Made by a program: the position numbers and the translations under genes. Below are positions 1 to 64,000 of a stretch of 64,000 nucleotides of DNA, one piece after another (position 1 is the stretch's first letter; each line of letters starts with the position of its first letter). Source of the stretch: Nitrosopumilus sp. (GTDB lineage Archaea; Thermoproteota; Nitrososphaeria; Nitrososphaerales; Nitrosopumilaceae); the NCBI GenBank assembly GCA_028343855.1, contig JAOLZN010000001.1, positions 27,559 to 91,558 of the forward strand. Reading direction: 5' to 3'. The notes beneath the pieces were generated by a model. It was not told where the DNA came from, searched no databases, and saw only the letters and a program-made list of their open reading frames with translations.

Positions 1-806
1 ATATCCAATCTGAAATCGTTTGGTGATTTGTACAAATAAGTTAATGCTACAGCAACTTCTGCAAGTGGTGGTATTCCGGTTCTTTCTCCAATTCCATCAA
101 TAGTTGTGTGAATTTGATCTACTCCTGCATCACATGCTGAAAATGCGTTTGCCACTGCAAATCCTATGTCGTTATGAACATGTGCATCTAACGGAACATC
201 TACTACTTCTCTAACCTTTTTTACAAAATTGTACATTCCAATTGGACGCAAAATTCCTACTGTATCTGGAAGACTAATTCTATCTACTCCTGCTTCTTCA
301 ATAGCTTTACAAACTGTTAATAGAAATTCCGGTTCTGCTCTGCTGCCGTCTTCAACTGTAAATCTAATTTTTAATCCGTGTGATTTTGCATATTCTACAG
401 TTTCTACAGCTCTTTCCAAAGCTTCGTCTCTAGAAATTCGTAGTTTGTCTTTTAGATGTATGTCTGAAATTCCTAAATATGCTGCACACCATTTTGCATC
501 ACAATCTAATGATATGTCTATATCTTGTTTAAGTGCACGTCCATGGGATACTATGTCTGCTGTTAACCCTTGCTTGATAATTGTTTTAGTTGCTTCTTGA
601 TGATCTTTTGATACTACTGGAGATATTTCAATTTGATCAACTCCAAAATAGTCTAACATCCATGCAATCTGAATTCTTTGTTTATTTGTAAATGACACAC
701 CTGGGTGTTGTTCCCCTTCTCTAAGTGTACTGTCTAACACTCTAATCTTCTTTGGATTTTTTTCATATGCGTTATACAGATTTGCATAGTGATTCGGATC
801 TTTCAT
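1..806 (-). CDS. Homocitrate synthase / 2-isopropylmalate synthase family (DRE-TIM), 3' end outside window
   Basis: Manual translation from ATG at 806: MKDPNHYANLYNAYEKNPKKIRVLDSTLREGEQHPGVSF (DSTLREGEQ motif); lies downstream of lysM in the Lys/Arg cluster. Confidence 0.85.
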   Translation of the reverse strand, partial: MKDPNHYANLYNAYEKNPKKIRVLDSTLREGEQHPGVSFTNKQRIQIAWMLDYFGVDQIEISPVVSKDHQEATKTIIKQGLTADIVSHGRALKQDIDISLDCDAKWCAAYLGISDIHLKDKLRISRDEALERAVETVEYAKSHGLKIRFTVEDGSRAEPEFLLTVCKAIEEAGVDRISLPDTVGILRPIGMYNFVKKVREVVDVPLDAHVHNDIGFAVANAFSACDAGVDQIHTTIDGIGERTGIPPLAEVAVALTYLYKSPNDFRLD

Positions 807-833
807 TACTGAATTCGTTAACTAAATTTGATG

Positions 834-859
834 ATATAAACATATTCGTACTATTTTCG
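834..859 (-). promoter_or_regulatory. TATA box (TTTATAT, 834-840) plus possible LysM/Lrp operator (CGTACTATTTTCG, 847-859)
   Basis: TATA lies ~28 bp upstream of the ATG; an imperfect palindrome sits just upstream of the BRE, where Lrp-type activators usually bind; resemblance to the Sulfolobus LysM site is from memory. Confidence 0.3.
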
Positions 860-922
860 TTGAAAATATTTTTAATTGATCCTAAATCAGTATTGAATTA
901 AAATTTTAAACCGAAACTCGTT

Positions 923-1342
923 TTAGATAACTTTTCTTAAAATTATTACAGTATTGGTATCTACCACTCCTGCAATTTTTCTTAATGCATCAATACTATT
1001 GTTTATTTCTGCAATACTTGATGCACTCATAATTGTTGTAATGTCATATTGTCCTGTAATTTCATAAACTGTTTTTACTCCATCTAATTTTGCAAGTTTT
1101 AACGAAACTTTGGATGTATCTGTTGCAGAATCTACTGATACTAATACAATTGCACTAGTAATGTTGTCTTCTCCTAACTCTATTGTAAATTTGTTAATTG
1201 TTTTACTATCTACTAAATTTTTTACTCTTCTTCTCACTGCTGATTCTGAAAGTTTTAATTTTTTACCAATATCTACAAATGATTCTCTAGAATCTTCTTT
1301 TAGATATCCGATAATTCTCTCATCAATTTTATCCTTATACAT
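923..1342 (-). CDS. lysM: Lrp/AsnC family regulator LysM
   Basis: N-terminal HTH (LSESAVRRRVKNL) and RAM domain (VYEITGQYDI); located in the lys/arg cluster. Confidence 0.85.
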   Translation of the reverse strand: MYKDKIDERIIGYLKEDSRESFVDIGKKLKLSESAVRRRVKNLVDSKTINKFTIELGEDNITSAIVLVSVDSATDTSKVSLKLAKLDGVKTVYEITGQYDITTIMSASSIAEINNSIDALRKIAGVVDTNTVIILRKVI

Positions 1343-2516
1343 TTCTCTTCTCTTCCTCTTTTGTTATTACCACATCTAAAGCATGTAAAACTTTTGTTAC
1401 GTCTTCCTCTTTTATCACTAAAGGTGGTAATATTCTTAGAATATTACGTCCTGAATATAACATTAAAACACCTTCATCAATTAATCCCATTAAGATATCT
1501 TTAACTTCAAATTTCATTTCAATTCCAATCATTAGTCCCTTGCCTCTAATTTCTCTAATCATTGTATGTTTTTCTTTTAATTTCTCTAATCCTTCTCTGA
1601 AAATTTCTCCCATCTTTTTAGAGTTTTCTATCAGTCCATCTTCTGTTAATGATGTCAGTGCAGCAATTCCTGCTGCACATGATATTGGATTTCCTCCAAA
1701 TGTTGATGAATGTTCACCCTTGCTTATGGCAGCTAAAATGCCTGGTTTAACTAATGTGGCACCCATTGGTACTCCTCCTGCAATTCCCTTTGCAAGACAT
1801 AAGATATCTGGTACTGTATTCCAATGTTCACCTGCCCATAATCGTCCTGTTCTTCCCAACCCTGCTTGAATTTCGTCAAAAACTAATAGAATTCCTTTTT
1901 CATCACATAGTTTTCTAACTTCTTGTAGAAATCCATCTGGTGCAACAACTATTCCACTTTCTCCTTGAATTGGTTCTAAAATAATGAATGCAGTATCTTC
2001 CTCAATTACAGAACGTAGTGAATCCATGTCCCCAAATGATGCAAAAGAAACTTTTTCAACTAATGGTGCAAATGCTTTTCTATATTTTGGATTAAATGTT
2101 AATGATAATGCTCCAAATGATTTTCCATGATATGATCCTTTCATTGCAACCATTCCTTTTTTGCCAGTAAACTTTCTTGCAAATTTCATTGCAGCTTCAA
2201 CAGCTTCTGCACCACTGTTGTTAAGATGTACTTGTGTTAATCCTTCTGGAGCCATTTCGATAAGTTTTTTCAAAAACCCTTCTCGTGTTTTATTGTATAA
2301 CGAACTATGTACAGTAATTATTTTGTCTACTTGTTCTTTAATTGCATTATTGACTCTTTGATTTTGATGTCCAACTAATGCTACGCCATATCCTCCCATA
2401 CAATCAATGTACTCCTTCCCTTCTGTATCCCATACATGTGCATCAACACCTTTTTCAATTGTAACTGGAAATCTCTGATAGAGATTACCCATATGTTGAT
2501 CTTCACTCATGTTCAA
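1335..2516 (-). CDS. lysJ: [LysW]-aminoadipate semialdehyde / glutamate semialdehyde transaminase (LysJ/ArgD)
   Basis: Class III PLP aminotransferase motifs FDEIQAGLGRTG, LAKGIAGG, STFGGNP. Confidence 0.92.
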   Translation of the reverse strand: MNMSEDQHMGNLYQRFPVTIEKGVDAHVWDTEGKEYIDCMGGYGVALVGHQNQRVNNAIKEQVDKIITVHSSLYNKTREGFLKKLIEMAPEGLTQVHLNNSGAEAVEAAMKFARKFTGKKGMVAMKGSYHGKSFGALSLTFNPKYRKAFAPLVEKVSFASFGDMDSLRSVIEEDTAFIILEPIQGESGIVVAPDGFLQEVRKLCDEKGILLVFDEIQAGLGRTGRLWAGEHWNTVPDILCLAKGIAGGVPMGATLVKPGILAAISKGEHSSTFGGNPISCAAGIAALTSLTEDGLIENSKKMGEIFREGLEKLKEKHTMIREIRGKGLMIGIEMKFEVKDILMGLIDEGVLMLYSGRNILRILPPLVIKEEDVTKVLHALDVVITKEEEKRNV

Positions 2517-3306
2517 TCACCGTACAATTATCATGTGCAATAGCTGTAGAAATAGGATTCTCTTTTTGCCCATTTGCAATAAAAGCTTGTTTTACTCCCA
2601 TATCCAAAGCTTCTGTTGAAGCTAAAATCTTTTTTTCCATACCTGGACCTATTTTTGGTCTAATCTCTTTTGCTTCAGCAAGTGTCAATTTTGGTACCAC
2701 TTTATCATCCATTAAAAGTCCATCTACATTTGTAATGAATAATACTTTGTCACTTCCCACACTTCCTGCAACATATGCTGCAGCTCTATCCCCATCTACA
2801 TTCAGGAATTCTGACTCTTCACTGATTGCTATTGGTGAAATTACTGGCGTCAATCCTTGTTTAAGTAATGATTTAATGAATTCTGAATTTATGTTCTTTA
2901 TTTTGCCTGTATATCCTCCATCAATTGCTTGTTTTCTACCTTTTTCATTCACAATCAATAATTTTTTCTTTCTATCTGCTTCTATCACTCTGGCATCCAC
3001 TCCTGATAATCCAATTGCATTAATTCCATTTTTTTGCAACATTTGAACAATCGTCTTGTTAATCCTACCTGACATAACCATAGTAAAAATTTCTGAGGTT
3101 TCTTTGTCTGTATATCTACTTTTAATTCCACTTGGAGATGTTACAAATTTGGGTTCTTTTCCTAATTGTTCACAAACTTTTGTAACTTCTTTTCCTCCAC
3201 CGTGAACAATTATGATGCCCTCTGTTTCTGCAGTTTTTTTAATATCTAGAATTGTGGATGGATGTAAATCATCAACTACACTTCCTCCAATTTTAATCGT
3301 AATCAT
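2503..3306 (-). CDS. lysZ: [LysW]-aminoadipate/glutamate kinase (LysZ/ArgB)
   Basis: IKIGGS, VHGGG, NVDGDRAA motifs. Confidence 0.93.
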   Translation of the reverse strand: MITIKIGGSVVDDLHPSTILDIKKTAETEGIIIVHGGGKEVTKVCEQLGKEPKFVTSPSGIKSRYTDKETSEIFTMVMSGRINKTIVQMLQKNGINAIGLSGVDARVIEADRKKKLLIVNEKGRKQAIDGGYTGKIKNINSEFIKSLLKQGLTPVISPIAISEESEFLNVDGDRAAAYVAGSVGSDKVLFITNVDGLLMDDKVVPKLTLAEAKEIRPKIGPGMEKKILASTEALDMGVKQAFIANGQKENPISTAIAHDNCTVIEHE

Positions 3307-3308
3307 TT

Positions 3309-4355
3309 CTAAACTGGAGTTAATGGTGTGTATCTTAAACCATTCATTTCATCAAAGCCACACATTACATTCATATTTTGAATAGCAGAACCTGCTGCAC
3401 CTTTCATTAAATTATCTGATGCCGATAACGCAATTAGTCTATTGTTATCTTCATCAAAATCAAATCCAATATCACAAAAGTTTGAACCTACTAAGAATTT
3501 TGGATCTGGGAATTTGTAAAGTCCTTTTTTATCTCTAATTAATCTAATAAATTTTTCATCACCATAAGCTTCACGATATATTTTCCACAAATCTTTTTGC
3601 TCTATTTCTTTTTTCAAAAATGTGTGATTTGTACACAAAATTCCTCTAACAACATCTACTGCATGTGGACTCATTGATACTTTGATTTTACTTCCTGCAA
3701 TTTCACTTAATTCTTGTTCAATTTCACCAGTGTGTCTATGTTTTGCTGGTTTGTATGGTCTGATAACTCCTGCACGCATTGCATGTGCTGTTCCAGAACC
3801 AGAACCTGCACCAGATGATCCAATTTTTGAATCTACAATTATGTGATCCGTATCTATAAGGTCATTTTTAATTAATGGTGCTAGTGCTAGTGTTGATGTA
3901 ACTGCCATACAACCTGGACATGATACAAGTTGTGCTTTTTTAATTTCTTCTCTATGTAATTCTGGAACTCCGAAAACTGATTTTGGTAAATAATCTGGAT
4001 GTGGATGTGTCCAGCCATACCATTTATCATATGCTTCTTGTTTATGTAATCTATAATCTGCACTCAAATCAATTACTTTGATACCTCTGTCGTAGAGTGC
4101 TTTTACAATTTCAGTAGCAGTCCCATGGGGTACTGCTGTAAAAACCACATCACATTGATCTGTTAATCTATCATAATCTAATTCTGAAAATTTTAGATCT
4201 GTAAATCCCTTTAAACTAGGTTGAACTCTGTGTAAATATTCTCCAACATGTTGTCTTGATGTTACCGTACTAATTTCAACATCTGGGTGATTGACAAGAA
4301 GACGAAGTGTCTCTCCACCTACATATCCTGATGCTCCTACAACTCCTACTTTCAT
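3309..4355 (-). CDS. lysY: [LysW]-aminoadipate/glutamate phosphate reductase (LysY/ArgC)
   Basis: VGASGYVGGE, SCPGC, DNLMKGAAG motifs. Confidence 0.95.
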   Translation of the reverse strand: MKVGVVGASGYVGGETLRLLVNHPDVEISTVTSRQHVGEYLHRVQPSLKGFTDLKFSELDYDRLTDQCDVVFTAVPHGTATEIVKALYDRGIKVIDLSADYRLHKQEAYDKWYGWTHPHPDYLPKSVFGVPELHREEIKKAQLVSCPGCMAVTSTLALAPLIKNDLIDTDHIIVDSKIGSSGAGSGSGTAHAMRAGVIRPYKPAKHRHTGEIEQELSEIAGSKIKVSMSPHAVDVVRGILCTNHTFLKKEIEQKDLWKIYREAYGDEKFIRLIRDKKGLYKFPDPKFLVGSNFCDIGFDFDEDNNRLIALSASDNLMKGAAGSAIQNMNVMCGFDEMNGLRYTPLTPV

Positions 4356-4383
4356 GATAAATCTTCTCTTAATGGAGTATAAT

Positions 4384-5241
4384 TTATTTTCTAACGTAGT
4401 CTAAGGCGAATTTTACCATCTCTTTTGGTATATTTCGTTCTGCAACTCTTGCTAATCCTTTGAATTCTACCGTATTGTTGACTTCATGAACTACTATGCC
4501 TTTCTCTTCATCTTCCATCATGTCAATACCCAAAATTCCTCCTCCCATTGCTTTTGATGCTTTAATTGCCATTTCTTCCATTTCTTTTGTTATTTCACAT
4601 ATTTCTGGATCTGCCCCTAAAGCAATATTTGTTTTAAATCCCCCTGATGATTTTCTGTACATTCCAGCAATTGGTTCATCCCCAATCGTAATTATTCTAA
4701 TATCTCTTGGTGGTCTTTTTACAACTTCTTGTAAATAGTAAATTCTGTCATGGGGACTATCTGTAATGTCCCTAACTTCAACAACTGCATCCATTGTATC
4801 TTTATCTTTAATTGGCATAACTCCTCTTCCCCAACTACCTATCACTGGTTTGATAACTAATGGATATCCAACTTTTTCTAAATTCTCTGTTGCACTTTCA
4901 CTTGAAAATGAAAAATATGTTTTAGGAGTTGGAATGTTATTTTTTTTAAGTAATAATGTCATGAACATTTTATTTCCACAAATGTTTGCAACATCAAATT
5001 TGTTTAAAACTGGAATATCCATAAATTCTAAAGCTGATGTAAAATGAAGACCTCTAAAATAACTTACACATCTTTCTAATACTACTTCACCTAAATCCAA
5101 ATCTTCTTTTTTAGTATCTGTGTTAATTTGTGTAATTTTCGCATCTACCATTTCTGCAGTATGGCCTAATTCGGTGGCTTCCTTCTTGAGCATTTTTTCT
5201 TCCGTTCGTAAACGGTCAAAAATAATGCTAATTTTTGACAT
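4384..5241 (-). CDS. lysX: LysW--amino acid ligase, RimK/LysX ATP-grasp family (probably the ArgX paralogue, given the link to argG)
   Basis: KPVIGSWGR, HEVNNTVEF motifs; adjacent to lysW. Confidence 0.92.
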   Translation of the reverse strand: MSKISIIFDRLRTEEKMLKKEATELGHTAEMVDAKITQINTDTKKEDLDLGEVVLERCVSYFRGLHFTSALEFMDIPVLNKFDVANICGNKMFMTLLLKKNNIPTPKTYFSFSSESATENLEKVGYPLVIKPVIGSWGRGVMPIKDKDTMDAVVEVRDITDSPHDRIYYLQEVVKRPPRDIRIITIGDEPIAGMYRKSSGGFKTNIALGADPEICEITKEMEEMAIKASKAMGGGILGIDMMEDEEKGIVVHEVNNTVEFKGLARVAERNIPKEMVKFALDYVRK

Positions 5242-5408
5242 TACTCTCCCCAGTCTTCGCCTACGCTTTCTGCTTGTTTAAGCTCAATATTTGATCCTTC
5301 TTTTTTGGAAATCTCATAGTCAGCTCCACAATCAGGACAGGAGACTATTTCTCCTACTGCGGCATCTTCTGGGATGTTGAGTTTTGCGTCACATTCTGGA
5401 CAGTTCAT
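5241..5408 (-). CDS. lysW: Amino-group carrier protein LysW (55 aa; missing from ORF track)
   Basis: MNCPECDAKLNIPEDAAVGEIVSCPDCGADYEISKKEGSNIELKQAESVGEDWGE: two CxxC and the C-terminal EDWGE signature. Confidence 0.97.
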   Translation of the reverse strand: MNCPECDAKLNIPEDAAVGEIVSCPDCGADYEISKKEGSNIELKQAESVGEDWGE

Positions 5409-6604
5409 ATTTTTGATTTCCTTTTCTTTTGTAATTTATTAGCTTCCGTTGATTGAATTCCCCATAATTCTACAAATCCTTTGGCTAATCTTTGGTCAAA
5501 TGTTGATTCTACTCCATAAGTGGCAATATCGTGGCTATACAATGAATTATTTGATTTTCTTCCTACTACCCTTAAACTTCCTTTAAATAATTTTAATTTC
5601 ACAGTACCTGAAACTGGTTTTTGTGATTTTTCAATGAAACCATCTAGATCTGCTTTAAGTGGATCTTGCCATAATCCTGAATATACTAAATGTGCCCATT
5701 CATCATCAATCATTGATTTGAATTTATTTTCATGTTTTGTATGAACCATTTTTTCCAAATCTGCATGTGCTTCAATTAAACAAGTTGCTGCAGGAGTTTC
5801 GTATACTTCACGTGATTTAATTCCTACAACCCTATCTTCAATATGATCTATTATTCCAACACCTGCTGCACCAGCTTTTTTGTTGATGTATTCAATTATT
5901 TTTTGAGATCCTTTTATTTTTCCATCTACTTCTACAGGTACACCTTTATCAAATTTAATTTCTAGATATGTTGGTTTATCTGGTAAGTTTTTTGTTTTAA
6001 TCCAAATAAAAGCATCATCTGGTGGTTCATTGTAAGGATCTTCTAAAACTCCTCCTTCAATTGCACGTCCCCATAAATTTTGATCAATACTAAATTTTTT
6101 AGCAACTGCATCAATTTCGATTCCATGTTTTTTTGCAAATTCTAATTCTGTATCCCTGTCTAGATTTTTATCTCTAATTGGTGCTATGATTGGAAGATCT
6201 GAACCTGAACGTAATGTGATATCAAAACGTACTTGATCATTGCCTTTACCTGAACATCCATGTGCTAATGACGTTACCTTTTCTTTTTTTGCAATTTCTA
6301 AAACTTTTTCTGCAATTAATGGTCTAGCAAGAGCTGTTGCTAAACAATATTTTTTTTGATAAAGTGCATTTGCTTTAATTGCTGGAAAAATATAATCATC
6401 AACAAATTCTTTTCTTGCATCAATATTGTAATGTTTTTTAACTCCTAATTTTTTTGCCTTTGCTGCAATTTTTTTAGCATCATCACCTTGACCTACATCA
6501 ACAGTAACTGTGATTACTTCCATATCGTGCTCTTCTTGTAAATATTTTACAACAACAGATGTATCGAGTCCTCCTGAAAATGCAAGAATTCCTTTTTGAG
6601 TCAT
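5405..6604 (-). CDS. argG: Argininosuccinate synthase
   Basis: LAFSGGLDTS, HGCSGKGNDQVRF, SIDQNLWGR; true start taken as MTQKG at 6604, not the ORF-track 6820. Confidence 0.95.
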   Translation of the reverse strand: MTQKGILAFSGGLDTSVVVKYLQEEHDMEVITVTVDVGQGDDAKKIAAKAKKLGVKKHYNIDARKEFVDDYIFPAIKANALYQKKYCLATALARPLIAEKVLEIAKKEKVTSLAHGCSGKGNDQVRFDITLRSGSDLPIIAPIRDKNLDRDTELEFAKKHGIEIDAVAKKFSIDQNLWGRAIEGGVLEDPYNEPPDDAFIWIKTKNLPDKPTYLEIKFDKGVPVEVDGKIKGSQKIIEYINKKAGAAGVGIIDHIEDRVVGIKSREVYETPAATCLIEAHADLEKMVHTKHENKFKSMIDDEWAHLVYSGLWQDPLKADLDGFIEKSQKPVSGTVKLKLFKGSLRVVGRKSNNSLYSHDIATYGVESTFDQRLAKGFVELWGIQSTEANKLQKKRKSKI

Positions 6605-6740
6605 GAAACATCTTTTCCGTAGTATTTTCGAATTTATCTTTTGTGTTGGGCTTATTTTTTCTCCTAATTTTTGATATTTTTCATGACTAGCTTGAGCTAA
6701 AATTCGATGATTATTTAACCGCCAGATATAACGCTGTTTT

Positions 6741-7766
6741 ATGACAATCAAATTGTTACTTTCCATAGGAATTGTTGCATCTGTTCTAGCTTCTATTACT
6801 GGAATCGCCCTTAATTTCAATGAAGAAATTAGTGAAAATAATTTAAGAATTGCATATTTTCCAAATATTGGTCATGCAGTACCAATTGTTGGAATTGAAA
6901 ATAATTTCTTTTTAGAAAAACTTAGTTCTGATACTAAAATTGAAAGTAGAATTTTTGATAGTGGTCCTCAAGTAATAGAATCTTTATTTGCAAATTCTGT
7001 TGATATTGCATATGTTGGACCTGGACCTGCAATTAATGGATTTCTAAATTCAGAAAATAATAATATCCAAATCTTATCTGGTGCTGCAAGTGGAGGTGCA
7101 AGCTTTATTGTTCATCCTGAATCTGAAATTAACTCTGCGTCTGATTTTTCAGGGAAAAAGATTGCTGCTCCTCAAATTGGTAATACTCAAGATGTTTCTT
7201 TACGTCATTATTTATCTGAAAATAATTTAAAACCTGCTGAAAAAGGTGGTTCTGTGATAATTTATAATATTTCTAATCCTGATATTTACACATTATTTGT
7301 AAAAGGTGATATTGATGGTGCATGGGTTGCAGAACCTTGGGCAACAATTTTGGAAACTGAACTTAATGGAAAAAGATTATTTTTTGAAGAAGATTTGTGG
7401 CCCAATAAACAATTTGCTTCTGTATTACTAATTGCAAATACTGATTACGTTAAAAAAAATCCTGAACTTATTTCTAAATTCCTTCTTTCTCATCATCATA
7501 CTGTAGATTGGATTAATGAAAATCCTCTTGAAACTCGAATTATTTTCAATAATTTTTTAAAATCTCATTTAGGTCAATCCTTGTCTGATGATGTGGTTGA
7601 TATTTCACTATCTAATTTAGAAATTACTACTAACCCTGTAAAAGATTCTGTTCATTCTTTTGCTGAAAAAGCTAATGTGTTGGGTTATTTGGGAAGAAAT
7701 GGATATGATATATCTGAAATTTTTTACACTATTGATTCAAATCCTAATCTTGAGGGGGATACTTAG
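6741..7766 (+). CDS. NitT/TauT/SsuA-family ABC transporter substrate-binding protein
   Basis: N-terminal anchor; AYFPNIGHA, DIAYVGPGPAING, GNTQDV, AWVAEPW. Confidence 0.85.
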   Translation: MTIKLLLSIGIVASVLASITGIALNFNEEISENNLRIAYFPNIGHAVPIVGIENNFFLEKLSSDTKIESRIFDSGPQVIESLFANSVDIAYVGPGPAINGFLNSENNNIQILSGAASGGASFIVHPESEINSASDFSGKKIAAPQIGNTQDVSLRHYLSENNLKPAEKGGSVIIYNISNPDIYTLFVKGDIDGAWVAEPWATILETELNGKRLFFEEDLWPNKQFASVLLIANTDYVKKNPELISKFLLSHHHTVDWINENPLETRIIFNNFLKSHLGQSLSDDVVDISLSNLEITTNPVKDSVHSFAEKANVLGYLGRNGYDISEIFYTIDSNPNLEGDT

Positions 7767-8531
7767 ATGACAAAGCTCGAGGCAAAGAATATTGTAAAAT
7801 ATTTTAGTCATGATTCTCATAAACTCAAAGCTCTAGGTGGGGTCAATTTAAAAATTGAATCTGGAGATTTTGTATGCCTAGTTGGACCTTCTGGATGTGG
7901 AAAATCTACCTTTTTACGTATAGTTGCAGGTTTGGAGACGCCTGATGAAGGACAAATTATTTTTGATGGTCATCCTGTAACTGAAACTGGACCTGAAAGA
8001 ATAATGGTCTTCCAAGAAGGTGCTTTATTTCCTTGGTTAAAGGTTCAAGATAATGTTGAATTTGGATTAAAGATGGCTGGAATTTCAAAAGAAGAACGAG
8101 CAAAAATATCTCATAGATATTTAGATATGATGCAATTAACTAAATTTGCAGATTCTTTTACTTACCAACTTTCAACTGGAATGAAACAACGTGTAGCTAT
8201 TGCTAGAGCTCTTGTAATGGATCCTGATGTCTTATTGATGGATGAACCATTTGCAGCACTTGATCCACAAACCAGAGATTTATTGTTAGTTGAAATGCAA
8301 CTAATTTGGGAAAAAACTAAAAAAACTATTTTGTTTGTTACTCATAATGTTGCAGAAGCAGCTGTTCTTGGAACTAAAGTTGCAATTTTTAGTAATAGGC
8401 CATCAACAATTAAAAAAGAATTAATTAATAATTTTCCTAGACCGCGAACTGCTGAAGATGAATCTTTAAAAAAATTCCAACAAGATATTTTATTAGAACT
8501 TAGACCTGAGGTAAAGAAAAATCTAGAGTAA
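7767..8531 (+). CDS. NitT/TauT ABC transporter ATPase
   Basis: Walker A GPSGCGKST, signature LSTGMKQR, Walker B LLMDEPF. Confidence 0.93.
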   Translation: MTKLEAKNIVKYFSHDSHKLKALGGVNLKIESGDFVCLVGPSGCGKSTFLRIVAGLETPDEGQIIFDGHPVTETGPERIMVFQEGALFPWLKVQDNVEFGLKMAGISKEERAKISHRYLDMMQLTKFADSFTYQLSTGMKQRVAIARALVMDPDVLLMDEPFAALDPQTRDLLLVEMQLIWEKTKKTILFVTHNVAEAAVLGTKVAIFSNRPSTIKKELINNFPRPRTAEDESLKKFQQDILLELRPEVKKNLE

Positions 8532-8536
8532 TTATT

Positions 8537-9295
8537 ATGGCAAAAAATTTTACTCCTCATCGCATTGGATTTTATGTTGCAATTGTAGTTGTTTGGCAAA
8601 TTATTGCAATGATTGGAATTTGGCCTGATAATATTTTCCCATCCCCATATGAAGTAGCTGAAGATTTGTTTTATGGTGGTGCAGATGGTAGTCTATTTTA
8701 CGGAATTGCAACAAGTATGTGGAGATTATCTATTGGATTGGCAATTGCGATTGCTGGTGGAATTGTATTGGGAATTTTCATGGCAAGAGTAGAAGCGATC
8801 AATCAAACAGTTGGTTCGTTAGTTTTAGGATTACAATCCATTCCTTCAATTGCTTGGGTTCCATTGGCAATACTTTGGTTTGGTTTAACTGATGGTGGAA
8901 TAATTTTTGTTACTGCAATTGGTGCGATTTTTGCTGTTACAATTAACACCTATACTGGTGTCAAAAATATTGACCCTCATTTTATTGAGGCTGCAAGAAA
9001 CATGGGTGCAAAAGGAACTCAATTAATTACAGCTGTTTTGATACCTGCCGCATTTCCATACATGATTTCTGGATTTAAACAAGGTTGGGCTTTTGCATGG
9101 AGAGGTGTAATCGGTGCTGAAATACTATTTTCTTTCTTGGGATTGGGATTTTTACTAAACGCTGGTCGTTCTTTGAATGATGTTTCTCAAGTTATAGGAA
9201 TTATGGTTGTTATCATGTTGATAGGTTTGATAATTGACGGTGTAATTTTCAAAAGATTAGAAACTAAAGTAATGTCTCGTTGGGGATTGAGATAA
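8537..9295 (+). CDS. NitT/TauT ABC transporter permease
   Basis: Multiple TM helices; EAA loop FIEAARNMGA. Confidence 0.92.
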   Translation: MAKNFTPHRIGFYVAIVVVWQIIAMIGIWPDNIFPSPYEVAEDLFYGGADGSLFYGIATSMWRLSIGLAIAIAGGIVLGIFMARVEAINQTVGSLVLGLQSIPSIAWVPLAILWFGLTDGGIIFVTAIGAIFAVTINTYTGVKNIDPHFIEAARNMGAKGTQLITAVLIPAAFPYMISGFKQGWAFAWRGVIGAEILFSFLGLGFLLNAGRSLNDVSQVIGIMVVIMLIGLIIDGVIFKRLETKVMSRWGLR

Positions 9296-10393
9296 TTATT
9301 TTACTTTTAATGAAACAATAAATGCACATACAATTATTGCAATTGCAAAATACATTACAGCAATGTAATCAAACATGAATGCAATACTTCCTGCTATGAT
9401 TGGTCCTATTACTGTTGAAATAGATAATGTTGAACTAAATATTCCTGTTGATGTTGAACGAGGATTATTTTCCATTAAATGAAAATTTCCTCCAATAAAC
9501 AAAAATGCCCATGTGGCTCCCACTAGTGACATAAATGGCATTGCCATCCACCATTCTGTCACAAATGATAATCCGATAAATACAAACGTCGTACAACCAA
9601 TTCCAATTTTAAATTTAGTAATATTAGAAAGTTGAATCTTACTTGCCATAATATTCATTAAAATAAATGCTGTCAATGTATTGGCAACATACACTATGGA
9701 AATATGATACAAGTCCCCTCCCCATCTCTCCATAATCATTATGGGAAGAATTGTCCATACTGCTGCAGCACCAATATGTCTTAGTAATAATGATAAAAAT
9801 AGAAATTTATTTTTTAAAATTACTAATTTTGTTGTTCCTGGTTCAATTTCTTTTTTCTGTTTAGGATTTGGAAGTTTTATTGTAAAAATTAAACCTATGA
9901 TAAATGACGCTGCACTAATTATGAAAATTAATCTAAGATCACTTGCAATTCCTGCAGCAGCAATTCCTGCTAACCAACCTAAAGCATGAAATGAAATGAC
10001 CGTTGCTGCTCTTTTTTTATCAATATTTGCTTCGTATGTGTAAGCAATCATTGCTGGAATCATTATTCCACTTGCAATTCCTGCAGCAATTCTTACTAGA
10101 AATAACAATGTCAGATCATCTGCAAAATAATGTAATCCAAATGCTATTGCACACCCAATGAATCCAATCCTGATAAATTTGAGTCTAGTTCCTTTCTTAT
10201 CTGAATGCCTTCCAAAATAAATTTCTGATATAATTTGTGCAAAACTGAATGAAGCAATTAGTAATCCAATTTCAAAAATAGAATCTGTTACACCTTTTCC
10301 TATAATTGGCATAAAGACAAATACAATTGAAATTCCTGCATGTTGAAAAAACGTTGCAGTACGAACTAAGTTGTTTACTTGTAACTTTGACAT
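9296..10393 (-). CDS. MFS transporter
   Basis: About 12 hydrophobic segments; motif A variant FGRHSDKKGTR. Confidence 0.8.
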   Translation of the reverse strand: MSKLQVNNLVRTATFFQHAGISIVFVFMPIIGKGVTDSIFEIGLLIASFSFAQIISEIYFGRHSDKKGTRLKFIRIGFIGCAIAFGLHYFADDLTLLFLVRIAAGIASGIMIPAMIAYTYEANIDKKRAATVISFHALGWLAGIAAAGIASDLRLIFIISAASFIIGLIFTIKLPNPKQKKEIEPGTTKLVILKNKFLFLSLLLRHIGAAAVWTILPIMIMERWGGDLYHISIVYVANTLTAFILMNIMASKIQLSNITKFKIGIGCTTFVFIGLSFVTEWWMAMPFMSLVGATWAFLFIGGNFHLMENNPRSTSTGIFSSTLSISTVIGPIIAGSIAFMFDYIAVMYFAIAIIVCAFIVSLKVK

Positions 10394-10504
10394 AAATATA
10401 CACTAATTTCACTTTGACCTAATTTCAACATACGTGCACATTTTACACTATTTTCTATTTTTATCTGAAAAGAGTTAAACTGTACAAGTATTTTTTAAAA
10501 TTCA

Positions 10505-11467
10505 TTGACTGAAAAAGAATCTTTCTTAGATGCACTAAAAACACGTGTTTTACTTTTTGATGGAGCAATGGGTACTGAAATTCAAAAATATGATCCAACT
10601 CCTGAAGATTTTCCAAATAATCAAGATGGATTTAATGATGGTTTGATATTGACTCATCCTGATTGGATAAAACAAATTCATAGAAATTATCTCGATGCGG
10701 GTGCTGATTGTATTGAAACAAATTCTTTTGGTTCTAATAAAATAAAATTAGATGAATATGGATTTGGAGATCAAACCATTGATTTTAATAAAAAAATTGC
10801 AATTTTAGCATGTGAAGTATGTGCTGAATATTCTGATACTACTAGATTTGTAATTGGTTCTATGGGTCCAACTGGTTATTTGCCAAGCTCAGATGATCCT
10901 GATTTGGGACAAATTCCTCTTGATGAAATCCGTGAAGCTTTTGAATTGCAAGCTGAAGGTTTGATTCTTGGTGGTGTAGATGCACTACTAATTGAAACAA
11001 GTCAGGATATTTTGGAAGTTAAATTAGTTATTGAAGCATGTCACAATGCTATGTCTAAAACTGGAAAGAAGGTAGCAATTATTTCTAATACTACTTTGGA
11101 TCAATATGGAAAAATGCTACTAGGTACCAATATTCAATCAGCATACACTACAGTGTCTGATATGGGAATTGATGTATTTGGATTGAATTGTTCAACTGGT
11201 CCAATTGAAATGAATCCTAGTGTACAATGGCTTGATGAACAAAATGAACATAATCTTTTAGTTGTACCCAATGCTGGAATGCCTGAAAATCAAGGAGGAA
11301 GCGCTGTTTACAAAATGACTCCTGATAAAATGGCTGATGCCTTGGGTGATTTCCTTAATCAGTATGATAAAGTTAGAATAATTGGTGGATGTTGTGGCAC
11401 AAACCCTGAACATATCAAATCTTTAAGAAAACTTATTGACGAAAAAGCCAGTTGTATCAAGGGTTAA
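10505..11467 (+). CDS. metH: Methionine synthase, homocysteine-binding module (split MetH, N part)
   Basis: FDGAMGT, GLNCSTGP, IGGCCGT Zn ligands; TTG start. Confidence 0.92.
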   Translation: MTEKESFLDALKTRVLLFDGAMGTEIQKYDPTPEDFPNNQDGFNDGLILTHPDWIKQIHRNYLDAGADCIETNSFGSNKIKLDEYGFGDQTIDFNKKIAILACEVCAEYSDTTRFVIGSMGPTGYLPSSDDPDLGQIPLDEIREAFELQAEGLILGGVDALLIETSQDILEVKLVIEACHNAMSKTGKKVAIISNTTLDQYGKMLLGTNIQSAYTTVSDMGIDVFGLNCSTGPIEMNPSVQWLDEQNEHNLLVVPNAGMPENQGGSAVYKMTPDKMADALGDFLNQYDKVRIIGGCCGTNPEHIKSLRKLIDEKASCIKG

Positions 11468-11498
11468 GTATTTAGAAAAACTGATGTGATTTTAGAGT

Positions 11499-13997
11499 AT
11501 GACTGTTCCAAGAGTAAGTTCTGCATTGAAGGCTGTTGACCTTAAACAAATTCCTGCACCTCTAATTATTGGAGAAAGAATTAACACTCAAGGTTCTCGA
11601 AAAGCCAAAAAACTGGTTCTTGCTGATGATTTTGATGGTTTAGTTGATTTGGCAAGAATTCAAGCCGAAGATGGTGCACATTGTTTAGATGTCTGTGTTG
11701 CTACAACTGAACGCTCCGATGAGCGTGAATTTATGTTGACTTTGGTGAAAAAATTGAGCTTAGAAATTGATGCTCCTTTAGTAATTGATTCTACAGATCC
11801 TGATGTAATTGAATCCTCTGTCAAACAAATTCCTGGTAGGCCTATAATTAATTCAATTAATTTGGAGGGTGATGGAAGTAGATTTGAAAAACTAGCTCCT
11901 GTAATGGCAAAATATGGATTACCTTCAATAGCTTTGTGTATTGGTCCTGATGGGATGGCAAAAACTCCTAAACAAAAAGTAGACACTGCTGAATTACTTT
12001 ATGAAACTGGTAAAAATTATGGATTAAAAATTGAACAATTTATTTTTGATGTACTTACTTTTACTCTAGCAACTGGGGAAGATGAATTTCTTGATGCTGG
12101 TAAAAATACTTTAGATGGAATTCGTCTTGTTAAAGAAAAATTTCCTAATTGCTTTACTACTTTGGGTTTGAGTAACATTAGTTTTGGTTTAATGCCTTAT
12201 GCTAGAAAAATTCTTAATTCTATATTTTTACACCATGCTGTAAAAGTTGGGCTTGATTCAGCAATTGTAAATGCAAAAGAAATCATCCCTTATGGTGAAA
12301 TTGATCCTAAAGAAAAGAAACTTGCTGAAGATTTAATTTTTAATGTCCATCCTGATGCATTAGCAGATTTAATTTCCTATTTTGAAAAAGCAGGACCTCA
12401 AAGTACTGATAATGCAAAAAAAGTTGATGTTGATCCTAGTTGGCCTGCTGGTAAACGTGCTAATTTTAGAATTGTAAATAGACTCAAAGATGGAATTCAA
12501 AATGATGTTGTTTCAGCAATTGCTGACAAACTGGATAAAACTGATTTAATTCAAAATAATGATGGACTTTTGAGCCTAGATCTGCCTAAAGATGTAACAC
12601 ATCCTGGTGCAATTAAGACACTCAATGAGGATTTACTTCCAGCGATGAAGGAAGTGGGTGATAAATTTGGATCTGGAGAATTAATTTTGCCTTTTGTTTT
12701 AAAATCTGCTGAATGTATGAAGGCCTCTGTTGGTGAACTCGAAAAATATCTAGTTAAAGAAGAAGGAACTAGTAAAGGAAAACTTGTTTTAGGAACTGTT
12801 TATGGTGACGTTCATGATATTGGTAAAAATCTTGTTAAAACTATTTTTCAAAATAATGGTTATTCTGTATACGATTTAGGAAAGCAAGTTCCACTTCAAA
12901 AATTCTTAGAAAAAATCGATGAAGTAAAACCTGATGCTATAGGCTTATCTGCATTATTGGTTTCCACTTCTAAACAAATGAAATTTTTTGTTGAACATGC
13001 CAGAAAAAATAACATGACTGTTCCAATTCTTTGTGGTGGTGCTGCAATTAACAGCAATTACATTAATCGAATTGCAAAAGAAGGTGGAATTTATGATCCT
13101 GGTGTGTTTTATTGTAATACTATGTTTGAAGGTTTGAAAACAATGGATATTTTGATCTCTGATGAAAAACCAAAACTTTTGGAAGAATGGAAAACAAAAT
13201 TAGAAAATTGGAAAGAAAGAACTAGTGTTGATGTTGATCCTTCTACTCTTCCCCGAAGTAGTGTTGAACCTGTAACTGCTCCTAACCCTAAAATTATTGG
13301 TGAACCAATTCGTTTAAAATTAGATCAAATCAATATGGATGAAGTTTGGACAATGATTGACAAAAAATCACTATTCAAATTATCTTGGGGACTACGAGGT
13401 AAAGCTGGTTCTGAATCTGAAGAGGCACATGAACAATTACTAACAGAATGGAAAATTAGATTAATTCGTGATAAGTTAATTGAGCCTGAAATCGTATATG
13501 GATATTTCAAATGTCATAATAATGGTCAAAAATTATTAGTTGAAAATCCCTTTGGCGATGATGTAGAATTTGATTTCCCACGTTCTACTCGCCCTGAACA
13601 TTTGTGTTTAGCTGATTATTTTGGCGATGATGATATAGTTGCATTTCAATCTGTTACTGTAGGTACGAAGGTTGCTGATGTTTTAGAAAAATGGAACGAG
13701 GAGGACAAATATTCTGATGCATATTATCTTCATGGGCTAGCTGTTGAACTTGCAGAAGCTTTGGCACAATGGGTTAATGAAAAAATTAAATCTGAATTAG
13801 ACTTGAATAAAGGTGGTTTGAGATATAGCTGGGGATTTCCAAGTTGTCCTGATGTTTCTCAACATCATTTGGTCTGGAAATTATTGCAACCTGAAAAGTC
13901 TGGAATGACTATTACTGAATCTGGTCAAATAATTCCTGAACAATCTACTGCTGCAATAGTACTTCATCACCCAAATGCACAATATTTTGTAATTTAA
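11499..13997 (+). CDS. metH: Methionine synthase, pterin-binding, cobalamin-binding and reactivation modules (split MetH, C part)
   Basis: IGERIN, GDVHDIGKNLV (B12 His), RYSWGFPSCPD. Confidence 0.93.
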   Translation: MTVPRVSSALKAVDLKQIPAPLIIGERINTQGSRKAKKLVLADDFDGLVDLARIQAEDGAHCLDVCVATTERSDEREFMLTLVKKLSLEIDAPLVIDSTDPDVIESSVKQIPGRPIINSINLEGDGSRFEKLAPVMAKYGLPSIALCIGPDGMAKTPKQKVDTAELLYETGKNYGLKIEQFIFDVLTFTLATGEDEFLDAGKNTLDGIRLVKEKFPNCFTTLGLSNISFGLMPYARKILNSIFLHHAVKVGLDSAIVNAKEIIPYGEIDPKEKKLAEDLIFNVHPDALADLISYFEKAGPQSTDNAKKVDVDPSWPAGKRANFRIVNRLKDGIQNDVVSAIADKLDKTDLIQNNDGLLSLDLPKDVTHPGAIKTLNEDLLPAMKEVGDKFGSGELILPFVLKSAECMKASVGELEKYLVKEEGTSKGKLVLGTVYGDVHDIGKNLVKTIFQNNGYSVYDLGKQVPLQKFLEKIDEVKPDAIGLSALLVSTSKQMKFFVEHARKNNMTVPILCGGAAINSNYINRIAKEGGIYDPGVFYCNTMFEGLKTMDILISDEKPKLLEEWKTKLENWKERTSVDVDPSTLPRSSVEPVTAPNPKIIGEPIRLKLDQINMDEVWTMIDKKSLFKLSWGLRGKAGSESEEAHEQLLTEWKIRLIRDKLIEPEIVYGYFKCHNNGQKLLVENPFGDDVEFDFPRSTRPEHLCLADYFGDDDIVAFQSVTVGTKVADVLEKWNEEDKYSDAYYLHGLAVELAEALAQWVNEKIKSELDLNKGGLRYSWGFPSCPDVSQHHLVWKLLQPEKSGMTITESGQIIPEQSTAAIVLHHPNAQYFVI

Positions 13998-14732
13998 TTA
14001 CCAGTGATTTTCTAAATAATCTTTTAATCCGTTAAAATCATTAGGTGATGTAATTAGTATGTCTCCTGTTATTTCATGTGTTTTCTTAACCAATTCATCA
14101 AATTCTTTATTGTATTCTTGTAAATTTAATCCCAAGAAATCTGCTGATTTTTGATTTTTATCTGATGGAAATAAAATGATTGGAATTATTGAAAATTGTT
14201 TTAGATTATCTGAAAGATTTTGAACTTGTTGAATGTTTTGAATAACTTGAGTCATGAATCCTTTGGGCCCTGCTTTGATTTTTTTCTCAATTTTTGCAAA
14301 GTTTGGTTTATTTGATATTGAAAGATATAGGTCAATTTTTGAATCATATTTTTTCTTTTTTAGATTAGAAACTACTGTGCTTGGAATCATGCCTGAATTT
14401 GGATTTTTTGATTGTGATGGGTCACCCATGATAATCAAAATACCTGCAATCCCAATAGATACACAATTCTCTACAAATTTTTCAATTTCATCTTCATTTT
14501 TGTCTCTGACTCTGAGACTTACAGTGATTGGAATGTTTGGAATTTCTTTTTTTATAATTTTACCAACTTTTACTGGAGAAACTCTTTGATGCCCTAATAC
14601 ATTTTCTGTCAAATGAATTGAATCACATTTTTTTGATATAATTTTAATTTTATTTACAAATTTTTCAATTGATTCATCTGTATTGATATCTGGTAATATT
14701 TTGGGTGGATTCGCTTCATATCTGATTGTCAT
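13998..14732 (-). CDS. Methylenetetrahydrofolate reductase-like protein (divergent MetF)
   Basis: YEANPPK, LIIMGDP, GFMTQ resemble the MTHFR barrel; adjacent to metH. Confidence 0.65.
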   Translation of the reverse strand: MTIRYEANPPKILPDINTDESIEKFVNKIKIISKKCDSIHLTENVLGHQRVSPVKVGKIIKKEIPNIPITVSLRVRDKNEDEIEKFVENCVSIGIAGILIIMGDPSQSKNPNSGMIPSTVVSNLKKKKYDSKIDLYLSISNKPNFAKIEKKIKAGPKGFMTQVIQNIQQVQNLSDNLKQFSIIPIILFPSDKNQKSADFLGLNLQEYNKEFDELVKKTHEITGDILITSPNDFNGLKDYLENHW

Positions 14733-14803
14733 ATTTTCATTTTTTTTAACTTGGTTAAAACCTTTGAATACTAAAACTTCTTTGTGATTGTAGGAAAAAC
14801 ATA

Positions 14804-15355
14804 ATGCTATCAGATGATTTAAAATCCCTTCTTTCTACCCCTCTTACTCCTGAAATTAAATCTGATTCCCGTTATAGATTAGCATCTGTACTTGTTGTAA
14901 TTTATGGCCAATCTCCAACTATTATAATGACTGAAAAACCAAAAAGTATGAAATACCATGCTGGTGAAATTTCGTTTCCAGGTGGAAAACTTGATGAGTC
15001 TGACTCTGATCTTTTAGAAACTGCATTACGTGAAACTAGTGAAGAAATTGGATTAGATGTCTCAAAAGATCAAATTGTGGGCCAATTAACTCCAGTAATG
15101 ACTCTCAACTCTGGATTCCTGATTTTTCCATTTGTTTCTATATTGAAAGAAATCCCTCCTCTTATCACAAATTCTGAAGTTGAAAAAATACTTCATATTC
15201 CTTTGAATCCTTTACTTGAAACTATTTCAAAAGATACCGATCCTAGTCATAACCTGATAGATGAAATGTATACTTTTGAGTACCAAGATCAAATTGTGTG
15301 GGGCGCTTCTGCTAGAATATTAAAACAAATTGAAAATACCCTGAGATTCATTTAA
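14804..15355 (+). CDS. Nudix hydrolase, CoA pyrophosphatase type
   Basis: HAGEISFPGG...ALRETSEEIGL Nudix box; IVWGASA. Confidence 0.9.
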   Translation: MLSDDLKSLLSTPLTPEIKSDSRYRLASVLVVIYGQSPTIIMTEKPKSMKYHAGEISFPGGKLDESDSDLLETALRETSEEIGLDVSKDQIVGQLTPVMTLNSGFLIFPFVSILKEIPPLITNSEVEKILHIPLNPLLETISKDTDPSHNLIDEMYTFEYQDQIVWGASARILKQIENTLRFI

Positions 15356-15381
15356 AAAGAGCTCATCGTGCCTGAGTTACT

Positions 15382-15540
15382 ATGGCTGCACGCAAGTCCT
15401 CTCCAAGAAAAATTCGTCTGCTAAAAAAAACAAAGCAGGCTTCAGCAGTACCAGCTTGGATTATCCTAAAAACTAACAGAAGTGTTAGAACTAATCCAAA
15501 ACGTAGAGCTTGGAGATCAACTGATGTGGAGGTCGGATAG
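15382..15540 (+). CDS. rpl39e: 50S ribosomal protein L39e (52 aa; missing from ORF track)
   Basis: MAARKSSPRKIRLLKKTKQASAVPAWIILKTNRSVRTNPKRRAWRSTDVEVG; directly upstream of rpl31e. Confidence 0.93.
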   Translation: MAARKSSPRKIRLLKKTKQASAVPAWIILKTNRSVRTNPKRRAWRSTDVEVG

Positions 15541-15963
15541 TTGTCTCAAGAATTAGAACGTGTTTATACAATTCCGTTAGGTAAAGTTTTACTATCACAA
15601 TCTCAACATAGAGCAGTACGAGCTATCAATATGATTAGAGAGTTTGCTCAACATCATATGAAAATTGAAACTATAAAAATTGATGAAGAATTAGCTCAGC
15701 AAATTTGGGCTAGAGGTGTTAGAAGTCCTCCAAGAAAAATTAAAGTTAGAATGAGTAAAACTGATGAAGGCTATGTTCTTGTTTCCCCATTTACTGATGA
15801 TGTCGAACCTACTGTAACACCTAAAAAAGAAACTAAAAAAGTTGAAGATAAAGTAGAACCTGCTAAAGAAGAAGCACCTGCTAAAGAAGAAGCACCTGCT
15901 AAAGAAGAAGCACCTGCTAAAAAAGAAGCACCTGCTAAAAAAGAAGCACCTGCTAAAAAATAG
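15541..15963 (+). CDS. rpl31e: 50S ribosomal protein L31e with repetitive C-terminal tail
   Basis: ERVYTIPL, RAVRAINMIREF, IWARG...PPRKIKV; TTG start. Confidence 0.92.
   Translation: MSQELERVYTIPLGKVLLSQSQHRAVRAINMIREFAQHHMKIETIKIDEELAQQIWARGVRSPPRKIKVRMSKTDEGYVLVSPFTDDVEPTVTPKKETKKVEDKVEPAKEEAPAKEEAPAKEEAPAKKEAPAKKEAPAKK
15859..15960 (+). repeat. 18-bp tandem repeat, ~5.7 copies, encoding PAK(E/K)EA
   Basis: cctgctaaa(g/a)aagaagca repeated, read directly. Confidence 0.95.
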
Positions 15964-16373
15964 AAATTAAAATTTTCTAAATATAATAAAATTGGTTTTT
16001 CTAAAATGAATATTGATCATCTATGGGATGATTTTTCATTTTAGATTCTGTCTTTTTGTTTGAATTGGATTCAGGTAAATCCATAATGAAACAAAATACC
16101 TTCTTTTCGATTGTATTTGTTAATTCATTTTTCATTAATCTATAATGTTTTTCTTTGATTTATCTTCTTCTGTAATTTTTTCCTAATTTAGACAAAGGAT
16201 CAAACTTAAATATTTTTTTTACTAACTCATTATAACAAGAAAATACCATCATTTGCAGATTTGAATGACGGAGATTAATGGAATCCTTTCTTTTCCATAT
16301 TTCCTTGTTGTTTTATCACTAGTTTCAAAATTAATCAAATTTTAAGTTCGGGTATTATTTAGTAAAACTAATC

Positions 16374-16601
16374 ATGCCTGAAATCCATATTTATTGTAAA
16401 ACCTGTGGCAAAAAAGCTAAGGCTGTGGTTTTAACTGTACATGATAAGGAATATGATGATTCCATCAAAGGTTACAGACGATATGGGATGGTGAGAGTCT
16501 TAGAACATAACATTGGATTTAGAAAAACTTGTTCTGATACCTCTCAAATGAAGGCTATAGTATCTTCTGATTCTAAAGACGATAATGGAGTAATGAATTA
16601 A
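16374..16601 (+). CDS. Small hypothetical protein with CxxC, possible Zn binder
   Basis: 75-aa ORF, YCKTCGK...H...C; preceded by TATA-like TTTTAAG. Confidence 0.65.
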   Translation: MPEIHIYCKTCGKKAKAVVLTVHDKEYDDSIKGYRRYGMVRVLEHNIGFRKTCSDTSQMKAIVSSDSKDDNGVMN

Positions 16602-16627
16602 AACAATTAATTATTTTTAAAATTTAT

Positions 16628-17575
16628 CTATTCTAATTGATACAAGTCTAATTTACAGTCTATGCTACAATCTGGGGTATCCCAATCTAAAGTTTGATCT
16701 TTTGGAATCATTCCTAAAGGATCATAATTATCAAATTTTGTCATTGTTTGAACTGATGATAGCATTACTACTTTAGATTCATCTGATGATGATATGTTAA
16801 TCTGTGAATTTGATTCATTTGTTATTCCATTTGAAAGGTTTTTGATTGAATTAATTACTCCGACTGGAATATTATCTCCTCCTGCAACGTATACCATTGA
16901 ACTCTTGACTGTGTTAGGTGATGTATTTTGGTAAAGCATTTTTAATGAATCTCTTAATGATTCTTCCATACTTTGTCCATCTTTACTCGTAGTTAGAATA
17001 TTTGTTTCAGAATAAATTTCTGTTGTTTCAAGTGATTTTACTATGTGACTTATTGCAGAGTTTGCAATACTGTAACAATCTTTTGCAGTTAAATCTGGAT
17101 TACTTTGTAATAATGAATCATTATCTAATACAATTATACATTGAGAGTTTTCTCTTACTCTTTTGAGTGCTACTCCTGAATTGAAAATTCTTTCTTTTTC
17201 ATATTTGAATGGCATTACTGCAAATGAAATTAATCCTTTACCAGATTCTTTACAGATTTCAGAAACAACTGGGGCAATTGCTGAACCTGCTTTTCCAGCT
17301 AAATTACTCATTAATACAATTGTAGAATATTGTGAAATTTTTGATTTAATCTCTTCAGAAACTTTGTAAGTTGAACCTCTGATTAATTGAACTGATGGAT
17401 TAATTATTGAATCTGTAGTAACTTGAATTGATTCATTCTCTGATGAGAAATCTTTTGAATCGTTACTGATCATTAAGCAATCTGAATTTAGGGTATTTTT
17501 TGCTTCATTGGCCAATTTTGAGCCTACTCCGCCTAATCCTATTACTAATACTGGTTCTTTGACTTCAAAACTCAT
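16628..17575 (-). CDS. ftsZ: Divergent thaumarchaeal FtsZ/tubulin-like protein
   Basis: VIGLGGVGS, NLAGKAGS (degenerate tubulin signature), VMPFKYE, LDND. Confidence 0.8.
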   Translation of the reverse strand: MSFEVKEPVLVIGLGGVGSKLANEAKNTLNSDCLMISNDSKDFSSENESIQVTTDSIINPSVQLIRGSTYKVSEEIKSKISQYSTIVLMSNLAGKAGSAIAPVVSEICKESGKGLISFAVMPFKYEKERIFNSGVALKRVRENSQCIIVLDNDSLLQSNPDLTAKDCYSIANSAISHIVKSLETTEIYSETNILTTSKDGQSMEESLRDSLKMLYQNTSPNTVKSSMVYVAGGDNIPVGVINSIKNLSNGITNESNSQINISSSDESKVVMLSSVQTMTKFDNYDPLGMIPKDQTLDWDTPDCSIDCKLDLYQLE

Positions 17576-17647
17576 TCTAATCTTATTCTCTGATTTACGT
17601 AAAAAACCTTCTTACGTTTTTTTTATCAAATTTTAGATCGAAAAAAT

Positions 17648-18916
17648 TTAGCTTGCGATCTTGCCAATTAGCCTTTTTCTGGTGGCATCTATGATTTCAA
17701 CAATATGTGAATCGCCTATTTTGACATCTTCTTGTACTGCAATAGGTTTGTAAGCATAATTTCTTCCTTTGATGCCCTCTTCTGTATTTTCATCAAACAG
17801 AACTTTTCCTTTCCATCCGATCCATTTTTTGTTACTTTCTAGGGATATTTTGTTGATCTGTTCAAAAATTACTTTACTTCTTCGTTTAATTTCAGCTGCA
17901 TCAATTTGTTTTAACTCTGCAGCATCCGTCCCTGGTCTTGCACTGTATTTTGATAAATTGACTACGTCTGGTTTTGTTTCTTCTAATAATGTAACTGTTT
18001 TTTGAAAATCTTCTTCTGTTTCAGATGGAAATCCTACAATGATGTCTGTTGAAATTGTAAAGTTTTCAAATTTCTTCTTTGTCTTTTTTACAATTTCTCT
18101 AAATGTTTGAGATGTGTGTCCTCTTTTCATATCGTTTAGGACTTTATCACTTCCACTTTGAACTGGAATATGTAAAAATTTGAATACTTTATCATTGTCA
18201 TATGATTCAATTAATTTTTCTTTTATTCTTGGCATATACATTGGATTCATCATTCCAACTCTGATCATAAAATCTTCTTTAATTTCTGAAACTGAATTAA
18301 CTAATGTTGGTAAATCTGTTCCAATATCTAAACCGTAACATCCGTTATCTGTTGATGTTAGCCATACTTCCTTACATCCTTCTTTGATTTCTGTTTCTAC
18401 TTGTCTTACAATATCTCCTAATCTATAACTTGAAAGATCCCCTTTGGATAATTTAGTCTGACAAAATGTACATTCGCTCATACAACCACTTGCAATTTCT
18501 ACAATACCGACAGTTGGATTTAGCCTTACTTTGGGTAATCCCACTTTTGATAAATCTGAATCTTCTAATGCAATTTGTTTTGTACCTGATAATGTTGAAT
18601 TAATTACATCTAGTGTTTTACCTAATGAATTTGGTCCAAGTAAGCTGGCATTTTCTGTAAATTTCTCTACATTCTCCTTTTCAGCTTTTGGTAGACACCC
18701 TGCAACGATTAGTGGTTTTGTTTTTAATGATTTGATTCTATGCATCATTTTATTTGCAGTTGTATCTTTTACAGAACAAGTAACTATTAGATTAAGATCT
18801 GAATCTGTTGAATCTGTTACCAATGTATGTCCTCCATTGACAATTAATCCTGAAATCATTTCTGAATCTGCAAAGCTAGCAGAACATCCATAGGCTTCTA
18901 CAAAAATTTTTGCCAT
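17648..18916 (-). CDS. tRNA methylthiotransferase, MiaB-like (t6A37 MtaB type), radical SAM + TRAM
   Basis: UPF0004 N-domain (YGCSAS..DSE, VTCSVK), CMSECTFC, TDIIVGFPSE. Confidence 0.9.
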   Translation of the reverse strand: MAKIFVEAYGCSASFADSEMISGLIVNGGHTLVTDSTDSDLNLIVTCSVKDTTANKMMHRIKSLKTKPLIVAGCLPKAEKENVEKFTENASLLGPNSLGKTLDVINSTLSGTKQIALEDSDLSKVGLPKVRLNPTVGIVEIASGCMSECTFCQTKLSKGDLSSYRLGDIVRQVETEIKEGCKEVWLTSTDNGCYGLDIGTDLPTLVNSVSEIKEDFMIRVGMMNPMYMPRIKEKLIESYDNDKVFKFLHIPVQSGSDKVLNDMKRGHTSQTFREIVKKTKKKFENFTISTDIIVGFPSETEEDFQKTVTLLEETKPDVVNLSKYSARPGTDAAELKQIDAAEIKRRSKVIFEQINKISLESNKKWIGWKGKVLFDENTEEGIKGRNYAYKPIAVQEDVKIGDSHIVEIIDATRKRLIGKIAS

Positions 18917-18919
18917 AAT

Positions 18920-20281
18920 CTATCTAAATAGGGAATCTATTTCTTTGTTGGTCATTAGTTTTTTTGAAACTACTAATTCCCTAATTGTTTTTCCAGTTTT
19001 TAATGATTCTTTGAATAATTCTGCTGATTTCAAATATCCTATCTTTGGAGTAAGGAGAGTTACTATCACTGGACTATTCTCAATATTTTCTTGAAGTTTT
19101 TCTTTATTTGCTGTTAGTCCATCAATTAGATTTGCAGAAAATATTGGCAAAAAGTTCTTGAGCATATCTGTTGATTCTAATACTGACTTTAACATTCCTG
19201 GTAACATCACATTCAATTCAAATTGTCCACCTTGAGCCGCATATGATACTGCTGTATCGTTTCCTATGATGTTAAAACAAATCATATTCATACATTCAGC
19301 TAATGATGGGTTCACTTTACCTGGCATAATTGACGAACCTGCATGAACTGCTGGAATTCCTAACTCTGCTAATCCTGCAATTGGACCTGATGCCATTAGT
19401 CTGATATCGTTTGCAATTTTTCCAATTTCTAATGCTAAGTTTCTTAATGCTCCAGATACATTTGCAACTGGATATTTGCTTTGTAAACTAAATTGCATAT
19501 CTGGTTCAGGTTTTAGTTTTAGTTTAGAAATTTTTCCAAGTTCTACAATTGCAATTTTTCTATACCCCTTTGGTGTATTTGCTCCATTACCCACTGCGGT
19601 ACCCCCAAGTGCAACATTTTGTAATTCCTTTTCTGCTGCAACTATGTTGATTTTAGCTTTTGTTAGTGAAGTAGCATAAGCTGCAAATTCACTACCTAGT
19701 GTAATTGGTAATGCATCCATAAGATGTGTTCTTCCAATTTTTTTAAATGATGAAAACTCTTTTGCTTTTTTAGAAAGTGATTTAATCAAAATTTCTATTG
19801 CTGGAATTGTTTCTTTAAGATTCATTAAAATTGCTACATGCATAGCAGTTGGATATGTGTCGTTACTTGATTGTGACATGTTGACATGATCATTTGGATG
19901 TAGGAATTCATACTGTCCCTTTTTTTTATTTAGAATTTCTAATGCAACATTTGATATGACTTCATTGGAATTCATGTTAAATGCAGTTCCTGCACCTGAA
20001 TTGATCATGTCTACAACAAATTGATCAGTGTATTTTCCTGACAATATTTTGTCACATGCTGAGACTATTGCTTTTCCACGTTTTACATCAATTGCTTTTG
20101 TTTTCATATTTGCAACAGCTGCAGATCTTTTTATCATGACAAATGCATCTATCAAATTTTTATGTGCTTTATTTCCTGTAACGTGATATTGATTAATTGC
20201 TCTTCCTGTAAATGCTCCATAATATGCATCTGCAGGAATTTTGACTTTTCCTAATGAATCTTGATCTAATCGAAATTTCAT
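18920..20281 (-). CDS. Class II fumarate hydratase / aspartate ammonia-lyase family
   Basis: GSSIMPGKVNP signature, SQSSNDTYPTAMH, GRTHLMDA. Confidence 0.9.
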   Translation of the reverse strand: MKFRLDQDSLGKVKIPADAYYGAFTGRAINQYHVTGNKAHKNLIDAFVMIKRSAAVANMKTKAIDVKRGKAIVSACDKILSGKYTDQFVVDMINSGAGTAFNMNSNEVISNVALEILNKKKGQYEFLHPNDHVNMSQSSNDTYPTAMHVAILMNLKETIPAIEILIKSLSKKAKEFSSFKKIGRTHLMDALPITLGSEFAAYATSLTKAKINIVAAEKELQNVALGGTAVGNGANTPKGYRKIAIVELGKISKLKLKPEPDMQFSLQSKYPVANVSGALRNLALEIGKIANDIRLMASGPIAGLAELGIPAVHAGSSIMPGKVNPSLAECMNMICFNIIGNDTAVSYAAQGGQFELNVMLPGMLKSVLESTDMLKNFLPIFSANLIDGLTANKEKLQENIENSPVIVTLLTPKIGYLKSAELFKESLKTGKTIRELVVSKKLMTNKEIDSLFR

Positions 20282-20433
20282 GATGACTTTACTCTTTTAC
20301 TTCTATTATTCATTCCTTTTTTAGCTATTCTATACATGTAGAATCAAAAACTTTGTTTTGGTTATTAGGATTGATCGTTAGCACCATGAAAATGGAAGTT
20401 TGGTATTTATAACTCTAATTTGGGATTTGTACC

Positions 20434-21846
20434 ATGAATAAGAAAGTTAGTATGCTCTTCACAATTGCAGCAGTAGCTGTAATGGGAGCAACCTTATTCG
20501 GAAGCACATACACAAATACCCAAATTAGTGGACAAGGCCTCGACATCAACAAAATGGATGTTGACGTACTTGAACAAATCCACCAAATGGGCGGTTTACA
20601 ACTTGTAATGCCTCAAGCATTTGCAGAGACTGATTGTGGTGCACTTGCAGATACTGGACGAACTGTCGTCGAGTTTAATCTAACTGGTGAAAGTGTCGAA
20701 CTTCCAATTATGGGAGGAAAAACTTACAACGCCATGACCTTTAATGGACAGGTCCCAGGACCAACATTAAGAGTTACACAAGGTGACGTTGTACAAATGA
20801 CACTAGTTATTCCAGCAGATGAAGTAACCGGTCACGGTAACGATATGCACGCATCACAAATGTCAGCAACATACTTTGATTCTGTTAACCCAGGAGAGAC
20901 AAGTCAATATTGCTACATTGCTGAATCAGCTGGTGTCTTCAAATACCATTGTTCTGGTGTTCACTTAGCAGGTATGGATCAACACGTTCTTTCCGGCATG
21001 TACGGAATTGCAATCGTTGACCCAGCTAACGGATACAAGAAATTAATGGTAGAGAAAACTAGCGGCAGCGGTGAATTAGACAGAGTCTTCTACGATGCAG
21101 ACGCACTCGAGTTCACACTCCAATACAATCAATTGTACCTTACCGCAGATGGTAACTATGATGCCGGCGCAATGTTTGGCCATCAAAACACCGCAACTGT
21201 AGTTAACGGAATGCAATTCGGTTATGTACCAAACATGGCTCACAATCTACTCGTAATGGGTGATACTGAGAAAAACATCTTTGTTGCACAACCATGGAAT
21301 GGACTTGAACACAAGCAATACCAATCACAACTCTTGTTTGTTGAAAATGATCAACACGTGAGACTCTTTATTGAAAACCAAGGTAACGAACCAGTTTTCT
21401 TCCACATCGTGGGTGAAATCTTGGATAGAGTTGTCCAAGGCAATAGAGTACAATCCGCAGCAACTGAAACATGGATGCTCGGTGGCTCACAAAACATGAT
21501 TGTTGATTTGGTCTTTGACGAACCAGGTGTATATGCAGCAGTAAACCATGATTATGCAGCAATTTACACTGGTGCAGCAACAATCTTTGTTGCAGGTGAT
21601 CCATTTGGCTTGAACCCAGTTCTCGTCGATGCAGGAATCTTAGAAGCCCCAGTGCCATCTTATGCATATGCATTAGGTAACCCAAGCAGTGCAGTTCCTC
21701 CAGTAGGAGTTAACAGTATTGCTCACCCTGCAATTAACATTCATGGTTTAATGACTGATGAAGTCGCTTCTGAAATGAAAGACAATGGTGTAATTCCACT
21801 CTGGGAAGTAATTCCTGTAGTAGCTGGAATCCTTACCGGTCAATAA
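20434..21846 (+). CDS. nirK: Copper-containing nitrite reductase (AOA-type NirK)
   Basis: HGNDMH, KYHCSG...HVLSGM, FHIVG, VNHD supply the type-1 and type-2 Cu ligands; N-terminal signal/anchor; codon usage of a highly expressed gene. Confidence 0.95.
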   Translation: MNKKVSMLFTIAAVAVMGATLFGSTYTNTQISGQGLDINKMDVDVLEQIHQMGGLQLVMPQAFAETDCGALADTGRTVVEFNLTGESVELPIMGGKTYNAMTFNGQVPGPTLRVTQGDVVQMTLVIPADEVTGHGNDMHASQMSATYFDSVNPGETSQYCYIAESAGVFKYHCSGVHLAGMDQHVLSGMYGIAIVDPANGYKKLMVEKTSGSGELDRVFYDADALEFTLQYNQLYLTADGNYDAGAMFGHQNTATVVNGMQFGYVPNMAHNLLVMGDTEKNIFVAQPWNGLEHKQYQSQLLFVENDQHVRLFIENQGNEPVFFHIVGEILDRVVQGNRVQSAATETWMLGGSQNMIVDLVFDEPGVYAAVNHDYAAIYTGAATIFVAGDPFGLNPVLVDAGILEAPVPSYAYALGNPSSAVPPVGVNSIAHPAINIHGLMTDEVASEMKDNGVIPLWEVIPVVAGILTGQ

Positions 21847-21913
21847 TAACAATATTTTTTCATTTTTTTGATTTTTTTAATGAATTATATGCCGCATTTC
21901 ATTTTGGATTTTA

Positions 21914-22846
21914 TTGAGTTTTGAAGATTCTGTACTTATCTGTGATGAAGTAGATCCTGTATTAACAAAAATTTTGACAGACAATGGTCTAAAGATTTCT
22001 TATGAACCTGAAATTACCCCTGAACAAATTTTAGAAAAAATTTCTAATTTTAATATTATAATTGTTAGAAGTAGAACCACAATAACAAAAGAAATGATTA
22101 ACAAAGCTGATAATTGTAAAATAATTGCACGTGTTGGTGTTGGATTAGATAATGTTGATCAAGAAGCTGCTAAAGCAAAAAACATTCGTGTAATTAATGC
22201 TGTAGAAGGTGCAATGAATGCAGTTGCTGAATTAGTTTTAGGTTTAATGTTATCTTTGGCAAGACAAACTGCTAGAGGTGATAGGGCAATACGTGATGGG
22301 AAATGGCTTAAAAAAGAACTAAAGGGTACTGAACTTCGTGGAAAATATTTAGGAATTATTGGTCTTGGAAATATTGGAAAAAGATTAGCTAGACTAGCAC
22401 GTGCACTTAACATGAATATTATTGGATATGATGTAATGCCAATTGATGAAGAATTTGCAAAAGAAGTTGGTTTGATGAAAGCTGATTTGAATACCTTATT
22501 ACAAAGTTCTGATTATATTTCAATTCATGTGCCATTATTGGATTCCACTTACCATCTTTTAGATGCACAAAAAATGTCTACAATGAAAAAGACTGCAAAA
22601 ATCATCAATACTTCTAGAGGTGGTGTTGTTGACGAAGAAGCATTGTATGATGCCATCAAAAATGGAACATTGGGTGGCGCTGCATTAGATGTATTTGAAA
22701 AAGAACCTGCTACTGGTAATAAATTGGCAGAACTTGATAACGTAATTTTAACTCCTCATATTGGCGCTCAAACAAAAGAGGCACAATCCTTAGCTGCAAA
22801 TGTAATTGGCGAGAAAATTATTCAGATTCTTCGTGGTGTTATTTAG
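21914..22846 (+). CDS. serA: D-3-phosphoglycerate dehydrogenase / D-2-hydroxyacid dehydrogenase
   Basis: RVGVGLDNVD, GIIGLGNIG, INTSRGG, TPHIGAQT. Confidence 0.85.
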   Translation: MSFEDSVLICDEVDPVLTKILTDNGLKISYEPEITPEQILEKISNFNIIIVRSRTTITKEMINKADNCKIIARVGVGLDNVDQEAAKAKNIRVINAVEGAMNAVAELVLGLMLSLARQTARGDRAIRDGKWLKKELKGTELRGKYLGIIGLGNIGKRLARLARALNMNIIGYDVMPIDEEFAKEVGLMKADLNTLLQSSDYISIHVPLLDSTYHLLDAQKMSTMKKTAKIINTSRGGVVDEEALYDAIKNGTLGGAALDVFEKEPATGNKLAELDNVILTPHIGAQTKEAQSLAANVIGEKIIQILRGVI

Positions 22847-22957
22847 TTATTTTACTACTGTTTTCTGCCTAGATTTTAAAAATACTCAAAAAAATTGACT
22901 TGTAAGTGATTAATTATCGGTTCTTTGATTTTAACAGCTTTTCTGAGGTAAAAATTT

Positions 22958-24307
22958 GTGTTAGAAAATAAAAATATACGTAATTTAAAATCTGAAAATT
23001 CCTTACATTTTCCTAATGTCAATGCATTGATGAAAATATCTTTGGGGTTGATACTTTTTACAATACTTTCTACTGCTCTTGTTTATGCTGAATACAAACC
23101 TGTGGATAAAAATAATCTAACCGTGGTTATTGTTGAAAATGCATTTTTACCTGAATCCATAAGATATTTTGATAATACTATGATATCTACAAACCCTGGT
23201 GCTTCAGTAACTATTACAAATAATGATAGTGTATCTCATTCGTTTGTAAGTGGTGCTTCAAATACTAATGCTGTGGGAAAAATAAATTATGATGAATTTA
23301 CAATTTGTCAATTTGATCCAAATGCTACTTCAACATATTCAAATCAAAATGATACTACCGATTGTGATTTTACTAAAGATGATAGAATAATTACTGGTGA
23401 ACTATCTCCAGGGGAAACTATTTCTATATCTATATCTGAAATTGGAACTTATAGAATTATTGATGCTGATTATCCATGGATGGAGCTTTTAGTTTACAGT
23501 TTCCCAAATTCATCTAGTGATTCTGAAGTTACTGAATCAAAAGATACCTCCACATCTTCTATTACCTCATCTGTTCAAAATATTTCTGTAAATGTTGACA
23601 ATACTTCATTCAACGTTCCGTACACCACTACTGGAATGACTGTTACTGGAATTGAATCTGACACCGAATCTATGTCCTTGATATTTTCTGTAAATGTTGT
23701 TGATTCCACTGGAAAATTAGATGTAAAATTTGATCGTTCCTTTTTTGATTCTATTTACGCTGGTGTTGATTATTCTTTCTTTATTTTAGCTGATGGTGAT
23801 GAGACTATTTTTACAGAAACACAAACCACTTCTCAAAGCAGAACATTGAATATTGCTGTGCCTTCTGGAACTGAAGAATTAGAAGTAATTGGTTCAATTT
23901 TTCATTCATCTAAAGTAATTGAAACACCAGTTATTGAAACACCAGTTATTGAAACACCAGTTATTGAAACACCAGTTATTGAAACACCAGTTATTGAAAC
24001 ACCAGTTATTGAAACACCAGTTATTGAAACACCAGTTATTGAAAATTCCTCTACAAATCAGTGTGGACCTGGAACTGTTCTTGAAGGTGATTCATGTGTT
24101 ATTGATCAACGATGTGGACCTGGAACTGTTCTTGAAGGTGATTCATGTGTTATTGATTCCTCTACTCCCTCTGTCTCTACTCAATCCTCTACTTCTTCTG
24201 GAACTAGTAAGGAATTGATAATTAGTATCACTGCTGGATTTGTTATTGCTGGAATTGTTGGTATTATTCTAGCTTTAATTGCAAAAGCTAACAAAAATAA
24301 AAATTAG
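22958..24307 (+). CDS. Exported, membrane-anchored protein: degenerate cupredoxin domain, beta domain, VIETP repeats, Cys repeats
   Basis: Signal peptide, NNDSVSHSFVSG...DADYPWM, repeats, C-terminal TM with basic tail. Confidence 0.75.
   Translation: MLENKNIRNLKSENSLHFPNVNALMKISLGLILFTILSTALVYAEYKPVDKNNLTVVIVENAFLPESIRYFDNTMISTNPGASVTITNNDSVSHSFVSGASNTNAVGKINYDEFTICQFDPNATSTYSNQNDTTDCDFTKDDRIITGELSPGETISISISEIGTYRIIDADYPWMELLVYSFPNSSSDSEVTESKDTSTSSITSSVQNISVNVDNTSFNVPYTTTGMTVTGIESDTESMSLIFSVNVVDSTGKLDVKFDRSFFDSIYAGVDYSFFILADGDETIFTETQTTSQSRTLNIAVPSGTEELEVIGSIFHSSKVIETPVIETPVIETPVIETPVIETPVIETPVIETPVIETPVIENSSTNQCGPGTVLEGDSCVIDQRCGPGTVLEGDSCVIDSSTPSVSTQSSTSSGTSKELIISITAGFVIAGIVGIILALIAKANKNKN
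23915..24043 (+). repeat. 15-bp tandem repeat, 8 copies plus a partial, encoding VIETP
   Basis: gttattgaaacacca repeated. Confidence 0.97.
24062..24157 (+). repeat. 45-bp exact direct repeat (period 51 bp) encoding CGPGTVLEGDSCVID twice
   Basis: 24062-24106 is identical to 24113-24157. Confidence 0.95.
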
Positions 24308-24819
24308 TTACAAGATAATTCTTGATTCTTTAAAATTTGATCTAATTCAAATCCTGAAATTTGAATATTATGTGAATATGGGATTATCCCTGCAATTGGT
24401 GTATGGATGCTTACAACAACAATGAATTTGTTAGGATCTACTCTTACTTCTCCTCCATCAAATTCGTAATCTAATGTCATGAACATATGTTGAGTCGATT
24501 GAAAATCATCAGTTAAAAAAACTCCTTTTTTCATAATTGATGATTGGGAATCAACTGTCGTTGAGTCAATTTCAAATGTTCCGATACTTTTTGCATCATA
24601 AAATGATCCAATTTGAAATTTTTGAAAATTTACTGGATATGGCATTGGATTACAAAATTCTATGCTGCCGTTATTTGACATTGCAAAAAAAGAAAATCCT
24701 TCTGAACCACTCCATTTGTATTGTAATTGTTCTGCTCCAACTATGTTTATTCCAGAATATGCAAATGGTAAAATTATAACTAAAATTGCAATTGTGGTTA
24801 CAATTGAATATTTATTCAT
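24304..24819 (-). CDS. Hypothetical membrane-anchored exported protein
   Basis: 171-aa ORF with N-terminal TM segment. Confidence 0.7.
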   Translation of the reverse strand: MNKYSIVTTIAILVIILPFAYSGINIVGAEQLQYKWSGSEGFSFFAMSNNGSIEFCNPMPYPVNFQKFQIGSFYDAKSIGTFEIDSTTVDSQSSIMKKGVFLTDDFQSTQHMFMTLDYEFDGGEVRVDPNKFIVVVSIHTPIAGIIPYSHNIQISGFELDQILKNQELSCN

Positions 24820-25472
24820 ATTTCATTAATCCTATCCATTGAAAATGAGATAATTTCTTCATCTATTAGGTATTGAAGATTATTAACAAACATTTGATCT
24901 GATATTATGCCCATTACCCATCCTTTGCCTATACTTTTGACCCATTCTGGAATATTTAATTTGTCGATATTTTTTTCTGTTATTTCAAATGGAACATCTA
25001 TCAGTTTTTTATCTACAATATTTTGAAATCCGCTTATTAACATTCCATCTGTAAATTCCCCATTAATCCATCTAACAACTACTGGTTGCATTGCTTCAGA
25101 AATACACAAGTTATTTGAATCAACTAAATCAAATTCTAATATTGCTGTTGATCCTGAATATTCAATGTCTATGAAATATTTTCCAAGTGGGAAAATATCT
25201 TTTTCAAATGCATGTAAAGATGGAATTGGATTTGATAACTTTTCTATTGGAATTGGAATTGCACTACTTTTTCCTCCTGCACCATCTCTGATGTGAATTA
25301 TTGCAAGATCTCCTGTAACTTCAGAAACTTCGATGGAGTATACCAATCTTTCACAATATGTGTAAGTTGTTTTTTCCATTATAGCTGACACCTGCGGTTC
25401 AGCATATGCTGATGTTGAAATTCCTGTACTTCCGATTAATATCATGAAAATAATGATTTTTTTAGTTATCAT
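24816..25472 (-). CDS. Exported protein with thaumarchaeal IPxW...QYLI C-terminal domain
   Basis: Signal peptide; IPEWVKSIGKGWVMGIISDQMFVNNLQYLIDEEII matches a motif common in Nitrosopumilus secreted proteins (from memory). Confidence 0.7.
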   Translation of the reverse strand: MITKKIIIFMILIGSTGISTSAYAEPQVSAIMEKTTYTYCERLVYSIEVSEVTGDLAIIHIRDGAGGKSSAIPIPIEKLSNPIPSLHAFEKDIFPLGKYFIDIEYSGSTAILEFDLVDSNNLCISEAMQPVVVRWINGEFTDGMLISGFQNIVDKKLIDVPFEITEKNIDKLNIPEWVKSIGKGWVMGIISDQMFVNNLQYLIDEEIISFSMDRINEI

Positions 25473-25555
25473 AGTTTGAAATTTCTATTGATCAATAAAA
25501 ATCTGAAATTATACCTAGGAATCTTTTTTAATAACTTTATTGTATCTATTTCATA

Positions 25556-25643
25556 GCGTTTTCTGCGGAAGCACCTCTTTGAGTTGATGAATATTCATCA
25601 CTCAAAGAAATTTTAATCTTTGAGTGGTAACTAGGCATATTTT
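25556..25643 (+). other. Structured intergenic element: palindrome, alternative hairpin and segment antisense to the rpl15e start
   Basis: C(UGCG)G tetraloop hairpin; TCTTTGAG-T-TGATGAATATTCATCA-CTCAAAGA; alternative stem 25599-25608/25617-25626; 25625-25640 complementary to 25752-25767. Confidence 0.5.
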
Positions 25644-25753
25644 TGGTTCTTTTCTATGATTGATATTTTGTGTATTTCATGCTAAAATCTAATGATTATT
25701 GATTATCTTAATCTCTGAAATCAGTTATTATAGGGGCATTTTTTATTCTTGAT

Positions 25754-26209
25754 ATGCCTAGTTATCAGGATCAAACTTGGATTCGACTTTGGAAAGAGAA
25801 TGCACCAGAATTGCGTTCTAGGGTAATTGGATGGCGTAAACAAAATGCAATTACTCGTATTGATAAACCAAGTCGTTTAGAAAGAGCTAGAAGATTAGGT
25901 TACAAAGCAAAACAAGGTATTGTTGTTGTTAGAATGAGAGTTGGAACTGGAGGTATGAGAAAACAAAGACCTACTGGTGGTAGAAGACCAAAACATCTTG
26001 GTGTAACTCGAATTAAAGCTGATGATGATATGAAAACTGTTGCTGAAAGAAGAGTTCTTGAACGTTATCCAAATATGAAACTTTTAGGTTCTTACTATAT
26101 CTATAAAGATGGAAAACACTATTGGTTTGAAGTAATTTTAGCAGACCCATCACATCCTAGAATTGCACAAGATAAAGAATTAAACAGACGAGTACCACAA
26201 TCTGCATAA
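25754..26209 (+). CDS. rpl15e: 50S ribosomal protein L15e
   Basis: ARRLGYKAKQG, RRPKHLG, VAERR..ERYPN, WFEVILAD. Confidence 0.96.
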   Translation: MPSYQDQTWIRLWKENAPELRSRVIGWRKQNAITRIDKPSRLERARRLGYKAKQGIVVVRMRVGTGGMRKQRPTGGRRPKHLGVTRIKADDDMKTVAERRVLERYPNMKLLGSYYIYKDGKHYWFEVILADPSHPRIAQDKELNRRVPQSA

Positions 26210-26211
26210 GA

Positions 26212-26781
26212 TTGAAATCAATTCTATTCCTTACAATTGTATTATTTTTTGTAATTTCACCTACACATGCACAATTACCTTTATCTGATGCAACTGGATT
26301 CATAAACCGACTTAATATTCAAACTTCTGGACAAGTTTTTGAAATAAAATTAGTTTCCAATTTTGATTTAACTGATTATCGTTTTGAAAAAGATCAAAAA
26401 CAATTAATTTTGTATCTTGATAGTGGGTTAGAAAATAATTTAGGTGAAATTATTGTTCCTAAAAATCTCTTAACTGGTAATTTTACATTCTATCTCAATG
26501 ATCAGGAATTTTTTCCAAAAATACAATCTAATGATAAAATTAATTTTATTACTTTGAACTTTACTGGTTTGGGAACTAATGTTGTTAAAATTAGTAGTAC
26601 TGAATATTTGTCTGGTTTAGATGAAATTATTCAAATTGATGATGATATTCCTGTAGAACCATTTTATGATACTTACATTGCTGAAAATTCTTTTGATAAT
26701 TATTTGATGTGGATTATTGTGGGTGGAGTTGCAATTATTGTTGTTTTTACTGTAATGAAATTTGTTAAAAATAAGAATTAA
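26212..26781 (+). CDS. Exported hypothetical protein with C-terminal TM anchor
   Basis: Signal peptide, beta-rich domain, TM plus KFVKNKN tail. Confidence 0.7.
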   Translation: MKSILFLTIVLFFVISPTHAQLPLSDATGFINRLNIQTSGQVFEIKLVSNFDLTDYRFEKDQKQLILYLDSGLENNLGEIIVPKNLLTGNFTFYLNDQEFFPKIQSNDKINFITLNFTGLGTNVVKISSTEYLSGLDEIIQIDDDIPVEPFYDTYIAENSFDNYLMWIIVGGVAIIVVFTVMKFVKNKN

Positions 26782-26782
26782 T

Positions 26783-27448
26783 TTAATCCTCACTGAGTAA
26801 TTTTTGAATCATTCCATCAATGTGACCTGTTTGACCAAATGATACGTCTCTTAGAATCCCTTTTCTATCCACTAAAATTGCTGACGGTGTACCTTGTAGT
26901 GAAAAATTTTCAAATGTTTCAGCAGAAAATTCTTTTGATTTCATATGGTCTTTTACTCTTTGAATTATTTGATTTCTATATTCTTCTGGCTGTGAATCAA
27001 ATTCTGGAATTTGAGGATAAATAAACTCCAATATTTTTTCTTGAGTTATCTCACCTGCACTTTTTGTTAAATTATCCATTCCTACCGGGAATGGAATTTT
27101 AAAGGATAACTTACTTCCTTCTTGCAATTGACCATATTGTGCCAATGCGCTTTTTGTTTCACCTACAACTTCACCTGTTTCTAACAGCATTTTCAAATTA
27201 TCTAAATTATTTTTATCAAAATCTTCAAATGCTGTTGCAAGCCCCAGCACTCTTACTCCTTCGTCTTTATATTTTTCATAAATTTTAATTGCATCTGGAA
27301 TTGCACCCATAAAACATCCTGGACAATTTACTTGAAATACTTCTAACAATACAATGTGATCTTTTTCTTGATCAAAATTTGTTGGAGCCCCTTGCACCCA
27401 TTCTGAAACTCCAAAATTTGGTACTTTTTCACCTATTTTGACTCCCAT
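26783..27448 (-). CDS. Thioredoxin-fold (TlpA/Prx-like) thiol oxidoreductase
   Basis: FQVNCPGC active site; GTPSAILVDRKG. Confidence 0.8.
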   Translation of the reverse strand: MGVKIGEKVPNFGVSEWVQGAPTNFDQEKDHIVLLEVFQVNCPGCFMGAIPDAIKIYEKYKDEGVRVLGLATAFEDFDKNNLDNLKMLLETGEVVGETKSALAQYGQLQEGSKLSFKIPFPVGMDNLTKSAGEITQEKILEFIYPQIPEFDSQPEEYRNQIIQRVKDHMKSKEFSAETFENFSLQGTPSAILVDRKGILRDVSFGQTGHIDGMIQKLLSED

Positions 27449-27545
27449 ATTGTTAAGATATTTTTTTACGATAAATACATACCTCTACAAACTTTTATTT
27501 TTTTTTAAGTAAGCTAATATAGAACACAGAAATTTTCCAAGTGAA

Positions 27546-28034
27546 TTGGAATCTGTACCTAGTGAAAGATTATCTCTTTTTGCGGAGATGGAATCAAAAT
27601 ATGAAAATAATGATACAGAGTATTTTGTGTCACTTTTGAATCACTCTGATTATGTAGTGAGAACTAGAGCCACTTGTATTTTAGTTGATTTTGGTGGTGA
27701 AGATAAAATTCCACACATTGCCCAAGTTTTAAAAAATGATGATAATGAATTGGTTAGACATGAGGCTGCTTTTTCTTTGGGACAAATGTCCTACTCTTCT
27801 GCTATTCCTCCACTAATTGATTCAACTCTAAATGATCCTAGCATGTTTGTGCGCCACGAGGCTGCAATTGCTTTAGGTGTAGTTGGAAATAAGGAAGCGA
27901 AAGAAACTTTACAAAAAGCATTAAACGATCCAGATAAACCCGTAGTAGAATCTGCTGTTGTTGCATTATCAAATATTGAATTTATGGAAACTTTAAGTAA
28001 GAATGAAAAATTTGCTAAATTAACAGGTGGATGA
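27546..28034 (+). CDS. HEAT-repeat protein with two His-Glu motifs, resembling half of deoxyhypusine hydroxylase
   Basis: LVRHEAAFSLGQM and FVRHEAAIALG, with H72 and H104 32 residues apart. Confidence 0.75.
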   Translation: MESVPSERLSLFAEMESKYENNDTEYFVSLLNHSDYVVRTRATCILVDFGGEDKIPHIAQVLKNDDNELVRHEAAFSLGQMSYSSAIPPLIDSTLNDPSMFVRHEAAIALGVVGNKEAKETLQKALNDPDKPVVESAVVALSNIEFMETLSKNEKFAKLTGG

Positions 28035-28836
28035 GATGAATCTTACATATGGTGTAATTACAGTTGTTGGAGTTTTAGTTGCAATATCTTTAGCTCTAAT
28101 TGTTACTGATCCAAATGAAACACCCGAATCTCGTGAACTTGCAATTTCTGAAAATAATATTGCTCAAATTGAAGAAGACCTAACTAAACTTTCAGTTAAT
28201 CCTAGTTTGTTAACTAGTACTAGTAATGTCGGTGATTCCCTAATATTTGAAGTTGAATTTATGGATGATGATGGCAATATTGTTGATCATGTAAATTATG
28301 ATGTCTTTGCAACTCAAAATTCAAATTCGATTCTTTCAGATTCTGCAGCACATCGTCATCCTGGAAAATATCCTATACATGAAAGTATTACATTAAAAGA
28401 TTCTTTAATTGAAATTCAAGTTATTGTACAAGGCCTTGGACATGGTGATGACATTTATGGTCCTAAAGGTATTGAAACTACTTTTAGTTTAACTCCTGCA
28501 GTTTCTGCACAAACTGCAACTAGTACTGAAATTAAAACTGCAGATAATTCTGGTATGAGTATGGATTGTCAGGCATCATTAGATTGCTACACTCCTAGTA
28601 TTGTTACAGTAAGTGTGGGTGATGTAGTAACTATGATTAATTCTGATTCTACTGCAGCCATGCATTCATTTACTGCCGGTACCGTTGATGGATTTACTCC
28701 TTCCCCAAGTGGAACATTTGATACTGGTATAATGAGTGCAAATGATACTTTTGAATGGACTCCAGAAACTTCTGGCGAAGTGCCATACTATTGTTTACTC
28801 CACACTTGGATGCAAGGAACAATTATCGTAGAGTAA
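28027..28836 (+). CDS. Membrane-anchored blue (type-1) copper protein with His-rich middle domain
   Basis: MHSFTAG...YYCLLHTWMQG ligand loop; N-terminal TM; start overlaps the upstream stop. Confidence 0.85.
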   Translation: MDEMNLTYGVITVVGVLVAISLALIVTDPNETPESRELAISENNIAQIEEDLTKLSVNPSLLTSTSNVGDSLIFEVEFMDDDGNIVDHVNYDVFATQNSNSILSDSAAHRHPGKYPIHESITLKDSLIEIQVIVQGLGHGDDIYGPKGIETTFSLTPAVSAQTATSTEIKTADNSGMSMDCQASLDCYTPSIVTVSVGDVVTMINSDSTAAMHSFTAGTVDGFTPSPSGTFDTGIMSANDTFEWTPETSGEVPYYCLLHTWMQGTIIVE

Positions 28837-28876
28837 TTTTTTACACATTTAATACTTAAAATTTATTTTATAATTT

Positions 28877-29422
28877 ATGACAACTGCAGTTAGTAATTCT
28901 CCCAAATTTCCTTGTGTTGACTGTCATACTGACTGTTGTAAAGAGTACACTATTTTTGTAAATGCTCATGATGTTTATCGCCTTTCAAATGGTTTGAATC
29001 TAAAACCCGAACTATTTTTACAATTAGTTGGCGCAAAAGATTATTCTCTTGGAATTAAAGTTGAAGAGGGTTTGGTAGACCTTGCTTTGAAACAAGAAAA
29101 TAATGCATGTGAATTTCTTGAAGAAACTGATGAAGTTTTTAGATGTACAGTTAATGATTTCAAACCAGGCGTGTGCAAATCATATCCATTTGAAATGAAA
29201 AATGGTGAATTATCTCAAATGAATGATATCATGTGCCCTACTGATTGGGATCTTACTGGCTTTAAAGAAATGATGGTACCTCATTTACAAAAAGATGAAT
29301 CTGAATGGAAGTTTTATGATCAACTAGTAAAGGAATGGAATTCAAAACATGAGGGGGAATCATTATCTGTATTTCTAAAATTTATGTTAAATCAAGTCAA
29401 ATTATCTCTTAAAGTGCAATAA
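28877..29422 (+). CDS. YkgJ-family cysteine-cluster (Zn/Fe-chelating) protein
   Basis: CVDCHTDCC, ACEFL, CTVNDFKPGVCKSYPF. Confidence 0.85.
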   Translation: MTTAVSNSPKFPCVDCHTDCCKEYTIFVNAHDVYRLSNGLNLKPELFLQLVGAKDYSLGIKVEEGLVDLALKQENNACEFLEETDEVFRCTVNDFKPGVCKSYPFEMKNGELSQMNDIMCPTDWDLTGFKEMMVPHLQKDESEWKFYDQLVKEWNSKHEGESLSVFLKFMLNQVKLSLKVQ

Positions 29423-31478
29423 CTTTACTTCCTTCTTCTTTTGATTCAAATTTGTAAATCTGTTCAACGTTTGAATCTTCAAAAATTTCTGCATCGTGAG
29501 TAATGATTAAAAATTGCATTGGTGTTTGTGAGTTTGAAATTTCTGTTAATTGAGATAATACTCTAACCAATGATTTCTTTCTCTCAGCATCAAGATGTGT
29601 TGTTGGTTCATCAAGTATCATTAGATTTAGGTTTGATGAGCCTAGTAAACTTGCCATTCCTAATCGTAATGCTAATGCCACGCTTACTTTTTCCCCTCCA
29701 CTAAGTGATTCTAATTCTAAAACCTCTGTTTTTGAATAACAGGCAATTGATACGTCTCTGGCTTTTTCTGATAATGTAATTCTTTGAATTTTTGTATTTA
29801 GAAATGATAGATATTCTGAAGCTTTAACTGAAATTGAATTTAATGCCCATGATCTTAAGCTTGTTGCAACAGAACCATCTCTGCTGAAAATATTTGTTTG
29901 AACTTTATCTAATTTTGAAACATATTTTTTTACTACTTTAAGTTCTAAAATTACTTTTTGAATTGTTTCTATTTGTCTTTTGGCTTTATCTATCTTCTCT
30001 AAAATTCCTCCTATCTGTTGATCCATTTGAGATAAACTGTTTTGTTTTTCTGAGATTATATTTTTAAGATTTAAAAATTCTTTTTCACTGAATCCTTTTG
30101 TATCCACTTCTAATTTTAAAATATTTTCAAAAATTACTTTCGAATGATCATCAATTTGTGATATTTCTTTTAAATCATTATTGTTTATCATTGGTAATTT
30201 TTCTTTTTGAATCTGAGTCTCTTTTTGAATTTCTATTAATTCTTCTTTTGTATTTATTGAATGTGCTCTAAGAGTTGCTTCTGCATCTCTTGTTTTTTGT
30301 ACTTTTTCCAAAAATTCTTTCTTCTTTTGAGAATACATATCTTGTTCTTTTTCTTTTAGTTTGATATTTTCTTGTAATTTGATTATCTCTTCTTTGATAT
30401 GTTCTTCTTGAAAAAATGGATTTAATCTTTCTACAATTGAATCACACACTGGACATTTGTTATCTTTTAATTGTAATTTTGATGCAAGAATTTGTTTTTC
30501 TTTTAAAGATGCAATTTGACTTGCCATTTCTTGAATTTTTCTTAATGTGTCCTCTACTGCTTCTTCAACTTTCTGGATTTTTGACTCAAAATCCACTTTT
30601 AGTTTGATTTCCTCAAAACACCCTTCACAATCACGTATTTTACGCTCATTTTCACTAACTTTTTGCTGAATCTCTTTCATTGTTTCTTTAACATATCTTA
30701 ATAGCTCATCTTTTCGTAATTCTAATTGCTTGATTTTGTCAACTTTTGGTGTTTCAATTTCTAATTCTTTTTGCAATTTTTTTAATTCTTCGTGAATCTG
30801 CTTTTGCTTCAGTTCTAGTTGGTTTTTTTCAGGTTCTGCTTCTTTTATCTCCACATGTGATCTTTCAAGATCTCGTTGTAGAATCTCAATATGTGTATCA
30901 TCATATCCTAAATCTGTTTTAATTTTTTCACGAAATTCCTTTGTTACTTTTTTCATGGATTCAGATGCCACATCTAACTTGTCTATTCCAATTATGGCGT
31001 TGAGTAATTCTTTGAATTCTTTTGGCTTTGCATTAATTATTGAATTTAATTCACCTTGTTGAACAATTGATGCTATTTTTAATTTCTCAAAATCCATACC
31101 TATTGTTTTTTCTACTTGTTCTGTCATTGATTCTCCAAATTGTTTTCTCTCTCCTGCTGCAATTTCTACTCTGCCCTCCTTAGTTATTTGAGAAAATGTT
31201 GCAACTAAGCCCCCTTTACTATCAATTTTTCTTACTGTTTCATACTGCTTACCATTTATTAAAAATTCTACTTTTGAATAACCCTGATTTGAACCTCTTT
31301 TAATCAATCCTTTGTTTGATTTCCTTGTATGTTGTCCAAATAATGAAAATGTAATTCCATCTATGATGCTTGATTTTCCTGCACCGTTTTCTCCTACAAA
31401 AATTGTTACTCCTTTTTCAAACTCTAATTTTGTTTCTGAATGTGCTAAAAAATCCCCTAGTTCAATTGAAGTAATCAT
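29409..31478 (-). CDS. rad50: DNA double-strand break repair ATPase Rad50
   Basis: GENGAGKSS, Zn hook CPVC, LSGGE, ILDEPT. Confidence 0.95.
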   Translation of the reverse strand: MITSIELGDFLAHSETKLEFEKGVTIFVGENGAGKSSIIDGITFSLFGQHTRKSNKGLIKRGSNQGYSKVEFLINGKQYETVRKIDSKGGLVATFSQITKEGRVEIAAGERKQFGESMTEQVEKTIGMDFEKLKIASIVQQGELNSIINAKPKEFKELLNAIIGIDKLDVASESMKKVTKEFREKIKTDLGYDDTHIEILQRDLERSHVEIKEAEPEKNQLELKQKQIHEELKKLQKELEIETPKVDKIKQLELRKDELLRYVKETMKEIQQKVSENERKIRDCEGCFEEIKLKVDFESKIQKVEEAVEDTLRKIQEMASQIASLKEKQILASKLQLKDNKCPVCDSIVERLNPFFQEEHIKEEIIKLQENIKLKEKEQDMYSQKKKEFLEKVQKTRDAEATLRAHSINTKEELIEIQKETQIQKEKLPMINNNDLKEISQIDDHSKVIFENILKLEVDTKGFSEKEFLNLKNIISEKQNSLSQMDQQIGGILEKIDKAKRQIETIQKVILELKVVKKYVSKLDKVQTNIFSRDGSVATSLRSWALNSISVKASEYLSFLNTKIQRITLSEKARDVSIACYSKTEVLELESLSGGEKVSVALALRLGMASLLGSSNLNLMILDEPTTHLDAERKKSLVRVLSQLTEISNSQTPMQFLIITHDAEIFEDSNVEQIYKFESKEEGSKVIAL

Positions 31479-32617
31479 TGTTCTTCCTCTTTTTTGAATT
31501 TCTCATAATCGTGCAAAATTATCTCTAACGCTTCATTCATTCCATCTGTTGTCAGTGTTGGTAGGAGTTCTTTAATTGCAAAATCTGCATCTTTTTCTGA
31601 ATCTAGTGTTTTTGCTGAAAGTCTAAACATTTCATCTTCAATTACACTTGGTCTATCTAGAAATACTGATGAATCTGATATCTGCTTTGTAGTAATTTTC
31701 CAAAAACATCTTAGTGTTAATGCATTTAATCTGGCAATTTGTGCCTGAATTTGGTCTGTTTCTATCTCTTCGCCTTGTATTTTTACTTCAATAATTGGTT
31801 TTTTTGTAAGATTACTGATTTTTTCTATGATTTGATCAATTGTTTTTGATAATTCTTTGTATTCTGTATCAAATGAAAATTGAGGTCTTGTGTCTAATTC
31901 AATCCATTTTGGTACTGCTTCATCTCCTGAAATATCTACCTCAAAAAAACCTTTTTTGATATTCTTAATTCCTTCACTAGTTGTTAATTCAATTGAACCT
32001 GGATATGCAATTGGACCTTTTAGATGATTGAATTGTTTGATATCTTTATCATGTAAATGTCCCATTGCATAATATGTGAAATTTTTTGGTAAATCTGTTG
32101 ACTGCAACTCCCCTGCAAATCTGTTGAATTCTGTAATTCCTTGATGTAGTACCAATATCTTATGACCTGAAAATTTTTCTACACTTTTATCTAGATTTGA
32201 AAATACTTCTTCATATTGAGACATTTCTGTTTTTCTAATTTTGTCAAATCCTGCTAACATTATTCCTTTGTATTCTATTGGGTTACCATCACCTATGTAT
32301 TTTGAAAATCCTAAATTGTGATAGATGTATGGAATAGGTGTTGTTCTAATTCTACTGATATCATGTTCACCTAAAATAAAAAATGAGTCTATGTTGTTTT
32401 CTTTTAATCTTTTTAATGCATTTCCCATTTGTACTATTGCACTTCCATTTGGAGTGGGTACATGAAAAATATCTCCTGCAAAAATTACAAAATCCACATT
32501 GTTTTCAATTGATTTGTCAATTGCTTGATTAAAAACATCATACACATCTTCCTCTCTTTCATTGGAACCATACTGAACTAATCCCAAATGTGTATCTGAA
32601 ATATGTGAAAATAACAT
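31475..32617 (-). CDS. mre11: DNA double-strand break repair nuclease Mre11
   Basis: SDTHLG, AGDIFH, GEHD, GHLH, YPGS. Confidence 0.95.
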   Translation of the reverse strand: MLFSHISDTHLGLVQYGSNEREEDVYDVFNQAIDKSIENNVDFVIFAGDIFHVPTPNGSAIVQMGNALKRLKENNIDSFFILGEHDISRIRTTPIPYIYHNLGFSKYIGDGNPIEYKGIMLAGFDKIRKTEMSQYEEVFSNLDKSVEKFSGHKILVLHQGITEFNRFAGELQSTDLPKNFTYYAMGHLHDKDIKQFNHLKGPIAYPGSIELTTSEGIKNIKKGFFEVDISGDEAVPKWIELDTRPQFSFDTEYKELSKTIDQIIEKISNLTKKPIIEVKIQGEEIETDQIQAQIARLNALTLRCFWKITTKQISDSSVFLDRPSVIEDEMFRLSAKTLDSEKDADFAIKELLPTLTTDGMNEALEIILHDYEKFKKEEEQ

Positions 32618-34149
32618 TAGTCTAATAACAAATCTTTTTGAACTAATCCTTGCGTAGATTCTACTCCGACATTTTTCATTTTATCTGCCTTTATCCAAGC
32701 TTTAGTTGCACTTTGATCTGCTCCCATTTTCTTTTCTTTGACTTCTTCCACATGAACCATTGATGGTAAATTCGTCCATTGACCCACAAGAACTGCATCT
32801 CCTACGTTTAATGACGTCAATTGTGATATCAATTCACGACTGGTTGATTCTGTGGCTGAGGCTATCTGTCTCTGGTCATCTTCTTGAATGATTTTCATTA
32901 TTGCAAATGAGCCCATTTGACTGAGGATGTTTAAATCTACACTGCGTGGTCTCTGAGAAACTATTGCTAAACCTACCCCAAATTTCCTTCCTTCTCTAGC
33001 AATTTTTGCAGCCCAATACTTTGCTGCAGTATCGTGATCTTTTGGAATGAATACGTGTGCTTCTTCAAGGATTATGAAAACTGGTTCAAAGAATTTGTAA
33101 TCTTTTTGTTTCTTTGATTTTCCATGTTTTGCTATAGTTGCATTTTTTCTATCTTTTAGTAGTTGTTGCAAATAAAATCCCATTGCTACATTTGCTTGTT
33201 TTTCTGATAATTCTGAAATGTTAATGATGTTTGTACATCCTTCTTTAATGTAGTCCATTGGATTTCCAATTTCTGGATCCAAAATATCATCAAATCTTTT
33301 TTGTGCATCTTCTATGATATCTTGCACTCTGTATGCTGATGTTCTGATTTCTTTTAATTTTTTATCCTCTGAATTTACAAGTAAATCTACTTCATATTCT
33401 AATTTGTTCCAAAATTCTCCTGCTTCTTTTACTTCTTGAGTAAATGACATCCTTAAAACTCGTTGTTGTACATCTGCATTTTCTCTAATTTCTAAAACTT
33501 CTGAAAACTGATCTGCTTCAAGTAATCTTGGATTAATTTTTGCATCAATCACATTCACATTTGGAATATTCAATGTTGTGTAATCATTGTGATAATCAAA
33601 AATTATTACTGTTCCTTTTACTTCTGAAATTTTTTTTGTAATTAAGGAAACTAAATTACTTTTACCCATTCCCGTCATAGCTAGAATTCCTAAGTGTCTA
33701 GATACGATTCTGTCTAGATTTATTTTAGCTTCGATTTTTTTATTTCGTAACAAATTTCCAATTTTTAACCAACCATCTTTTTTTGGACTGAAAATTTCTT
33801 CTAAATCCTGATTTGTTGGTTGTGTAATTTCTGTGCCTGGAATTGGTGGAATTGCAGGAATTATTGACTGACCCCTACGTAAATTCTCTAAAAATCCTAA
33901 AATTCCTATATGTGCTGTGAATGTTTTGTCTCTCTTATTGATATCTGCAATTTCTGTACTTTCTTCTGCTTCATGAAAATTTCTGACATCTGTAAATGCT
34001 GCACTTGATACTGATGATCTCTCAACTAATCCTAAAATTTCTCCTTCATCAATACTGATTTTGATATATTCCCCAACTGATAATGATCGTGATGTTATTG
34101 CTGTCACTGATGTCGGCTTTGATTCTCCAACCACAAAACCCAAACTCAT
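32617..34149 (-). CDS. herA: HerA helicase
   Basis: HAS barrel, RHLGILAMTGMGKS, LEEAH, AREGRKFG, SQRP. Confidence 0.95.
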   Translation of the reverse strand: MSLGFVVGESKPTSVTAITSRSLSVGEYIKISIDEGEILGLVERSSVSSAAFTDVRNFHEAEESTEIADINKRDKTFTAHIGILGFLENLRRGQSIIPAIPPIPGTEITQPTNQDLEEIFSPKKDGWLKIGNLLRNKKIEAKINLDRIVSRHLGILAMTGMGKSNLVSLITKKISEVKGTVIIFDYHNDYTTLNIPNVNVIDAKINPRLLEADQFSEVLEIRENADVQQRVLRMSFTQEVKEAGEFWNKLEYEVDLLVNSEDKKLKEIRTSAYRVQDIIEDAQKRFDDILDPEIGNPMDYIKEGCTNIINISELSEKQANVAMGFYLQQLLKDRKNATIAKHGKSKKQKDYKFFEPVFIILEEAHVFIPKDHDTAAKYWAAKIAREGRKFGVGLAIVSQRPRSVDLNILSQMGSFAIMKIIQEDDQRQIASATESTSRELISQLTSLNVGDAVLVGQWTNLPSMVHVEEVKEKKMGADQSATKAWIKADKMKNVGVESTQGLVQKDLLLD

Positions 34150-34982
34150 CCTAATACCTCTCTAGAACCAATTTCATTACTTAATCCTAACAAACTAACC
34201 ATTTTACCAAGTTCTTTGTCTGATATTTTACAGTTGTTGTGTGCAAGCTTTAGTGCATATGGATATCCACCTACACTAGTTTTAAACAGTTTATTCATTA
34301 TTGATTTCACTTCATCATTATCATGTTTTCCACCTAAAAATTCTAATTTGATAATTGGTGTCGAATCACTTAATCTTACAAATGTTGATGAAATAATTTT
34401 ATCTGGTCCATAATTCCTTTCTACAAATATTTCACTAAAACCTGGACCGTTTGTTACATGATTGTAATAAAAAATATCTCCTGCAAGTGATCCTAAATTC
34501 TCAAATTGTTTTTTTGTATTTGATGTTTTTGCAATAAAAATAACATTTCTTTTTTTATTCATTGTTCTAACAACTTGTGCATCTAGTGCTGATTGTCTTG
34601 TCATAAATTGAGAATGCAGTGAACCATCCATTAAAACTAAATCTACCTCATCTACTGTTTTTTCACATGCATCAATCTCCATTTTACTTGCAATTCTTGA
34701 AAGATCCGTATCTGAACCTAATCCTGAATCATGAAGATCAACAAGGATATCTCCATCAGATTTTATTGAAACTGCTGTAGTTGCCCATAATTCAATGCCT
34801 TGAAATTTTGTATTGTTGAAACTACTATCAATGCCTGCTGTGATCACCTCTTCTTTAGTAGGCGTGAAATCATTCCAATTTGCCTGTGCTTTATGTAAAA
34901 TTTGTTCAAATTTAGGACCTTTTAGAATTGATAACATTTTTTCTCTATTGATAATGGCATCTTTGTAAACTGTATTGAGCAC
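34146..34982 (-). CDS. nurA: NurA 5'-3' nuclease
   Basis: AGIDSS, MDGSL, GYPYALKLAH; in the herA operon. Confidence 0.93.
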   Translation of the reverse strand: MLNTVYKDAIINREKMLSILKGPKFEQILHKAQANWNDFTPTKEEVITAGIDSSFNNTKFQGIELWATTAVSIKSDGDILVDLHDSGLGSDTDLSRIASKMEIDACEKTVDEVDLVLMDGSLHSQFMTRQSALDAQVVRTMNKKRNVIFIAKTSNTKKQFENLGSLAGDIFYYNHVTNGPGFSEIFVERNYGPDKIISSTFVRLSDSTPIIKLEFLGGKHDNDEVKSIMNKLFKTSVGGYPYALKLAHNNCKISDKELGKMVSLLGLSNEIGSREVLG

Positions 34983-35125
34983 AACAATACTTGGTATGTT
35001 TGAATAAAATCTTTAGGTTATGTTGATATTTGACAAAGATGATCCATTAAACCATGATTGAGATATAGAATTATGTGCTTATTTTGAACTATCATTAATT
35101 AAGAGAACTTTTCTATTGTGATCAC

Positions 35126-35944
35126 TTGAAAAAAATTGGATTATTAGGTTGTGGTGTGATGGGTACTCAGATTGCACTTGCAATTGATTCTGGTAAAATT
35201 CCAGGAATTTTGACACATGTTTATGATGATTCAAAAGATGCATCTTCTGTACTTGTTTCAAAATTAAATAACAAGCCCGTAATTGTAGAAAATTCTCATT
35301 TACTATCTTCACATTCTGTAAATATTGTAGTTGAAGCAGCGTCTCAAAATGCAGTAAGAGATGATGGTTTGAGTATTCTACAAAATAAACGTGATTTTAT
35401 GATTATGAGTGTAGGTGCATTATTGGATGAATCTATTTATGATATTTTATATGATGCATGTGATCATTTTAAAAAAACAATTTATCTTCCATCGGGAGCA
35501 ATTGCTGGATTAGATGGTTTAAAATCAATTAAAAATGAATTAGAATCTGTATCTATTACTACAACAAAACATCCTCGTTCATTAAAGGGCGCAAAATTTT
35601 TTGAAACTTCTGAAATTAATTTGGATTCAATTAATTCTCAAACTATTATTTTTGAAGGAACTGCACGTGATGCAGTTTCACTATTTCCTGCAAATGTCAA
35701 TGTAGCTGCACTTGTATCTTTATCTGGAATTGGCAGTGATAAAACATCAGTAAAAATTATAGCTGATCCTGACACTGATAAAAATACTCATCATATTGAA
35801 GCAATAGGAAAATCTGGAAAAATGACTTTCACTATTGAAAATATGCCAGATCCACTAAATCCTAAGACTAGTAGATTGGCAATTTTATCTGCAATTGAAA
35901 CTCTGAGACAATATTGCTCAGATGACATTCAAATTGGCACATAA
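35126..35944 (+). CDS. nadX: L-aspartate dehydrogenase
   Basis: GLLGCGVMG, VEAASQ, PSGAIAGLD, FPANVNVAA. Confidence 0.92.
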   Translation: MKKIGLLGCGVMGTQIALAIDSGKIPGILTHVYDDSKDASSVLVSKLNNKPVIVENSHLLSSHSVNIVVEAASQNAVRDDGLSILQNKRDFMIMSVGALLDESIYDILYDACDHFKKTIYLPSGAIAGLDGLKSIKNELESVSITTTKHPRSLKGAKFFETSEINLDSINSQTIIFEGTARDAVSLFPANVNVAALVSLSGIGSDKTSVKIIADPDTDKNTHHIEAIGKSGKMTFTIENMPDPLNPKTSRLAILSAIETLRQYCSDDIQIGT

Positions 35945-36035
35945 ATGGCAAAACTTGCCACCTTTAGAGAATCTATAGAAGATTATAGACTACTTCATAT
36001 TCTTTAAATTTACATATATTCAATTTTTTTCGATA

Positions 36036-36992
36036 ATGTTAGTTCAAGATACTTCATTTCTAAAAAATGAAATTATGCGATTGAAAAAGGAAAAAGATGT
36101 TGTAATTTTAGCTCATAATTATGAAATTCCTGATGTTCAGGATGTAGCTGATTTCACTGGAGATTCACTTGGATTATCTAGATTGGCTGCTACTGTTACT
36201 CAAAAAACAATTTTATTTTGTGGAGTTCATTTTATGGCAGAAACTGCTGCAATTATTAGTCCTGAAAAAAGAGTCCTTATACCTTCTTTAGAAGCTGGTT
36301 GTTCCTTATCTGATTCAATAACTGTTGATGAACTACGTAATTGGAAAAAACAATATCCTAATGCAATATCTGTAGGTTATGTGAATACTACTGCTGAAAT
36401 AAAATCTGAACTTGATTATTGTTGTACTTCATCTAATGCTGTAAATGTTGTAAAGGCAATTCCTGAAGATAAGGAAATTTTGTTTTTACCTGACATGTTT
36501 CTTGGTTCTTATGTTGCAAAAATGACTGGAAGGAAAAATATGCATATTTGGGCTGGCGAATGCCATGTACATGCTGGTATCACTCCTGAAGATGTTACTA
36601 AAAAATTGAAATCAATGAAGGATGCTGAGTTTGTTATTCATCCTGAATGTAGTTGTACAACACCTATGATGTATGATGTTGCTGATGGTAGCTATGACGA
36701 TAACAAGGTTTCAATTCTTTCAACTGAAGGAATGTTAAATCATGTAAGTAAATCTAAATCTAAAAATTTTGTTGTTGCAACTGAAACTGGTATCTTGTAT
36801 AGGATGAAAAAACAAAATCCTGATAAAACATTCATACCTGCTTCTGAAAAAGCTGAATGTCAATATATGAAAATGATCACTCTTGAAAAAGTGTATGATG
36901 CATTAGTAAACGAAAAAAATTTAGTTACTGTTCCAAAAAAAATTGCTGATAAAGCTCGTTTGGCAATTGATAGAATGCTAGAAATTAGTTAG
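36036..36992 (+). CDS. nadA: Quinolinate synthase
   Basis: ILAHNY, GDSLGL, FCGVHFMAE, YVNT, HPEC. Confidence 0.95.
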   Translation: MLVQDTSFLKNEIMRLKKEKDVVILAHNYEIPDVQDVADFTGDSLGLSRLAATVTQKTILFCGVHFMAETAAIISPEKRVLIPSLEAGCSLSDSITVDELRNWKKQYPNAISVGYVNTTAEIKSELDYCCTSSNAVNVVKAIPEDKEILFLPDMFLGSYVAKMTGRKNMHIWAGECHVHAGITPEDVTKKLKSMKDAEFVIHPECSCTTPMMYDVADGSYDDNKVSILSTEGMLNHVSKSKSKNFVVATETGILYRMKKQNPDKTFIPASEKAECQYMKMITLEKVYDALVNEKNLVTVPKKIADKARLAIDRMLEIS

Positions 36993-36995
36993 CAT

Positions 36996-37397
36996 GTGAT
37001 TACATTGGTTGGATTATTTAGTAAAACTCCTGAAGATATTGCATTTAAAAAAAATATTGACCAATTTAAAAAATTCAAAAAACTAGTTAAAAATAAAAAA
37101 TACTCTGAAGCTTTGAAATTAGGCTTAGATTATCTGGAAAAAGTTCCCTATAATCATGATGCATTGTTTACTATCGGAGGAATATATTATCTGAAAAATA
37201 AATATCGTACTGCTATCTCTTTTTTTGATCGGGCTCTTGAAACTGGAGATTCTGATGTAGAGGTTTTACTTATGAAGGCATATTGTCATCAAAAACTACA
37301 AGAAAATACAATTGCATTTGAATGTTGTAAGAAAATTAAAGAACTTGATCCAAAAAATAAATCTATGATTAATCTACTATCTGAATTAAATTCTTAA
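36996..37397 (+). CDS. TPR-repeat protein
   Basis: TPR-like helices (ALFTIGGIYY...AISFFDRALE). Confidence 0.75.
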   Translation: MITLVGLFSKTPEDIAFKKNIDQFKKFKKLVKNKKYSEALKLGLDYLEKVPYNHDALFTIGGIYYLKNKYRTAISFFDRALETGDSDVEVLLMKAYCHQKLQENTIAFECCKKIKELDPKNKSMINLLSELNS

Positions 37398-38209
37398 ATT
37401 TCTAAACTAACATCAATTCCTTTAACTGAATTGGTTATGCTTCCAATTGATATTATGTCTACCCCCGTCTTACCATATCTGGATATGTTTTTAGAATTAA
37501 TTCCACCTGATGCCTCTAATAAAATATTTTTTCTTAATTTTTTATCTTTCAGAATTTTAATTGTTTTGATGATTTGTGATGGGGAAAAATTATCCAACAT
37601 GATTATTGTTGCCCCTTCTTGAGCTGCAAGAACTGCATCTTCTGTATTCTCAACTTCAACTTCAAATTTTTTATATTTTTTTTTAGTTTTTTTAATTAGA
37701 GATGGTAAAGATTGTTCTACTGCTATATGATTGTCTTTAATCATCACCATTTCATCTAATCGCAATCTGTGTTTTTTACCTCCACCAATTTCTACAGCTT
37801 CTTTATCAAAATATCTTAATCCTGGTGCTGTTTTTCTTGTTGCATACAATTTTGTCTTATTTGGAATTTTTTTTACAAGTTGATTTGTTTGTGTTGCAAT
37901 TCCACTCATTCTTGTTATGATGTTTAATGCAGTTCTTTCACACGTCAAAATTTTATCTGCATTTCCTGAAATTTCCATAATATTTTGATTTGGTTTAATT
38001 TTTGAACCATCTTTAGAAATAATTCTCACTTTACATCCTTTGATAACAAAAATTTCTTTTGCATATTTCGTGCCTGCTACGATAGCATTCTCTCTTGAAA
38101 TGATTTTTACTGATATTTTCTTTTTTGATAATAATGCACTTGTAATGTCTCCTTTACCTATGTCTTCTGCAAGAAATTGTTTTAATTGTTTTTTTGGATT
38201 AAATGACAA
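37394..38209 (-). CDS. nadC: Nicotinate-nucleotide pyrophosphorylase (carboxylating)
   Basis: TRKTAPGLR, MIKDNH, EVEV, MLDN, EASGGI. Confidence 0.95.
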   Translation of the reverse strand: MSFNPKKQLKQFLAEDIGKGDITSALLSKKKISVKIISRENAIVAGTKYAKEIFVIKGCKVRIISKDGSKIKPNQNIMEISGNADKILTCERTALNIITRMSGIATQTNQLVKKIPNKTKLYATRKTAPGLRYFDKEAVEIGGGKKHRLRLDEMVMIKDNHIAVEQSLPSLIKKTKKKYKKFEVEVENTEDAVLAAQEGATIIMLDNFSPSQIIKTIKILKDKKLRKNILLEASGGINSKNISRYGKTGVDIISIGSITNSVKGIDVSLEI

Positions 38210-38254
38210 TATTATGATTAAATGTTAATATGATTTTAAAGATTTATAATTTTT

Positions 38255-38443
38255 TTATGTTACTTTGATTGCATATTTGCCTTTTTGAGTAATTGCTAAT
38301 GTTTTTGAAATTTCTGAATTTGTTGGATCAACTACTAGAACAACACCATTCCAATCTGGAGTTAAGTCTGATGATTTACAAGCTGGACAAACTTTTTCTG
38401 TTGTTACACGTTTACATTTTCTACAAGCCATTTCTCGTGCCAT
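38255..38443 (-). CDS. spt4: Transcription elongation factor Spt4 (RpoE'')
   Basis: ACRKCK...CPAC...WNG...GKYAIKV. Confidence 0.93.
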   Translation of the reverse strand: MAREMACRKCKRVTTEKVCPACKSSDLTPDWNGVVLVVDPTNSEISKTLAITQKGKYAIKVT

Positions 38444-38444
38444 T

Positions 38445-39038
38445 TTAACTGGCCTCTACTTTAGCTTCTTTTGCTGGTTTACCTGAACCATCTGCCTTTT
38501 TAATTTCTTCTTCAATCCATTCATCTGCTCCAAGGAATGGTTGTCTACAAGTAATTCCAATTTTACCCATTGCTGCAGCTTTTCCTAATGATACTGCAGT
38601 TATTCTTGCACGAAGTGTTGAACCAACTTTTAATGTTCTTCCACTTTGATTAGCTAAAATTAATCCCATCTTAACATCACTCTTTAGATAATCATCCATA
38701 ACTTGTGATAAGTGAAGTAATGCATCAGTAGGACCAATTCTTACAAATGCTCCAAAGTCTGTAATATCTACAATTTCACCTTGAACAATTTCTTGTAATT
38801 TTGGATAAAATGTAAGTGCCTCAAATTGTACTTTATGGAATGTTCCTCCATCCCCTGCAATCATTTTACCCATTTCATCAACTTTAGCATCTAAAATCAT
38901 AATGATGTAGCCTAATTCTGCATTGATCATACTCTCGTACTTTTCTTTGAGAATATTGACTGCTGCCTTTTTGAGCGTAGTTCCAAATAAGCTTGGAGGA
39001 ATCCTAACGACATCAACTAGGGTAGATATAGAAAACAA
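38445..39038 (-). CDS. rpo7: RNA polymerase subunit Rpo7 (E')
   Basis: VRIPP, S1 domain FGAFVRIGPTDALLHLSQ. Confidence 0.94.
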   Translation of the reverse strand: MFSISTLVDVVRIPPSLFGTTLKKAAVNILKEKYESMINAELGYIIMILDAKVDEMGKMIAGDGGTFHKVQFEALTFYPKLQEIVQGEIVDITDFGAFVRIGPTDALLHLSQVMDDYLKSDVKMGLILANQSGRTLKVGSTLRARITAVSLGKAAAMGKIGITCRQPFLGADEWIEEEIKKADGSGKPAKEAKVEAS

Positions 39039-39185
39039 CTGATTTGTTTTTCTTGAATTTCAATTTATGAATCTTTGGGTGATTTATCTTGTATTTCTAA
39101 AGATTTTGATGATTTTTCAAAAAAATCACAATTTTTTTCCATATCTGACTTATCTTTAAATATTGTATCTTGATTTTTTGATGCA

Positions 39186-40313
39186 ATGGTTGGCATAGAT
39201 CAAGTTCTTGAAAAACTCAGTACTGTAATTGATCCTGATTTAAAAAAGGATATTGTATCTATGGGAATGATAAAAGATTTAGAACTAAATGATGGTGATC
39301 TCAAATTTACTTTAGAATTAACAACTCCGGCATGTCCATTCAATGTAGAAATTGAAGATGATGTTAGAAAAGCAATAGCAGAACTTTCTGACTTGAAAAA
39401 TTTTGATTTGAATGTCACTGCAAAAGTGATGGAGGGTCGTTCACTTGATGCTGATACTCAAATGGCAACTGTGAAAAATATTATTGGTGTTGCAAGTGGA
39501 AAAGGAGGAGTTGGTAAATCTACTGTCTCATTAAATTTAGCTTTAGCGTTATCTCAAACAGGAGCAAAAGTTGGTTTACTTGATGCAGATATCTATGGTC
39601 CAAGTATTCCTTTGATGTTGGGAATGAAAGATGGTTCTATGGAAGTCGAAGATAATAAACTTCAACCTGCCGATTGCAATGGATTAAAGGTTGTTTCATT
39701 TGGCTTTTTTGCAGACCAATCTAATCAAGCCGCAATTTATCGTGGTCCTATTATTTCTGGAATTTTAAAACAATTTTTAGTCGATACAAATTGGTCCGAA
39801 TTAGATTACTTGATTGTTGATCTTCCTCCTGGCACTGGAGATATTCCATTAACACTTGCACAAACAATTCCTATTACTGGTATTCTTGTTATTACGACTC
39901 CTCAAGATGTTGCAAGTAATGTTGCAGTTAAAGCAGTTTCAATGTTTGAAAAATTAAATGTTCCAATTATTGGTGTAATAGAAAACATGAGTCATTTCAT
40001 TTGTCCAAATTGTGATGATAAACATTATATTTTTGGTGATGGTGGAGCTAAGAAAATTAGTGAACAATTTAAAATTCCATTCTTAGGTGAAATTCCATTG
40101 AATTATGGAATTATGTCTGGTTCTGATTTAGGAAAACCTATCATGAGTACTGATACTAATTCTCCAAGTGCTGATGCGTTTAGGACTAGTGCAAAAAATG
40201 TTGCAGCCCAATGTAGTATTATAGCATCTAACTTACAGGAAGAAATGGAATCTGAGACAAATGAGTCTGAATCCACTAGCGATACACCTACATCTGAGAA
40301 TCCTTCTTCTTAA
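39186..40313 (+). CDS. Mrp/NBP35 (ApbC) Fe-S cluster carrier ATPase
   Basis: N-terminal FeS-assembly domain (DPD...TTPACP), GKGGVGKST, DLPPGTGD, ENMS..CPNC. Confidence 0.93.
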   Translation: MVGIDQVLEKLSTVIDPDLKKDIVSMGMIKDLELNDGDLKFTLELTTPACPFNVEIEDDVRKAIAELSDLKNFDLNVTAKVMEGRSLDADTQMATVKNIIGVASGKGGVGKSTVSLNLALALSQTGAKVGLLDADIYGPSIPLMLGMKDGSMEVEDNKLQPADCNGLKVVSFGFFADQSNQAAIYRGPIISGILKQFLVDTNWSELDYLIVDLPPGTGDIPLTLAQTIPITGILVITTPQDVASNVAVKAVSMFEKLNVPIIGVIENMSHFICPNCDDKHYIFGDGGAKKISEQFKIPFLGEIPLNYGIMSGSDLGKPIMSTDTNSPSADAFRTSAKNVAAQCSIIASNLQEEMESETNESESTSDTPTSENPSS

Positions 40314-40323
40314 TCTGATTGTT

Positions 40324-40818
40324 GTGAAATTACCTGACTCTCTAAGAGAACAATTGAAAATTCCTTTAGGATTATTGTTACCCATTGGTCAAGATAATAG
40401 AGAAAATATTCAAAAATATATTGTAAATAATTCCTATATTATTACCGTTGGAGATAAAACTACAGAAAAGATGATTGAATATGAAATAATCCCTTCTTTG
40501 CAAATCATTGATGGTTTTGAAAAAAGACAAAAACGAGAATTTCCAAAACATGGAAATGAATTTGAACTAAAAATTGATAATCCTGCTGCTGAAATTACTT
40601 TGGAAAGTATTGAAATAATAAAAAAAGCCTTTGAAATGGCTTCCCCAGTACGTCTAATTGTAAATGGCGAAGAAGACTTGTTAGTATTGCCTGTTTGCAT
40701 ATATGCTCCTGAAAATTCTGTTGTTTTGTATGGTCAACCCAATCAAGGACTAGTTTTAGTACAGATTACTACAGAAATTAGAAATAAAGCACAAACATTA
40801 CTTGAATTGATGAAATAA
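40324..40818 (+). CDS. GTP-dependent dephospho-CoA kinase (DUF359)
   Basis: VGD.TT, IIDG, GEEDLL, YGQP..G; start taken at GTG 40324 to avoid overlap with mrp. Confidence 0.85.
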   Translation: MKLPDSLREQLKIPLGLLLPIGQDNRENIQKYIVNNSYIITVGDKTTEKMIEYEIIPSLQIIDGFEKRQKREFPKHGNEFELKIDNPAAEITLESIEIIKKAFEMASPVRLIVNGEEDLLVLPVCIYAPENSVVLYGQPNQGLVLVQITTEIRNKAQTLLELMK

Positions 40819-40820
40819 TT

Positions 40821-40879
40821 GGGGTGTGATGAGACGGTGGCTGTATGATTTGTGATTACCCCACATAACCTCTGACCCC
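40821..40879 (+). ncRNA. Box C/D guide sRNA candidate
   Basis: Box C GTGATGA 40826-40832, D' ATGA 40845-40848, C' TGTGATT 40851-40857, D CTGA 40872-40875, terminal GGGG/CCCC stem; GC-rich island in AT-rich DNA. Confidence 0.8.
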
Positions 40880-40970
40880 ATTTATTCACATTTTTGTAGA
40901 ATCAAAATCAACCAATTATCTTACAACAATTGACATTTTAAGATAAACATAGATTACTTTACAAATAATT

Positions 40971-41348
40971 ATGAAATTAGATCCTGATCTTAAATTACAA
41001 ATCTTAGAAAAAGTTGGCATTTATTCTCAGAGATTTTCAATTCCTGAACCTGTAATTTTGTTAAGCACAAAAGAAGTTCTTGATGCTCCTAGAGAAATGA
41101 CTGAAGGTAGACGTACATCTGCTTACAAATATTATGGTGTATCTTATCTACAACATAATTTAGTTTTCATCAATGTTAGAAAAATCCCTGATGAAAAAAC
41201 ACTTGAAAATACACTTGTTCATGAATTAATCCATATGAGATTTCCATATCTTGCACATGGAAAACGATTCAATAAATTGGTAAGACAAGGACTTCGTGGA
41301 AAAACATTCTCTGCATATAAGAGAAGAAGTAAAAATCCTTCTCTTTGA
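40971..41348 (+). CDS. Small HExxH (zincin/SprT-like) protein
   Basis: TLVHELIHMRFPYLAHGKRF. Confidence 0.7.
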   Translation: MKLDPDLKLQILEKVGIYSQRFSIPEPVILLSTKEVLDAPREMTEGRRTSAYKYYGVSYLQHNLVFINVRKIPDEKTLENTLVHELIHMRFPYLAHGKRFNKLVRQGLRGKTFSAYKRRSKNPSL

Positions 41349-41383
41349 TGTATATTTATAAGAAATGGCAAATGGGTTAAACT

Positions 41384-43423
41384 ATGGAATTTGCTGAAAT
41401 TCTTCCATTTATTGCTGGAATTGCTTCATTTTTGGTAGCTGGTGGTTTGGTTGCTTGGATAACTAAACAACCTTCAGGTACTAAAGAAATGATGGATATC
41501 TCAAATGCTGTAAAAGAAGGTGCTTCAGCATTTCTAAAACGTGAAATGAAAATTATTGTTCCAGTTGCAATTGCCCTTACGGTAATTATTGGAGCCTTTT
41601 TACAACCATCAAATGGAATTGCATTTGCTGTTGGTGCAGCACTATCTGCAGTTGCCGGAATTATCTCATTAAAAATTACAGTTAAAGCAGCAGTAAGAGC
41701 TGCAAATCTTAGTGGCGATGGTCTTGGTAAGACTTTTGCAATGGCCTTTAGGGGTGGAGCTACTGTTGGATTAGCAGTACCTGCAATGGCTCTTTTGGCA
41801 ATTACTGGTTTATACTTAATTTATCCTGATCCAATTACTATTGCAGGAGTTGGAATTGGTGCAAGTCTTATTGCATTATTCATTAGAATCGGCGGAGGTA
41901 TTTTTACTAAAGCTGCAGATATGGGTGCTGACTTAGTTGGAAAAGTTGAAGCAAATATTCCTGAAGATGATCCCCGAAATCCTGCTACAATTGCAGATAA
42001 TGTTGGTGACAATGTTGGCGATGCAGCAGGAATGGGATCTGATGTTTATGAATCTTATATTGTAACAATTCTTGCAGCATTGTTAATTGCTGCATTAATT
42101 GGTGCACCAAACTTTTTCCTATATCCAATTTTAATTGGTTCTTCTGGAATGATTGCATCTATTATTGGTGTTGTAATTGTTGGTTCGAAAGGTGTAACTG
42201 ATGTAATGAAACCTCTTAATCGTTCGTTTTATGTTTCAGCAGCTATTGCAATTGCATTAAACTATATTTTCATCACACAATTCATTGATCAATCTTCAAC
42301 TGCATTAGCTTTGTTTGGCACAACTGTAATTGGTGTCATACTAGTTCCTGTTATTCAAAAAATTACTGACAATTACACTAGTTACAAAAAAGGCCCGGTT
42401 AAAGAAATTGCAGATTCTGCAAAATGGGGATATGCTTCATTAACATTAATGGGAATTATCAAAGGAATGCAATCCACAGGACCGTTTATGATTGCATTAG
42501 TTGTTGCAATTATCCTATCTTATTCTATGGCTTCATCTGCAGCTCCTGAAGGTGCAGATCCTGTACTTTATGGTATATTTGGAACTTCTTTGACTGCAAT
42601 GGCAATGTTGAGTCTTGCAGGAATTGTTCTTAGTATTGATGCCTTTGGTCCTATTGCAGATAATGCTGGTGGAATTGTTGAAATGACTGGAATGGGTGAA
42701 GAAAATCGTAAAGTTACAGATGAAATTGATGCAGTAGGAAATACAACTAAAGCTGTAACTAAGGGATTTGCAATTGCGAGTGCCGCACTAGCTGCATTAG
42801 CTATGATTCAGGCATTTCAATTCGAGGCTGCACATGTATTTGAAGGCGTTTTAGAATTAAATTATAGTTTAACAAATCCTGCAATCATTGTTGGATTATT
42901 AGTTGGTGGTTTGATTCCATTCATAATTACTGGTCAGTTAATCAATGGTGTATCTAGAGCTGCAGGAAAAATGGTCGATGAAGTAAGAAGACAATTCAAA
43001 GCTGATTCTGGTATTCTTGAAGGAACTTCAAAACCTGATTATGCTAAATGTGTAGATATTGCAACTGTAGCTTCAATTAGAGAACTATGGAAACCAGCAA
43101 TTGTTGCAATTATTTCTCCTATTATTTTGGGAATTTTACTAGGACCTACTGCCGTAGCTGGTTTGCTGATGGGTGCAGTTGTAACTGGTATTTTATTGGC
43201 ATATCATTTAGCAAATACTGGCGGCGCATGGGACAATGCCAAGAAATTAGTTGAAATGAATGGCGAAAAGGGTTCTGAAGTTCACAAAGTTGCAGTTGTT
43301 GGTGATATTATTGGTGATCCTTACAAAGATACAGCCGGACCTGCCCTTAACACCGTAATCAAATTACTTAATACTATTGCAATTGTCTTTGTATCTGCAT
43401 TTGTCGCAATAATTTCAATTTAA
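41384..43423 (+). CDS. hppA: Membrane H+-translocating pyrophosphatase, predicted K+-independent
   Basis: DMGADLVGKVE, DNVGDNVGD, GNTTKA (Lys variant), GDPYKDTAGP. Confidence 0.96.
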   Translation: MEFAEILPFIAGIASFLVAGGLVAWITKQPSGTKEMMDISNAVKEGASAFLKREMKIIVPVAIALTVIIGAFLQPSNGIAFAVGAALSAVAGIISLKITVKAAVRAANLSGDGLGKTFAMAFRGGATVGLAVPAMALLAITGLYLIYPDPITIAGVGIGASLIALFIRIGGGIFTKAADMGADLVGKVEANIPEDDPRNPATIADNVGDNVGDAAGMGSDVYESYIVTILAALLIAALIGAPNFFLYPILIGSSGMIASIIGVVIVGSKGVTDVMKPLNRSFYVSAAIAIALNYIFITQFIDQSSTALALFGTTVIGVILVPVIQKITDNYTSYKKGPVKEIADSAKWGYASLTLMGIIKGMQSTGPFMIALVVAIILSYSMASSAAPEGADPVLYGIFGTSLTAMAMLSLAGIVLSIDAFGPIADNAGGIVEMTGMGEENRKVTDEIDAVGNTTKAVTKGFAIASAALAALAMIQAFQFEAAHVFEGVLELNYSLTNPAIIVGLLVGGLIPFIITGQLINGVSRAAGKMVDEVRRQFKADSGILEGTSKPDYAKCVDIATVASIRELWKPAIVAIISPIILGILLGPTAVAGLLMGAVVTGILLAYHLANTGGAWDNAKKLVEMNGEKGSEVHKVAVVGDIIGDPYKDTAGPALNTVIKLLNTIAIVFVSAFVAIISI

Positions 43424-43428
43424 TTTTT

Positions 43429-43605
43429 TTATTCAATTACTAAAGTCATATCTAGTTCATCAATTTGAGCTTGAATTGCTTTTTGTAAAGTTTGATTATG
43501 CATACTACAAAATTTAAAATAATTATCTGTAGTTTGAAAACACCCACAAATCCATTCTGTTTTTTTATCTCCTTCAATTGTACCTTTTGAATATTGTTCA
43601 TTCAT
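43429..43605 (-). CDS. Cys/His microprotein (58 aa; missing from ORF track)
   Basis: MNEQYSKGTIEGDKKTEWICGCFQTTDNYFKFCSMHNQTLQKAIQAQIDELDMTLVIE, ATG to TAA, open in intergenic space. Confidence 0.6.
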   Translation of the reverse strand: MNEQYSKGTIEGDKKTEWICGCFQTTDNYFKFCSMHNQTLQKAIQAQIDELDMTLVIE

Positions 43606-43776
43606 TAAGTAATGATATGCTTTCTTCTAAAAATATTTTTCCTAATTTAATGTGGTATAAATAAAATTATTAAATTTTATATTTTTTTAATAATTTAATT
43701 ACTTTCTTATCAAAATTTATTTTGTAAGATTTTATGAAATAAAAAAATAAAAGTAATTTGTTAAATGAGATTTATT

Positions 43777-44382
43777 CTATAACCCCATTTCTGATTTCAG
43801 TTGTGTACACCAATTTTTAACTCGTTCTTCTGTTTTTTCGTTTTCACTATCCTCATCAACGGGAAGTCCACAAAATTTTTCACCATCTTCTGGTTTCGTA
43901 ATTTCGTTGAGATGTGGAGTTAAACATCTTGAAGATACAAATGTGTAGTCGTCAAGTGGTACATATCCAACCATTTTGGCACCTGCTTTTTCAAAGAATC
44001 TATGTAATTCTTCCATGGCGTCCACAAAATCTTCACCATATCCTACAGAATCACCTAGACCAAATATTGCAACAGGTTTACCTTTGAGATCTAATTCACC
44101 AATTTTTTCTAAGAGTTCATCCCAAACAGTTCCAGATCTTAGTTCTTCAGCTCCAGTATTCCAAGTTGGAATGCCGCAGATTATACCATTAAGATTTGCA
44201 AAATGGGCTAAATCTCCTTCAGAAACATCTATTGCATCAGAAACTGCATCACCTAGCTCATTTTTTATTGTTACACAAACTTGTTCTGTTTTACCAGTCT
44301 GTGTTCCAAAATATAGGCCAATTGATGCTGTTGGTGCTACCTCATGTGGTGTATCGTCATCGTGTGCATGTGGTCCAGCCAT
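43777..44382 (-). CDS. Long-chain flavodoxin, cyanobacterial/algal IsiB-like, with His/Asp-rich N-terminal extension
   Basis: FMN loop GTQTGKT, GIPTWNTG..RSGT.WD, AIFGLGDS..Y, KFCGLPVDEDSE, QLKSEMGL. Confidence 0.92.
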   Translation of the reverse strand: MAGPHAHDDDTPHEVAPTASIGLYFGTQTGKTEQVCVTIKNELGDAVSDAIDVSEGDLAHFANLNGIICGIPTWNTGAEELRSGTVWDELLEKIGELDLKGKPVAIFGLGDSVGYGEDFVDAMEELHRFFEKAGAKMVGYVPLDDYTFVSSRCLTPHLNEITKPEDGEKFCGLPVDEDSENEKTEERVKNWCTQLKSEMGL

Positions 44383-44585
44383 GACCTGTATTGATAAAAA
44401 TTCAATTTAATTGGTTAGTTGATTATAAGATTAGATAACAAAGATCCATTACAACGATTAGTTTTAAAAATGGGAATTAATTTTTATTTAGTATCTTAGA
44501 ATATGATTGTAAAATTTCCTTTATCTATAATACTTTGATTATCTTAGTAAAATAGATCTTTATGCTTTGGTCTGCCATAGACGTG

Positions 44586-44720
44586 AGTATTATCTAAGAT
44601 CATAGAGTACTGGAAATATTGGAATCTAATAATAGTAATCTGATTAGCCGACCAAGGAATTATTGCTATTGGCATTTCATTCCGAAATATTTTTCAGTAC
44701 TCTTTTTAGATTTGTATACT
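44586..44720 (+). other. ~135-nt imperfect fold-back hairpin (ncRNA or MITE-like remnant)
   Basis: Six nested complementary blocks, including AGAGTACTG/CAGTACTCT, with G-U pairs on the + strand. Confidence 0.6.
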
Positions 44721-44772
44721 AAGTATGGATAATCTTCTGATATTTTTTAAAGAGATTTTTTAAATACAAATT

Positions 44773-44952
44773 ATGAAAAATCAATGTGATTTTTGTAAAG
44801 AATTAACTAAAACACAAGCAATTCATTGTAATAGTTGTATTAAGAATCATCAAATTTGTTCAATTTGTTTGGTGGAATACAAACAAGAAATGAAAATTAA
44901 ACCTGTTCGAAAACATACTCTTTATCAAAGTAATTTAAAAAAATGGGCATAA
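44773..44952 (+). CDS. Cys-rich zinc-finger microprotein (59 aa; missing from ORF track)
   Basis: MKNQCDFCKELTKTQAIHCNSCIKNHQICSICLVEYKQEMKIKPVRKHTLYQSNLKKWA: three CxxC plus His; TTTAAA about 27 bp upstream. Confidence 0.7.
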   Translation: MKNQCDFCKELTKTQAIHCNSCIKNHQICSICLVEYKQEMKIKPVRKHTLYQSNLKKWA

Positions 44953-45000
44953 TTTCAACTATAATTTAAAAATTATTTTTTAAAAAAGAAAAAAAAATGT

Positions 45001-45258
45001 TTAAGGACAGCCTTCCATTTTTTGAATGAAATAACCTTTTTCCTTAATTGCCTGTTCTACAGGCTCTGGACAAGATTGTGAGTGACAGAATGTACATTCG
45101 TTTTGTGTCATTTCTGCTTCTCCCTCTCCTATTTCTTTTAACCATTCCTTACCAAATTCAATGGCTTTAGGATGATCTTTTTCACCAGTAATTACATCAA
45201 AGTGCATTGTGTGACCATCTGCTGCTTTGACATAAGTGTCGTATACGTGAATTTCCAT
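45001..45258 (-). CDS. DUF2024 family protein (NE1680-like)
   Basis: IHVYDTYV...GHTMHFDV...C.FCHSQ...GYFIQKMEGC. Confidence 0.85.
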   Translation of the reverse strand: MEIHVYDTYVKAADGHTMHFDVITGEKDHPKAIEFGKEWLKEIGEGEAEMTQNECTFCHSQSCPEPVEQAIKEKGYFIQKMEGCP

Positions 45259-45326
45259 GTTCTTTGATAAAAAAAGGGGATATTTAATCCAAAAGATGAT
45301 TCTATATGCTTACATTCTGGGTAATT

Positions 45327-45719
45327 CTATTTTTCTGCAATTGGAATTTCTATTGTATCAGATTCAAGAATAAATGCTCTGAAATTTTTATTTATTCCTG
45401 AATAAATAATCCAAACTACTGGATTACTTTGCATAAATTTTTTATCTGTATTTGAAGGATGTGCATCTGAATTCGGATGAGAGTGGAAAATTCCTATTAC
45501 ATCCATTTTTTTATCTTCTGCAATTTTGTATGCTTCAATTAGTTGTTTATTTGAAATTGTAAAATTTACAGGTGATTCATCAATATTTTCTGTTAAAAAT
45601 ATGTCTAGAACTTCATTATTTTTACCAAATAATATTGCACATGATTCATTTGGTTTTTGATTTTCTGAATATTGTGATAGAATTTCTCTTTCTGATTGTT
45701 TTAAAATAATTTTCTGCAA
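45327..45719 (-). CDS. JAB/MPN+ (M67) metalloprotease
   Basis: E...IFHSHP...PS.TD JAMM motif. Confidence 0.9.
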   Translation of the reverse strand: MQKIILKQSEREILSQYSENQKPNESCAILFGKNNEVLDIFLTENIDESPVNFTISNKQLIEAYKIAEDKKMDVIGIFHSHPNSDAHPSNTDKKFMQSNPVVWIIYSGINKNFRAFILESDTIEIPIAEK

Positions 45720-45721
45720 AT

Positions 45722-46813
45722 CTATTCTACATTAATAGTTCCAATCATCCATGGATGTAAGATACAATAATAATCGTAATTACCTGCATCCTCAAATGTG
45801 AATTGGTACGTATCATCAATGTTCAATATTTGTGAATCAAATATTCCGTCTGCGCCGATTGTTGGACTTCCTGATGTTGCAGTGTGCATTGCAGCATCTT
45901 CATTAATCCATTCTATTGTTGTTCCCATTGAAATATTAATTATTTCTGGATCATAGTATATTTTTCCATCTTCAGGAATTGCAGCTCCATCTGGTATGAT
46001 AATTTTAGTTGCTTCTTTTGGTGCTTCTACAACTAGTGTTGCAATCATCCACGGGTGGACAATGCACAAGTATTCGTATTCTCCAATCTCTAAGTTAGTT
46101 GTATCTAAAGTAAATGTCTCTCCTTCACTAATTAAACTGGAATCAAATGTTTCTCCGTAATCTTCTGCACTAGTTACTGTATGTGGTGCAACATCTACAT
46201 TTGTCCATACAACTGTGTCTCCTTGTGTTACAATTGCTCTGTCTGGACTATAGTCTGGGTTACCCTCTTGTGCTGAATCTTTTAGAATTTCAATTGCAAT
46301 AATTGGCCCCGTTGTAACTCCTTCCATTACTTCTTCATCAATTATTTCTTCAGATAACTCTGCTTCCCCTTCACTCATTGAACCTACTGTAATCCAAATT
46401 ACCAATCCACTTGCTACTGCTAATCCTAATACTAAACCAATTGGCTTTATGCTTCCTGGTTTTTTCATTGCAATCCATCCTACTGCTAATGCAGGAAGTG
46501 CAACTGCTAGTAAAATTAGTACTATTGTAAGTGTAAAGTCTGAGGTATTCATTGTAGCTAATGCATAAATTCCAAATCCTAGTGAAATGGCTACAATTAC
46601 TAAAGTTGTAATTTTGGCTCTATTGCTCGTTGAAATTCCTCCATCTAAAATGCCTGCTGCTGTGAAAATTAGTCCTACAAACATTGTAAGGCCTGTTAAT
46701 GCGTGCATACCATCGATGAATGTATGTGCTATGCCTGCATATGATAAAATTAGACCTGCTAGTCCTACGCCTGTAAGGCCCATTCCTGGCATTAACAGAT
46801 CCCAATTACTCAT
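45722..46813 (-). CDS. Polytopic membrane protein with two C-terminal cupredoxin domains
   Basis: 4-5 TM helices; HTVTS...YLCIVHPWM and MHTATSG...YYCILHPWM. Confidence 0.88.
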   Translation of the reverse strand: MSNWDLLMPGMGLTGVGLAGLILSYAGIAHTFIDGMHALTGLTMFVGLIFTAAGILDGGISTSNRAKITTLVIVAISLGFGIYALATMNTSDFTLTIVLILLAVALPALAVGWIAMKKPGSIKPIGLVLGLAVASGLVIWITVGSMSEGEAELSEEIIDEEVMEGVTTGPIIAIEILKDSAQEGNPDYSPDRAIVTQGDTVVWTNVDVAPHTVTSAEDYGETFDSSLISEGETFTLDTTNLEIGEYEYLCIVHPWMIATLVVEAPKEATKIIIPDGAAIPEDGKIYYDPEIINISMGTTIEWINEDAAMHTATSGSPTIGADGIFDSQILNIDDTYQFTFEDAGNYDYYCILHPWMIGTINVE

Positions 46814-46907
46814 AAAATAAGCTGGTAGGGGTGAGATACTTATTCCTTTTGAAATATAATGGATCTACAACAAGGAATAAAACGGCTTTGTAAATGGGTA
46901 GAGTGAA

Positions 46908-47795
46908 TTGGGAATTAATGAAATAATTGAAATTTCGAAACCAAGAATTGTTGTACTTTTGGTTATCACTGCAGTGACCTCGATGTATGCTGCAAGTAAA
47001 TTAGTTTCTGGATCTCCTCCACTTGAATATGTTGATTATTTGCATATTATTGTCGCCGGAGCTTTGGCTTCTGCAGGTTCGAGTGCATTAAATCACTATT
47101 ATGATAAAGACATTGATCCTAAAATGAGTAGAACAAGTTCTAGACCTATTCCTTCTGGAAGAATGGCTGCATCCAATGTTTTGATATATGGATTATCTGT
47201 AAGTTGTATTTCTGTAATTTATGGATTCTTTGCACTTAATGCAATATCTGCATTTTTTATCGCAGTAGGAATATTCTCTTACGTTATAATTTATACAGTT
47301 TGGCTAAAACGTAGAAATTCTTCTAATATTGTAATTGGTGGAATTGCTGGTAGTGCTGCAGCTTGGGCAGGATGGGCCGCTGCAACTGGTAGTATGGATT
47401 TATTGGGATTCTTAGTTGGCTTTTTGGTATTTGTATGGACTCCTTCTCACTTTTGGTGTCTTGCAATGAAAATTAAAGATGAATATGCACAAGCAGAAGT
47501 TCCTATGTTACCTGTTGTAATTGGAATGCAAAAAACATCTAAATTCATTTTGGGCAATACTTTAATTTTAATTCCTTATTCTATCATACTTGTATTGATT
47601 CCAGATGGATTGGGATTAGTTTATGCAGTTATTGCATCTGTATCTGGTGGTTTAATGTTGGTGTATCATTACAAATTAACAAAAACCCCTACATCTGAAT
47701 TTGCTTGGAAAGCATACAAAGTAACTGCACCTTATTTGACAATTATTTTTGTAGCAGTTGCATTAGATGCAGCATTTCATTTTCCTTTAATCTAA
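46908..47795 (+). CDS. cyoE: Protoheme IX farnesyltransferase
   Basis: NHYYDKDIDPKMSRT..RP, YT.WLKRR, WTPSHFW. Confidence 0.93.
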   Translation: MGINEIIEISKPRIVVLLVITAVTSMYAASKLVSGSPPLEYVDYLHIIVAGALASAGSSALNHYYDKDIDPKMSRTSSRPIPSGRMAASNVLIYGLSVSCISVIYGFFALNAISAFFIAVGIFSYVIIYTVWLKRRNSSNIVIGGIAGSAAAWAGWAAATGSMDLLGFLVGFLVFVWTPSHFWCLAMKIKDEYAQAEVPMLPVVIGMQKTSKFILGNTLILIPYSIILVLIPDGLGLVYAVIASVSGGLMLVYHYKLTKTPTSEFAWKAYKVTAPYLTIIFVAVALDAAFHFPLI

Positions 47796-47803
47796 TTTTT
47801 TAA

Positions 47804-48100
47804 TTATTTATCTACGCCTGGGAAACTTGCTTCGTAGTCTTTTTCCATAACTTCTTTATTTTGTGCTTCAATTGGATCTTCTTCTTTTTCCACAACTATT
47901 ACCTCTATCCTACGTTCATTTTTTGTGAACCATGCTACTTTGATTAAACCTAAAATTTCTAGATCTAAAAGTAATTTGTTAAATTTATCTTCTGGTAAAT
48001 TCAATCCATCCTTAGTCAAACTTTTGTAAAGTTCAACATCTGTTAGTGAATTAACTTCTTTAATTTTCTCAAATATTGTATTTCTTAATGGAATTGTCAT
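47804..48100 (-). CDS. Conserved hypothetical protein, winged-helix-like
   Basis: 98-aa ORF after cdc48 (FNKLLLDLEILGLIKV). Confidence 0.65.
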   Translation of the reverse strand: MTIPLRNTIFEKIKEVNSLTDVELYKSLTKDGLNLPEDKFNKLLLDLEILGLIKVAWFTKNERRIEVIVVEKEEDPIEAQNKEVMEKDYEASFPGVDK

Positions 48101-48102
48101 GA

Positions 48103-50271
48103 TTAACCGTAAAATGCCTTCTCCCCTGTTTTGGGTACAACATTAGATATACTTTCTCTTATTGTATTATACCACTGATCCACTTCTTTTGTAATTGATG
48201 GTTTTACTTGTTTTAGACTGGTTGCAAAATCGTGACTGGTAATTTTTGATGATTTATTCTTCATTGCATGAATTGCTGCTTCTCTACATAATGCTGCTAA
48301 ATCTGCACCAGTGTAACTTTGCGTTGCAATTGCAATTTCTTGTAACTTTACATCATTTGATAATGGCATTTTTTTTGTTAGAATTTTTATAATTTCTAAT
48401 CTTCCTTTTTCATCTGGATGTGATACATAAAGAACAAGATCTAATCTACCAGTTCGTAATAATGAATTATCTATAATATCTGGTCTATTTGTAATTCCTA
48501 TTACTGCAACTCGTGATGAGATGCCTTCTTCTATTTCTGTTAATAGTTGACTAAGAATTGTTTCTCCTACACCTGATTCTCCTGATTTTAATTTTGCAAG
48601 AGAATCTAACTCATCAAAAATTACTATGCATGGTGATGATGCTTTTGCCTTTCTAAAAATTTCTCTTACAGCTTTTTCTGATTCTCCTACCCATTTAGAA
48701 AGAATTTCTGGACCTCTAACTAAAATCATGTTTGCACCTGTTTCTGTTGCAACTGCTCTTGCAAGTAATGTTTTACCACATCCTGGTGGACCATAGATTA
48801 AAACTCCTTTAGGTGGACGAATCCCCATTTTTGTAAATTTACTTGGTTCTTTTATTGCTGCGATTAAATTATCTGTCAAACTTTCTTTAACATCTTCTAA
48901 TCCTCCTACGTCATGCCACCACACTTTGGGTCTTTCAACATAGAATTCTCTCATAGCTGTTGGAACTACTTCATGCATTGCATCGTAAAAATCAATTAAT
49001 TTAATTTGCATTGATTGGAGTACTTCTGAAGAAATTTTTTCAGTTTCAAGATCTATTTCTGGTAGATATCTTCGAATTGATTTCATTGCTGCTTCTCTAC
49101 ATAATGATTTGATGTCTGCTCCTGTGTATCCATGCAGTTCAGATGATAGTTGTTTTAGATCTATATCTTCATTAATTGGCATTCCTCTAGTATGAATTTG
49201 TAGAATTTCGTATCTTCCATCTTCATTAGGCACTGTAATTTCAAATTCCCTGTCAAATCTACCTGGTCTTCTAAGTGCTGGGTCTACACTATCTGGTCTA
49301 TTGGTTGCTCCTAATACTATGACGTTTCCTCTATCTGTTAATCCATCCATTAATGCCAACAATTGTGCTACAACTCTTTTTTCAACATCTCCGTACACTT
49401 CTTCCCTTTTGGGTGCAATTGCATCAATCTCATCGATGAAAATTATGCTGGGGGAATTATCTTTAGCTTCTTTGAAAATATCTCTTAGTTTAGCTTCTGT
49501 TTCTCCATAATATTTATTCATAATTTCTGGTCCATTAATTGGATACATGTTAGCTTCTGATTCACTTGCCATAACTTTTGCAAGTAATGTTTTTCCACAC
49601 CCTGGTGGACCATAAAGTAAAATTCCGCTATGTGGTTCAACTCCTAATCTGGAAAATAATTCTGGATGTCTTAATGGTAATTCCACTATTTCTCTCATTG
49701 CTTTAGTTTTTTCTTTTAATCCCCCAACTTCTTCATATGTGACTCTCACTTTTCTATCAATTGATGTTTCTGTTGAAATATTCAATTCTGTTGTTCTATC
49801 TATTTTGATTACTCCTTTTGGATTTGTTTTTGTAATTTTGAAATCCATAGAATTTCCTAAAATCATTACCGAAATTTCATCCCCGTGTGTAATTGGTAAT
49901 CCTTTGAGTCTGTTTTTTACAAAATCTGTAAATTCCTTATCTATTGTTACTACGTCATTAACTGGTGTTAATGTAATTGTTTTTGCAATTTTAGATGATA
50001 CTTTTCTAATTTTAACAATGTCGTTTAAAGTTCCGCCAACATTTTTTCTTGTTTGACCATCAATTCTAATTATATCTGGAAATTTCTCATCTTCATCTAC
50101 TGGCCAAATTATTGCACAAGTTGTTCTTGAACCCATTATTTCTATAACATCACCTGGTTCTGCCTTTAGGAAATCCATTGCTTCTGGACCTACTCTGGCA
50201 CGTTTTTTACCTACGTCTCTTTGTTTTGCTTCACCAATTCTCATTTGCAAAGGCTCTTCTTTGCGGACCAA
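48103..50271 (-). CDS. cdc48: CDC48/VCP AAA+ ATPase
   Basis: N domain plus two AAA modules (GPPGCGKT twice, ALRRPGRFD). Confidence 0.96.
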
Positions 50272-50294
50272 AAAATCACTTAATTCCTGATATG

Positions 50295-50561
50295 TTAATT
50301 TCGGCTCATGCTAAGTACTTCAAACTCACTGACACCCTCAACTGCTCTTACAGTGTCTTCTAGTGAATCCATCTGTCCTTCTTTATCCTCTAAAACAAAT
50401 TCTGCTTTCAAACATTCTAATCCAAAAGCTAATGGTTCTTTTGCGTGTCTCTTCAAAGTAATTCCATCTTTTAATGATGATTTTACATTTTCTGCTAGTT
50501 TATCTAAATCCACTTCCATTCCTGTTGGGAGAATTTTTGCAATTAATACAATATCGGTCAT
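50295..50561 (-). CDS. ef1b: Elongation factor 1-beta
   Basis: KILP..MEVDL, EPLAFGL. Confidence 0.9.
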
Positions 50562-50566
50562 TTTGT

Positions 50567-50773
50567 TTATGGTCCTGTAAAGTCACATGAAGAGCAGGTA
50601 TATTTTCTTGCTGCTTCTCTACAACTTTCACATCTCCAAATAAGATCACCATCATCACAGTCAGGACAATTAAATTTTACACATTTATCATTAGGCATGA
50701 TTGCTCTATGACAGCAACTGCATGTTGGTAATGATATAGTAGATGACATGCTCAAATTTTCCGTAAACATCAT
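50567..50773 (-). CDS. Zn-ribbon RNA-binding protein (DUF1610 / HVO_2753 type)
   Basis: [27 protein letters not shown]; upstream of EF-1beta. Confidence 0.88.
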
Positions 50774-50802
50774 TTATAGTTTCCTTAAATTTTTTGTCGT
50801 TT

Positions 50803-51939
50803 TTAGCTCAGTATTTTTTTAAATTCAGCACCGATAAGTGTTTGAGCTGTTTTCAGTGAACCTTTGATCCCTAACAATCTGATAATCGAACTTGTATGAA
50901 AATCAAAATCTTCTTTATCTGAAATTTCATTAGTTATTTCTGGAGTAATTGATTCAAATAATTTATTGATTGTTTGATTATCAATTCTTTGTAATATTTT
51001 TCTTGCAATTATCTGTTTTTCAAATTCTTTTCCAAAACGATTTGTCCATTTTTTCTGGTATTCTTGCAGATCTGAAATTTCGTTTGTTTCTAAAAATTTT
51101 GATATTGCTTGACCTGCATACACTCCTCCCATTCCGCTTGTGTATATTCCTCCTGCTGTGGTTGGTTTTGCCTGTCCTGCTGCATCCCCTACAATTACTG
51201 TCTTTCCATCTATGAATTTTTCAATTGGACCTTTTACCCAAATTGGTGCAAATATTTTTCTAATTGTTGAAAACTTTCCTCTTTCTTTAAGAATTTTATC
51301 TAACGTGTCTGATACATTAATTCCTTTTCCTGCTACTCCTACTTTCCCTTTTCCCTCATTAGATGGAATAATCCATGCAAAAAACCCTGGATATTTTTCT
51401 TGATCAAAAATTACTTCTACTTTCCCTTTTTTAATCCAATCTGCATAAATTTCGTATTGTGCAGATGATAAAATTCCTGTTCGATCCTTATGTATCAATG
51501 ATGAAACTCCTCTGGCATCTACAAAGATTTTACAATCTATACTTTCTTCATTAGTTCTGATTCCTGAATCTGTTATTTCTTGAAAACTTGTTCTAACTTT
51601 AATTTCTGCTCCATTTTTTTGAGCTTGAAATGCAATTTGTTTATCTAATTCTCTCCTACTAATTTCAATTACTTTTTGCTTTTTTGAATTAATTGTAAAA
51701 CTTCTTCCATTTGGTGACGTTATTTCTGCTGATTCAATCATATGATCAAAAGTTTTTCTAAATGGTACTATCCCTAATTCTTCTAAACCTGCAATACTGA
51801 CTAGTCCGCCACAATGTTCTGGAGTCCCAATCTCATAATCTTCTTCAATTACTAATACTGAAAATCCTTTTGAAGCTATTTCTCTGGCAGATAATAATCC
51901 TGCAACGCTTCCTCCTCCCACAACTACGTCATAGTACAC
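50803..51939 (-). CDS. Geranylgeranyl reductase family FAD oxidoreductase
   Basis: VVGGGSVAG, PEHCGG, VGDAAGQAKPTTAGGI. Confidence 0.88.
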   Translation of the reverse strand: MYYDVVVGGGSVAGLLSAREIASKGFSVLVIEEDYEIGTPEHCGGLVSIAGLEELGIVPFRKTFDHMIESAEITSPNGRSFTINSKKQKVIEISRRELDKQIAFQAQKNGAEIKVRTSFQEITDSGIRTNEESIDCKIFVDARGVSSLIHKDRTGILSSAQYEIYADWIKKGKVEVIFDQEKYPGFFAWIIPSNEGKGKVGVAGKGINVSDTLDKILKERGKFSTIRKIFAPIWVKGPIEKFIDGKTVIVGDAAGQAKPTTAGGIYTSGMGGVYAGQAISKFLETNEISDLQEYQKKWTNRFGKEFEKQIIARKILQRIDNQTINKLFESITPEITNEISDKEDFDFHTSSIIRLLGIKGSLKTAQTLIGAEFKKILS

Positions 51940-51984
51940 AGATTTTGGTTCTTTGTCAATTATTTAATTCCAAAGTTTTTCATT

Positions 51985-52359
51985 GTGCCTATTTCTGATA
52001 TTGTTATGGGTGAAATTAAACAAGTAATTGCAGTTCGGACTGATCTTGGAATGGGTAAAGGTAAGATTGCAGCACAAGTAGGTCATGCATGTGTTATGGG
52101 TTCAGAACATGTTAGAAAGTCTCACCCGGAATGGTGGTCTGAATGGTGGGGGGGACAAGAAAAAGTTGTCGTTAAAGTTTCAGGAATTAAAGAGTTACAA
52201 GAAGTAAAAAGACATGCCATTGATTTGAATCTCCCCTGGTCAGAAGTTTCTGATGCTGGACATACTCAATTGACACCTGGTACAACTACTTGTATTTCAA
52301 TTGGACCTGCACCTGAAAATTTAATTGATAAAATTACTGGCGATTTAAAATTACTATAA
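51985..52359 (+). CDS. pth2: Peptidyl-tRNA hydrolase Pth2
   Basis: MGKGKIAAQVGHA, DAGHTQL.PGTTTCISIGP. Confidence 0.95.
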   Translation: MPISDIVMGEIKQVIAVRTDLGMGKGKIAAQVGHACVMGSEHVRKSHPEWWSEWWGGQEKVVVKVSGIKELQEVKRHAIDLNLPWSEVSDAGHTQLTPGTTTCISIGPAPENLIDKITGDLKLL

Positions 52360-52402
52360 TTTACTGGGAATAAGATATTAACAGTATAATCTAAAAAAAT
52401 TT

Positions 52403-54034
52403 GTGAAAAAACAGGTTAAAGGATATCTAGCATTTGCTTTTCTAGGTGGAATTATGCTGACATCTGGTGTATTGATAGCTGTAACTGGTTATGATCCTGA
52501 TGTGGATTATGCTGCTATGAATGATCCTGAAATTACCCTAACTGGAACTCCTGCTGATAATTTTCCTGATAATCAGAGAACTACTTTTTGTAATTCTGGT
52601 GGAGATGCAAAGTCAACTGACTATATTCAAGAATATTTGATACCCACTGAATGTACTAGTCCTTTAGCAATTATATCTGATTATGATGGTAATGTTTGGT
52701 TTGCTGAAACTAATACAGGCAATCTTGGTATGTTTAATCCTGTAACTGAAATATTTGCTGAATATGAAAATCCTACATGGCCTGATGGTGGCCGTTCTAT
52801 GATGTGGGGAATTGATTATGCTCCTGATGGCTCAGTTTGGTTTACTGATGAAACTTTTGACTCCATTTGGAAATTTTCAACTATTGATGAAAAATATGAA
52901 CGATTATCTTATCCTACTTCTGGCGGTGATTCTTTGCCTCAAAAATTAACTATTGCAGGATCTCAAATTATTGTTAATGATTTTACAGGAAATAAATTAA
53001 CTATTTTAGATGTTAATCCTTCTGCAGACGATGTAAATTATCTTAGTGTTCCATCTGCCATTGATGATTCTGTAACTGCTGACTTTGCATTAGATGCAAA
53101 TGATGACATATGGTATACTAATTGGTTGTACCAACAAGGTGGATTTTTAGTTAAATTTAATCAAAATGATTATCGTAATGATGTATCTAATTCTGGTGAA
53201 CAATTTTTACCTTTGATTGATTACATTAGTGCATATGCATTACCTGTACAATTACTAACTCCTAATGGAATTACCTTCTCTGATAATGGTCTACTTTGGA
53301 TAGCTGATACAACTTCTTCTTCTTTCTTTAGTTTTGATCCTTCTACAGAAGAATTTATTCAATATGTAACTTCAGAACCTATTTTTGAAACTTATGGTAA
53401 CCAAACAGGTGTAATTAAATCCCCTATATCTAGACCATACTGGATTGAAAATAATGATCAAGGACAACTTGTGTTTAATGAACAAACTGCAAATAATATC
53501 TCCATTATGGACCCAAAAATTCAAACTCTTGTAGAATATCATGTACCTTCAAAGAATCCAAATTGGGGTGATTGCGATAATGGTGTTGATGTTTTAGATA
53601 ATTGTGGAATTGCACAAGTTTTTGATTTTACAATATCTGGAGATAAAATTTGGTTTACTGAGTGGGTAGAAAATAAAATTGGTGTTGTAGACACTTCTGT
53701 ACCTTTACCTCTTGAAATACAACTAGAAGCAAATACTTTGAATCTTAAACCTGGCAAATCACAAGAATTTGAATATACTATTTCTATGAAATCTCAAAAT
53801 GATATTTCAGAACTTTTCTTGGTTGCATCTACAACACATGATTTCTTAACTGCTAATGTTCTTGATAATTCTGCAGACCTTGTAGCAATACTGGATGATC
53901 CATCTGACACAATTATGATCCCCACTTTGATTTCTGCTTCTGATGATGCTTTACCTGGAACTTACAAAATTTTGCTAGGAACTCAATATGGTGATATTAC
54001 AATTAGTAAATATCTAACAGTGATTATAGAGTGA
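52403..54034 (+). CDS. Exported Vgb-lyase-like beta-propeller protein
   Basis: Signal/anchor; repeated G.VWFT/E blades; C-terminal Ig-like domain. Confidence 0.75.
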   Translation: MKKQVKGYLAFAFLGGIMLTSGVLIAVTGYDPDVDYAAMNDPEITLTGTPADNFPDNQRTTFCNSGGDAKSTDYIQEYLIPTECTSPLAIISDYDGNVWFAETNTGNLGMFNPVTEIFAEYENPTWPDGGRSMMWGIDYAPDGSVWFTDETFDSIWKFSTIDEKYERLSYPTSGGDSLPQKLTIAGSQIIVNDFTGNKLTILDVNPSADDVNYLSVPSAIDDSVTADFALDANDDIWYTNWLYQQGGFLVKFNQNDYRNDVSNSGEQFLPLIDYISAYALPVQLLTPNGITFSDNGLLWIADTTSSSFFSFDPSTEEFIQYVTSEPIFETYGNQTGVIKSPISRPYWIENNDQGQLVFNEQTANNISIMDPKIQTLVEYHVPSKNPNWGDCDNGVDVLDNCGIAQVFDFTISGDKIWFTEWVENKIGVVDTSVPLPLEIQLEANTLNLKPGKSQEFEYTISMKSQNDISELFLVASTTHDFLTANVLDNSADLVAILDDPSDTIMIPTLISASDDALPGTYKILLGTQYGDITISKYLTVIIE

Positions 54035-55227
54035 TACCTGATATTGATTCACAAATAGGGATCTCTGTTTATACTACTCAATTTTCTGGTATCGGTGGAA
54101 AAATTAGAATTAGTCCTGAAGATTTTGAAGTATCTGAATTAATTTCTAAACGTGCAACAAATTCTATTACTGATGAAAGTGGTTATGCCGTTTACAAACT
54201 AAAAAAGCAAAAAATCGATACTAATCATGCTTTATCTGGTATATTTCGTAAAACAGGTGTTCGATTAAAGTCTCTAGGCCTAAAAGATGCCTCGGCAATT
54301 ACTGAACAATTTGTTGGTTCTCCTCATAAGGGAAAACCTATTGAAGATTTTTCTACTGAAAAATACTCTCTTACAAAAATTGGATTTACAAAAAAACCGA
54401 TCTCTAAAAAAGATATGATTGGTAATAATTTTAAAATTCAAATTTCTGATTGCTCTGATGATTTATCTTCTTTTACTGAACATAACCATATTTTGAATTT
54501 CTATGGGTACCAGAGATTTGGTTCCAAAAGACCTGTTACTCATTTAATTGGTAAGGCTATTTTACAAAGAGATTTTGATATGGCTGTTGATTTAATTCTA
54601 TCATTTACATCTTCATATGATTCTCCTGAAAATACAGAAATTCGGGAAAAACTTTCTGACAAAACAAATTATGAACAATATTATGATAAAGTTCCATCTC
54701 AAATGGATATAGAGAAAATTGTTTTAAAAGAAATGATTGATCATGATGATTCAATTCGTGCGATACGTGCAATTCCATTATCTTTGAGACGATTTTACAT
54801 TCAAGCATACCAATCATTTATTTTTAATCAATCTCTTAGCTCTGCATTTTTAGATGGTGAGAATTTATTTGAAGCTCAATCTGGTGACGTTTGTTATGAT
54901 TCTAAAAGTATAATTGGAAAATTTAAAGATGGGGCTGAACAATATTTATCATTACCATTTGTTGGTTATTCGTATTATAAAAAAACAAGATTTGATCATC
55001 AGATTTCTAAAATTTTGATAAAAGAAGAAATTACTCCAAAAGATTTTTTCATAAAAGAAATGCAAGAAGTTAGTAGCGAAGGTGGATTTAGGCAGGCTGC
55101 AATTCATTGCTCTGATTATTCCTTTGATGAAAATAAAGTAATTTTTTCCTTATCTCGCGGTTCTTTTGCAACAATTTTGTTGAGGGAAATAATGAAACCT
55201 GATAATCCCATAACTGCTGGATTTTAA
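54031..55227 (+). CDS. truD: tRNA pseudouridine(13) synthase
   Basis: PEDFEVSE, GLKDA.AITEQ, NFYGYQRFG, LSRGSFAT. Confidence 0.95.
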   Translation: MIPDIDSQIGISVYTTQFSGIGGKIRISPEDFEVSELISKRATNSITDESGYAVYKLKKQKIDTNHALSGIFRKTGVRLKSLGLKDASAITEQFVGSPHKGKPIEDFSTEKYSLTKIGFTKKPISKKDMIGNNFKIQISDCSDDLSSFTEHNHILNFYGYQRFGSKRPVTHLIGKAILQRDFDMAVDLILSFTSSYDSPENTEIREKLSDKTNYEQYYDKVPSQMDIEKIVLKEMIDHDDSIRAIRAIPLSLRRFYIQAYQSFIFNQSLSSAFLDGENLFEAQSGDVCYDSKSIIGKFKDGAEQYLSLPFVGYSYYKKTRFDHQISKILIKEEITPKDFFIKEMQEVSSEGGFRQAAIHCSDYSFDENKVIFSLSRGSFATILLREIMKPDNPITAGF

Positions 55228-55232
55228 TGATT

Positions 55233-55439
55233 TTATTTTTTTAAAATTTTTAATAATATTCCAATTGACATGGTTATGATTCCTCCAATCATAATCTGAA
55301 TTCCATATGTAATCCAATCTGGATTGGCATACATGAAAGATGATTTTGGACCTACTATGGACTGACCTTGCAGGTCAAAAATTAGGCCAAAAATGAATAT
55401 GATACTTCCAATTCCAATTATTGAATATGATTTAACCAC
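55233..55439 (-). CDS. Small two-TM membrane protein
   Basis: 68 aa, two hydrophobic helices around QGQSIVGPKSSFMY. Confidence 0.65.
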   Translation of the reverse strand: MVKSYSIIGIGSIIFIFGLIFDLQGQSIVGPKSSFMYANPDWITYGIQIMIGGIITMSIGILLKILKK

Positions 55440-55542
55440 ACAGTTTTCACGTGATTTCTGTTAAAAAGGGTAAAGAGAATTGATGCTTTAACCAAATGAT
55501 TTTTGGGCTCTATTTTTAATCATTTTCTCATGACTTCATAAA

Positions 55543-56229
55543 ATGTACAACTGGAGTAGTCAATCTGAGTCCACTGGGCACAAATATCTTGGACTGATAT
55601 TATTTTCCTCATCAGCTTTAATGGCTTTATTGCTTTTTCTTATTTTTCATCCTCAAATTGATGCTATAAATCGAGAATCTCCTATTTTGATTAATTTGAT
55701 GTTTTTACCTGCAATGGCTGTAGGATTTCTTTATGGAATTAAAATTACTAAACGAGCTGTAAATCCAGCTGAAATTCAAAGTCCAATAAAAAGATCTATT
55801 GTAAAAATATTCTTATTCTTTTTTGTAATGGGCGGTATGTTTAGTTCGGTAAACTTTGCAATAAATGGTGGAAGTGTTATGCCTGACGTAACTATTTTTG
55901 AAGATGGTTTATTGACATGGGTACATACATTTGTAATGGCTAATGGTGGTGTAACTTTTCTAATAATTTCCAGCATTACTTTGATGGCTGCTGCAACAAA
56001 ACGGATTGTTGGTTTGGATACTGGATTTCTTAATAGATTGGTTTCTTGTGCCAGTACATTTGTTTTTGTTACTGTTCTTGCTCTAAGTTTCACAAAATCT
56101 GATCCTACTTCTTCTGGTATCTTTTTGTATACTTTTTACCAAGCAGGTATTGTTGGTGGTGCATTTTTTGCAATGAATAGATTAACTAAAGATAAGAATA
56201 TGGTTTCAGACTTTGCAAATGGTTACTAA
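55543..56229 (+). CDS. Hypothetical polytopic membrane protein
   Basis: About 6 TM segments. Confidence 0.7.
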   Translation: MYNWSSQSESTGHKYLGLILFSSSALMALLLFLIFHPQIDAINRESPILINLMFLPAMAVGFLYGIKITKRAVNPAEIQSPIKRSIVKIFLFFFVMGGMFSSVNFAINGGSVMPDVTIFEDGLLTWVHTFVMANGGVTFLIISSITLMAAATKRIVGLDTGFLNRLVSCASTFVFVTVLALSFTKSDPTSSGIFLYTFYQAGIVGGAFFAMNRLTKDKNMVSDFANGY

Positions 56230-56281
56230 ATAATTTTTCTTGGGTAAACATTCTTAATTTCTAGTAATTCTTTGTATTTGT

Positions 56282-56620
56282 ATGGGGTTATTTGATAAAA
56301 TTAAAAAAAGTTTTGAATTAAAACAAAATTTTCCAAATTCTGACTCTCTTGAAAAAACAAAAAAACAAATTTTAGAATTAACAAAACAATTTGAATTAAA
56401 TCCTAATTCTTCTAAAATTTTACTTGAACTATACTCTTGTTATGTTGAAATTTCAAATACAGAAAAAAAAATTGAATGTTTAGAAAAATTATCTGATCTT
56501 TTACCTCGTGATTTCTACCCGCTTCAACAATTGGCAGATATTTATCTAAACGAAGTTAATAATGATTCTAAGGCTAAATTTTATCAAAATAAGGCTAATA
56601 AAATCAAAAATGATTTCTAG
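56282..56620 (+). CDS. TPR-like hypothetical protein
   Basis: Helical repeats (KIECLEKLSDLLP..LQQLADIY). Confidence 0.6.
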   Translation: MGLFDKIKKSFELKQNFPNSDSLEKTKKQILELTKQFELNPNSSKILLELYSCYVEISNTEKKIECLEKLSDLLPRDFYPLQQLADIYLNEVNNDSKAKFYQNKANKIKNDF

Positions 56621-56644
56621 ATTTTTATTAATTTTGTATTGAAG

Positions 56645-56893
56645 TTAGTTTTCTAAATCTACGTATATTCCTGAAATTTCATTGTTAATTCTATCCCAGT
56701 ATATCTCGCAACCCTCTGTTTTGAAATCATTTGCTTTACATTCATCGAAATGTGCTGTATTGTTTCTTGACATATTATCTGCAAACAATACATCTTCCCC
56801 TATCCCTAAACCGATAATTAATACTGCTAACAGACTGGCTGAAACTAAGATCATAGAATATCCAACTTGTCTCATATTTTGAGATTTTTTCAT
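56645..56893 (-). CDS. Small membrane-anchored protein
   Basis: One TM plus a Cys pair (ECK...GC). Confidence 0.6.
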   Translation of the reverse strand: MKKSQNMRQVGYSMILVSASLLAVLIIGLGIGEDVLFADNMSRNNTAHFDECKANDFKTEGCEIYWDRINNEISGIYVDLEN

Positions 56894-57012
56894 TCATGTG
56901 AAATCGATAAGGCTTGAATTTAATCTTTTCAAGTCTTGTAATATCCCTCAGATCTTATCACTAGACTCTTTTTTCCGATAAAAAGAAAAGAAAGTACTTC
57001 AAAATACATTCA

Positions 57013-57441
57013 ATGAGCATTCAAATTCTCCAATATGAGTTTCTTGGACCAATTCCTATCTCTGAATGGGGTCCTCCTATGGAAAAATTGGTTTATTTGA
57101 TTTTATCTAGAACTAAGGATAAATTTGATATTCTTTATGTTGGTGACTGTCAAAAAACTGAAGAAAAGTCATTTTTTACATCTCATGATAAATTCCAATG
57201 TTGGATTAAGCAATCTGGATCTGAACAATCTTTGTATCTTGCAATATTGCCTATGTTTGAATCCAGTGATGAAAAAAGACGTAATGTAATTCAAAAAATT
57301 ATTTCTCAATACAAACCACATTGTAATTCTGATGATATCCCTGAGTCTAAACCTGATTATGTTGTAAGGGCTTCAGAGAAATCAGATAAGGATTCAGAGA
57401 AATCAGATAAGGATTCAGAGGAATCTGACAAAGATGAATGA
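57013..57441 (+). CDS. Hypothetical protein, possibly GIY-YIG-like, with acidic repeat tail
   Basis: LVYLIL...ILYVGD...YKPHCN; three 21-bp repeats encoding SE(K/E)SDKD. Confidence 0.6.
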   Translation: MSIQILQYEFLGPIPISEWGPPMEKLVYLILSRTKDKFDILYVGDCQKTEEKSFFTSHDKFQCWIKQSGSEQSLYLAILPMFESSDEKRRNVIQKIISQYKPHCNSDDIPESKPDYVVRASEKSDKDSEKSDKDSEESDKDE

Positions 57442-57577
57442 TGAATCAAATGATGATTCAGATAAGATTACTTGTGCGTGCTGTGGCCATGAAATGAAAT
57501 TAGAAAAGGAACTTCAAAAATCTAATCTATACCGTTGTAGCAGTTGTGGGATTAGTGATACTAGACTTAATTCTTAA
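57434..57577 (+). CDS. Zn-ribbon microprotein (47 aa; missing from ORF track)
   Basis: MNDESNDDSDKITCACCGHEMKLEKELQKSNLYRCSSCGISDTRLNS; start overlaps the upstream stop. Confidence 0.7.
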   Translation: MNDESNDDSDKITCACCGHEMKLEKELQKSNLYRCSSCGISDTRLNS

Positions 57578-57800
57578 CTTTATTTTGTACATCGAATAAT
57601 TGTAAAGTTAGTAAATCTAATGCCTTTTTCATATGTTGAAATTCATTAATTGAATGTATTTGTCCTTCTACTAGTGCTCTCATTATTTTAACTGAATTTT
57701 TTTGGTAATCATCTGATGCAACAATCTCCATTGCATTTAATTTTGATAATAAATTATCTAAATCTTTAATCATTTCATCAGAAGGTTTGTGTTTATCCAT
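57567..57800 (-). CDS. Conserved hypothetical helical protein
   Basis: 77-aa amphipathic ORF. Confidence 0.65.
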   Translation of the reverse strand: MDKHKPSDEMIKDLDNLLSKLNAMEIVASDDYQKNSVKIMRALVEGQIHSINEFQHMKKALDLLTLQLFDVQNKVKN

Positions 57801-57937
57801 AAATATGACATTTTTTTTTCGTATATGAATTATTGCTAAGATATTATTATTAATTAAGGGATTAATTTTAAAAATTTATTAATTTATATTTTAAAATTAA
57901 AATTATTTTTGATAAACAACTGAATTAGTTAATATGA

Positions 57938-58423
57938 TTACAGTTTGACTAGTGTTTTTTCTGATTTATTTTGTGGATCAATCCAAAGATTAGGATCTAT
58001 CTTACCTCCTTTCTCTTTGATAAATTTTTCAGTATTAAAAGAAATTTGTTCTAAGACTTTTTTTGCAATTTCCATATCTTTTTTTGAAATTTTCTCTAAA
58101 CCCATGTTTCTAATCTCTAAAATGCTATCAATTATTGAATCCACTATATCTTTTGATTTCTCAGTCATGAAAATCAAGTTATTTCTTCTATCTCCTGGAT
58201 CAGATTGCCTTGTAACATAACCCTCTAACTCCATTTTGTCTATTACTGGAACTAATGTTGGAGCTTCTACAAATGCCATATCTGCAATTTGTTTCTGAGT
58301 AATCCCTTCTTTGATTGACAAAACTGTGATAATTTTCCATTTTGCTCCCGATAACCCAAATCGCTCACTTAGTTCAATATCTGCTGCTTTTTCCCATGAT
58401 TTGGCAGAATTCTTTAACATCAA
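57938..58423 (-). CDS. MarR family regulator; probable original start at 58483 is interrupted by an in-frame TAA
   Basis: ITQKQIAD..VEAPTLVPVIDKME.EGYVTR..DP.DRR; upstream in-frame MDRKKG*SEIKTLDLKESIG. Confidence 0.85.
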   Translation of the reverse strand: MMLKNSAKSWEKAADIELSERFGLSGAKWKIITVLSIKEGITQKQIADMAFVEAPTLVPVIDKMELEGYVTRQSDPGDRRNNLIFMTEKSKDIVDSIIDSILEIRNMGLEKISKKDMEIAKKVLEQISFNTEKFIKEKGGKIDPNLWIDPQNKSEKTLVKL

Positions 58424-58541
58424 TCCTATGCTTTCTTTAAGATCTAGTGTTTTTATTTCAGATTACCCCTTTTTTCTATCCATGTGTGCTAGTTTAATTA
58501 GTCTTGTATTAATTATATTCTATTTATTAGCATTATAATGA

Positions 58542-58564
58542 TTAGTACACTAACCTTTATTATA
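58542..58564. promoter_or_regulatory. Candidate MarR operator TTAGT-AC-ACTAA (58542-58553) next to TATA (58556-58564)
   Basis: Perfect 5-2-5 palindrome between divergent genes, resembling SlyA-type TTAG-N4-CTAA boxes. Confidence 0.4.
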
Positions 58565-58585
58565 ATCCATTTAATAATTAAATTG

Positions 58586-59473
58586 ATGAATCTAAATACA
58601 CAGAAAAAATTTGTTTCAGGAAGATTAAAATTAAATCATTTTTCAAACACTGCTAAAATAACTTTTTATTTTATGGCAATTTGTTTCATTTCTTTTTCTT
58701 TAATTCAAAATAGTTATGCTCAATCAAATTCCAATGAACCCATTGCTTTTTCGAATGGTTTACTTAATGATCCGATTGCTCAAGATATTCTAAAAAAAAT
58801 TGAACAAACTAATAAAATGATTGAGGATTTAAAACAAAAAGAATATGAGGAAAATCAAGCACGAGAAAATTTAGAACGCGTAAGAGATATTTCTCTTGAA
58901 AGATTAAACCAAAAATTAGCTGAATGGGAAAGATTATGGGAAAAGCATTCTTCTAAAAATTCTTTTGAAAAATTTGTAAATAAAAGACCTTCATATGTTC
59001 AAGATGTATTTTGGGATCAATTTCAATTTAAAGAACAAAAAGTTATTGCTGGAAGAACTGCTATGTATGAGGCATTGGCAAATGGTGATACAATGAGTAT
59101 TGCAATGAATGCATATAATCAAGCTGCATCAATTCAAAGAATTGAATTAATTCAAATTAATGCCCAATCCAATGTTAAGCATAATTTAGCTCATCATGAT
59201 GAGCAAAAACTGTTTAATTCTGAAGGAAAAATTCATCTTTCCCCTTTAATTAAAAATCAATTAGCAAATCGCTACACTGATTATAAATTACAACCAAATT
59301 ACATATTAGCAAACTCTGATGTTCCAAAACCATCTGAAATTAATTCTATTCTTGAATGTACTGAAGGTCAAGTTTTAGTTTCTCGTATAATTTCAACTAA
59401 TTATTCTTGTATTGATGAGAACTTAGCTAAAAAGTGGATTAGTATTGGAATTACTGGAATAATTATTCATTAA
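58586..59473 (+). CDS. Exported coiled-coil hypothetical protein
   Basis: Start moved to ATG 58586 behind the TATA; signal-like segment, coiled coil, C-terminal CTEGQVLV...YSC...KKW motif. Confidence 0.6.
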   Translation: MNLNTQKKFVSGRLKLNHFSNTAKITFYFMAICFISFSLIQNSYAQSNSNEPIAFSNGLLNDPIAQDILKKIEQTNKMIEDLKQKEYEENQARENLERVRDISLERLNQKLAEWERLWEKHSSKNSFEKFVNKRPSYVQDVFWDQFQFKEQKVIAGRTAMYEALANGDTMSIAMNAYNQAASIQRIELIQINAQSNVKHNLAHHDEQKLFNSEGKIHLSPLIKNQLANRYTDYKLQPNYILANSDVPKPSEINSILECTEGQVLVSRIISTNYSCIDENLAKKWISIGITGIIIH

Positions 59474-59511
59474 TACAAAATACATAAAGATCTTATAATA
59501 TTCTAAAAAGT

Positions 59512-59664
59512 ATGGGATTCAAAAAGGGTATTACTAAATGTGTAGAATGTGAAAACAAAATGTCTAAAGATCCTGATGAAACCGGCATGTGTAGCAAATG
59601 TGGTGCAGGTGCTAGAGTTGATTCAGAAATACACAAAGAATTAAGCGATTTAGGTATAATCTAA
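59512..59664 (+). CDS. Zn-ribbon microprotein (50 aa; missing from ORF track)
   Basis: MGFKKGITKCVECENKMSKDPDETGMCSKCGAGARVDSEIHKELSDLGII; CTTATAA TATA about 20-25 bp upstream. Confidence 0.7.
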   Translation: MGFKKGITKCVECENKMSKDPDETGMCSKCGAGARVDSEIHKELSDLGII

Positions 59665-59687
59665 AAGAATTACATTATTTGGAATGG

Positions 59688-59840
59688 TTATAGTAAATCT
59701 TCATCAATTTCTTCAATTGGATTCATAAATTGTGCACATGTGCAAGTTGGAATTTTACATTTTCCTAATTTTATCATTAAATTACTTTTTTCATCTGGTA
59801 TGTGAACTTCATCTGTATGATGACATTTTTTACAATTCAT
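59688..59840 (-). CDS. Cys/His microprotein (50 aa; missing from ORF track)
   Basis: MNCKKCHHTDEVHIPDEKSNLMIKLGKCKIPTCTCAQFMNPIEEIDEDLL; 17 bp downstream of adh on the same strand. Confidence 0.72.
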   Translation of the reverse strand: MNCKKCHHTDEVHIPDEKSNLMIKLGKCKIPTCTCAQFMNPIEEIDEDLL

Positions 59841-59857
59841 TTTTTCTTATTTTACCT

Positions 59858-60898
59858 CTAGTTTTCTGTAACTAAAACTGCACGTGCATCTATTTTTGAA
59901 TCTTTTAATTTTTGTAATGCTTCGTTTGCTTTCTCAAGAGGAAATGTTTCATAAATCACTTCAATATTATTTTCATCACATATCTTGATTACTTGCTCCA
60001 TGTCTTTTGTTGATCCTATCAATGTTCCTCTAATTGTTTTTTCTTCAAATGCACTAAATTCTGGATTGGCACCTACTGTTGCAATTACAATAATGCCTCC
60101 TTTTTTGACTGATTTTATTGCCGTATCTGTAACAATATCTGCTGGAGCAAATACAATTGCTGCATCTAACAATCCTTGTTTTTCTTTTAACTCACTTAGG
60201 AATTCTTCTTGTTCTTTAGAAAATATCATTGTGTCAGTTGCACCTAATCTTTTTGCAACATCCAGGTGATTCTGTGTTCTTGAGAATGCAATAACTTTAC
60301 ATTTTTCTATTTTAGCAAATTGTACTGCCATGTGGCCTACTCCTCCAATTCCAAATATTCCAATTTTTTTATTTACATTTGGCTCTGCAGCTTTTACTGC
60401 TTTGTATGCTGTTATCCCTGCACAAAATAATGGTGCTGCATATTCTGATTTCATATTATTTGGAACCTTTGTGGCAAAATCTTCTATAACTGTAATGTAT
60501 TCTGAATACCCTCCTTTCAATGTCTCTCCTGTGATTTTTGAAGATTCACAAAGATACTCTTTGCCCTCATTACAGTATTGGCATTTTTTACATGCTTCAA
60601 GTAATGGTGTGATTCCTGCTCTGTCCCCAATTTTAAATTTAGTAACATCTTTTCCTATTTCAATTACTTTTCCAACAACTTCATGTCCTGGAACAATTGG
60701 CAATGTTGCTGGAATTCCTATATGTTTCCAATCCCCTTCAATTCCGTGAAGTTGTGAATGGCAAACACCGCAGGCTTCAATTTTTAGTAAAATTTCATTT
60801 GGTCTTTCAATTTGATGTTTATCTATGTTGGTTGATTTCAAAGGATTAGTTTCAATTTTAGCGCATTCTGATAGTACCATTGCACGCATTTTTTCCAT
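59858..60898 (-). CDS. Zn-dependent alcohol dehydrogenase (MDR family)
   Basis: CGVCHSQ, PGHEVVG, CKKCQYC...C, APLFCAGIT, GIGGVG. Confidence 0.93.
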   Translation of the reverse strand: MEKMRAMVLSECAKIETNPLKSTNIDKHQIERPNEILLKIEACGVCHSQLHGIEGDWKHIGIPATLPIVPGHEVVGKVIEIGKDVTKFKIGDRAGITPLLEACKKCQYCNEGKEYLCESSKITGETLKGGYSEYITVIEDFATKVPNNMKSEYAAPLFCAGITAYKAVKAAEPNVNKKIGIFGIGGVGHMAVQFAKIEKCKVIAFSRTQNHLDVAKRLGATDTMIFSKEQEEFLSELKEKQGLLDAAIVFAPADIVTDTAIKSVKKGGIIVIATVGANPEFSAFEEKTIRGTLIGSTKDMEQVIKICDENNIEVIYETFPLEKANEALQKLKDSKIDARAVLVTEN

Positions 60899-60979
60899 AA
60901 ATCAAAAATTTTTTCATTGAATTTTAATATACTGTTTTAATTTTTTCTCATGAATTATCTCAATTAAGATAAGATTTAT

Positions 60980-61237
60980 TTGAAAAAAAGTATCAAATAT
61001 GGTATGACTGATGTTACTTCTGAAGATCGTGAACGAGTAAAATTACTAACCTCAATATCTTCTTCAAAACATGAATTTGATAAACTATCTTTAGAACAAT
61101 TGGCAAGATTAGAGGAACTACTAAAGAAAAAAGATTACAGTCATGATAAAAAGGCAGATAAAACTAAAACTAAATTTCTTAAAAGAATCAATGTTAGAAT
61201 TTATGAATTAACTGAAGGTAAGGGAATATGGGGATAG
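60980..61237 (+). CDS. Conserved hypothetical protein
   Basis: 85-aa charged helical ORF; TTG start. Confidence 0.65.
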   Translation: MKKSIKYGMTDVTSEDRERVKLLTSISSSKHEFDKLSLEQLARLEELLKKKDYSHDKKADKTKTKFLKRINVRIYELTEGKGIWG

Positions 61238-61240
61238 ATT

Positions 61241-61429
61241 ATGCCAATTAGTGATAAATTAAATGAACAAGATTTGGAAAAAGAAAAGGAACTTGTAGCT
61301 GAAATCACCAAAGCTATGAAAGATGAGGGGTATACTGAAGAAGAAGTTAGACAAGGCCTTGAACTTGCATATCACCTAAGGACAAATGTTAAGGCTAAAA
61401 TGGACTCACTTTCAGATTGTCGTGAATAA
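61241..61429 (+). CDS. Small hypothetical protein
   Basis: 62-aa ORF, 3 bp after the previous gene. Confidence 0.55.
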   Translation: MPISDKLNEQDLEKEKELVAEITKAMKDEGYTEEEVRQGLELAYHLRTNVKAKMDSLSDCRE

Positions 61430-61480
61430 TGAATTGAACTAGTACTTTGTATAAATAGACTAATTGTCAATGATTCAACA

Positions 61481-63508
61481 ATGGTTGAAAATAATCTAAT
61501 TCATGAAACTAGCCCTTATTTACTTCAACATGCAGAAAATCCTGTTAACTGGTATGGATGGAATGATGAAGCATTACAAAAAGCTAAAAATGAAAATAAA
61601 CCCATTTTTTTGAGTGTTGGGTATAGTGCATGTCATTGGTGTCATGTGATGGCTCATGAATCATTTGAAAATAACGATGTAGCTGAATTTATGAATGAAA
61701 ATTTTGTAAACATAAAAGTTGATAGAGAAGAACGTCCTGATATTGATGATATTTATCAAAAGGCTTGTCAAATTACAACGGGACAAGGTGGTTGGCCTTT
61801 AAGCGTTTTTCTTACTCCTGATCAAAAACCATTCTATGTCGGAACTTATTTTCCTGTATTGGATTCCTATGGTCGACCTGGGTTTGGAAGTATATGTAGA
61901 CAATTGGCACAAGCATGGAAAGAAAAACCAAAAGATATTGAGAAATCTGCAGAAAGTTTTATTCAAGCATTACATAAAACAGAAAAAATTACAGTTCCTA
62001 CAAAATTAGAACGAACTTTGCTAGACGAAGCTGCAATGAATTTATTTCAATTAGGTGATCCTACATATGGCGGATTTGGCTCTGCTCCAAAATTTCCAAA
62101 TGCTGCCAATATTTCATTCTTATTTAGATATGCTAAGATGGCTAATTTACCAAAATTTAATGAATTTGCATTAAAAACTCTAAACAAAATGGCAAAGGGC
62201 GGAATATTTGATCAAATTGGAGGTGGATTTCATAGATATTCAACTGATACAAAATGGTTAGTCCCTCATTTTGAAAAGATGCTTTATGATAATGCTCTGA
62301 TGCCTGTAAATTATTGTGAAGCATACCAAATTACTAAAGACCCATTCTATCTTGATATTTTAGAAAAAACCCTTGATTTTGTTTTACGTGAAATGACTTC
62401 TTCTGATGGTGGATTCTATTCTGCATATGATGCAGATTCTGAAGGTGTAGAAGGAAAATTTTATGTTTGGACTAAAAAAGAAATAAAAGAAATTCTTGGA
62501 AGTGATGCTGATATATTCTGTCTTTATTTTGATGTCACTGATGGTGGAAATTGGGAAGGAAATAGTATTCTTTGTAATAATCTTAACATCTCAACAATCG
62601 CTTTTAATTTTGGAATTTCAGAACAAAAAGTATCTGAAATTATAACTTCTTGTTCAAAAAAACTATTGGAAGTAAGATCAAAAAGAATCACTCCTGGATT
62701 AGATGATAAAGTTTTAGTTTCGTGGAATTCCTTAATGATAACTGCTTTTGCAAAAGGTTATCGTGTTACTAATGATGTTAGATATCTTGATGCTGCTAAA
62801 AATTGTATTTGTTTTATAGAAAAAAATCTGTTTATTGATGATAATTTATTACGAACTTACAAAAATGGTACTGCAAAAATTAATGGTTATCTTGAAGATT
62901 ACTCTTATTTTATTAATGCACTTTTAGATGTATTTGAAATTGAACCCAATGCCAAATATCTTAAACTTGCATTAAAACTGGGTCATCATTTGATTGATCA
63001 TTTCTGGGATTCAGAAAATAATAGTTTCTTTATGACTTCGGATGATCATGAAAAATTAATTATTCGACCAAAGAGCAACTATGATTTATCTTTACCATCT
63101 GGAAATTCTGTTTCTTCTTTTGTAATGTTGAGATTGTATCACCTATCTCAAGAACAATCTTTTCTCAATATTGCAATTAAAATAATGGAATCTCAGGCAC
63201 AAATTGCTGCTGAAAATCCATTTGGATTTGGATATTTGTTGAATACTCTCTCTTTGTATTTAGAAAAGCCTATTGAAATTACTGTTATTAACTCTGAAAA
63301 TTCTGAGATCTGTAAATCGTTATTTACAAATTACTTGCCTAATTCTTTTATGGTGAACATTCAAAATTCTGATCAGTTGCAGGATCTATCCGAATATCCT
63401 TTCTTTACTGGTAAATCTTTTGAAGATAACACCTCTGTTTTTATTTGTAAAAACTTTACTTGTTCGTTAGCATTACATACCTTAGATGAAGTAAATTCAA
63501 AACTTTAG
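61481..63508 (+). CDS. Thioredoxin-domain / six-hairpin glycosidase-like protein (YyaL/SSP411, DUF255)
   Basis: [38 protein letters not shown]. Confidence 0.93.
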
Positions 63509-63825
63509 ATTTTTTTTAAGTTAATTTCTATTGTGTTACCTACTTGTGGTCTGCCCATACTATCATATCTTGATTTTGGCATTGCTATTGTAATTTGTGT
63601 TTGTTGATATGATTTAATATTTACAGTTGGTTGTGCTTGTAAAATTGCTTCTAATAATGGCATAACTTGTTCTTTTGTTTCTGTATCTAACTTTTTTGAT
63701 ACATTTTCTATAATCATTTGTTTTTGTGAAATTGGTTCTGTAGAAACATTTTCAATTAATGTTAATTGTATCATTTGACCATTATCTAATATCTGTGTTA
63801 TTTTAAATTCATTCATAACTGACAA
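63505..63825 (-). CDS. Hypothetical protein, possibly arcadin-1-like
   Basis: Beta-helix-beta layout ending [24 protein letters not shown]. Confidence 0.55.
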
Positions 63826-63856
63826 TAATTAGTCTAATTATCTTAATGATTTATCT

Positions 63857-63949
63857 TTAACGAATTGAAAAATATAATGCAATAACTGCAGTTGCTACAG
63901 CTGATGACACTCCTAACCCAAAAATTATTTTTCCTCCATCAATATTCAT
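63857..63949 (-). CDS. Single-TM microprotein (30 aa; missing from ORF track)
   Basis: MNIDGGKIIFGLGVSSAVATAVIALYFSIR. Confidence 0.5.
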   Translation of the reverse strand: MNIDGGKIIFGLGVSSAVATAVIALYFSIR

Positions 63950-64000
63950 AATAATGTTATTTTTTAATTCAAATTAAACTGTACTGATTTTAATTAATTT

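Follow-up and report, generated by a model that had tools for sequence, protein, structure and literature searches.

A four-repeat HEAT protein of Nitrosopumilus related to each half of eukaryotic deoxyhypusine hydroxylase: a candidate archaeal DOHH

The half-DOHH gene and its neighbours

The window, the whole 64-kb stretch of Nitrosopumilus DNA that was analysed, carries on its forward strand an open reading frame (positions 27546..28034) that begins with TTG and encodes a 162-aa HEAT protein, here called half-DOHH. It consists of four HEAT_PBS-type repeats (about residues 24-52, 55-85, 88-118 and 120-150), flanked by an N-terminal helix and a C-terminal tail that are both specific to the family. 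Pfam recognizes the repeats as HEAT_2 (6.4e-26) and HEAT_PBS (7e-15), and an AF2 model of the monomer is made up entirely of helical hairpins (pLDDT 77). The TTG start is supported by the presence of an ATG at the equivalent position in orthologues of the same length and by the fact that residues 7-16 (ERLSLFAEME) are kept in 50%-identical homologues. The protein has no signal sequence, and its gene is covered by metatranscriptome contigs.

The translation agrees with an earlier note on this DNA. His-Glu pairs occur in the protein only at residues 72-73 and 104-105, 32 residues apart. The first motif, LVRHEAAFSLGQM, lies in repeat 2; its H72-E73 pair (27759..27764, forward strand) aligns with both H56-E57 and H207-E208 of human deoxyhypusine hydroxylase (DOHH). 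The second, FVRHEAAIALGVVG, lies in repeat 3, and H104-E105 (27855..27860, forward strand) aligns with human H89-E90 and H240-E241. Seven residues after H72 stands G79 (27780..27782, forward strand), the equivalent of human G63/G214.

The C-terminal tail, NEKFAKLTGG (28008..28031, forward strand), ends in a Gly-Gly pair and is absent from eukaryotic DOHH. All of the best 120 of 2424 homologues end in [KTR]LTGG, and F156, K158, T160, G161 and G162 are invariant across 50%-identical homologues; contact with the dimer partner or with the substrate are both possibilities for this tail. The Gly-Gly end also suggested a ubiquitin-like modifier, an idea that was discarded since half-DOHH is a HEAT solenoid and not a beta-grasp protein.

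The same top 120 homologues are 82-94% identical to half-DOHH, and nearly all are 162 aa long. Species-representative genomes hold at least 581 relatives, and the 80 matches listed among them are almost all from Nitrosopumilaceae. Several orthologues bear the automatic JGI name 'deoxyhypusine monooxygenase', showing that the resemblance to DOHH has not gone wholly unnoticed; the family itself was not found described in the literature searched.

The only conserved neighbours of the gene encode L15e, a redoxin-like protein, a cupredoxin-like membrane protein and Rad50, and this synteny ends at the family boundary. Of 74 Nitrosopumilaceae loci, 69 have the redoxin-like gene upstream. The gene for the membrane-anchored cupredoxin-like protein, kept in 64 of 66 loci, overlaps the half-DOHH gene by 8 nt, and a transcript contig spans the two. 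Neither deoxyhypusine synthase (DHS) nor aIF5A is encoded in the 64-kb window, and neither gene was found up to 6 kb from the half-DOHH gene in 80 Nitrosopumilaceae loci, or beside five further half-size homologues and two full-length DPANN proteins. In one lineage, a more distant homologue sits between NifU and ferritin genes, with a LOG-like gene nearby. An apparent redoxin-HEAT fusion, P0300, was set aside: it is probably an assembly chimera, since the redoxin and HEAT genes lie on opposite strands in the window.

The overlap and shared transcript contig with a cupredoxin-like gene, the redoxin-like gene upstream and the position of the distant homologue between NifU and ferritin would suit a protein that chaperones, senses or buffers iron or copper in cooperation with the adjacent redox proteins. 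We nevertheless consider such a role improbable. The neighbourhoods differ between lineages and, not being common to them, look like inherited synteny. Moreover, the cupredoxin-like protein has a membrane helix at its N terminus, and the domain that comes after it is probably extracellular, whereas half-DOHH has no signal sequence, and a role in metal handling would leave the specific relationship to DOHH, described below, unexplained.

Relationship to the two halves of DOHH

The human DOHH motifs given in the earlier note are correct: in the human sequence used here, which is identical to PDB 4d4z_A over residues 1-289, H56 and H89 are 33 residues apart. BLASTP aligns half-DOHH with the N half of the human enzyme (39% identity over 113 aa, E 5e-21) and with its C half (35% over 110 aa, E 1e-14), both His-Glu pairs being in register in the alignments. 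The two human halves are 40% identical to each other, about as close as half-DOHH is to either. In a sequence search of the PDB, human DOHH is the best natural match (98.8 bits), far ahead of YibA (32), MTH187 (23) and CpcE (20.5); likewise, Foldseek, which the earlier note had recommended, returns 4d4z as the best natural match of the monomer model (TMq 0.69).

In a search of 1.84 billion representatives, the top ranks were taken by giant HEAT proteins, which accumulate score over their many repeats, and five small relatives were found. From the best matches to half-DOHH in this search, 143 giant HEAT proteins were taken as the generic control. When HMMs were built exclusively from the N or the C halves of eukaryotic DOHHs, half-DOHH scored 84.9 and 81.6 bits, respectively, and the 120 orthologues had medians of 82 and 80 bits, as compared to maxima of 58.4 and 68.0 and medians of 41 and 39 for the generic proteins. 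This separation of DOHH from the best generic modules is a property of the profile tests only: single-sequence per-domain scores to DOHH (53-63 bits) overlap with those of the best generic modules (55 bits). Phycobilin lyases, the other relatives to be considered, were rejected, as half-DOHH falls far below the curated cut-offs for NblB (41.1 bits for a cut-off of 300), CpcE (32.6 for 330) and CpcF (16.9 for 220) and has no cyanobacterial context. The best natural PDB match and the HMM scores both bear out the proposal that the protein resembles a half of DOHH instead of a generic HEAT_PBS protein or a lyase. Sequence comparison shows that half-DOHH is a specific homologue of both the N and the C half of the eukaryotic enzyme.

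The His-Glu motifs were expected to be conserved in the ammonia-oxidising archaea, and indeed both are present with a spacing of 32 in 117 of 120 Nitrosopumilaceae orthologues. The pattern.V.HE.....GQ. of the first motif is found in 119 of the 120, as is FVRHEAAIALGVVG for the second. In alignments, H72, E73, G79, H104 and E105 are invariant throughout the family, the DPANN proteins described below and about 95 eukaryotic DOHHs. Among the 143 generic giant HEAT proteins, 6 of 1640 repeats (0.37%) carry His-Glu at the equivalent position, and 2 of 734 pairs of adjacent repeats carry it in both. The His-Glu pattern of half-DOHH is far beyond chance.

The iron ligands of human DOHH include H89-E90 and H240-E241. 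The set of ligands found within one half of DOHH (His, His, Glu) is present in half-DOHH as H72, H104 and E105. The deoxyhypusine chain is reported to be bound in the human enzyme by the Glu residues of the His-Glu pairs together with the Gly at +7, and this Gly (G63/G214) to be needed for substrate binding (PMC9117371; the residue printed there as 'G65' is G63 by alignment). These substrate-binding residues are also present and invariant in half-DOHH, as E73, E105 and G79. The alignment confirms one difference pointed out earlier, namely that the third Glu of the human HEAGE motif, E93, is replaced by I108. The E93/E244 position, at least 90% conserved in eukaryotes, is occupied by Ile or Val across the half-DOHH family and by Met or Phe in the DPANN proteins.

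Could the protein be a non-catalytic HEAT_PBS adaptor, with a concave face that binds a partner and His-Glu pairs that serve binding and not metal coordination? Pfam and NCBIfam report only generic HEAT, HEAT_PBS and phycobilisome-lyase-like similarity, and the top PDB scores of all go to designed alphaRep binders, whose Foldseek E-values equal those of DOHH. The variable, partner-contacting positions of alphaRep repeats coincide with the His-Glu positions, as the adaptor reading would have it. Besides, the generic giant HEAT protein P0260 has VRHEAAQALG in five of its repeats, which means that His-Glu can spread in the absence of a DOHH function. Against this stand the strict invariance of the five signature residues (H72, E73, G79, H104 and E105) in eukaryotic DOHH, the DPANN proteins and homologues with 50% identity, a gap of 17-26 bits over all generic modules with the DOHH-half profiles, scores for NblB and CpcE of about a tenth of the family cut-offs, and the existence of a fused form, P0123, within a DHS operon (see below). 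We give an adaptor little chance.

Tandem and full-length forms in DPANN archaea

P0123 is a 363-aa protein made of two tandem half-DOHH-like units and encoded on a DPANN-like contig (L081/L088). Its halves share 57% identity with one another and 52-54% with half-DOHH, and it carries four His-Glu motifs. Its gene lies directly downstream of genes for DHS (337 bits), an Orn/Arg decarboxylase, a CN-hydrolase and an agmatine deiminase, and the cluster is flanked by two IF5A-like_N genes, both of which keep the lysine loop G-K-H/Q-G. This natural tandem fusion within a DHS cluster, a linkage seen on a single contig, lends support to the view that one enzyme is built of two halves. The pairing of DHS with an Orn/Arg decarboxylase recurs in the three related DPANN DHS loci examined; its extension with a HEAT gene is unique so far, no HEAT gene with His-Glu motifs being present in the 80 closest DPANN DHS loci listed (45 of them longer than 8 kb). 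A scan of viral contigs with P0123 found no relatives and hence no evidence of a viral DHS island. The protein begins with a signal-peptide-like segment behind a plausible Shine-Dalgarno site and, if this N terminus is real, P0123 would be outside the cell.

When P0123 was compared to 5.8 billion proteins, the matches that came next after its own family were eukaryotic DOHHs (Galdieria, plants and fungi; E about 1e-24, 70-80% coverage) and 280-aa DPANN proteins. Its AF2 model (pLDDT 82, pTM 0.81) superimposes on human DOHH 4d4z with a TM of 0.82 over 309-313 columns, as compared to a TM of 0.5 or less and an rmsd of 12-16 A with the continuous alphaRep solenoids. P0123 is thus modelled as a DOHH-like dyad, which does not count as independent evidence since the alignment behind the model is rich in true DOHHs.

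The 280-aa DPANN proteins (P0302, P0313, P0318, annotated 'Nanoarchaeota', P0320, P0323, P0325 and P0358) are HEAT proteins with four His-Glu motifs, the second of each half reading VKHE and VLHE or VIHE. JGI names P0323 'deoxyhypusine monooxygenase'. In two loci, the neighbouring genes encode the NOG1 GTPase and PCNA. Half-DOHH is 46% identical to the N half of P0313.

The mean identity between N and C halves is 39% in eukaryotic DOHHs, 42% in the DPANN proteins and 57% in P0123, and halves compared between lineages are only 25-34% identical. The half-DOHH of ammonia oxidisers shows the same identity (34%) to the eukaryotic N halves as to the C halves, and about 31% to the DPANN halves. These identities suggest that internal duplication gave rise separately to the two-half enzymes of eukaryotes, to the 280-aa proteins of DPANN archaea and to P0123, each time starting from the half form, which is plausibly ancestral.

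Proposed function and comparison with known systems

We consider the chances somewhat better than even that half-DOHH is, as the earlier note suggested, a homodimeric di-iron DOHH acting on aIF5A. In such a dimer, the concave faces of two copies would meet to form the dyad known from the N and C halves of DOHH, and each subunit would hold one iron by H72, H104 and E105, creating a di-iron centre in the dimer. DHS, which is found in all archaeal genomes (PMC5178350), would earlier have attached the side chain to the conserved aIF5A lysine; E73 and G79 of both subunits would then hold the amino-butyl chain of this substrate, and the outcome would be complete hypusination of aIF5A in the obligately aerobic ammonia-oxidising archaea. 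The literature yielded no report of hypusine on aIF5A of Nitrosopumilus or other Thaumarchaeota. The wider proposal, in which a single-unit homodimeric DOHH makes hypusine in ammonia oxidisers, the half form is ancestral and the longer enzymes come from separate duplication-fusions, is offered more tentatively, its chances falling a little short of even.

The main alternative is that half-DOHH is a DOHH-homologous iron oxygenase working on another substrate (a different modified lysine, another protein or a free polyamine, for instance), either as a di-iron dimer or with a single-iron site made of two His and one Glu. Several observations can be read in this way: the gene is linked to neither DHS nor aIF5A in ammonia oxidisers, a homologue in one lineage has NifU, ferritin and LOG-like neighbours, the Glu conserved in eukaryotes (E93/E244) is replaced by Ile or Val, and the family has an N-terminal helix and a Gly-Gly tail of its own that DOHH does not have. 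In addition, the likely substrates in the DPANN island are non-canonical proteins that consist only of an IF5A-N domain, suggesting that the targets of the hypusination machinery can vary. On the other hand, half-DOHH retains every residue to which binding of the deoxyhypusine chain has been attributed in the human enzyme (both His-Glu Glu residues and the Gly at +7), and no other substrate is known for any DOHH-type enzyme (PMC9117371). The only informative gene context found, that of P0123, is deoxyhypusine synthase. We therefore regard a different substrate as unlikely, though it deserves more weight than the adaptor or metal-handling roles, and retain hydroxylation of deoxyhypusine on aIF5A as the preferred reading.

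Hypusine has been known in archaea since 1990. Pyrodictium and Thermoproteus are strict anaerobes. Hypusine has been reported in both of these crenarchaea (PMC5178350). The statement that no archaeal DOHH had been identified agrees with papers published from 2016 to 2021 (PMC5178350, PMC6105217, PMC8153317). In presenting half-DOHH as a candidate for 'the' missing archaeal enzyme, the earlier note nonetheless went too far: since hypusine also occurs in strictly anaerobic crenarchaea, where no O2-dependent di-iron enzyme could function, such a DOHH cannot be the general archaeal answer.

The family of Nitrosopumilus provides a named and cultivable test case for archaeal DOHH, with a simple prediction, a di-iron enzyme of 2 x 18 kDa. 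If the prediction is right, the second step of the pathway would be settled for one major archaeal group, a di-iron centre could form across a homodimer of four-repeat HEAT units, and a plausible pre-duplication ancestor of eukaryotic DOHH would be at hand; if the half form is indeed ancestral, the second hypusination enzyme would be of archaeal origin. At least two archaeal lineages would then hydroxylate deoxyhypusine using O2, and the strictly anaerobic crenarchaea that have hypusine must use a different, O2-independent enzyme.

Among known systems, EpmC (YfcM) completes the modification of Lys34 in EF-P, the homologous elongation factor of bacteria, by hydroxylating the already modified lysine (PMC6105217, PMC12856214). 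Its likeness to half-DOHH is a functional analogy only, for the fold and the metal site are unrelated and none of the searches of this analysis revealed a sequence relationship. The generic HEAT_PBS proteins (MTH187, YibA, CpcE/CpcF, NblB and the alphaReps) have the repeat type and the fold of half-DOHH, and share with it the consensus VR..AA..LG.IG...A...L. Unlike half-DOHH, they have no conserved His-Glu pairs (0.37% per repeat) and are lyases or scaffolds, not metalloenzymes.

P0123 has in common with half-DOHH the N-terminal EME helix and a C-terminal tail, ...RLIGG, that resembles KLTGG; it differs in having two copies of the unit in one chain, a signal-like N terminus and a location in a cluster of DHS, polyamine and IF5A-like genes. 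The 280-aa DPANN proteins, also archaeal, show the same signature of His-Glu pairs, Gly and spacing, with two halves per chain where half-DOHH has one.

Eukaryotic DOHH, represented by human 4d4z and yeast Lia1, is a protein of about 300 aa with eight repeats and four His-Glu motifs, whereas half-DOHH, with 162 aa, four repeats and two such motifs, is not a canonical DOHH; having only one half and its two His-Glu pairs, it would need to dimerize to build a di-iron site. It also lacks the linker between the halves, which carries the SVDPAPP motif in eukaryotic DOHH, and adds an N-terminal helix and the ...KLTGG tail of its own. The two nevertheless share the alpha-solenoid fold of the HEAT_PBS type, His-Glu pairs in the second and third of four repeats, spaced by 32-33 residues, and, after the first His, an aromatic residue at +4 and a Gly at +7.

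A single two-HE HEAT protein in Nitrosopumilaceae

The gene at 27546-28034 (+) encodes a protein of 162 aa from a TTG start and is the only copy of its family in the window, which is AT-rich (31.7% G+C) and has Nitrosopumilus genomes as its nearest relatives in a comparison with species-representative genomes. The TTG start is sound, since same-length orthologues carry an ATG at the equivalent position and the segment ahead of the first internal Met is kept in homologues 50% identical to the window protein. Two TATA-like T/A-rich stretches, TTTATTTTTTTTTAA and TAATATA (27494-27522), stand 24-50 nt ahead of the TTG, which would be in keeping with an archaeal promoter followed by a short leader or none. 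The gene is covered by marine metatranscriptome contigs, one of which (27725-28280) crosses an 8-nt overlap into the downstream gene; this is modest evidence of expression, as the transcript contigs are assembled and some may represent DNA. A single-sequence AlphaFold model of the protein is a helical solenoid of four hairpins (pLDDT 77). The two His-Glu (HE) motifs described in an earlier note, H72-E73 and H104-E105, are both present (LVRHEAAFSLGQM and FVRHEAAIALGVVG), and residues 72-73 and 104-105 are the sole HE dipeptides of the ORF.

A word-indexed search with the window protein gave 2424 matches, the best 120 of which are Nitrosopumilaceae proteins, 82-94% identical and nearly all of 162 aa. 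Both HE motifs stand at a spacing of 32 in 117 of these 120 orthologues. In databases they go by 'HEAT repeat protein' or 'PBS lyase', and several bear the JGI label 'deoxyhypusine monooxygenase'; the likeness to deoxyhypusine hydroxylase (DOHH) had therefore already been seen by an automatic pipeline. Species-representative genomes hold at least 581 relatives, and the 80 listed are almost all from Nitrosopumilaceae. Homologues of about 50% identity retain both HE motifs and the ...K-x-T-G-G end. The family C terminus, ...F-x-K-x-T-G-G (residues 155-162; 28008-28031), is unlike that of eukaryotic DOHH, and its terminal Gly-Gly is found in all 120 orthologues as well as in the 50%-identical homologues.

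Likeness to one half of DOHH

The human DOHH sequence used for comparison agrees with PDB chain 4d4z_A at every residue from 1 to 289. By BLASTP, the window protein is 39% identical to the human N half (113 aa, E 5e-21) and 35% identical to the C half (110 aa, E 1e-14), the two human halves being 40% identical to each other. H72/E73 align with human H56/E57 and H207/E208, and H104/E105 with H89/E90 and H240/E241. In a sequence search of solved structures, the best natural match was DOHH (98.8 bits), with YibA, MTH187 and CpcE at 32, 23 and 20.5 bits. Designed consensus alphaRep proteins outscored DOHH because they are idealised repeats, and fold comparison alone did not discriminate between DOHH and alphaReps for the window protein.

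HEAT_PBS proteins all resemble one another, and controls were therefore run. An exhaustive search of 1.84 billion representatives was dominated by giant HEAT proteins with many repeats, 143 of which served as a deliberately hard generic set. HE occupied the two positions after V-R/K in 6 of their 1640 recognisable repeats (0.37%) and was found in both of two adjacent repeats in 2 of 734 pairs. One giant generic protein, P0260 (1029 aa), has VRHEAAQALG in five repeats (residues ~523-995), which shows that repeat amplification can spread the dipeptide outside the DOHH architecture. Single-sequence per-domain scores gave no separation (DOHH, 53-63 bits; best generic modules, 55), and a profile of the archaeal family gave medians of 67 bits for DOHH-like and 52 for generic proteins, with overlapping ranges. 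The decisive test was the use of reverse profiles, built from eukaryotic DOHH N or C halves only. They scored the window protein at 84.9 (N) and 81.6 (C) bits and the 120 orthologues at medians of 82 and 80 (minima 70 and 69), against maxima of 58.4 and 68.0 for the generic proteins. These scores and the BLASTP register of both HE pairs bear out the view that the protein is a specific homologue of one DOHH half. Pfam recognizes in it generic HEAT, HEAT_2 and HEAT_PBS repeats only, and it might be a non-catalytic HEAT adaptor; beside the reverse profiles, we consider this improbable.

A fused relative on a DPANN-like contig and full-length relatives in DPANN archaea

P0123, a protein of 363 aa, consists of the half unit twice in tandem. 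Identity is 57% between the two copies and 52-54% between either copy and the window protein, and this fusion argues that the halves may work together. A plausible ribosome-binding site precedes the start of P0123, whose N-terminal segment resembles a signal peptide. Modelled with AlphaFold (pLDDT 82, pTM 0.81), P0123 can be superposed end to end on human DOHH (TM 0.82) and fits continuous solenoids poorly (TM <=0.5, rmsd 12-16 A), but true DOHHs dominate the alignment behind this model, and its dyad lends no independent support.

The P0123 gene lies in a compact gene island on L088 (contig SRR21363124_14, 4857-11902) and in the same region of L081, directly after four same-strand genes: deoxyhypusine synthase (DHS; Pfam DS, 337 bits), an Orn/Arg decarboxylase, a CN-hydrolase of the N-carbamoylputrescine amidase type and agmatine deiminase. 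This island is flanked by two genes above the Pfam IF5A-like_N threshold, both of whose products keep the lysine loop (KAGKHGGPK and KTGKQGHIK). These IF5A-N-domain proteins are non-canonical; in one, the N terminus is extended by a long acidic stretch and a C-terminal OB domain would hardly fit. Upstream are genes for a TauD/GBBH-type dioxygenase, a cNMP-binding protein and a 1017-aa HEAT plus cNMP-binding protein. The contig is DPANN-like, since its DHS is 65-77% identical to Woesearchaeota and Nanoarchaeota synthases and the DHS-decarboxylase pair recurs on related DPANN contigs carrying archaeal ribosomal protein genes. The island brings together substrate-like proteins, a supply of polyamines, the enzyme of the first step and an HE-HEAT protein with two halves, and is the strongest functional hint found. 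The linkage to DHS was seen on a single contig; such a gene is absent from all of the 80 nearest DPANN DHS loci.

With P0123 as query, eukaryotic DOHHs and four-HE proteins of ~280 aa rank directly behind its own family. One of the latter is labelled Nanoarchaeota and their contigs bear archaeal genes, PCNA and NOG1 among them, so that DPANN archaea do possess full-length DOHH-like proteins; we found no mention of them in the literature that could be searched. Such genes lie at L089 7001-7849, L090 4473-5321 and L091 7001-7849 (P0325, P0302; also P0313, P0318, P0320, P0323 and P0358), in each of the three loci convergent with a NOG1-type GTPase gene. The four His-Glu pairs and both +7 Gly are invariant in an alignment of 104 proteins (P0123, the seven DPANN proteins and ~95 eukaryotic DOHHs). 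Over a 116-residue core, N and C halves show mean identities of 39% in eukaryotes, 42% in DPANN and 57% in P0123, compared with 25-34% between halves of different lineages; the ammonia-oxidiser half is 34% identical to the eukaryotic N and C halves alike. The simplest reading of these pairwise identities would be that a half-size ancestor was duplicated internally on three separate occasions; the N-C similarity could also have been raised by constraints of symmetry.

Gene context and proposed role

Neither DHS nor aIF5A was found in the window or within 6 kb in 80 related loci, and the protein may be a related oxygenase acting on another substrate; with the P0123 island on the other side of the scale, we hold this to be rather unlikely. 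Its neighbours in ammonia oxidisers are well kept. They include the ribosomal protein L15e gene (order kept in 59/67 Nitrosopumilaceae loci), a redoxin-like gene (26783-27448 (-); 69/74), a CxxCxxCC protein gene and, overlapping by 8 nt, a membrane-anchored cupredoxin-like gene (28027-28836 (+); 64/66). The last has no Pfam match; its product has an N-terminal membrane helix and ends in YYCLLHTWMQG, which looks like a type-1 copper (cupredoxin) site. A 204-aa database protein, P0300, combines the N-terminal portion of the redoxin-like protein with the C-terminal portion of the HEAT protein; the two genes lie on opposite strands in the window, and P0300 is probably an assembly or gene-calling chimera. 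Just downstream is a Rad50/Mre11/HerA/NurA cluster (29409-34982 (-); Rad50 kept in 47/57), in which Rad50 and Mre11 are supported by Pfam and HerA and NurA are assigned through synteny with L175 (10341-15948). More distant members do not share this order and have NifU and ferritin, DRG-type GTPase, PurP or Tat genes as neighbours. In one divergent lineage, the half-size gene (protein P0246) has a NifU-type iron-sulfur scaffold gene on one side and LOG-like and ferritin genes on the other (L082 2700-4698; L083 1200-3198), an iron-related setting that may or may not be meaningful. Another distant member, P0299, is again near Rad50, which suggests old synteny within Nitrososphaeria. A metal-handling protein tied to the redox neighbours would account for little of our expectation, and we read the conserved Nitrosopumilaceae order as inherited synteny rather than a functional link.

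We lean, by a modest degree, towards a putative homodimeric di-iron DOHH-type hydroxylase of aIF5A deoxyhypusine. Two half-DOHH subunits would pair face to face, with one iron held by two His and one Glu of each subunit; O2 would be activated at the resulting di-iron centre and deoxyhypusine on aIF5A hydroxylated, the remaining Glu and Gly positioning the substrate. In the human structure (4d4z), the ligands are reportedly split as one iron per half. Such a split is consistent with the symmetric ligand list of the human enzyme, in which H56, H89, E90, H207, H240 and E241 anchor the two irons, while E57, E90, E208, E241 and two Gly bind the deoxyhypusine chain (PMC9117371).

The earlier note had offered the protein as a candidate for the missing archaeal DOHH, an interpretation that is partly supported, its underlying observation being confirmed. 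As a specific candidate it stands, given the DOHH-half profiles and the HE residues. Pyrodictium occultum and Thermoproteus tenax are strict anaerobes. Since hypusine was found in both (PMC5178350), an O2-dependent half-DOHH cannot explain archaeal hypusination as a whole. No archaeal DOHH orthologue had been identified as of 2016, 2018 and 2021 (PMC5178350, PMC6105217, PMC8153317), two 2026 reviews report none (PMC12856214, PMC13602936), Sulfolobus pull-downs recovered no DOHH-like protein (PMC6105217), and we found no literature on DOHH or hypusine in Thaumarchaeota, Nitrosopumilus or Asgard. The half-DOHH is a specific candidate, well conserved and open to direct test, and the gene cluster around its fused relative lends it unexpected support. 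Every per-half DOHH feature checked was found in it except one Glu, that at +4 of the second motif in eukaryotic DOHH, which is Ile here, as the earlier note had remarked. Taken literally, the definition of DOHH calls for a single chain of eight repeats with four HE motifs, and by it the window protein, with four repeats and two HE motifs, is not a DOHH; it is a four-repeat unit that carries, once, the full set of residues supplied by each DOHH half.

What the first reader, a model, noticed from the sequence alone, without database searches (positions are those of the whole stretch)
43777..44382. Cyanobacterial/algal-type (IsiB-like) flavodoxin in an ammonia-oxidising archaeon
Seen in sequence: long-chain flavodoxin motifs IGLYFGTQTGKTE, CGIPTWNTGAEELRSGTVWD, AIFGLGDS, DAMEELH, KFCGLPVDEDSE and QLKSEMGL. 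Established (from memory): the PTWNTG..RSGT.WD insertion and FCGLP.DEDSE tail characterise marine picocyanobacterial IsiB and algal flavodoxins, which replace ferredoxin under iron limitation. The gene sits between very AT-rich spacers in an islet after hppA. Inference: it was acquired laterally from phytoplankton, letting an AOA lineage swap Fe-S ferredoxin for FMN in low-iron water, for example for its complex I lacking NuoEFG or its 2-oxoacid oxidoreductases.
Basis: partly seen in the sequence, partly recalled or inferred. Interest (0 to 1): 0.75.

Follow-up and report, generated by a model that had tools for sequence, protein, structure and literature searches.

The report
Picocyanobacteria-type flavodoxin cassette in marine AOA
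A marine ammonia-oxidising archaeon carries a real, transcribed gene for an iron-free electron carrier (long-chain flavodoxin); its closest non-archaeal relatives are in Prochlorococcus-type cyanobacteria, it sits in different places in related genomes, and its existence in these archaea is already annotated, so the finding is sound but only moderately new.

Summary
The ORF at 43777-44382 (minus strand, 201 aa) is there exactly as described. It is a canonical long-chain flavodoxin by Pfam, by NCBIfam above the curated cut-offs, by its FMN-binding motifs, and by an AF2 model that matches Anabaena and Chondrus structures.

It is not a private acquisition of this lineage. It belongs to an AOA-only clade (bootstrap 98-99) found in Nitrosopelagicus, Nitrosopumilus and relatives. 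That clade is sister to, not nested in, a Prochlorococcus-type FldA/IsiB clade (bootstrap 88; 94.5 after Dayhoff recoding). Composition and codon usage match the host, and the gene has an archaeal TATA box and poly-T terminator. An old inter-domain transfer is therefore likely, with the donor unresolved.

The gene is patchy: about 25 of at least 466 species-level genomes. The ~0.73-0.78 kb transcription unit sits in about 8 different contexts. None of 80 relatives has it at this site, and two metagenomes hold a contig that joins across it.

Marine metatranscriptome contigs cover the CDS at far greater depth than its neighbours.

The iron-sparing role is inferred, not shown. AOA flavodoxin is already annotated, and isiB transcripts have already been reported for Nitrosopelagicus.

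The parts
43777..44382 (-). Flavodoxin gene (fldA/isiB type), 201 aa, long-chain class
   Evidence: ORF. PF00258. NF006738 and TIGR01752 above cut-off. PDB matches E~1e-35. AF2 pLDDT 91.8. Foldseek target-normalised TM-score 0.91-0.92 to Anabaena and Chondrus flavodoxins.
44326..44382 (-). Codons 1-19: His/Asp-rich N-terminal extension (MAGPHAHDDDTPHEVAPTA). It is absent from the Nitrosopelagicus and 174-aa types and is predicted disordered.
   Evidence: Conserved in P0001-P0004 and L001-L010. An in-frame 12-nt (DAPT) indel occurs after 44327 in metagenome contigs. pLDDT is 61-64. The TATA box lies upstream of this ATG.
43888..43926 (-). Approximate position of the 11-12 residue insertion (within ..RCLTPHLNEITKPED..) in the long-chain loop. 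It is specific to the window and Nitrosopelagicus subclade.
   Evidence: Loop length Y146-F170 is 25-26 residues in 25/37 AOA sequences and 14-18 in every other group. Aligned against Anabaena and Chondrus. Modelled with pLDDT 94-97.
44401..44415 (-). Archaeal BRE/TATA-like box ACCAATTAAATTGAA. TTAAAT lies at -28..-23 from the ATG, which implies a leaderless or very short-leader mRNA.
   Evidence: Consensus CAATTAAATAGAAT is conserved at the same distance from the ATG in the window and L001-L010. A TTAAATA box lies at a similar distance in the Nitrosopelagicus, 174-aa and P0040-type loci.
43734..43753 (-). Poly-T tract (CTTTTATTTTTTTATTT), terminator-like, about 25-45 nt after the stop codon. 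Homology between different genomic contexts ends here.
   Evidence: The 3' flanks of the window and L001-L010 are alike for about 45 nt and then diverge.
43702..44482 (-). Inserted flavodoxin unit (promoter, CDS, terminator) relative to relatives that lack it at this site
   Evidence: L125 and L135 align to window 45300-44483 and 43701-43301 only. None of 80 loci has the flavodoxin here. Homology to flavodoxin loci in other contexts spans at most 44454-43699. One contig in each of two metagenomes joins 43608 to 44595, skipping 986 nt.
44483..44957 (+). 'orf59 module': a small Cys-rich ORF (44773-44952, 59 aa, three CxxC pairs) plus about 290 bp of conserved leader. It is a discrete unit, present or absent independently of the flavodoxin.
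   Evidence: It has the same borders in L125/L135 (DUF2024|module|orf58) and in L001/L002/L004/L010, where it lies downstream of the flavodoxin instead of upstream. No Pfam hit.
44604..44704 (+). Conserved long hairpin in the orf59 leader (candidate structured RNA)
   Evidence: MFE -30.3 kcal/mol, z = -4.5. Consensus fold -34.2 on the + strand against -12.6 on the - strand, with G-U-preserving changes. No Rfam family.
43429..43605 (-). orf58: small conserved Nitrosopumilaceae ORF that normally sits 60-70 bp from DUF2024. It marks the native side of the insertion site.
   Evidence: Present next to DUF2024 in nearly all of 80 loci.
41384..43423 (+). hppA (H+-translocating pyrophosphatase), neighbour; a present/absent gene in the same hot spot
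   Evidence: PF03030, E=2e-230. Present in most and absent in about 13 of 80 loci between orf58 and orf125.
45001..45258 (-). DUF2024 gene, the conserved anchor on the other side of the site
   Evidence: PF09630. 466 matching stretches in species-representative genomes, 85-100% identical in the best 80.

Best explanation
The gene encodes a functional FMN-binding long-chain flavodoxin: a small, iron-free, low-potential electron carrier.

It belongs to a clade restricted to marine Nitrosopumilaceae. That clade most likely arose from one old inter-domain transfer linking it to the Prochlorococcus/marine-picocyanobacterial FldA/IsiB lineage. The original archaeal location was probably next to a 2x[4Fe-4S] ferredoxin gene (Fer4-fld-RFC-GINS-MCM).

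Since then the gene has been fully domesticated, with host-like composition, its own archaeal TATA promoter and a poly-T terminator. It has been lost from most lineages and relocated or exchanged among AOA as a minimal ~0.73-0.78 kb transcription unit. In this genome it lies between the orf59 module and orf58, downstream of hppA.

Inferred working: the protein takes over low-potential one-electron transfers otherwise done by Fe-S ferredoxins (8 Fe per 2x[4Fe-4S] protein). Candidate partners are ferredoxin:NADP oxidoreductase, 2-oxoacid:ferredoxin oxidoreductases, an NDH-1 lacking NuoEFG, and radical-SAM or cobalamin reduction. This would lower the cell's iron quota in iron-poor surface ocean.

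Shown: identity, fold, motifs, phylogenetic position, patchiness, insertion status, transcription in the sea.
Inferred: FMN binding, the partners, the iron-sparing role, the direction of the old transfer.
For: Identity:
- Family assignment.
- Phosphate loop TQTGKT and the stacking Trp74 and Tyr115, aligned to Anabaena W57 and Y94, are conserved.

Clade:
- NJ tree of 209 sequences: AOA 99%, picocyanobacterial clade 100%, the two together 88%.
- After Dayhoff-6 recoding: 98%, 97% and 94.5%.
- An AOA profile ranks all 78 picocyanobacterial-clade sequences (224-244 bits) above the best eukaryote-like one (206 bits).
- Named members of that clade are Prochlorococcus.

Domestication:
- GC 0.381, GC3 0.178, RSCU correlation 0.85, like the neighbouring genes.
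- Conserved TATA box and poly-T tract.

Patchiness and mobility:
- 25 AOA loci were found with a scan whose patterns include the clade-wide peptide AGAKMVGY, against 466 DUF2024-positive stretches.
- About 8 distinct contexts.
- 0 of 80 relatives carry it at this site.
- AH-541-I17 has an empty site here and its flavodoxin on another contig.
- Contigs in two metagenomes join across the gene, consistent with an allele that lacks it.

Ferredoxin adjacency: seen in two deep branches of the AOA clade.

Expression: metatranscriptome contig depth is 700-3300 (X28) and 300-800 (X30) over the CDS, against 0-50 over hppA and about 0-2 over orf59. isiB (K03839) transcripts assigned to Nitrosopelagicus co-varied with iron-transporter transcripts in the North Pacific deep chlorophyll maximum (PMC13096325).
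Against: - No experiment or metadata here links the gene to iron.
- The only culture study found (N. maritimus SCM1, PMC12974425) reports a 'flavodoxin' that did not respond to Fe. I could not tell whether that protein is a homologue. No SCM1 protein is among the named close hits.
- The trees are neighbour-joining only, built from top hits. Rooting and transfer direction are therefore open, and the AOA clade is sister to, not inside, the cyanobacterial clade.
- Contig depth is a poor measure of expression, and many of the RNA contigs are 90-95% alleles, probably the Nitrosopelagicus type, rather than this exact allele.
- The genome scans work through exact peptide patterns and many assemblies are incomplete, so 25/466 is approximate.
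Confidence: 0.72

Rival explanations
1. The flavodoxin is a constitutive housekeeping reductant, not an iron-stress substitute. It would serve, as FldA does in enterobacteria, as the electron donor for cob(II)alamin reduction and adenosylation, methionine-synthase reactivation and radical-SAM enzymes. That role would matter in AOA, which are large cobalamin producers.
For: The best NCBIfam model is FldA, not a cyanobacteria-specific model. The gene carries its own promoter and is covered at high depth in several unrelated metatranscriptomes. The SCM1 'flavodoxin' is reported as constitutive under Fe limitation (PMC12974425). Flavodoxin acts as the cobalt reductant in B12 synthesis (Fonseca and Escalante-Semerena 2001, as cited in PMC5816740).
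Against: A housekeeping reductant should not be missing from about 95% of related species-level genomes, including 14 of the 15 complete chromosomes among the 80 loci. Field transcripts of Nitrosopelagicus isiB varied together with iron-uptake genes.
Confidence: 0.2
2. This is a recent, direct acquisition from phytoplankton by this particular AOA lineage. The AT-rich islet would be the scar of that event.
For: The nearest non-AOA relatives are Prochlorococcus-type proteins. The gene is an insertion relative to 80 relatives.
Against: Identity to picocyanobacterial proteins is only 52-57%. The gene is nested in an AOA clade with deep internal branches and two lineage-specific indels. Composition matches the host. 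The promoter and terminator are archaeal. The closest copies (84-94%) are in other AOA, at other loci.
Confidence: 0.03
3. Assembly or binning artefact: a bacterial or algal fragment chimerically joined into an archaeal contig.
For: The closest genome-collection hit (L001, 94%) is labelled as an Alphaproteobacteria MAG.
Against: Metagenome contigs from independent studies span 44083-44624 and 44316-44906 (flavodoxin into the orf59 module). Others cover 43301-43710 and 43729-43873. The gene occurs in many AOA single-cell genomes on contigs with archaeal genes. L001 has 30% GC and carries the same orf59 module, so its label is more likely the error.
Confidence: 0.02

Closest known systems
Prochlorococcus / marine picocyanobacterial flavodoxin FldA (IsiB), e.g. 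P. marinus and Prochlorococcus sp. MIT 1307 proteins (P0093, P0082)
   Same: Long-chain class. Same 4-residue insertion in the Trp loop (PTWNTGAxxxRSGTxWD). Same FCGLPxDEDSE tail. 52-57% identity. Sister clade in the tree.
   Different: The phosphate loop is TQTGKT here and TTTGKT there. The window subclade adds an 11-12 residue insertion in the long loop and a 19-23 residue His/Asp-rich N-terminus. The gene is an isolated archaeal transcription unit with a TATA box; isiA is absent around it, and no photosystem is expected in an AOA as a partner (established knowledge, not tested).
Chondrus crispus (red alga) flavodoxin, PDB 2FCR
   Same: Same fold (Foldseek target-normalised TM-score 0.92, rmsd 1.9 A, 42% identity). 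Shares the Trp-loop insertion.
   Different: Different C-terminal tail. No long-loop insertion. The eukaryote-like group scores lower against the AOA profile than every picocyanobacterial sequence.
Anabaena PCC 7119/7120 flavodoxin (IsiB), PDB 1FLV/1RCF
   Same: Long-chain flavodoxin fold. FMN stacked between Trp57 and Tyr94, both conserved here. 40-41% identity, target-normalised TM-score 0.91.
   Different: Lacks the 4-residue Trp-loop insertion and the AOA long-loop insertion.
Annotated AOA flavodoxins: 'flavodoxin FldA [Nitrosopumilus sp. S4]', 'Flavodoxin protein [Marine Group I thaumarchaeote SCGC RSA3]', JGI 'flavodoxin I', and the isiB (K03839) transcripts assigned to Nitrosopelagicus in PMC13096325
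   Same: Same AOA clade (61-86% identity). Same TATA box position.
   Different: The S4, RSA3 and AAA799-D11 proteins are the 174-aa form, without the long-loop insertion or N-terminal extension. The Nitrosopelagicus form has the insertion but no extension. Each sits at a different locus.

Membership tests
Long-chain flavodoxin (FldA/IsiB/NifF; PF00258, TIGR01752, NF006738, K03839) | Sequence match to the curated family models above their cut-offs | tested here: met
   PF00258 70.6 bits (cut-off 25). NF006738 208.8 bits (cut-off 172). TIGR01752 158.4 bits (cut-off 146.75).
Long-chain flavodoxin (FldA/IsiB/NifF; PF00258, TIGR01752, NF006738, K03839) | FMN phosphate-binding loop (T/S)-x-T-G-x-T near the N-terminus | tested here: met
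   TQTGKT at residues 27-32. T29, G30 and T32 are nearly invariant across 75 sequences.
Long-chain flavodoxin (FldA/IsiB/NifF; PF00258, TIGR01752, NF006738, K03839) | Aromatic pair stacking the isoalloxazine ring (Anabaena Trp57 and Tyr94) | tested here: met
   Trp74 and Tyr115 align to them. Conserved in 36/37 AOA sequences.
Long-chain flavodoxin (FldA/IsiB/NifF; PF00258, TIGR01752, NF006738, K03839) | About 20-residue loop interrupting the fifth beta strand (long-chain versus short-chain) | tested here: met
   Full-length alignment to 169-173 aa long-chain structures. Short-chain models match residues 24-139 only. The loop is present and lengthened by 11-12 residues.
Long-chain flavodoxin (FldA/IsiB/NifF; PF00258, TIGR01752, NF006738, K03839) | Three-layer alpha/beta flavodoxin fold | tested here: met
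   AF2 pLDDT 91.8, pTM 0.86. Foldseek E down to 8e-19, target-normalised TM-score 0.91-0.92.
Long-chain flavodoxin (FldA/IsiB/NifF; PF00258, TIGR01752, NF006738, K03839) | Binds FMN and cycles at low potential (semiquinone/hydroquinone) | not testable with these tools
   Needs purified protein.
IsiB in the strict sense (cyanobacterial iron-stress-induced flavodoxin) | Induced by iron limitation | not testable with these tools
   Only indirect field data: Nitrosopelagicus isiB transcripts co-varied with Fe-uptake genes (PMC13096325). The SCM1 'flavodoxin' is constitutive (PMC12974425), and its homology is unknown.
IsiB in the strict sense (cyanobacterial iron-stress-induced flavodoxin) | Encoded in an isiA-isiB operon or cyanobacterial genomic setting | tested here: not met
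   A monocistronic unit between archaeal genes with an archaeal TATA box. No isiA-like ORF in the flanks.
IsiB in the strict sense (cyanobacterial iron-stress-induced flavodoxin) | Branches inside the cyanobacterial clade | tested here: not met
   The picocyanobacterial clade is monophyletic without the AOA (bootstrap 100; 97 recoded). The AOA are its sister.
Known mobile element or genomic island (IS, integron cassette, integrated virus or plasmid) | Recombinase, integrase or transposase gene, tRNA target, or clear terminal or target-site repeats | tested here: not met
   No such ORF within the islet. No tRNA in the 64 kb. No significant flanking direct repeat: a roughly 59-bp stretch of the L135 spacer aligns to both flanks, but the two flanks are not significantly alike (99/500 shuffles score as high). 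No viral carrier.

The most novel reading that the evidence does not exclude
The flavodoxin unit (promoter, CDS, terminator; ~0.75 kb) and the neighbouring ~0.47 kb orf59 module (a structured-RNA leader plus a Cys-rich mini-ORF) may be members of an undescribed kind of recombinase-less gene cassette in streamlined marine AOA.

The observations behind this reading:
- They occupy a hot spot (DUF2024 ... orf125) where the orf59 module, the flavodoxin unit, orf58 and hppA are each independently present or absent.
- The flavodoxin occurs in about 8 intergenic sites.
- The flavodoxin and the orf59 module appear in both orders ([orf59 module][fld] here, [fld][orf59 module] in L001/L002/L004/L010), as expected from a circular intermediate or cassette shuffling.

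A second, independent novel reading: the clade-specific long-loop insertion and the His/Asp-rich N-terminus could retarget the cyanobacterial-type carrier to an archaeal partner, such as the NuoEFG-less NDH-1.
Probability: 0.15. Interest if true: 0.7.

Novelty: new member of a known kind. Interest (0 to 1): 0.38.

Why it matters
Ammonia-oxidising archaea are among the most abundant cells in the ocean, and their iron demand shapes where nitrification happens. A flexible, well-transcribed, iron-free replacement for Fe-S ferredoxin, carried by only some populations, would be a concrete genetic marker of iron-niche partitioning among marine AOA. It could be counted directly in metagenomes and metatranscriptomes.

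The sister relationship to Prochlorococcus-type flavodoxin adds a case of gene sharing between the two dominant streamlined plankton groups of the oligotrophic ocean. The way the minimal transcription unit relocates without any recognisable mobility gene bears on how streamlined archaeal genomes keep a flexible gene pool.

None of this changes what a flavodoxin is. The gene's existence in AOA is already in the databases and in one 2026 field study.

Tried and rejected
- Exact-sequence look-up of the window protein: nothing on record.
- Santoro et al. 2015 (N. brevis genome) is not held. The supplements of PMC12974425 are not held, so the identity of the SCM1 'flavodoxin' could not be checked.
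- Seven full-text searches for flavodoxin or isiB with AOA terms found no paper on a cyanobacterial origin.
- Virus-mediated transfer: an IMG/VR scan found no relative. INPHARED holds only hits of 39% identity or less, from gut samples and Salmonella.
- Rfam: nothing at gathering thresholds over the 64 kb. The only sub-threshold hit lies inside the CDS and is a chance match.
- tRNA integration target: no tRNA in the window.
- Target-site duplication: about 59 bp of the empty-site spacer in L135 aligns to both flanks of the insert, but the two flanks are not significantly similar to each other (99/500 shuffles). I left this as inconclusive.
- Compositional attraction between AT-rich AOA and Prochlorococcus as the cause of the grouping: rejected. 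Dayhoff-6 recoding raised the support to 94.5%, and FYMINK/GARP fractions do not differ between groups.
- hppA as part of the islet: rejected. hppA is at this position in most relatives.
- Paralogous copies of either module in the window: none.
- The first read-laying run failed on a filter at 44960-45008 and was repeated on 42900-44950.
Full report
OBSERVATION

The ORF is real and sits at exactly the stated coordinates: 43777..44382, minus strand, ATG start, 201 aa. Its translation contains all six quoted motifs.

It matches Pfam Flavodoxin_1 (E=2e-19). It passes the curated cut-offs of two NCBIfam long-chain models: NF006738 'flavodoxin FldA' at 208.8 bits against 172, and TIGR01752 at 158.4 against 146.75. 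Short-chain models match only the first two thirds of the protein.

Against the PDB, the best sequence matches are Anabaena, Synechococcus elongatus and Chondrus crispus long-chain flavodoxins, with E~1e-35 and 40-42% identity over the full length. An AlphaFold2 model built on a 75-sequence alignment is confident (pLDDT 91.8, pTM 0.86). It superposes on those structures with target-normalised TM-scores of 0.91-0.92.

The FMN phosphate loop (TQTGKT) is conserved. So are Trp74 and Tyr115, the two aromatic residues that stack on the flavin, which align with Anabaena Trp57 and Tyr94. The spacers on both sides are very AT-rich: 12% and 25% GC.

WHOSE GENOME

Sixteen neighbouring genes (nadC, spt4, rpoE', mrp, hppA, DUF2024, a JAB protein, a two-domain cupredoxin, ctaB, cdc48 and others) are collinear with Marine Group I / Nitrosopumilaceae genomes. 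In the closest ones they are 84-100% identical, most of them at least 94% (L124, L125, L127-L129, L134, L135).

RELATIVES AND PHYLOGENY

A search of 5.8 billion proteins returns three tiers of hits.
- 80-91% identity: marine metagenome proteins of 183-205 aa.
- 61-69% identity: a 174-aa form named in NCBI as 'flavodoxin FldA [Nitrosopumilus sp. S4]' and 'Flavodoxin protein [Marine Group I thaumarchaeote SCGC RSA3]'.
- 52-57% identity: a large set whose named members are Prochlorococcus FldA.

An index-free search of 1.84 billion representatives adds many 220-350 aa proteins with N-terminal extensions. These are eukaryote-like (one is from the green alga Trebouxia) and reach at most 57% identity.

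I built a neighbour-joining tree of 209 near-full-length cores (172 columns, 200 bootstraps).
- The AOA sequences form one clade, which includes P0040 (99%).
- The Prochlorococcus-type sequences form another (100%).
- The two are sisters (88%), to the exclusion of the eukaryote-like sequences, Chondrus, Anabaena and other bacteria.

P0040-type contigs are plainly archaeal, with L7Ae, S28e, L24e, aIF5B, archease, eIF6, RFC, GINS and MCM.

Both AOA and Prochlorococcus have AT-rich genomes, so I checked for compositional attraction. I repeated the analysis with Dayhoff-6 recoding and got 98%, 97% and 94.5%. Amino-acid composition classes do not differ between groups.

Independently, a profile of the AOA clade scores all 78 picocyanobacterial-clade sequences (224-244 bits) above the best eukaryote-like one (206 bits). 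Mean identity is 57% against 44% and 39%.

Discrete characters agree.
- The 4-residue insertion in the Trp loop is in 37/37 AOA sequences, 78/78 picocyanobacterial, 47/59 eukaryote-like and 5/35 other sequences.
- The ...FCGLPxDEDSE tail is seen in the AOA and picocyanobacterial sequences printed and differs in the eukaryote-like ones printed.

But the AOA gene is sister to the picocyanobacterial clade, not a member of it. At 52-57% identity the split is old.

THREE ARCHAEAL FORMS

Within the AOA clade there are three forms.
- A 173-174 aa form (Nitrosopumilus S4, RSA3/AAA799-D11, P0040).
- A 183-192 aa form in Nitrosopelagicus. It has an 11-12 residue insertion (…RCLxPHLNEITxPEDGE…) in the long-chain loop. 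No other flavodoxin in the sample has a loop that long: 25-26 residues against 14-18.
- The window's 201-205 aa form. It adds a His/Asp-rich N-terminus, MAGPHAHDDDxPHEV(T/A)PT(DAPT)A.

The loop insertion is modelled with high confidence (pLDDT 94-97). The N-terminus is predicted disordered. An in-frame 12-nt indel (DAPT) is polymorphic in metagenomes, and the TATA box lies upstream of the long-form ATG. Both facts support translation of the extension.

DOMESTICATION

The CDS has GC 0.381, GC3 0.178 and a codon-usage correlation of 0.85 with neighbouring genes. It is indistinguishable from hppA, ctaB or cdc48.

A box CAATTAAATAGAAT lies at the same distance from the ATG in the window and L001-L010, and a TTAAATA box lies at a similar distance in the other AOA forms. 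In the window, TTAAAT sits at -28..-23, coordinates 44405-44410. This is an archaeal BRE/TATA arrangement that implies a leaderless or near-leaderless mRNA.

About 25-45 nt after the stop codon there is a conserved poly-T tract. Beyond it, the different genomic contexts diverge. The unit shared between contexts is therefore just promoter, CDS and terminator. It spans about 725-745 bp at most, window 44454 to about 43700.

DISTRIBUTION AND SITE

A scan of one genome per GTDB species, using patterns that include the clade-wide peptide AGAKMVGY, found the gene in 25 AOA assemblies. These are labelled Nitrosopumilus, Nitrosopelagicus, Nitrosarchaeum, Marine Group I, Thaumarchaeota or Crenarchaeota. 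One, L001, is labelled as an Alphaproteobacteria MAG and is probably misbinned.

The conserved neighbour DUF2024 was found in 466 stretches. Among the best 80 of these loci, 15 are complete chromosomes, and only one (OZ253550) carries the flavodoxin. No cultured type strain appears among the named close hits. The gene is therefore patchy, at roughly 5% of species-level genomes. This is an approximate, pattern-limited figure.

In all 80 loci the order is JAB-DUF2024-orf58-(hppA)-orf125-…, with DUF2024 and orf58 about 60-70 bp apart. None has the flavodoxin there. The variants at this site are:
- The closest genome, L124, has DUF2024-orf58-hppA.
- L125 and L135 additionally have the orf59 module.
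- Only the window has orf59 module + flavodoxin + orf58.

L125 and L135 align to window 45300-44483 and 43701-43301. This defines a ~780-bp insert, 43702-44482.

The genome that provides L135 (AH-541-I17) has core proteins 83-98% identical to the window's, apart from a divergent JAB at 56%. It keeps its own flavodoxin, 84% identical, on another contig in a different context. So the two copies are not positional orthologues.

In two metagenomes a contig joins 43608 to 44595, skipping 986 nt that include the gene. This is consistent with a co-occurring allele that lacks the flavodoxin. The shorter side of that joint is only 34 nt, so the evidence is modest.

Across all loci the gene occupies about eight contexts:
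1. The window's own site.
2. L001 (between purK and a PLP enzyme).
3. L002.
4. L004/L010.
5. L005/L006.
6. A peroxiredoxin-aquaporin context, shared by Nitrosopelagicus and by L003/L009.
7. Fer4-fld-RFC-GINS-MCM.
8. The sites of the 174-aa form (L021, L023).

Context 7 places the gene directly after one or two genes for 2x[4Fe-4S] ferredoxin-domain proteins. It is shared by L007/L008 (window-type protein) and by the P0040-type contigs, which lie on the other side of the root of the AOA clade. It is therefore the most parsimonious ancestral site, and it is a telling neighbour for a ferredoxin substitute.

I found no recombinase, no tRNA and no significant flanking repeat, and no viral contig carries the gene. 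How the unit moves is unknown.

One oddity remains. The ~0.47-kb orf59 module has the same borders wherever it occurs. It lies upstream of the flavodoxin in the window but downstream of it in L001/L002/L004/L010, which is a circular permutation of the pair.

IS IT AN ARTEFACT?

No. Contigs from independent marine metagenomes span the flavodoxin 5' end into the orf59 module (44316-44906 and 44083-44624). Others cover hppA-orf58 up to 43710-43716 and 43729-43873. The only break is at a poly-A/T run. The gene is also present on archaeal contigs of many single-cell genomes.

EXPRESSION

The CDS is held by many marine metatranscriptomes. In two of them the contig depth over the CDS is 700-3300 and 300-800. 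Over hppA it is 0-50 and 0-13, and over orf59 it is about 0-2 and 0.

Two caveats apply. Contig depth is a rough measure, and many of these contigs are 90-95% alleles, probably the Nitrosopelagicus form. Contigs with 1-3 mismatches are nevertheless present at depth 100-200.

A 2026 field study independently lists isiB (K03839) transcripts from 'Cyanobacteria and Nitrosopelagicus' as higher, together with iron transporters, under one eddy regime. The iron-requiring petF rose under the other regime (PMC13096325).

MECHANISM

Shown: a complete, conserved, transcribed long-chain flavodoxin.

Inferred from established flavodoxin biology: it binds FMN and replaces Fe-S ferredoxin in low-potential electron transfer. 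This would save iron, 8 Fe per 2x[4Fe-4S] ferredoxin.

Three observations fit an iron-sparing accessory role:
- the ferredoxin adjacency at the probable ancestral site;
- the patchy distribution, typical of a flexible gene;
- the field co-variation with iron-uptake transcripts.

Partners are not identified. The candidates are FNR, which ancestral reconstruction assigns to the AOA ancestor (PMC7554672), the 2-oxoacid:ferredoxin oxidoreductases, and the NuoEFG-less NDH-1.

The main rival is a constitutive FldA-like housekeeping role, for example as reductant for cobalamin adenosylation or for radical-SAM enzymes. The constitutive 'flavodoxin' reported in SCM1 supports this rival. The gene's absence from most related genomes argues against it.

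COMPARISON AND NOVELTY

The protein is a member of the long-chain flavodoxin family: every testable defining feature is met. It is not IsiB in the strict sense. It has no isiA, it is not inside the cyanobacterial clade, and iron induction is untested.

The presence of flavodoxin in AOA is already annotated in NCBI and JGI and has been mentioned in 2026 papers. I found no paper describing any of the following:
- its sister relationship to picocyanobacterial FldA/IsiB;
- the clade-specific loop insertion and N-terminal extension;
- the relocating minimal cassette.

It is a new member, with decorations, of a well-known kind.

VERDICT

Interest is moderate (0.38).

Noticed in passing
window 44604-44704 (+), within the orf59 leader 44483-44772: A conserved ~100-nt long hairpin upstream of the Cys-rich mini-ORF orf59. 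MFE is -30.3 kcal/mol with z = -4.5. The consensus fold of 7 homologues is much better on the + strand (-34.2 against -12.6 kcal/mol), with G-U-preserving changes. No Rfam family matches. It may be a structured leader or a small RNA.
   Followed up: partly
window 44483-44957; L001 8676-9146; L002 8706-9175; L004 8714-9184; L010 1593-2063; L125 and L135 about 6310-6774: The orf59 module has the same borders in every context. It lies upstream of the flavodoxin in the window but downstream of it in four other genomes, which is a circular permutation of the pair. It also occurs without the flavodoxin at the DUF2024 site.
   Followed up: partly
window 41384-43423 and the 80 loci L124-L203: hppA (H+-pyrophosphatase) is itself present or absent between orf58 and orf125. 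It is absent in about 13 of 80 Nitrosopumilaceae loci, for example L126, L130-L132, L138, L139, L142, L149, L154, L165, L166, L172 and L194. The DUF2024-orf125 interval is therefore a hot spot where several single-gene units come and go.
   Followed up: partly
L007 5806-6892, L008 6443-7639, L204 6350-6862, L205 5896-6408: In two deep branches of the AOA flavodoxin clade, the gene follows one or two genes for 170-178 aa 2x[4Fe-4S] ferredoxin-domain proteins and precedes RFC-GINS-MCM. This is probably the ancestral site, and it gives a functional pairing of ferredoxin and flavodoxin.
   Followed up: partly
window 44416-44455 (-) and the equivalent region of L001-L010; L011/L014 about 35-60 nt upstream of the ATG: Upstream of the TATA box, the window-type promoters carry two or three TTTGTAAT / TTATAAT-like units. 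The Nitrosopelagicus L011 and L014 promoters carry a perfect palindrome CTGATCT-CCC-AGATCAG instead (L022 has a degenerate copy). These are possible regulator binding sites, and they differ between subclades.
   Followed up: no
window 44326-44382 (-); metagenome contigs at 44327: The N-terminal extension is His/Asp-rich (HAHDDD..H), which suggests a possible metal-binding tail. A 12-nt in-frame indel (DAPT) is polymorphic in natural populations.
   Followed up: no
L001 (CBDBCB010000006.1): This contig is labelled as an Alphaproteobacteria MAG. It carries the flavodoxin unit and the orf59 module at 87% and 79% nucleotide identity to the window (flavodoxin protein 94% identical), and it has 30% GC. 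It is probably a misbinned AOA contig.
   Followed up: no
L044 (CBDBLO010000002.1, 2.18 Mb contig): A 'Nitrosopumilus sp.' MAG with 60% GC over the locus keeps the whole nadC...hppA-DUF2024...cdc48 synteny. hppA sits directly next to DUF2024, with no orf58, orf59 or flavodoxin. From memory, this GC and this contig size resemble the sponge symbiont Cenarchaeum; I did not check it.
   Followed up: no
L011 6458-7252 and 8674-9564 (likewise L014, L016, L018, L022): In Nitrosopelagicus the flavodoxin is flanked on both sides by paralogous genes of one unknown family (264 and 296 aa, no Pfam hit), followed by a peroxiredoxin and an aquaporin.
   Followed up: no
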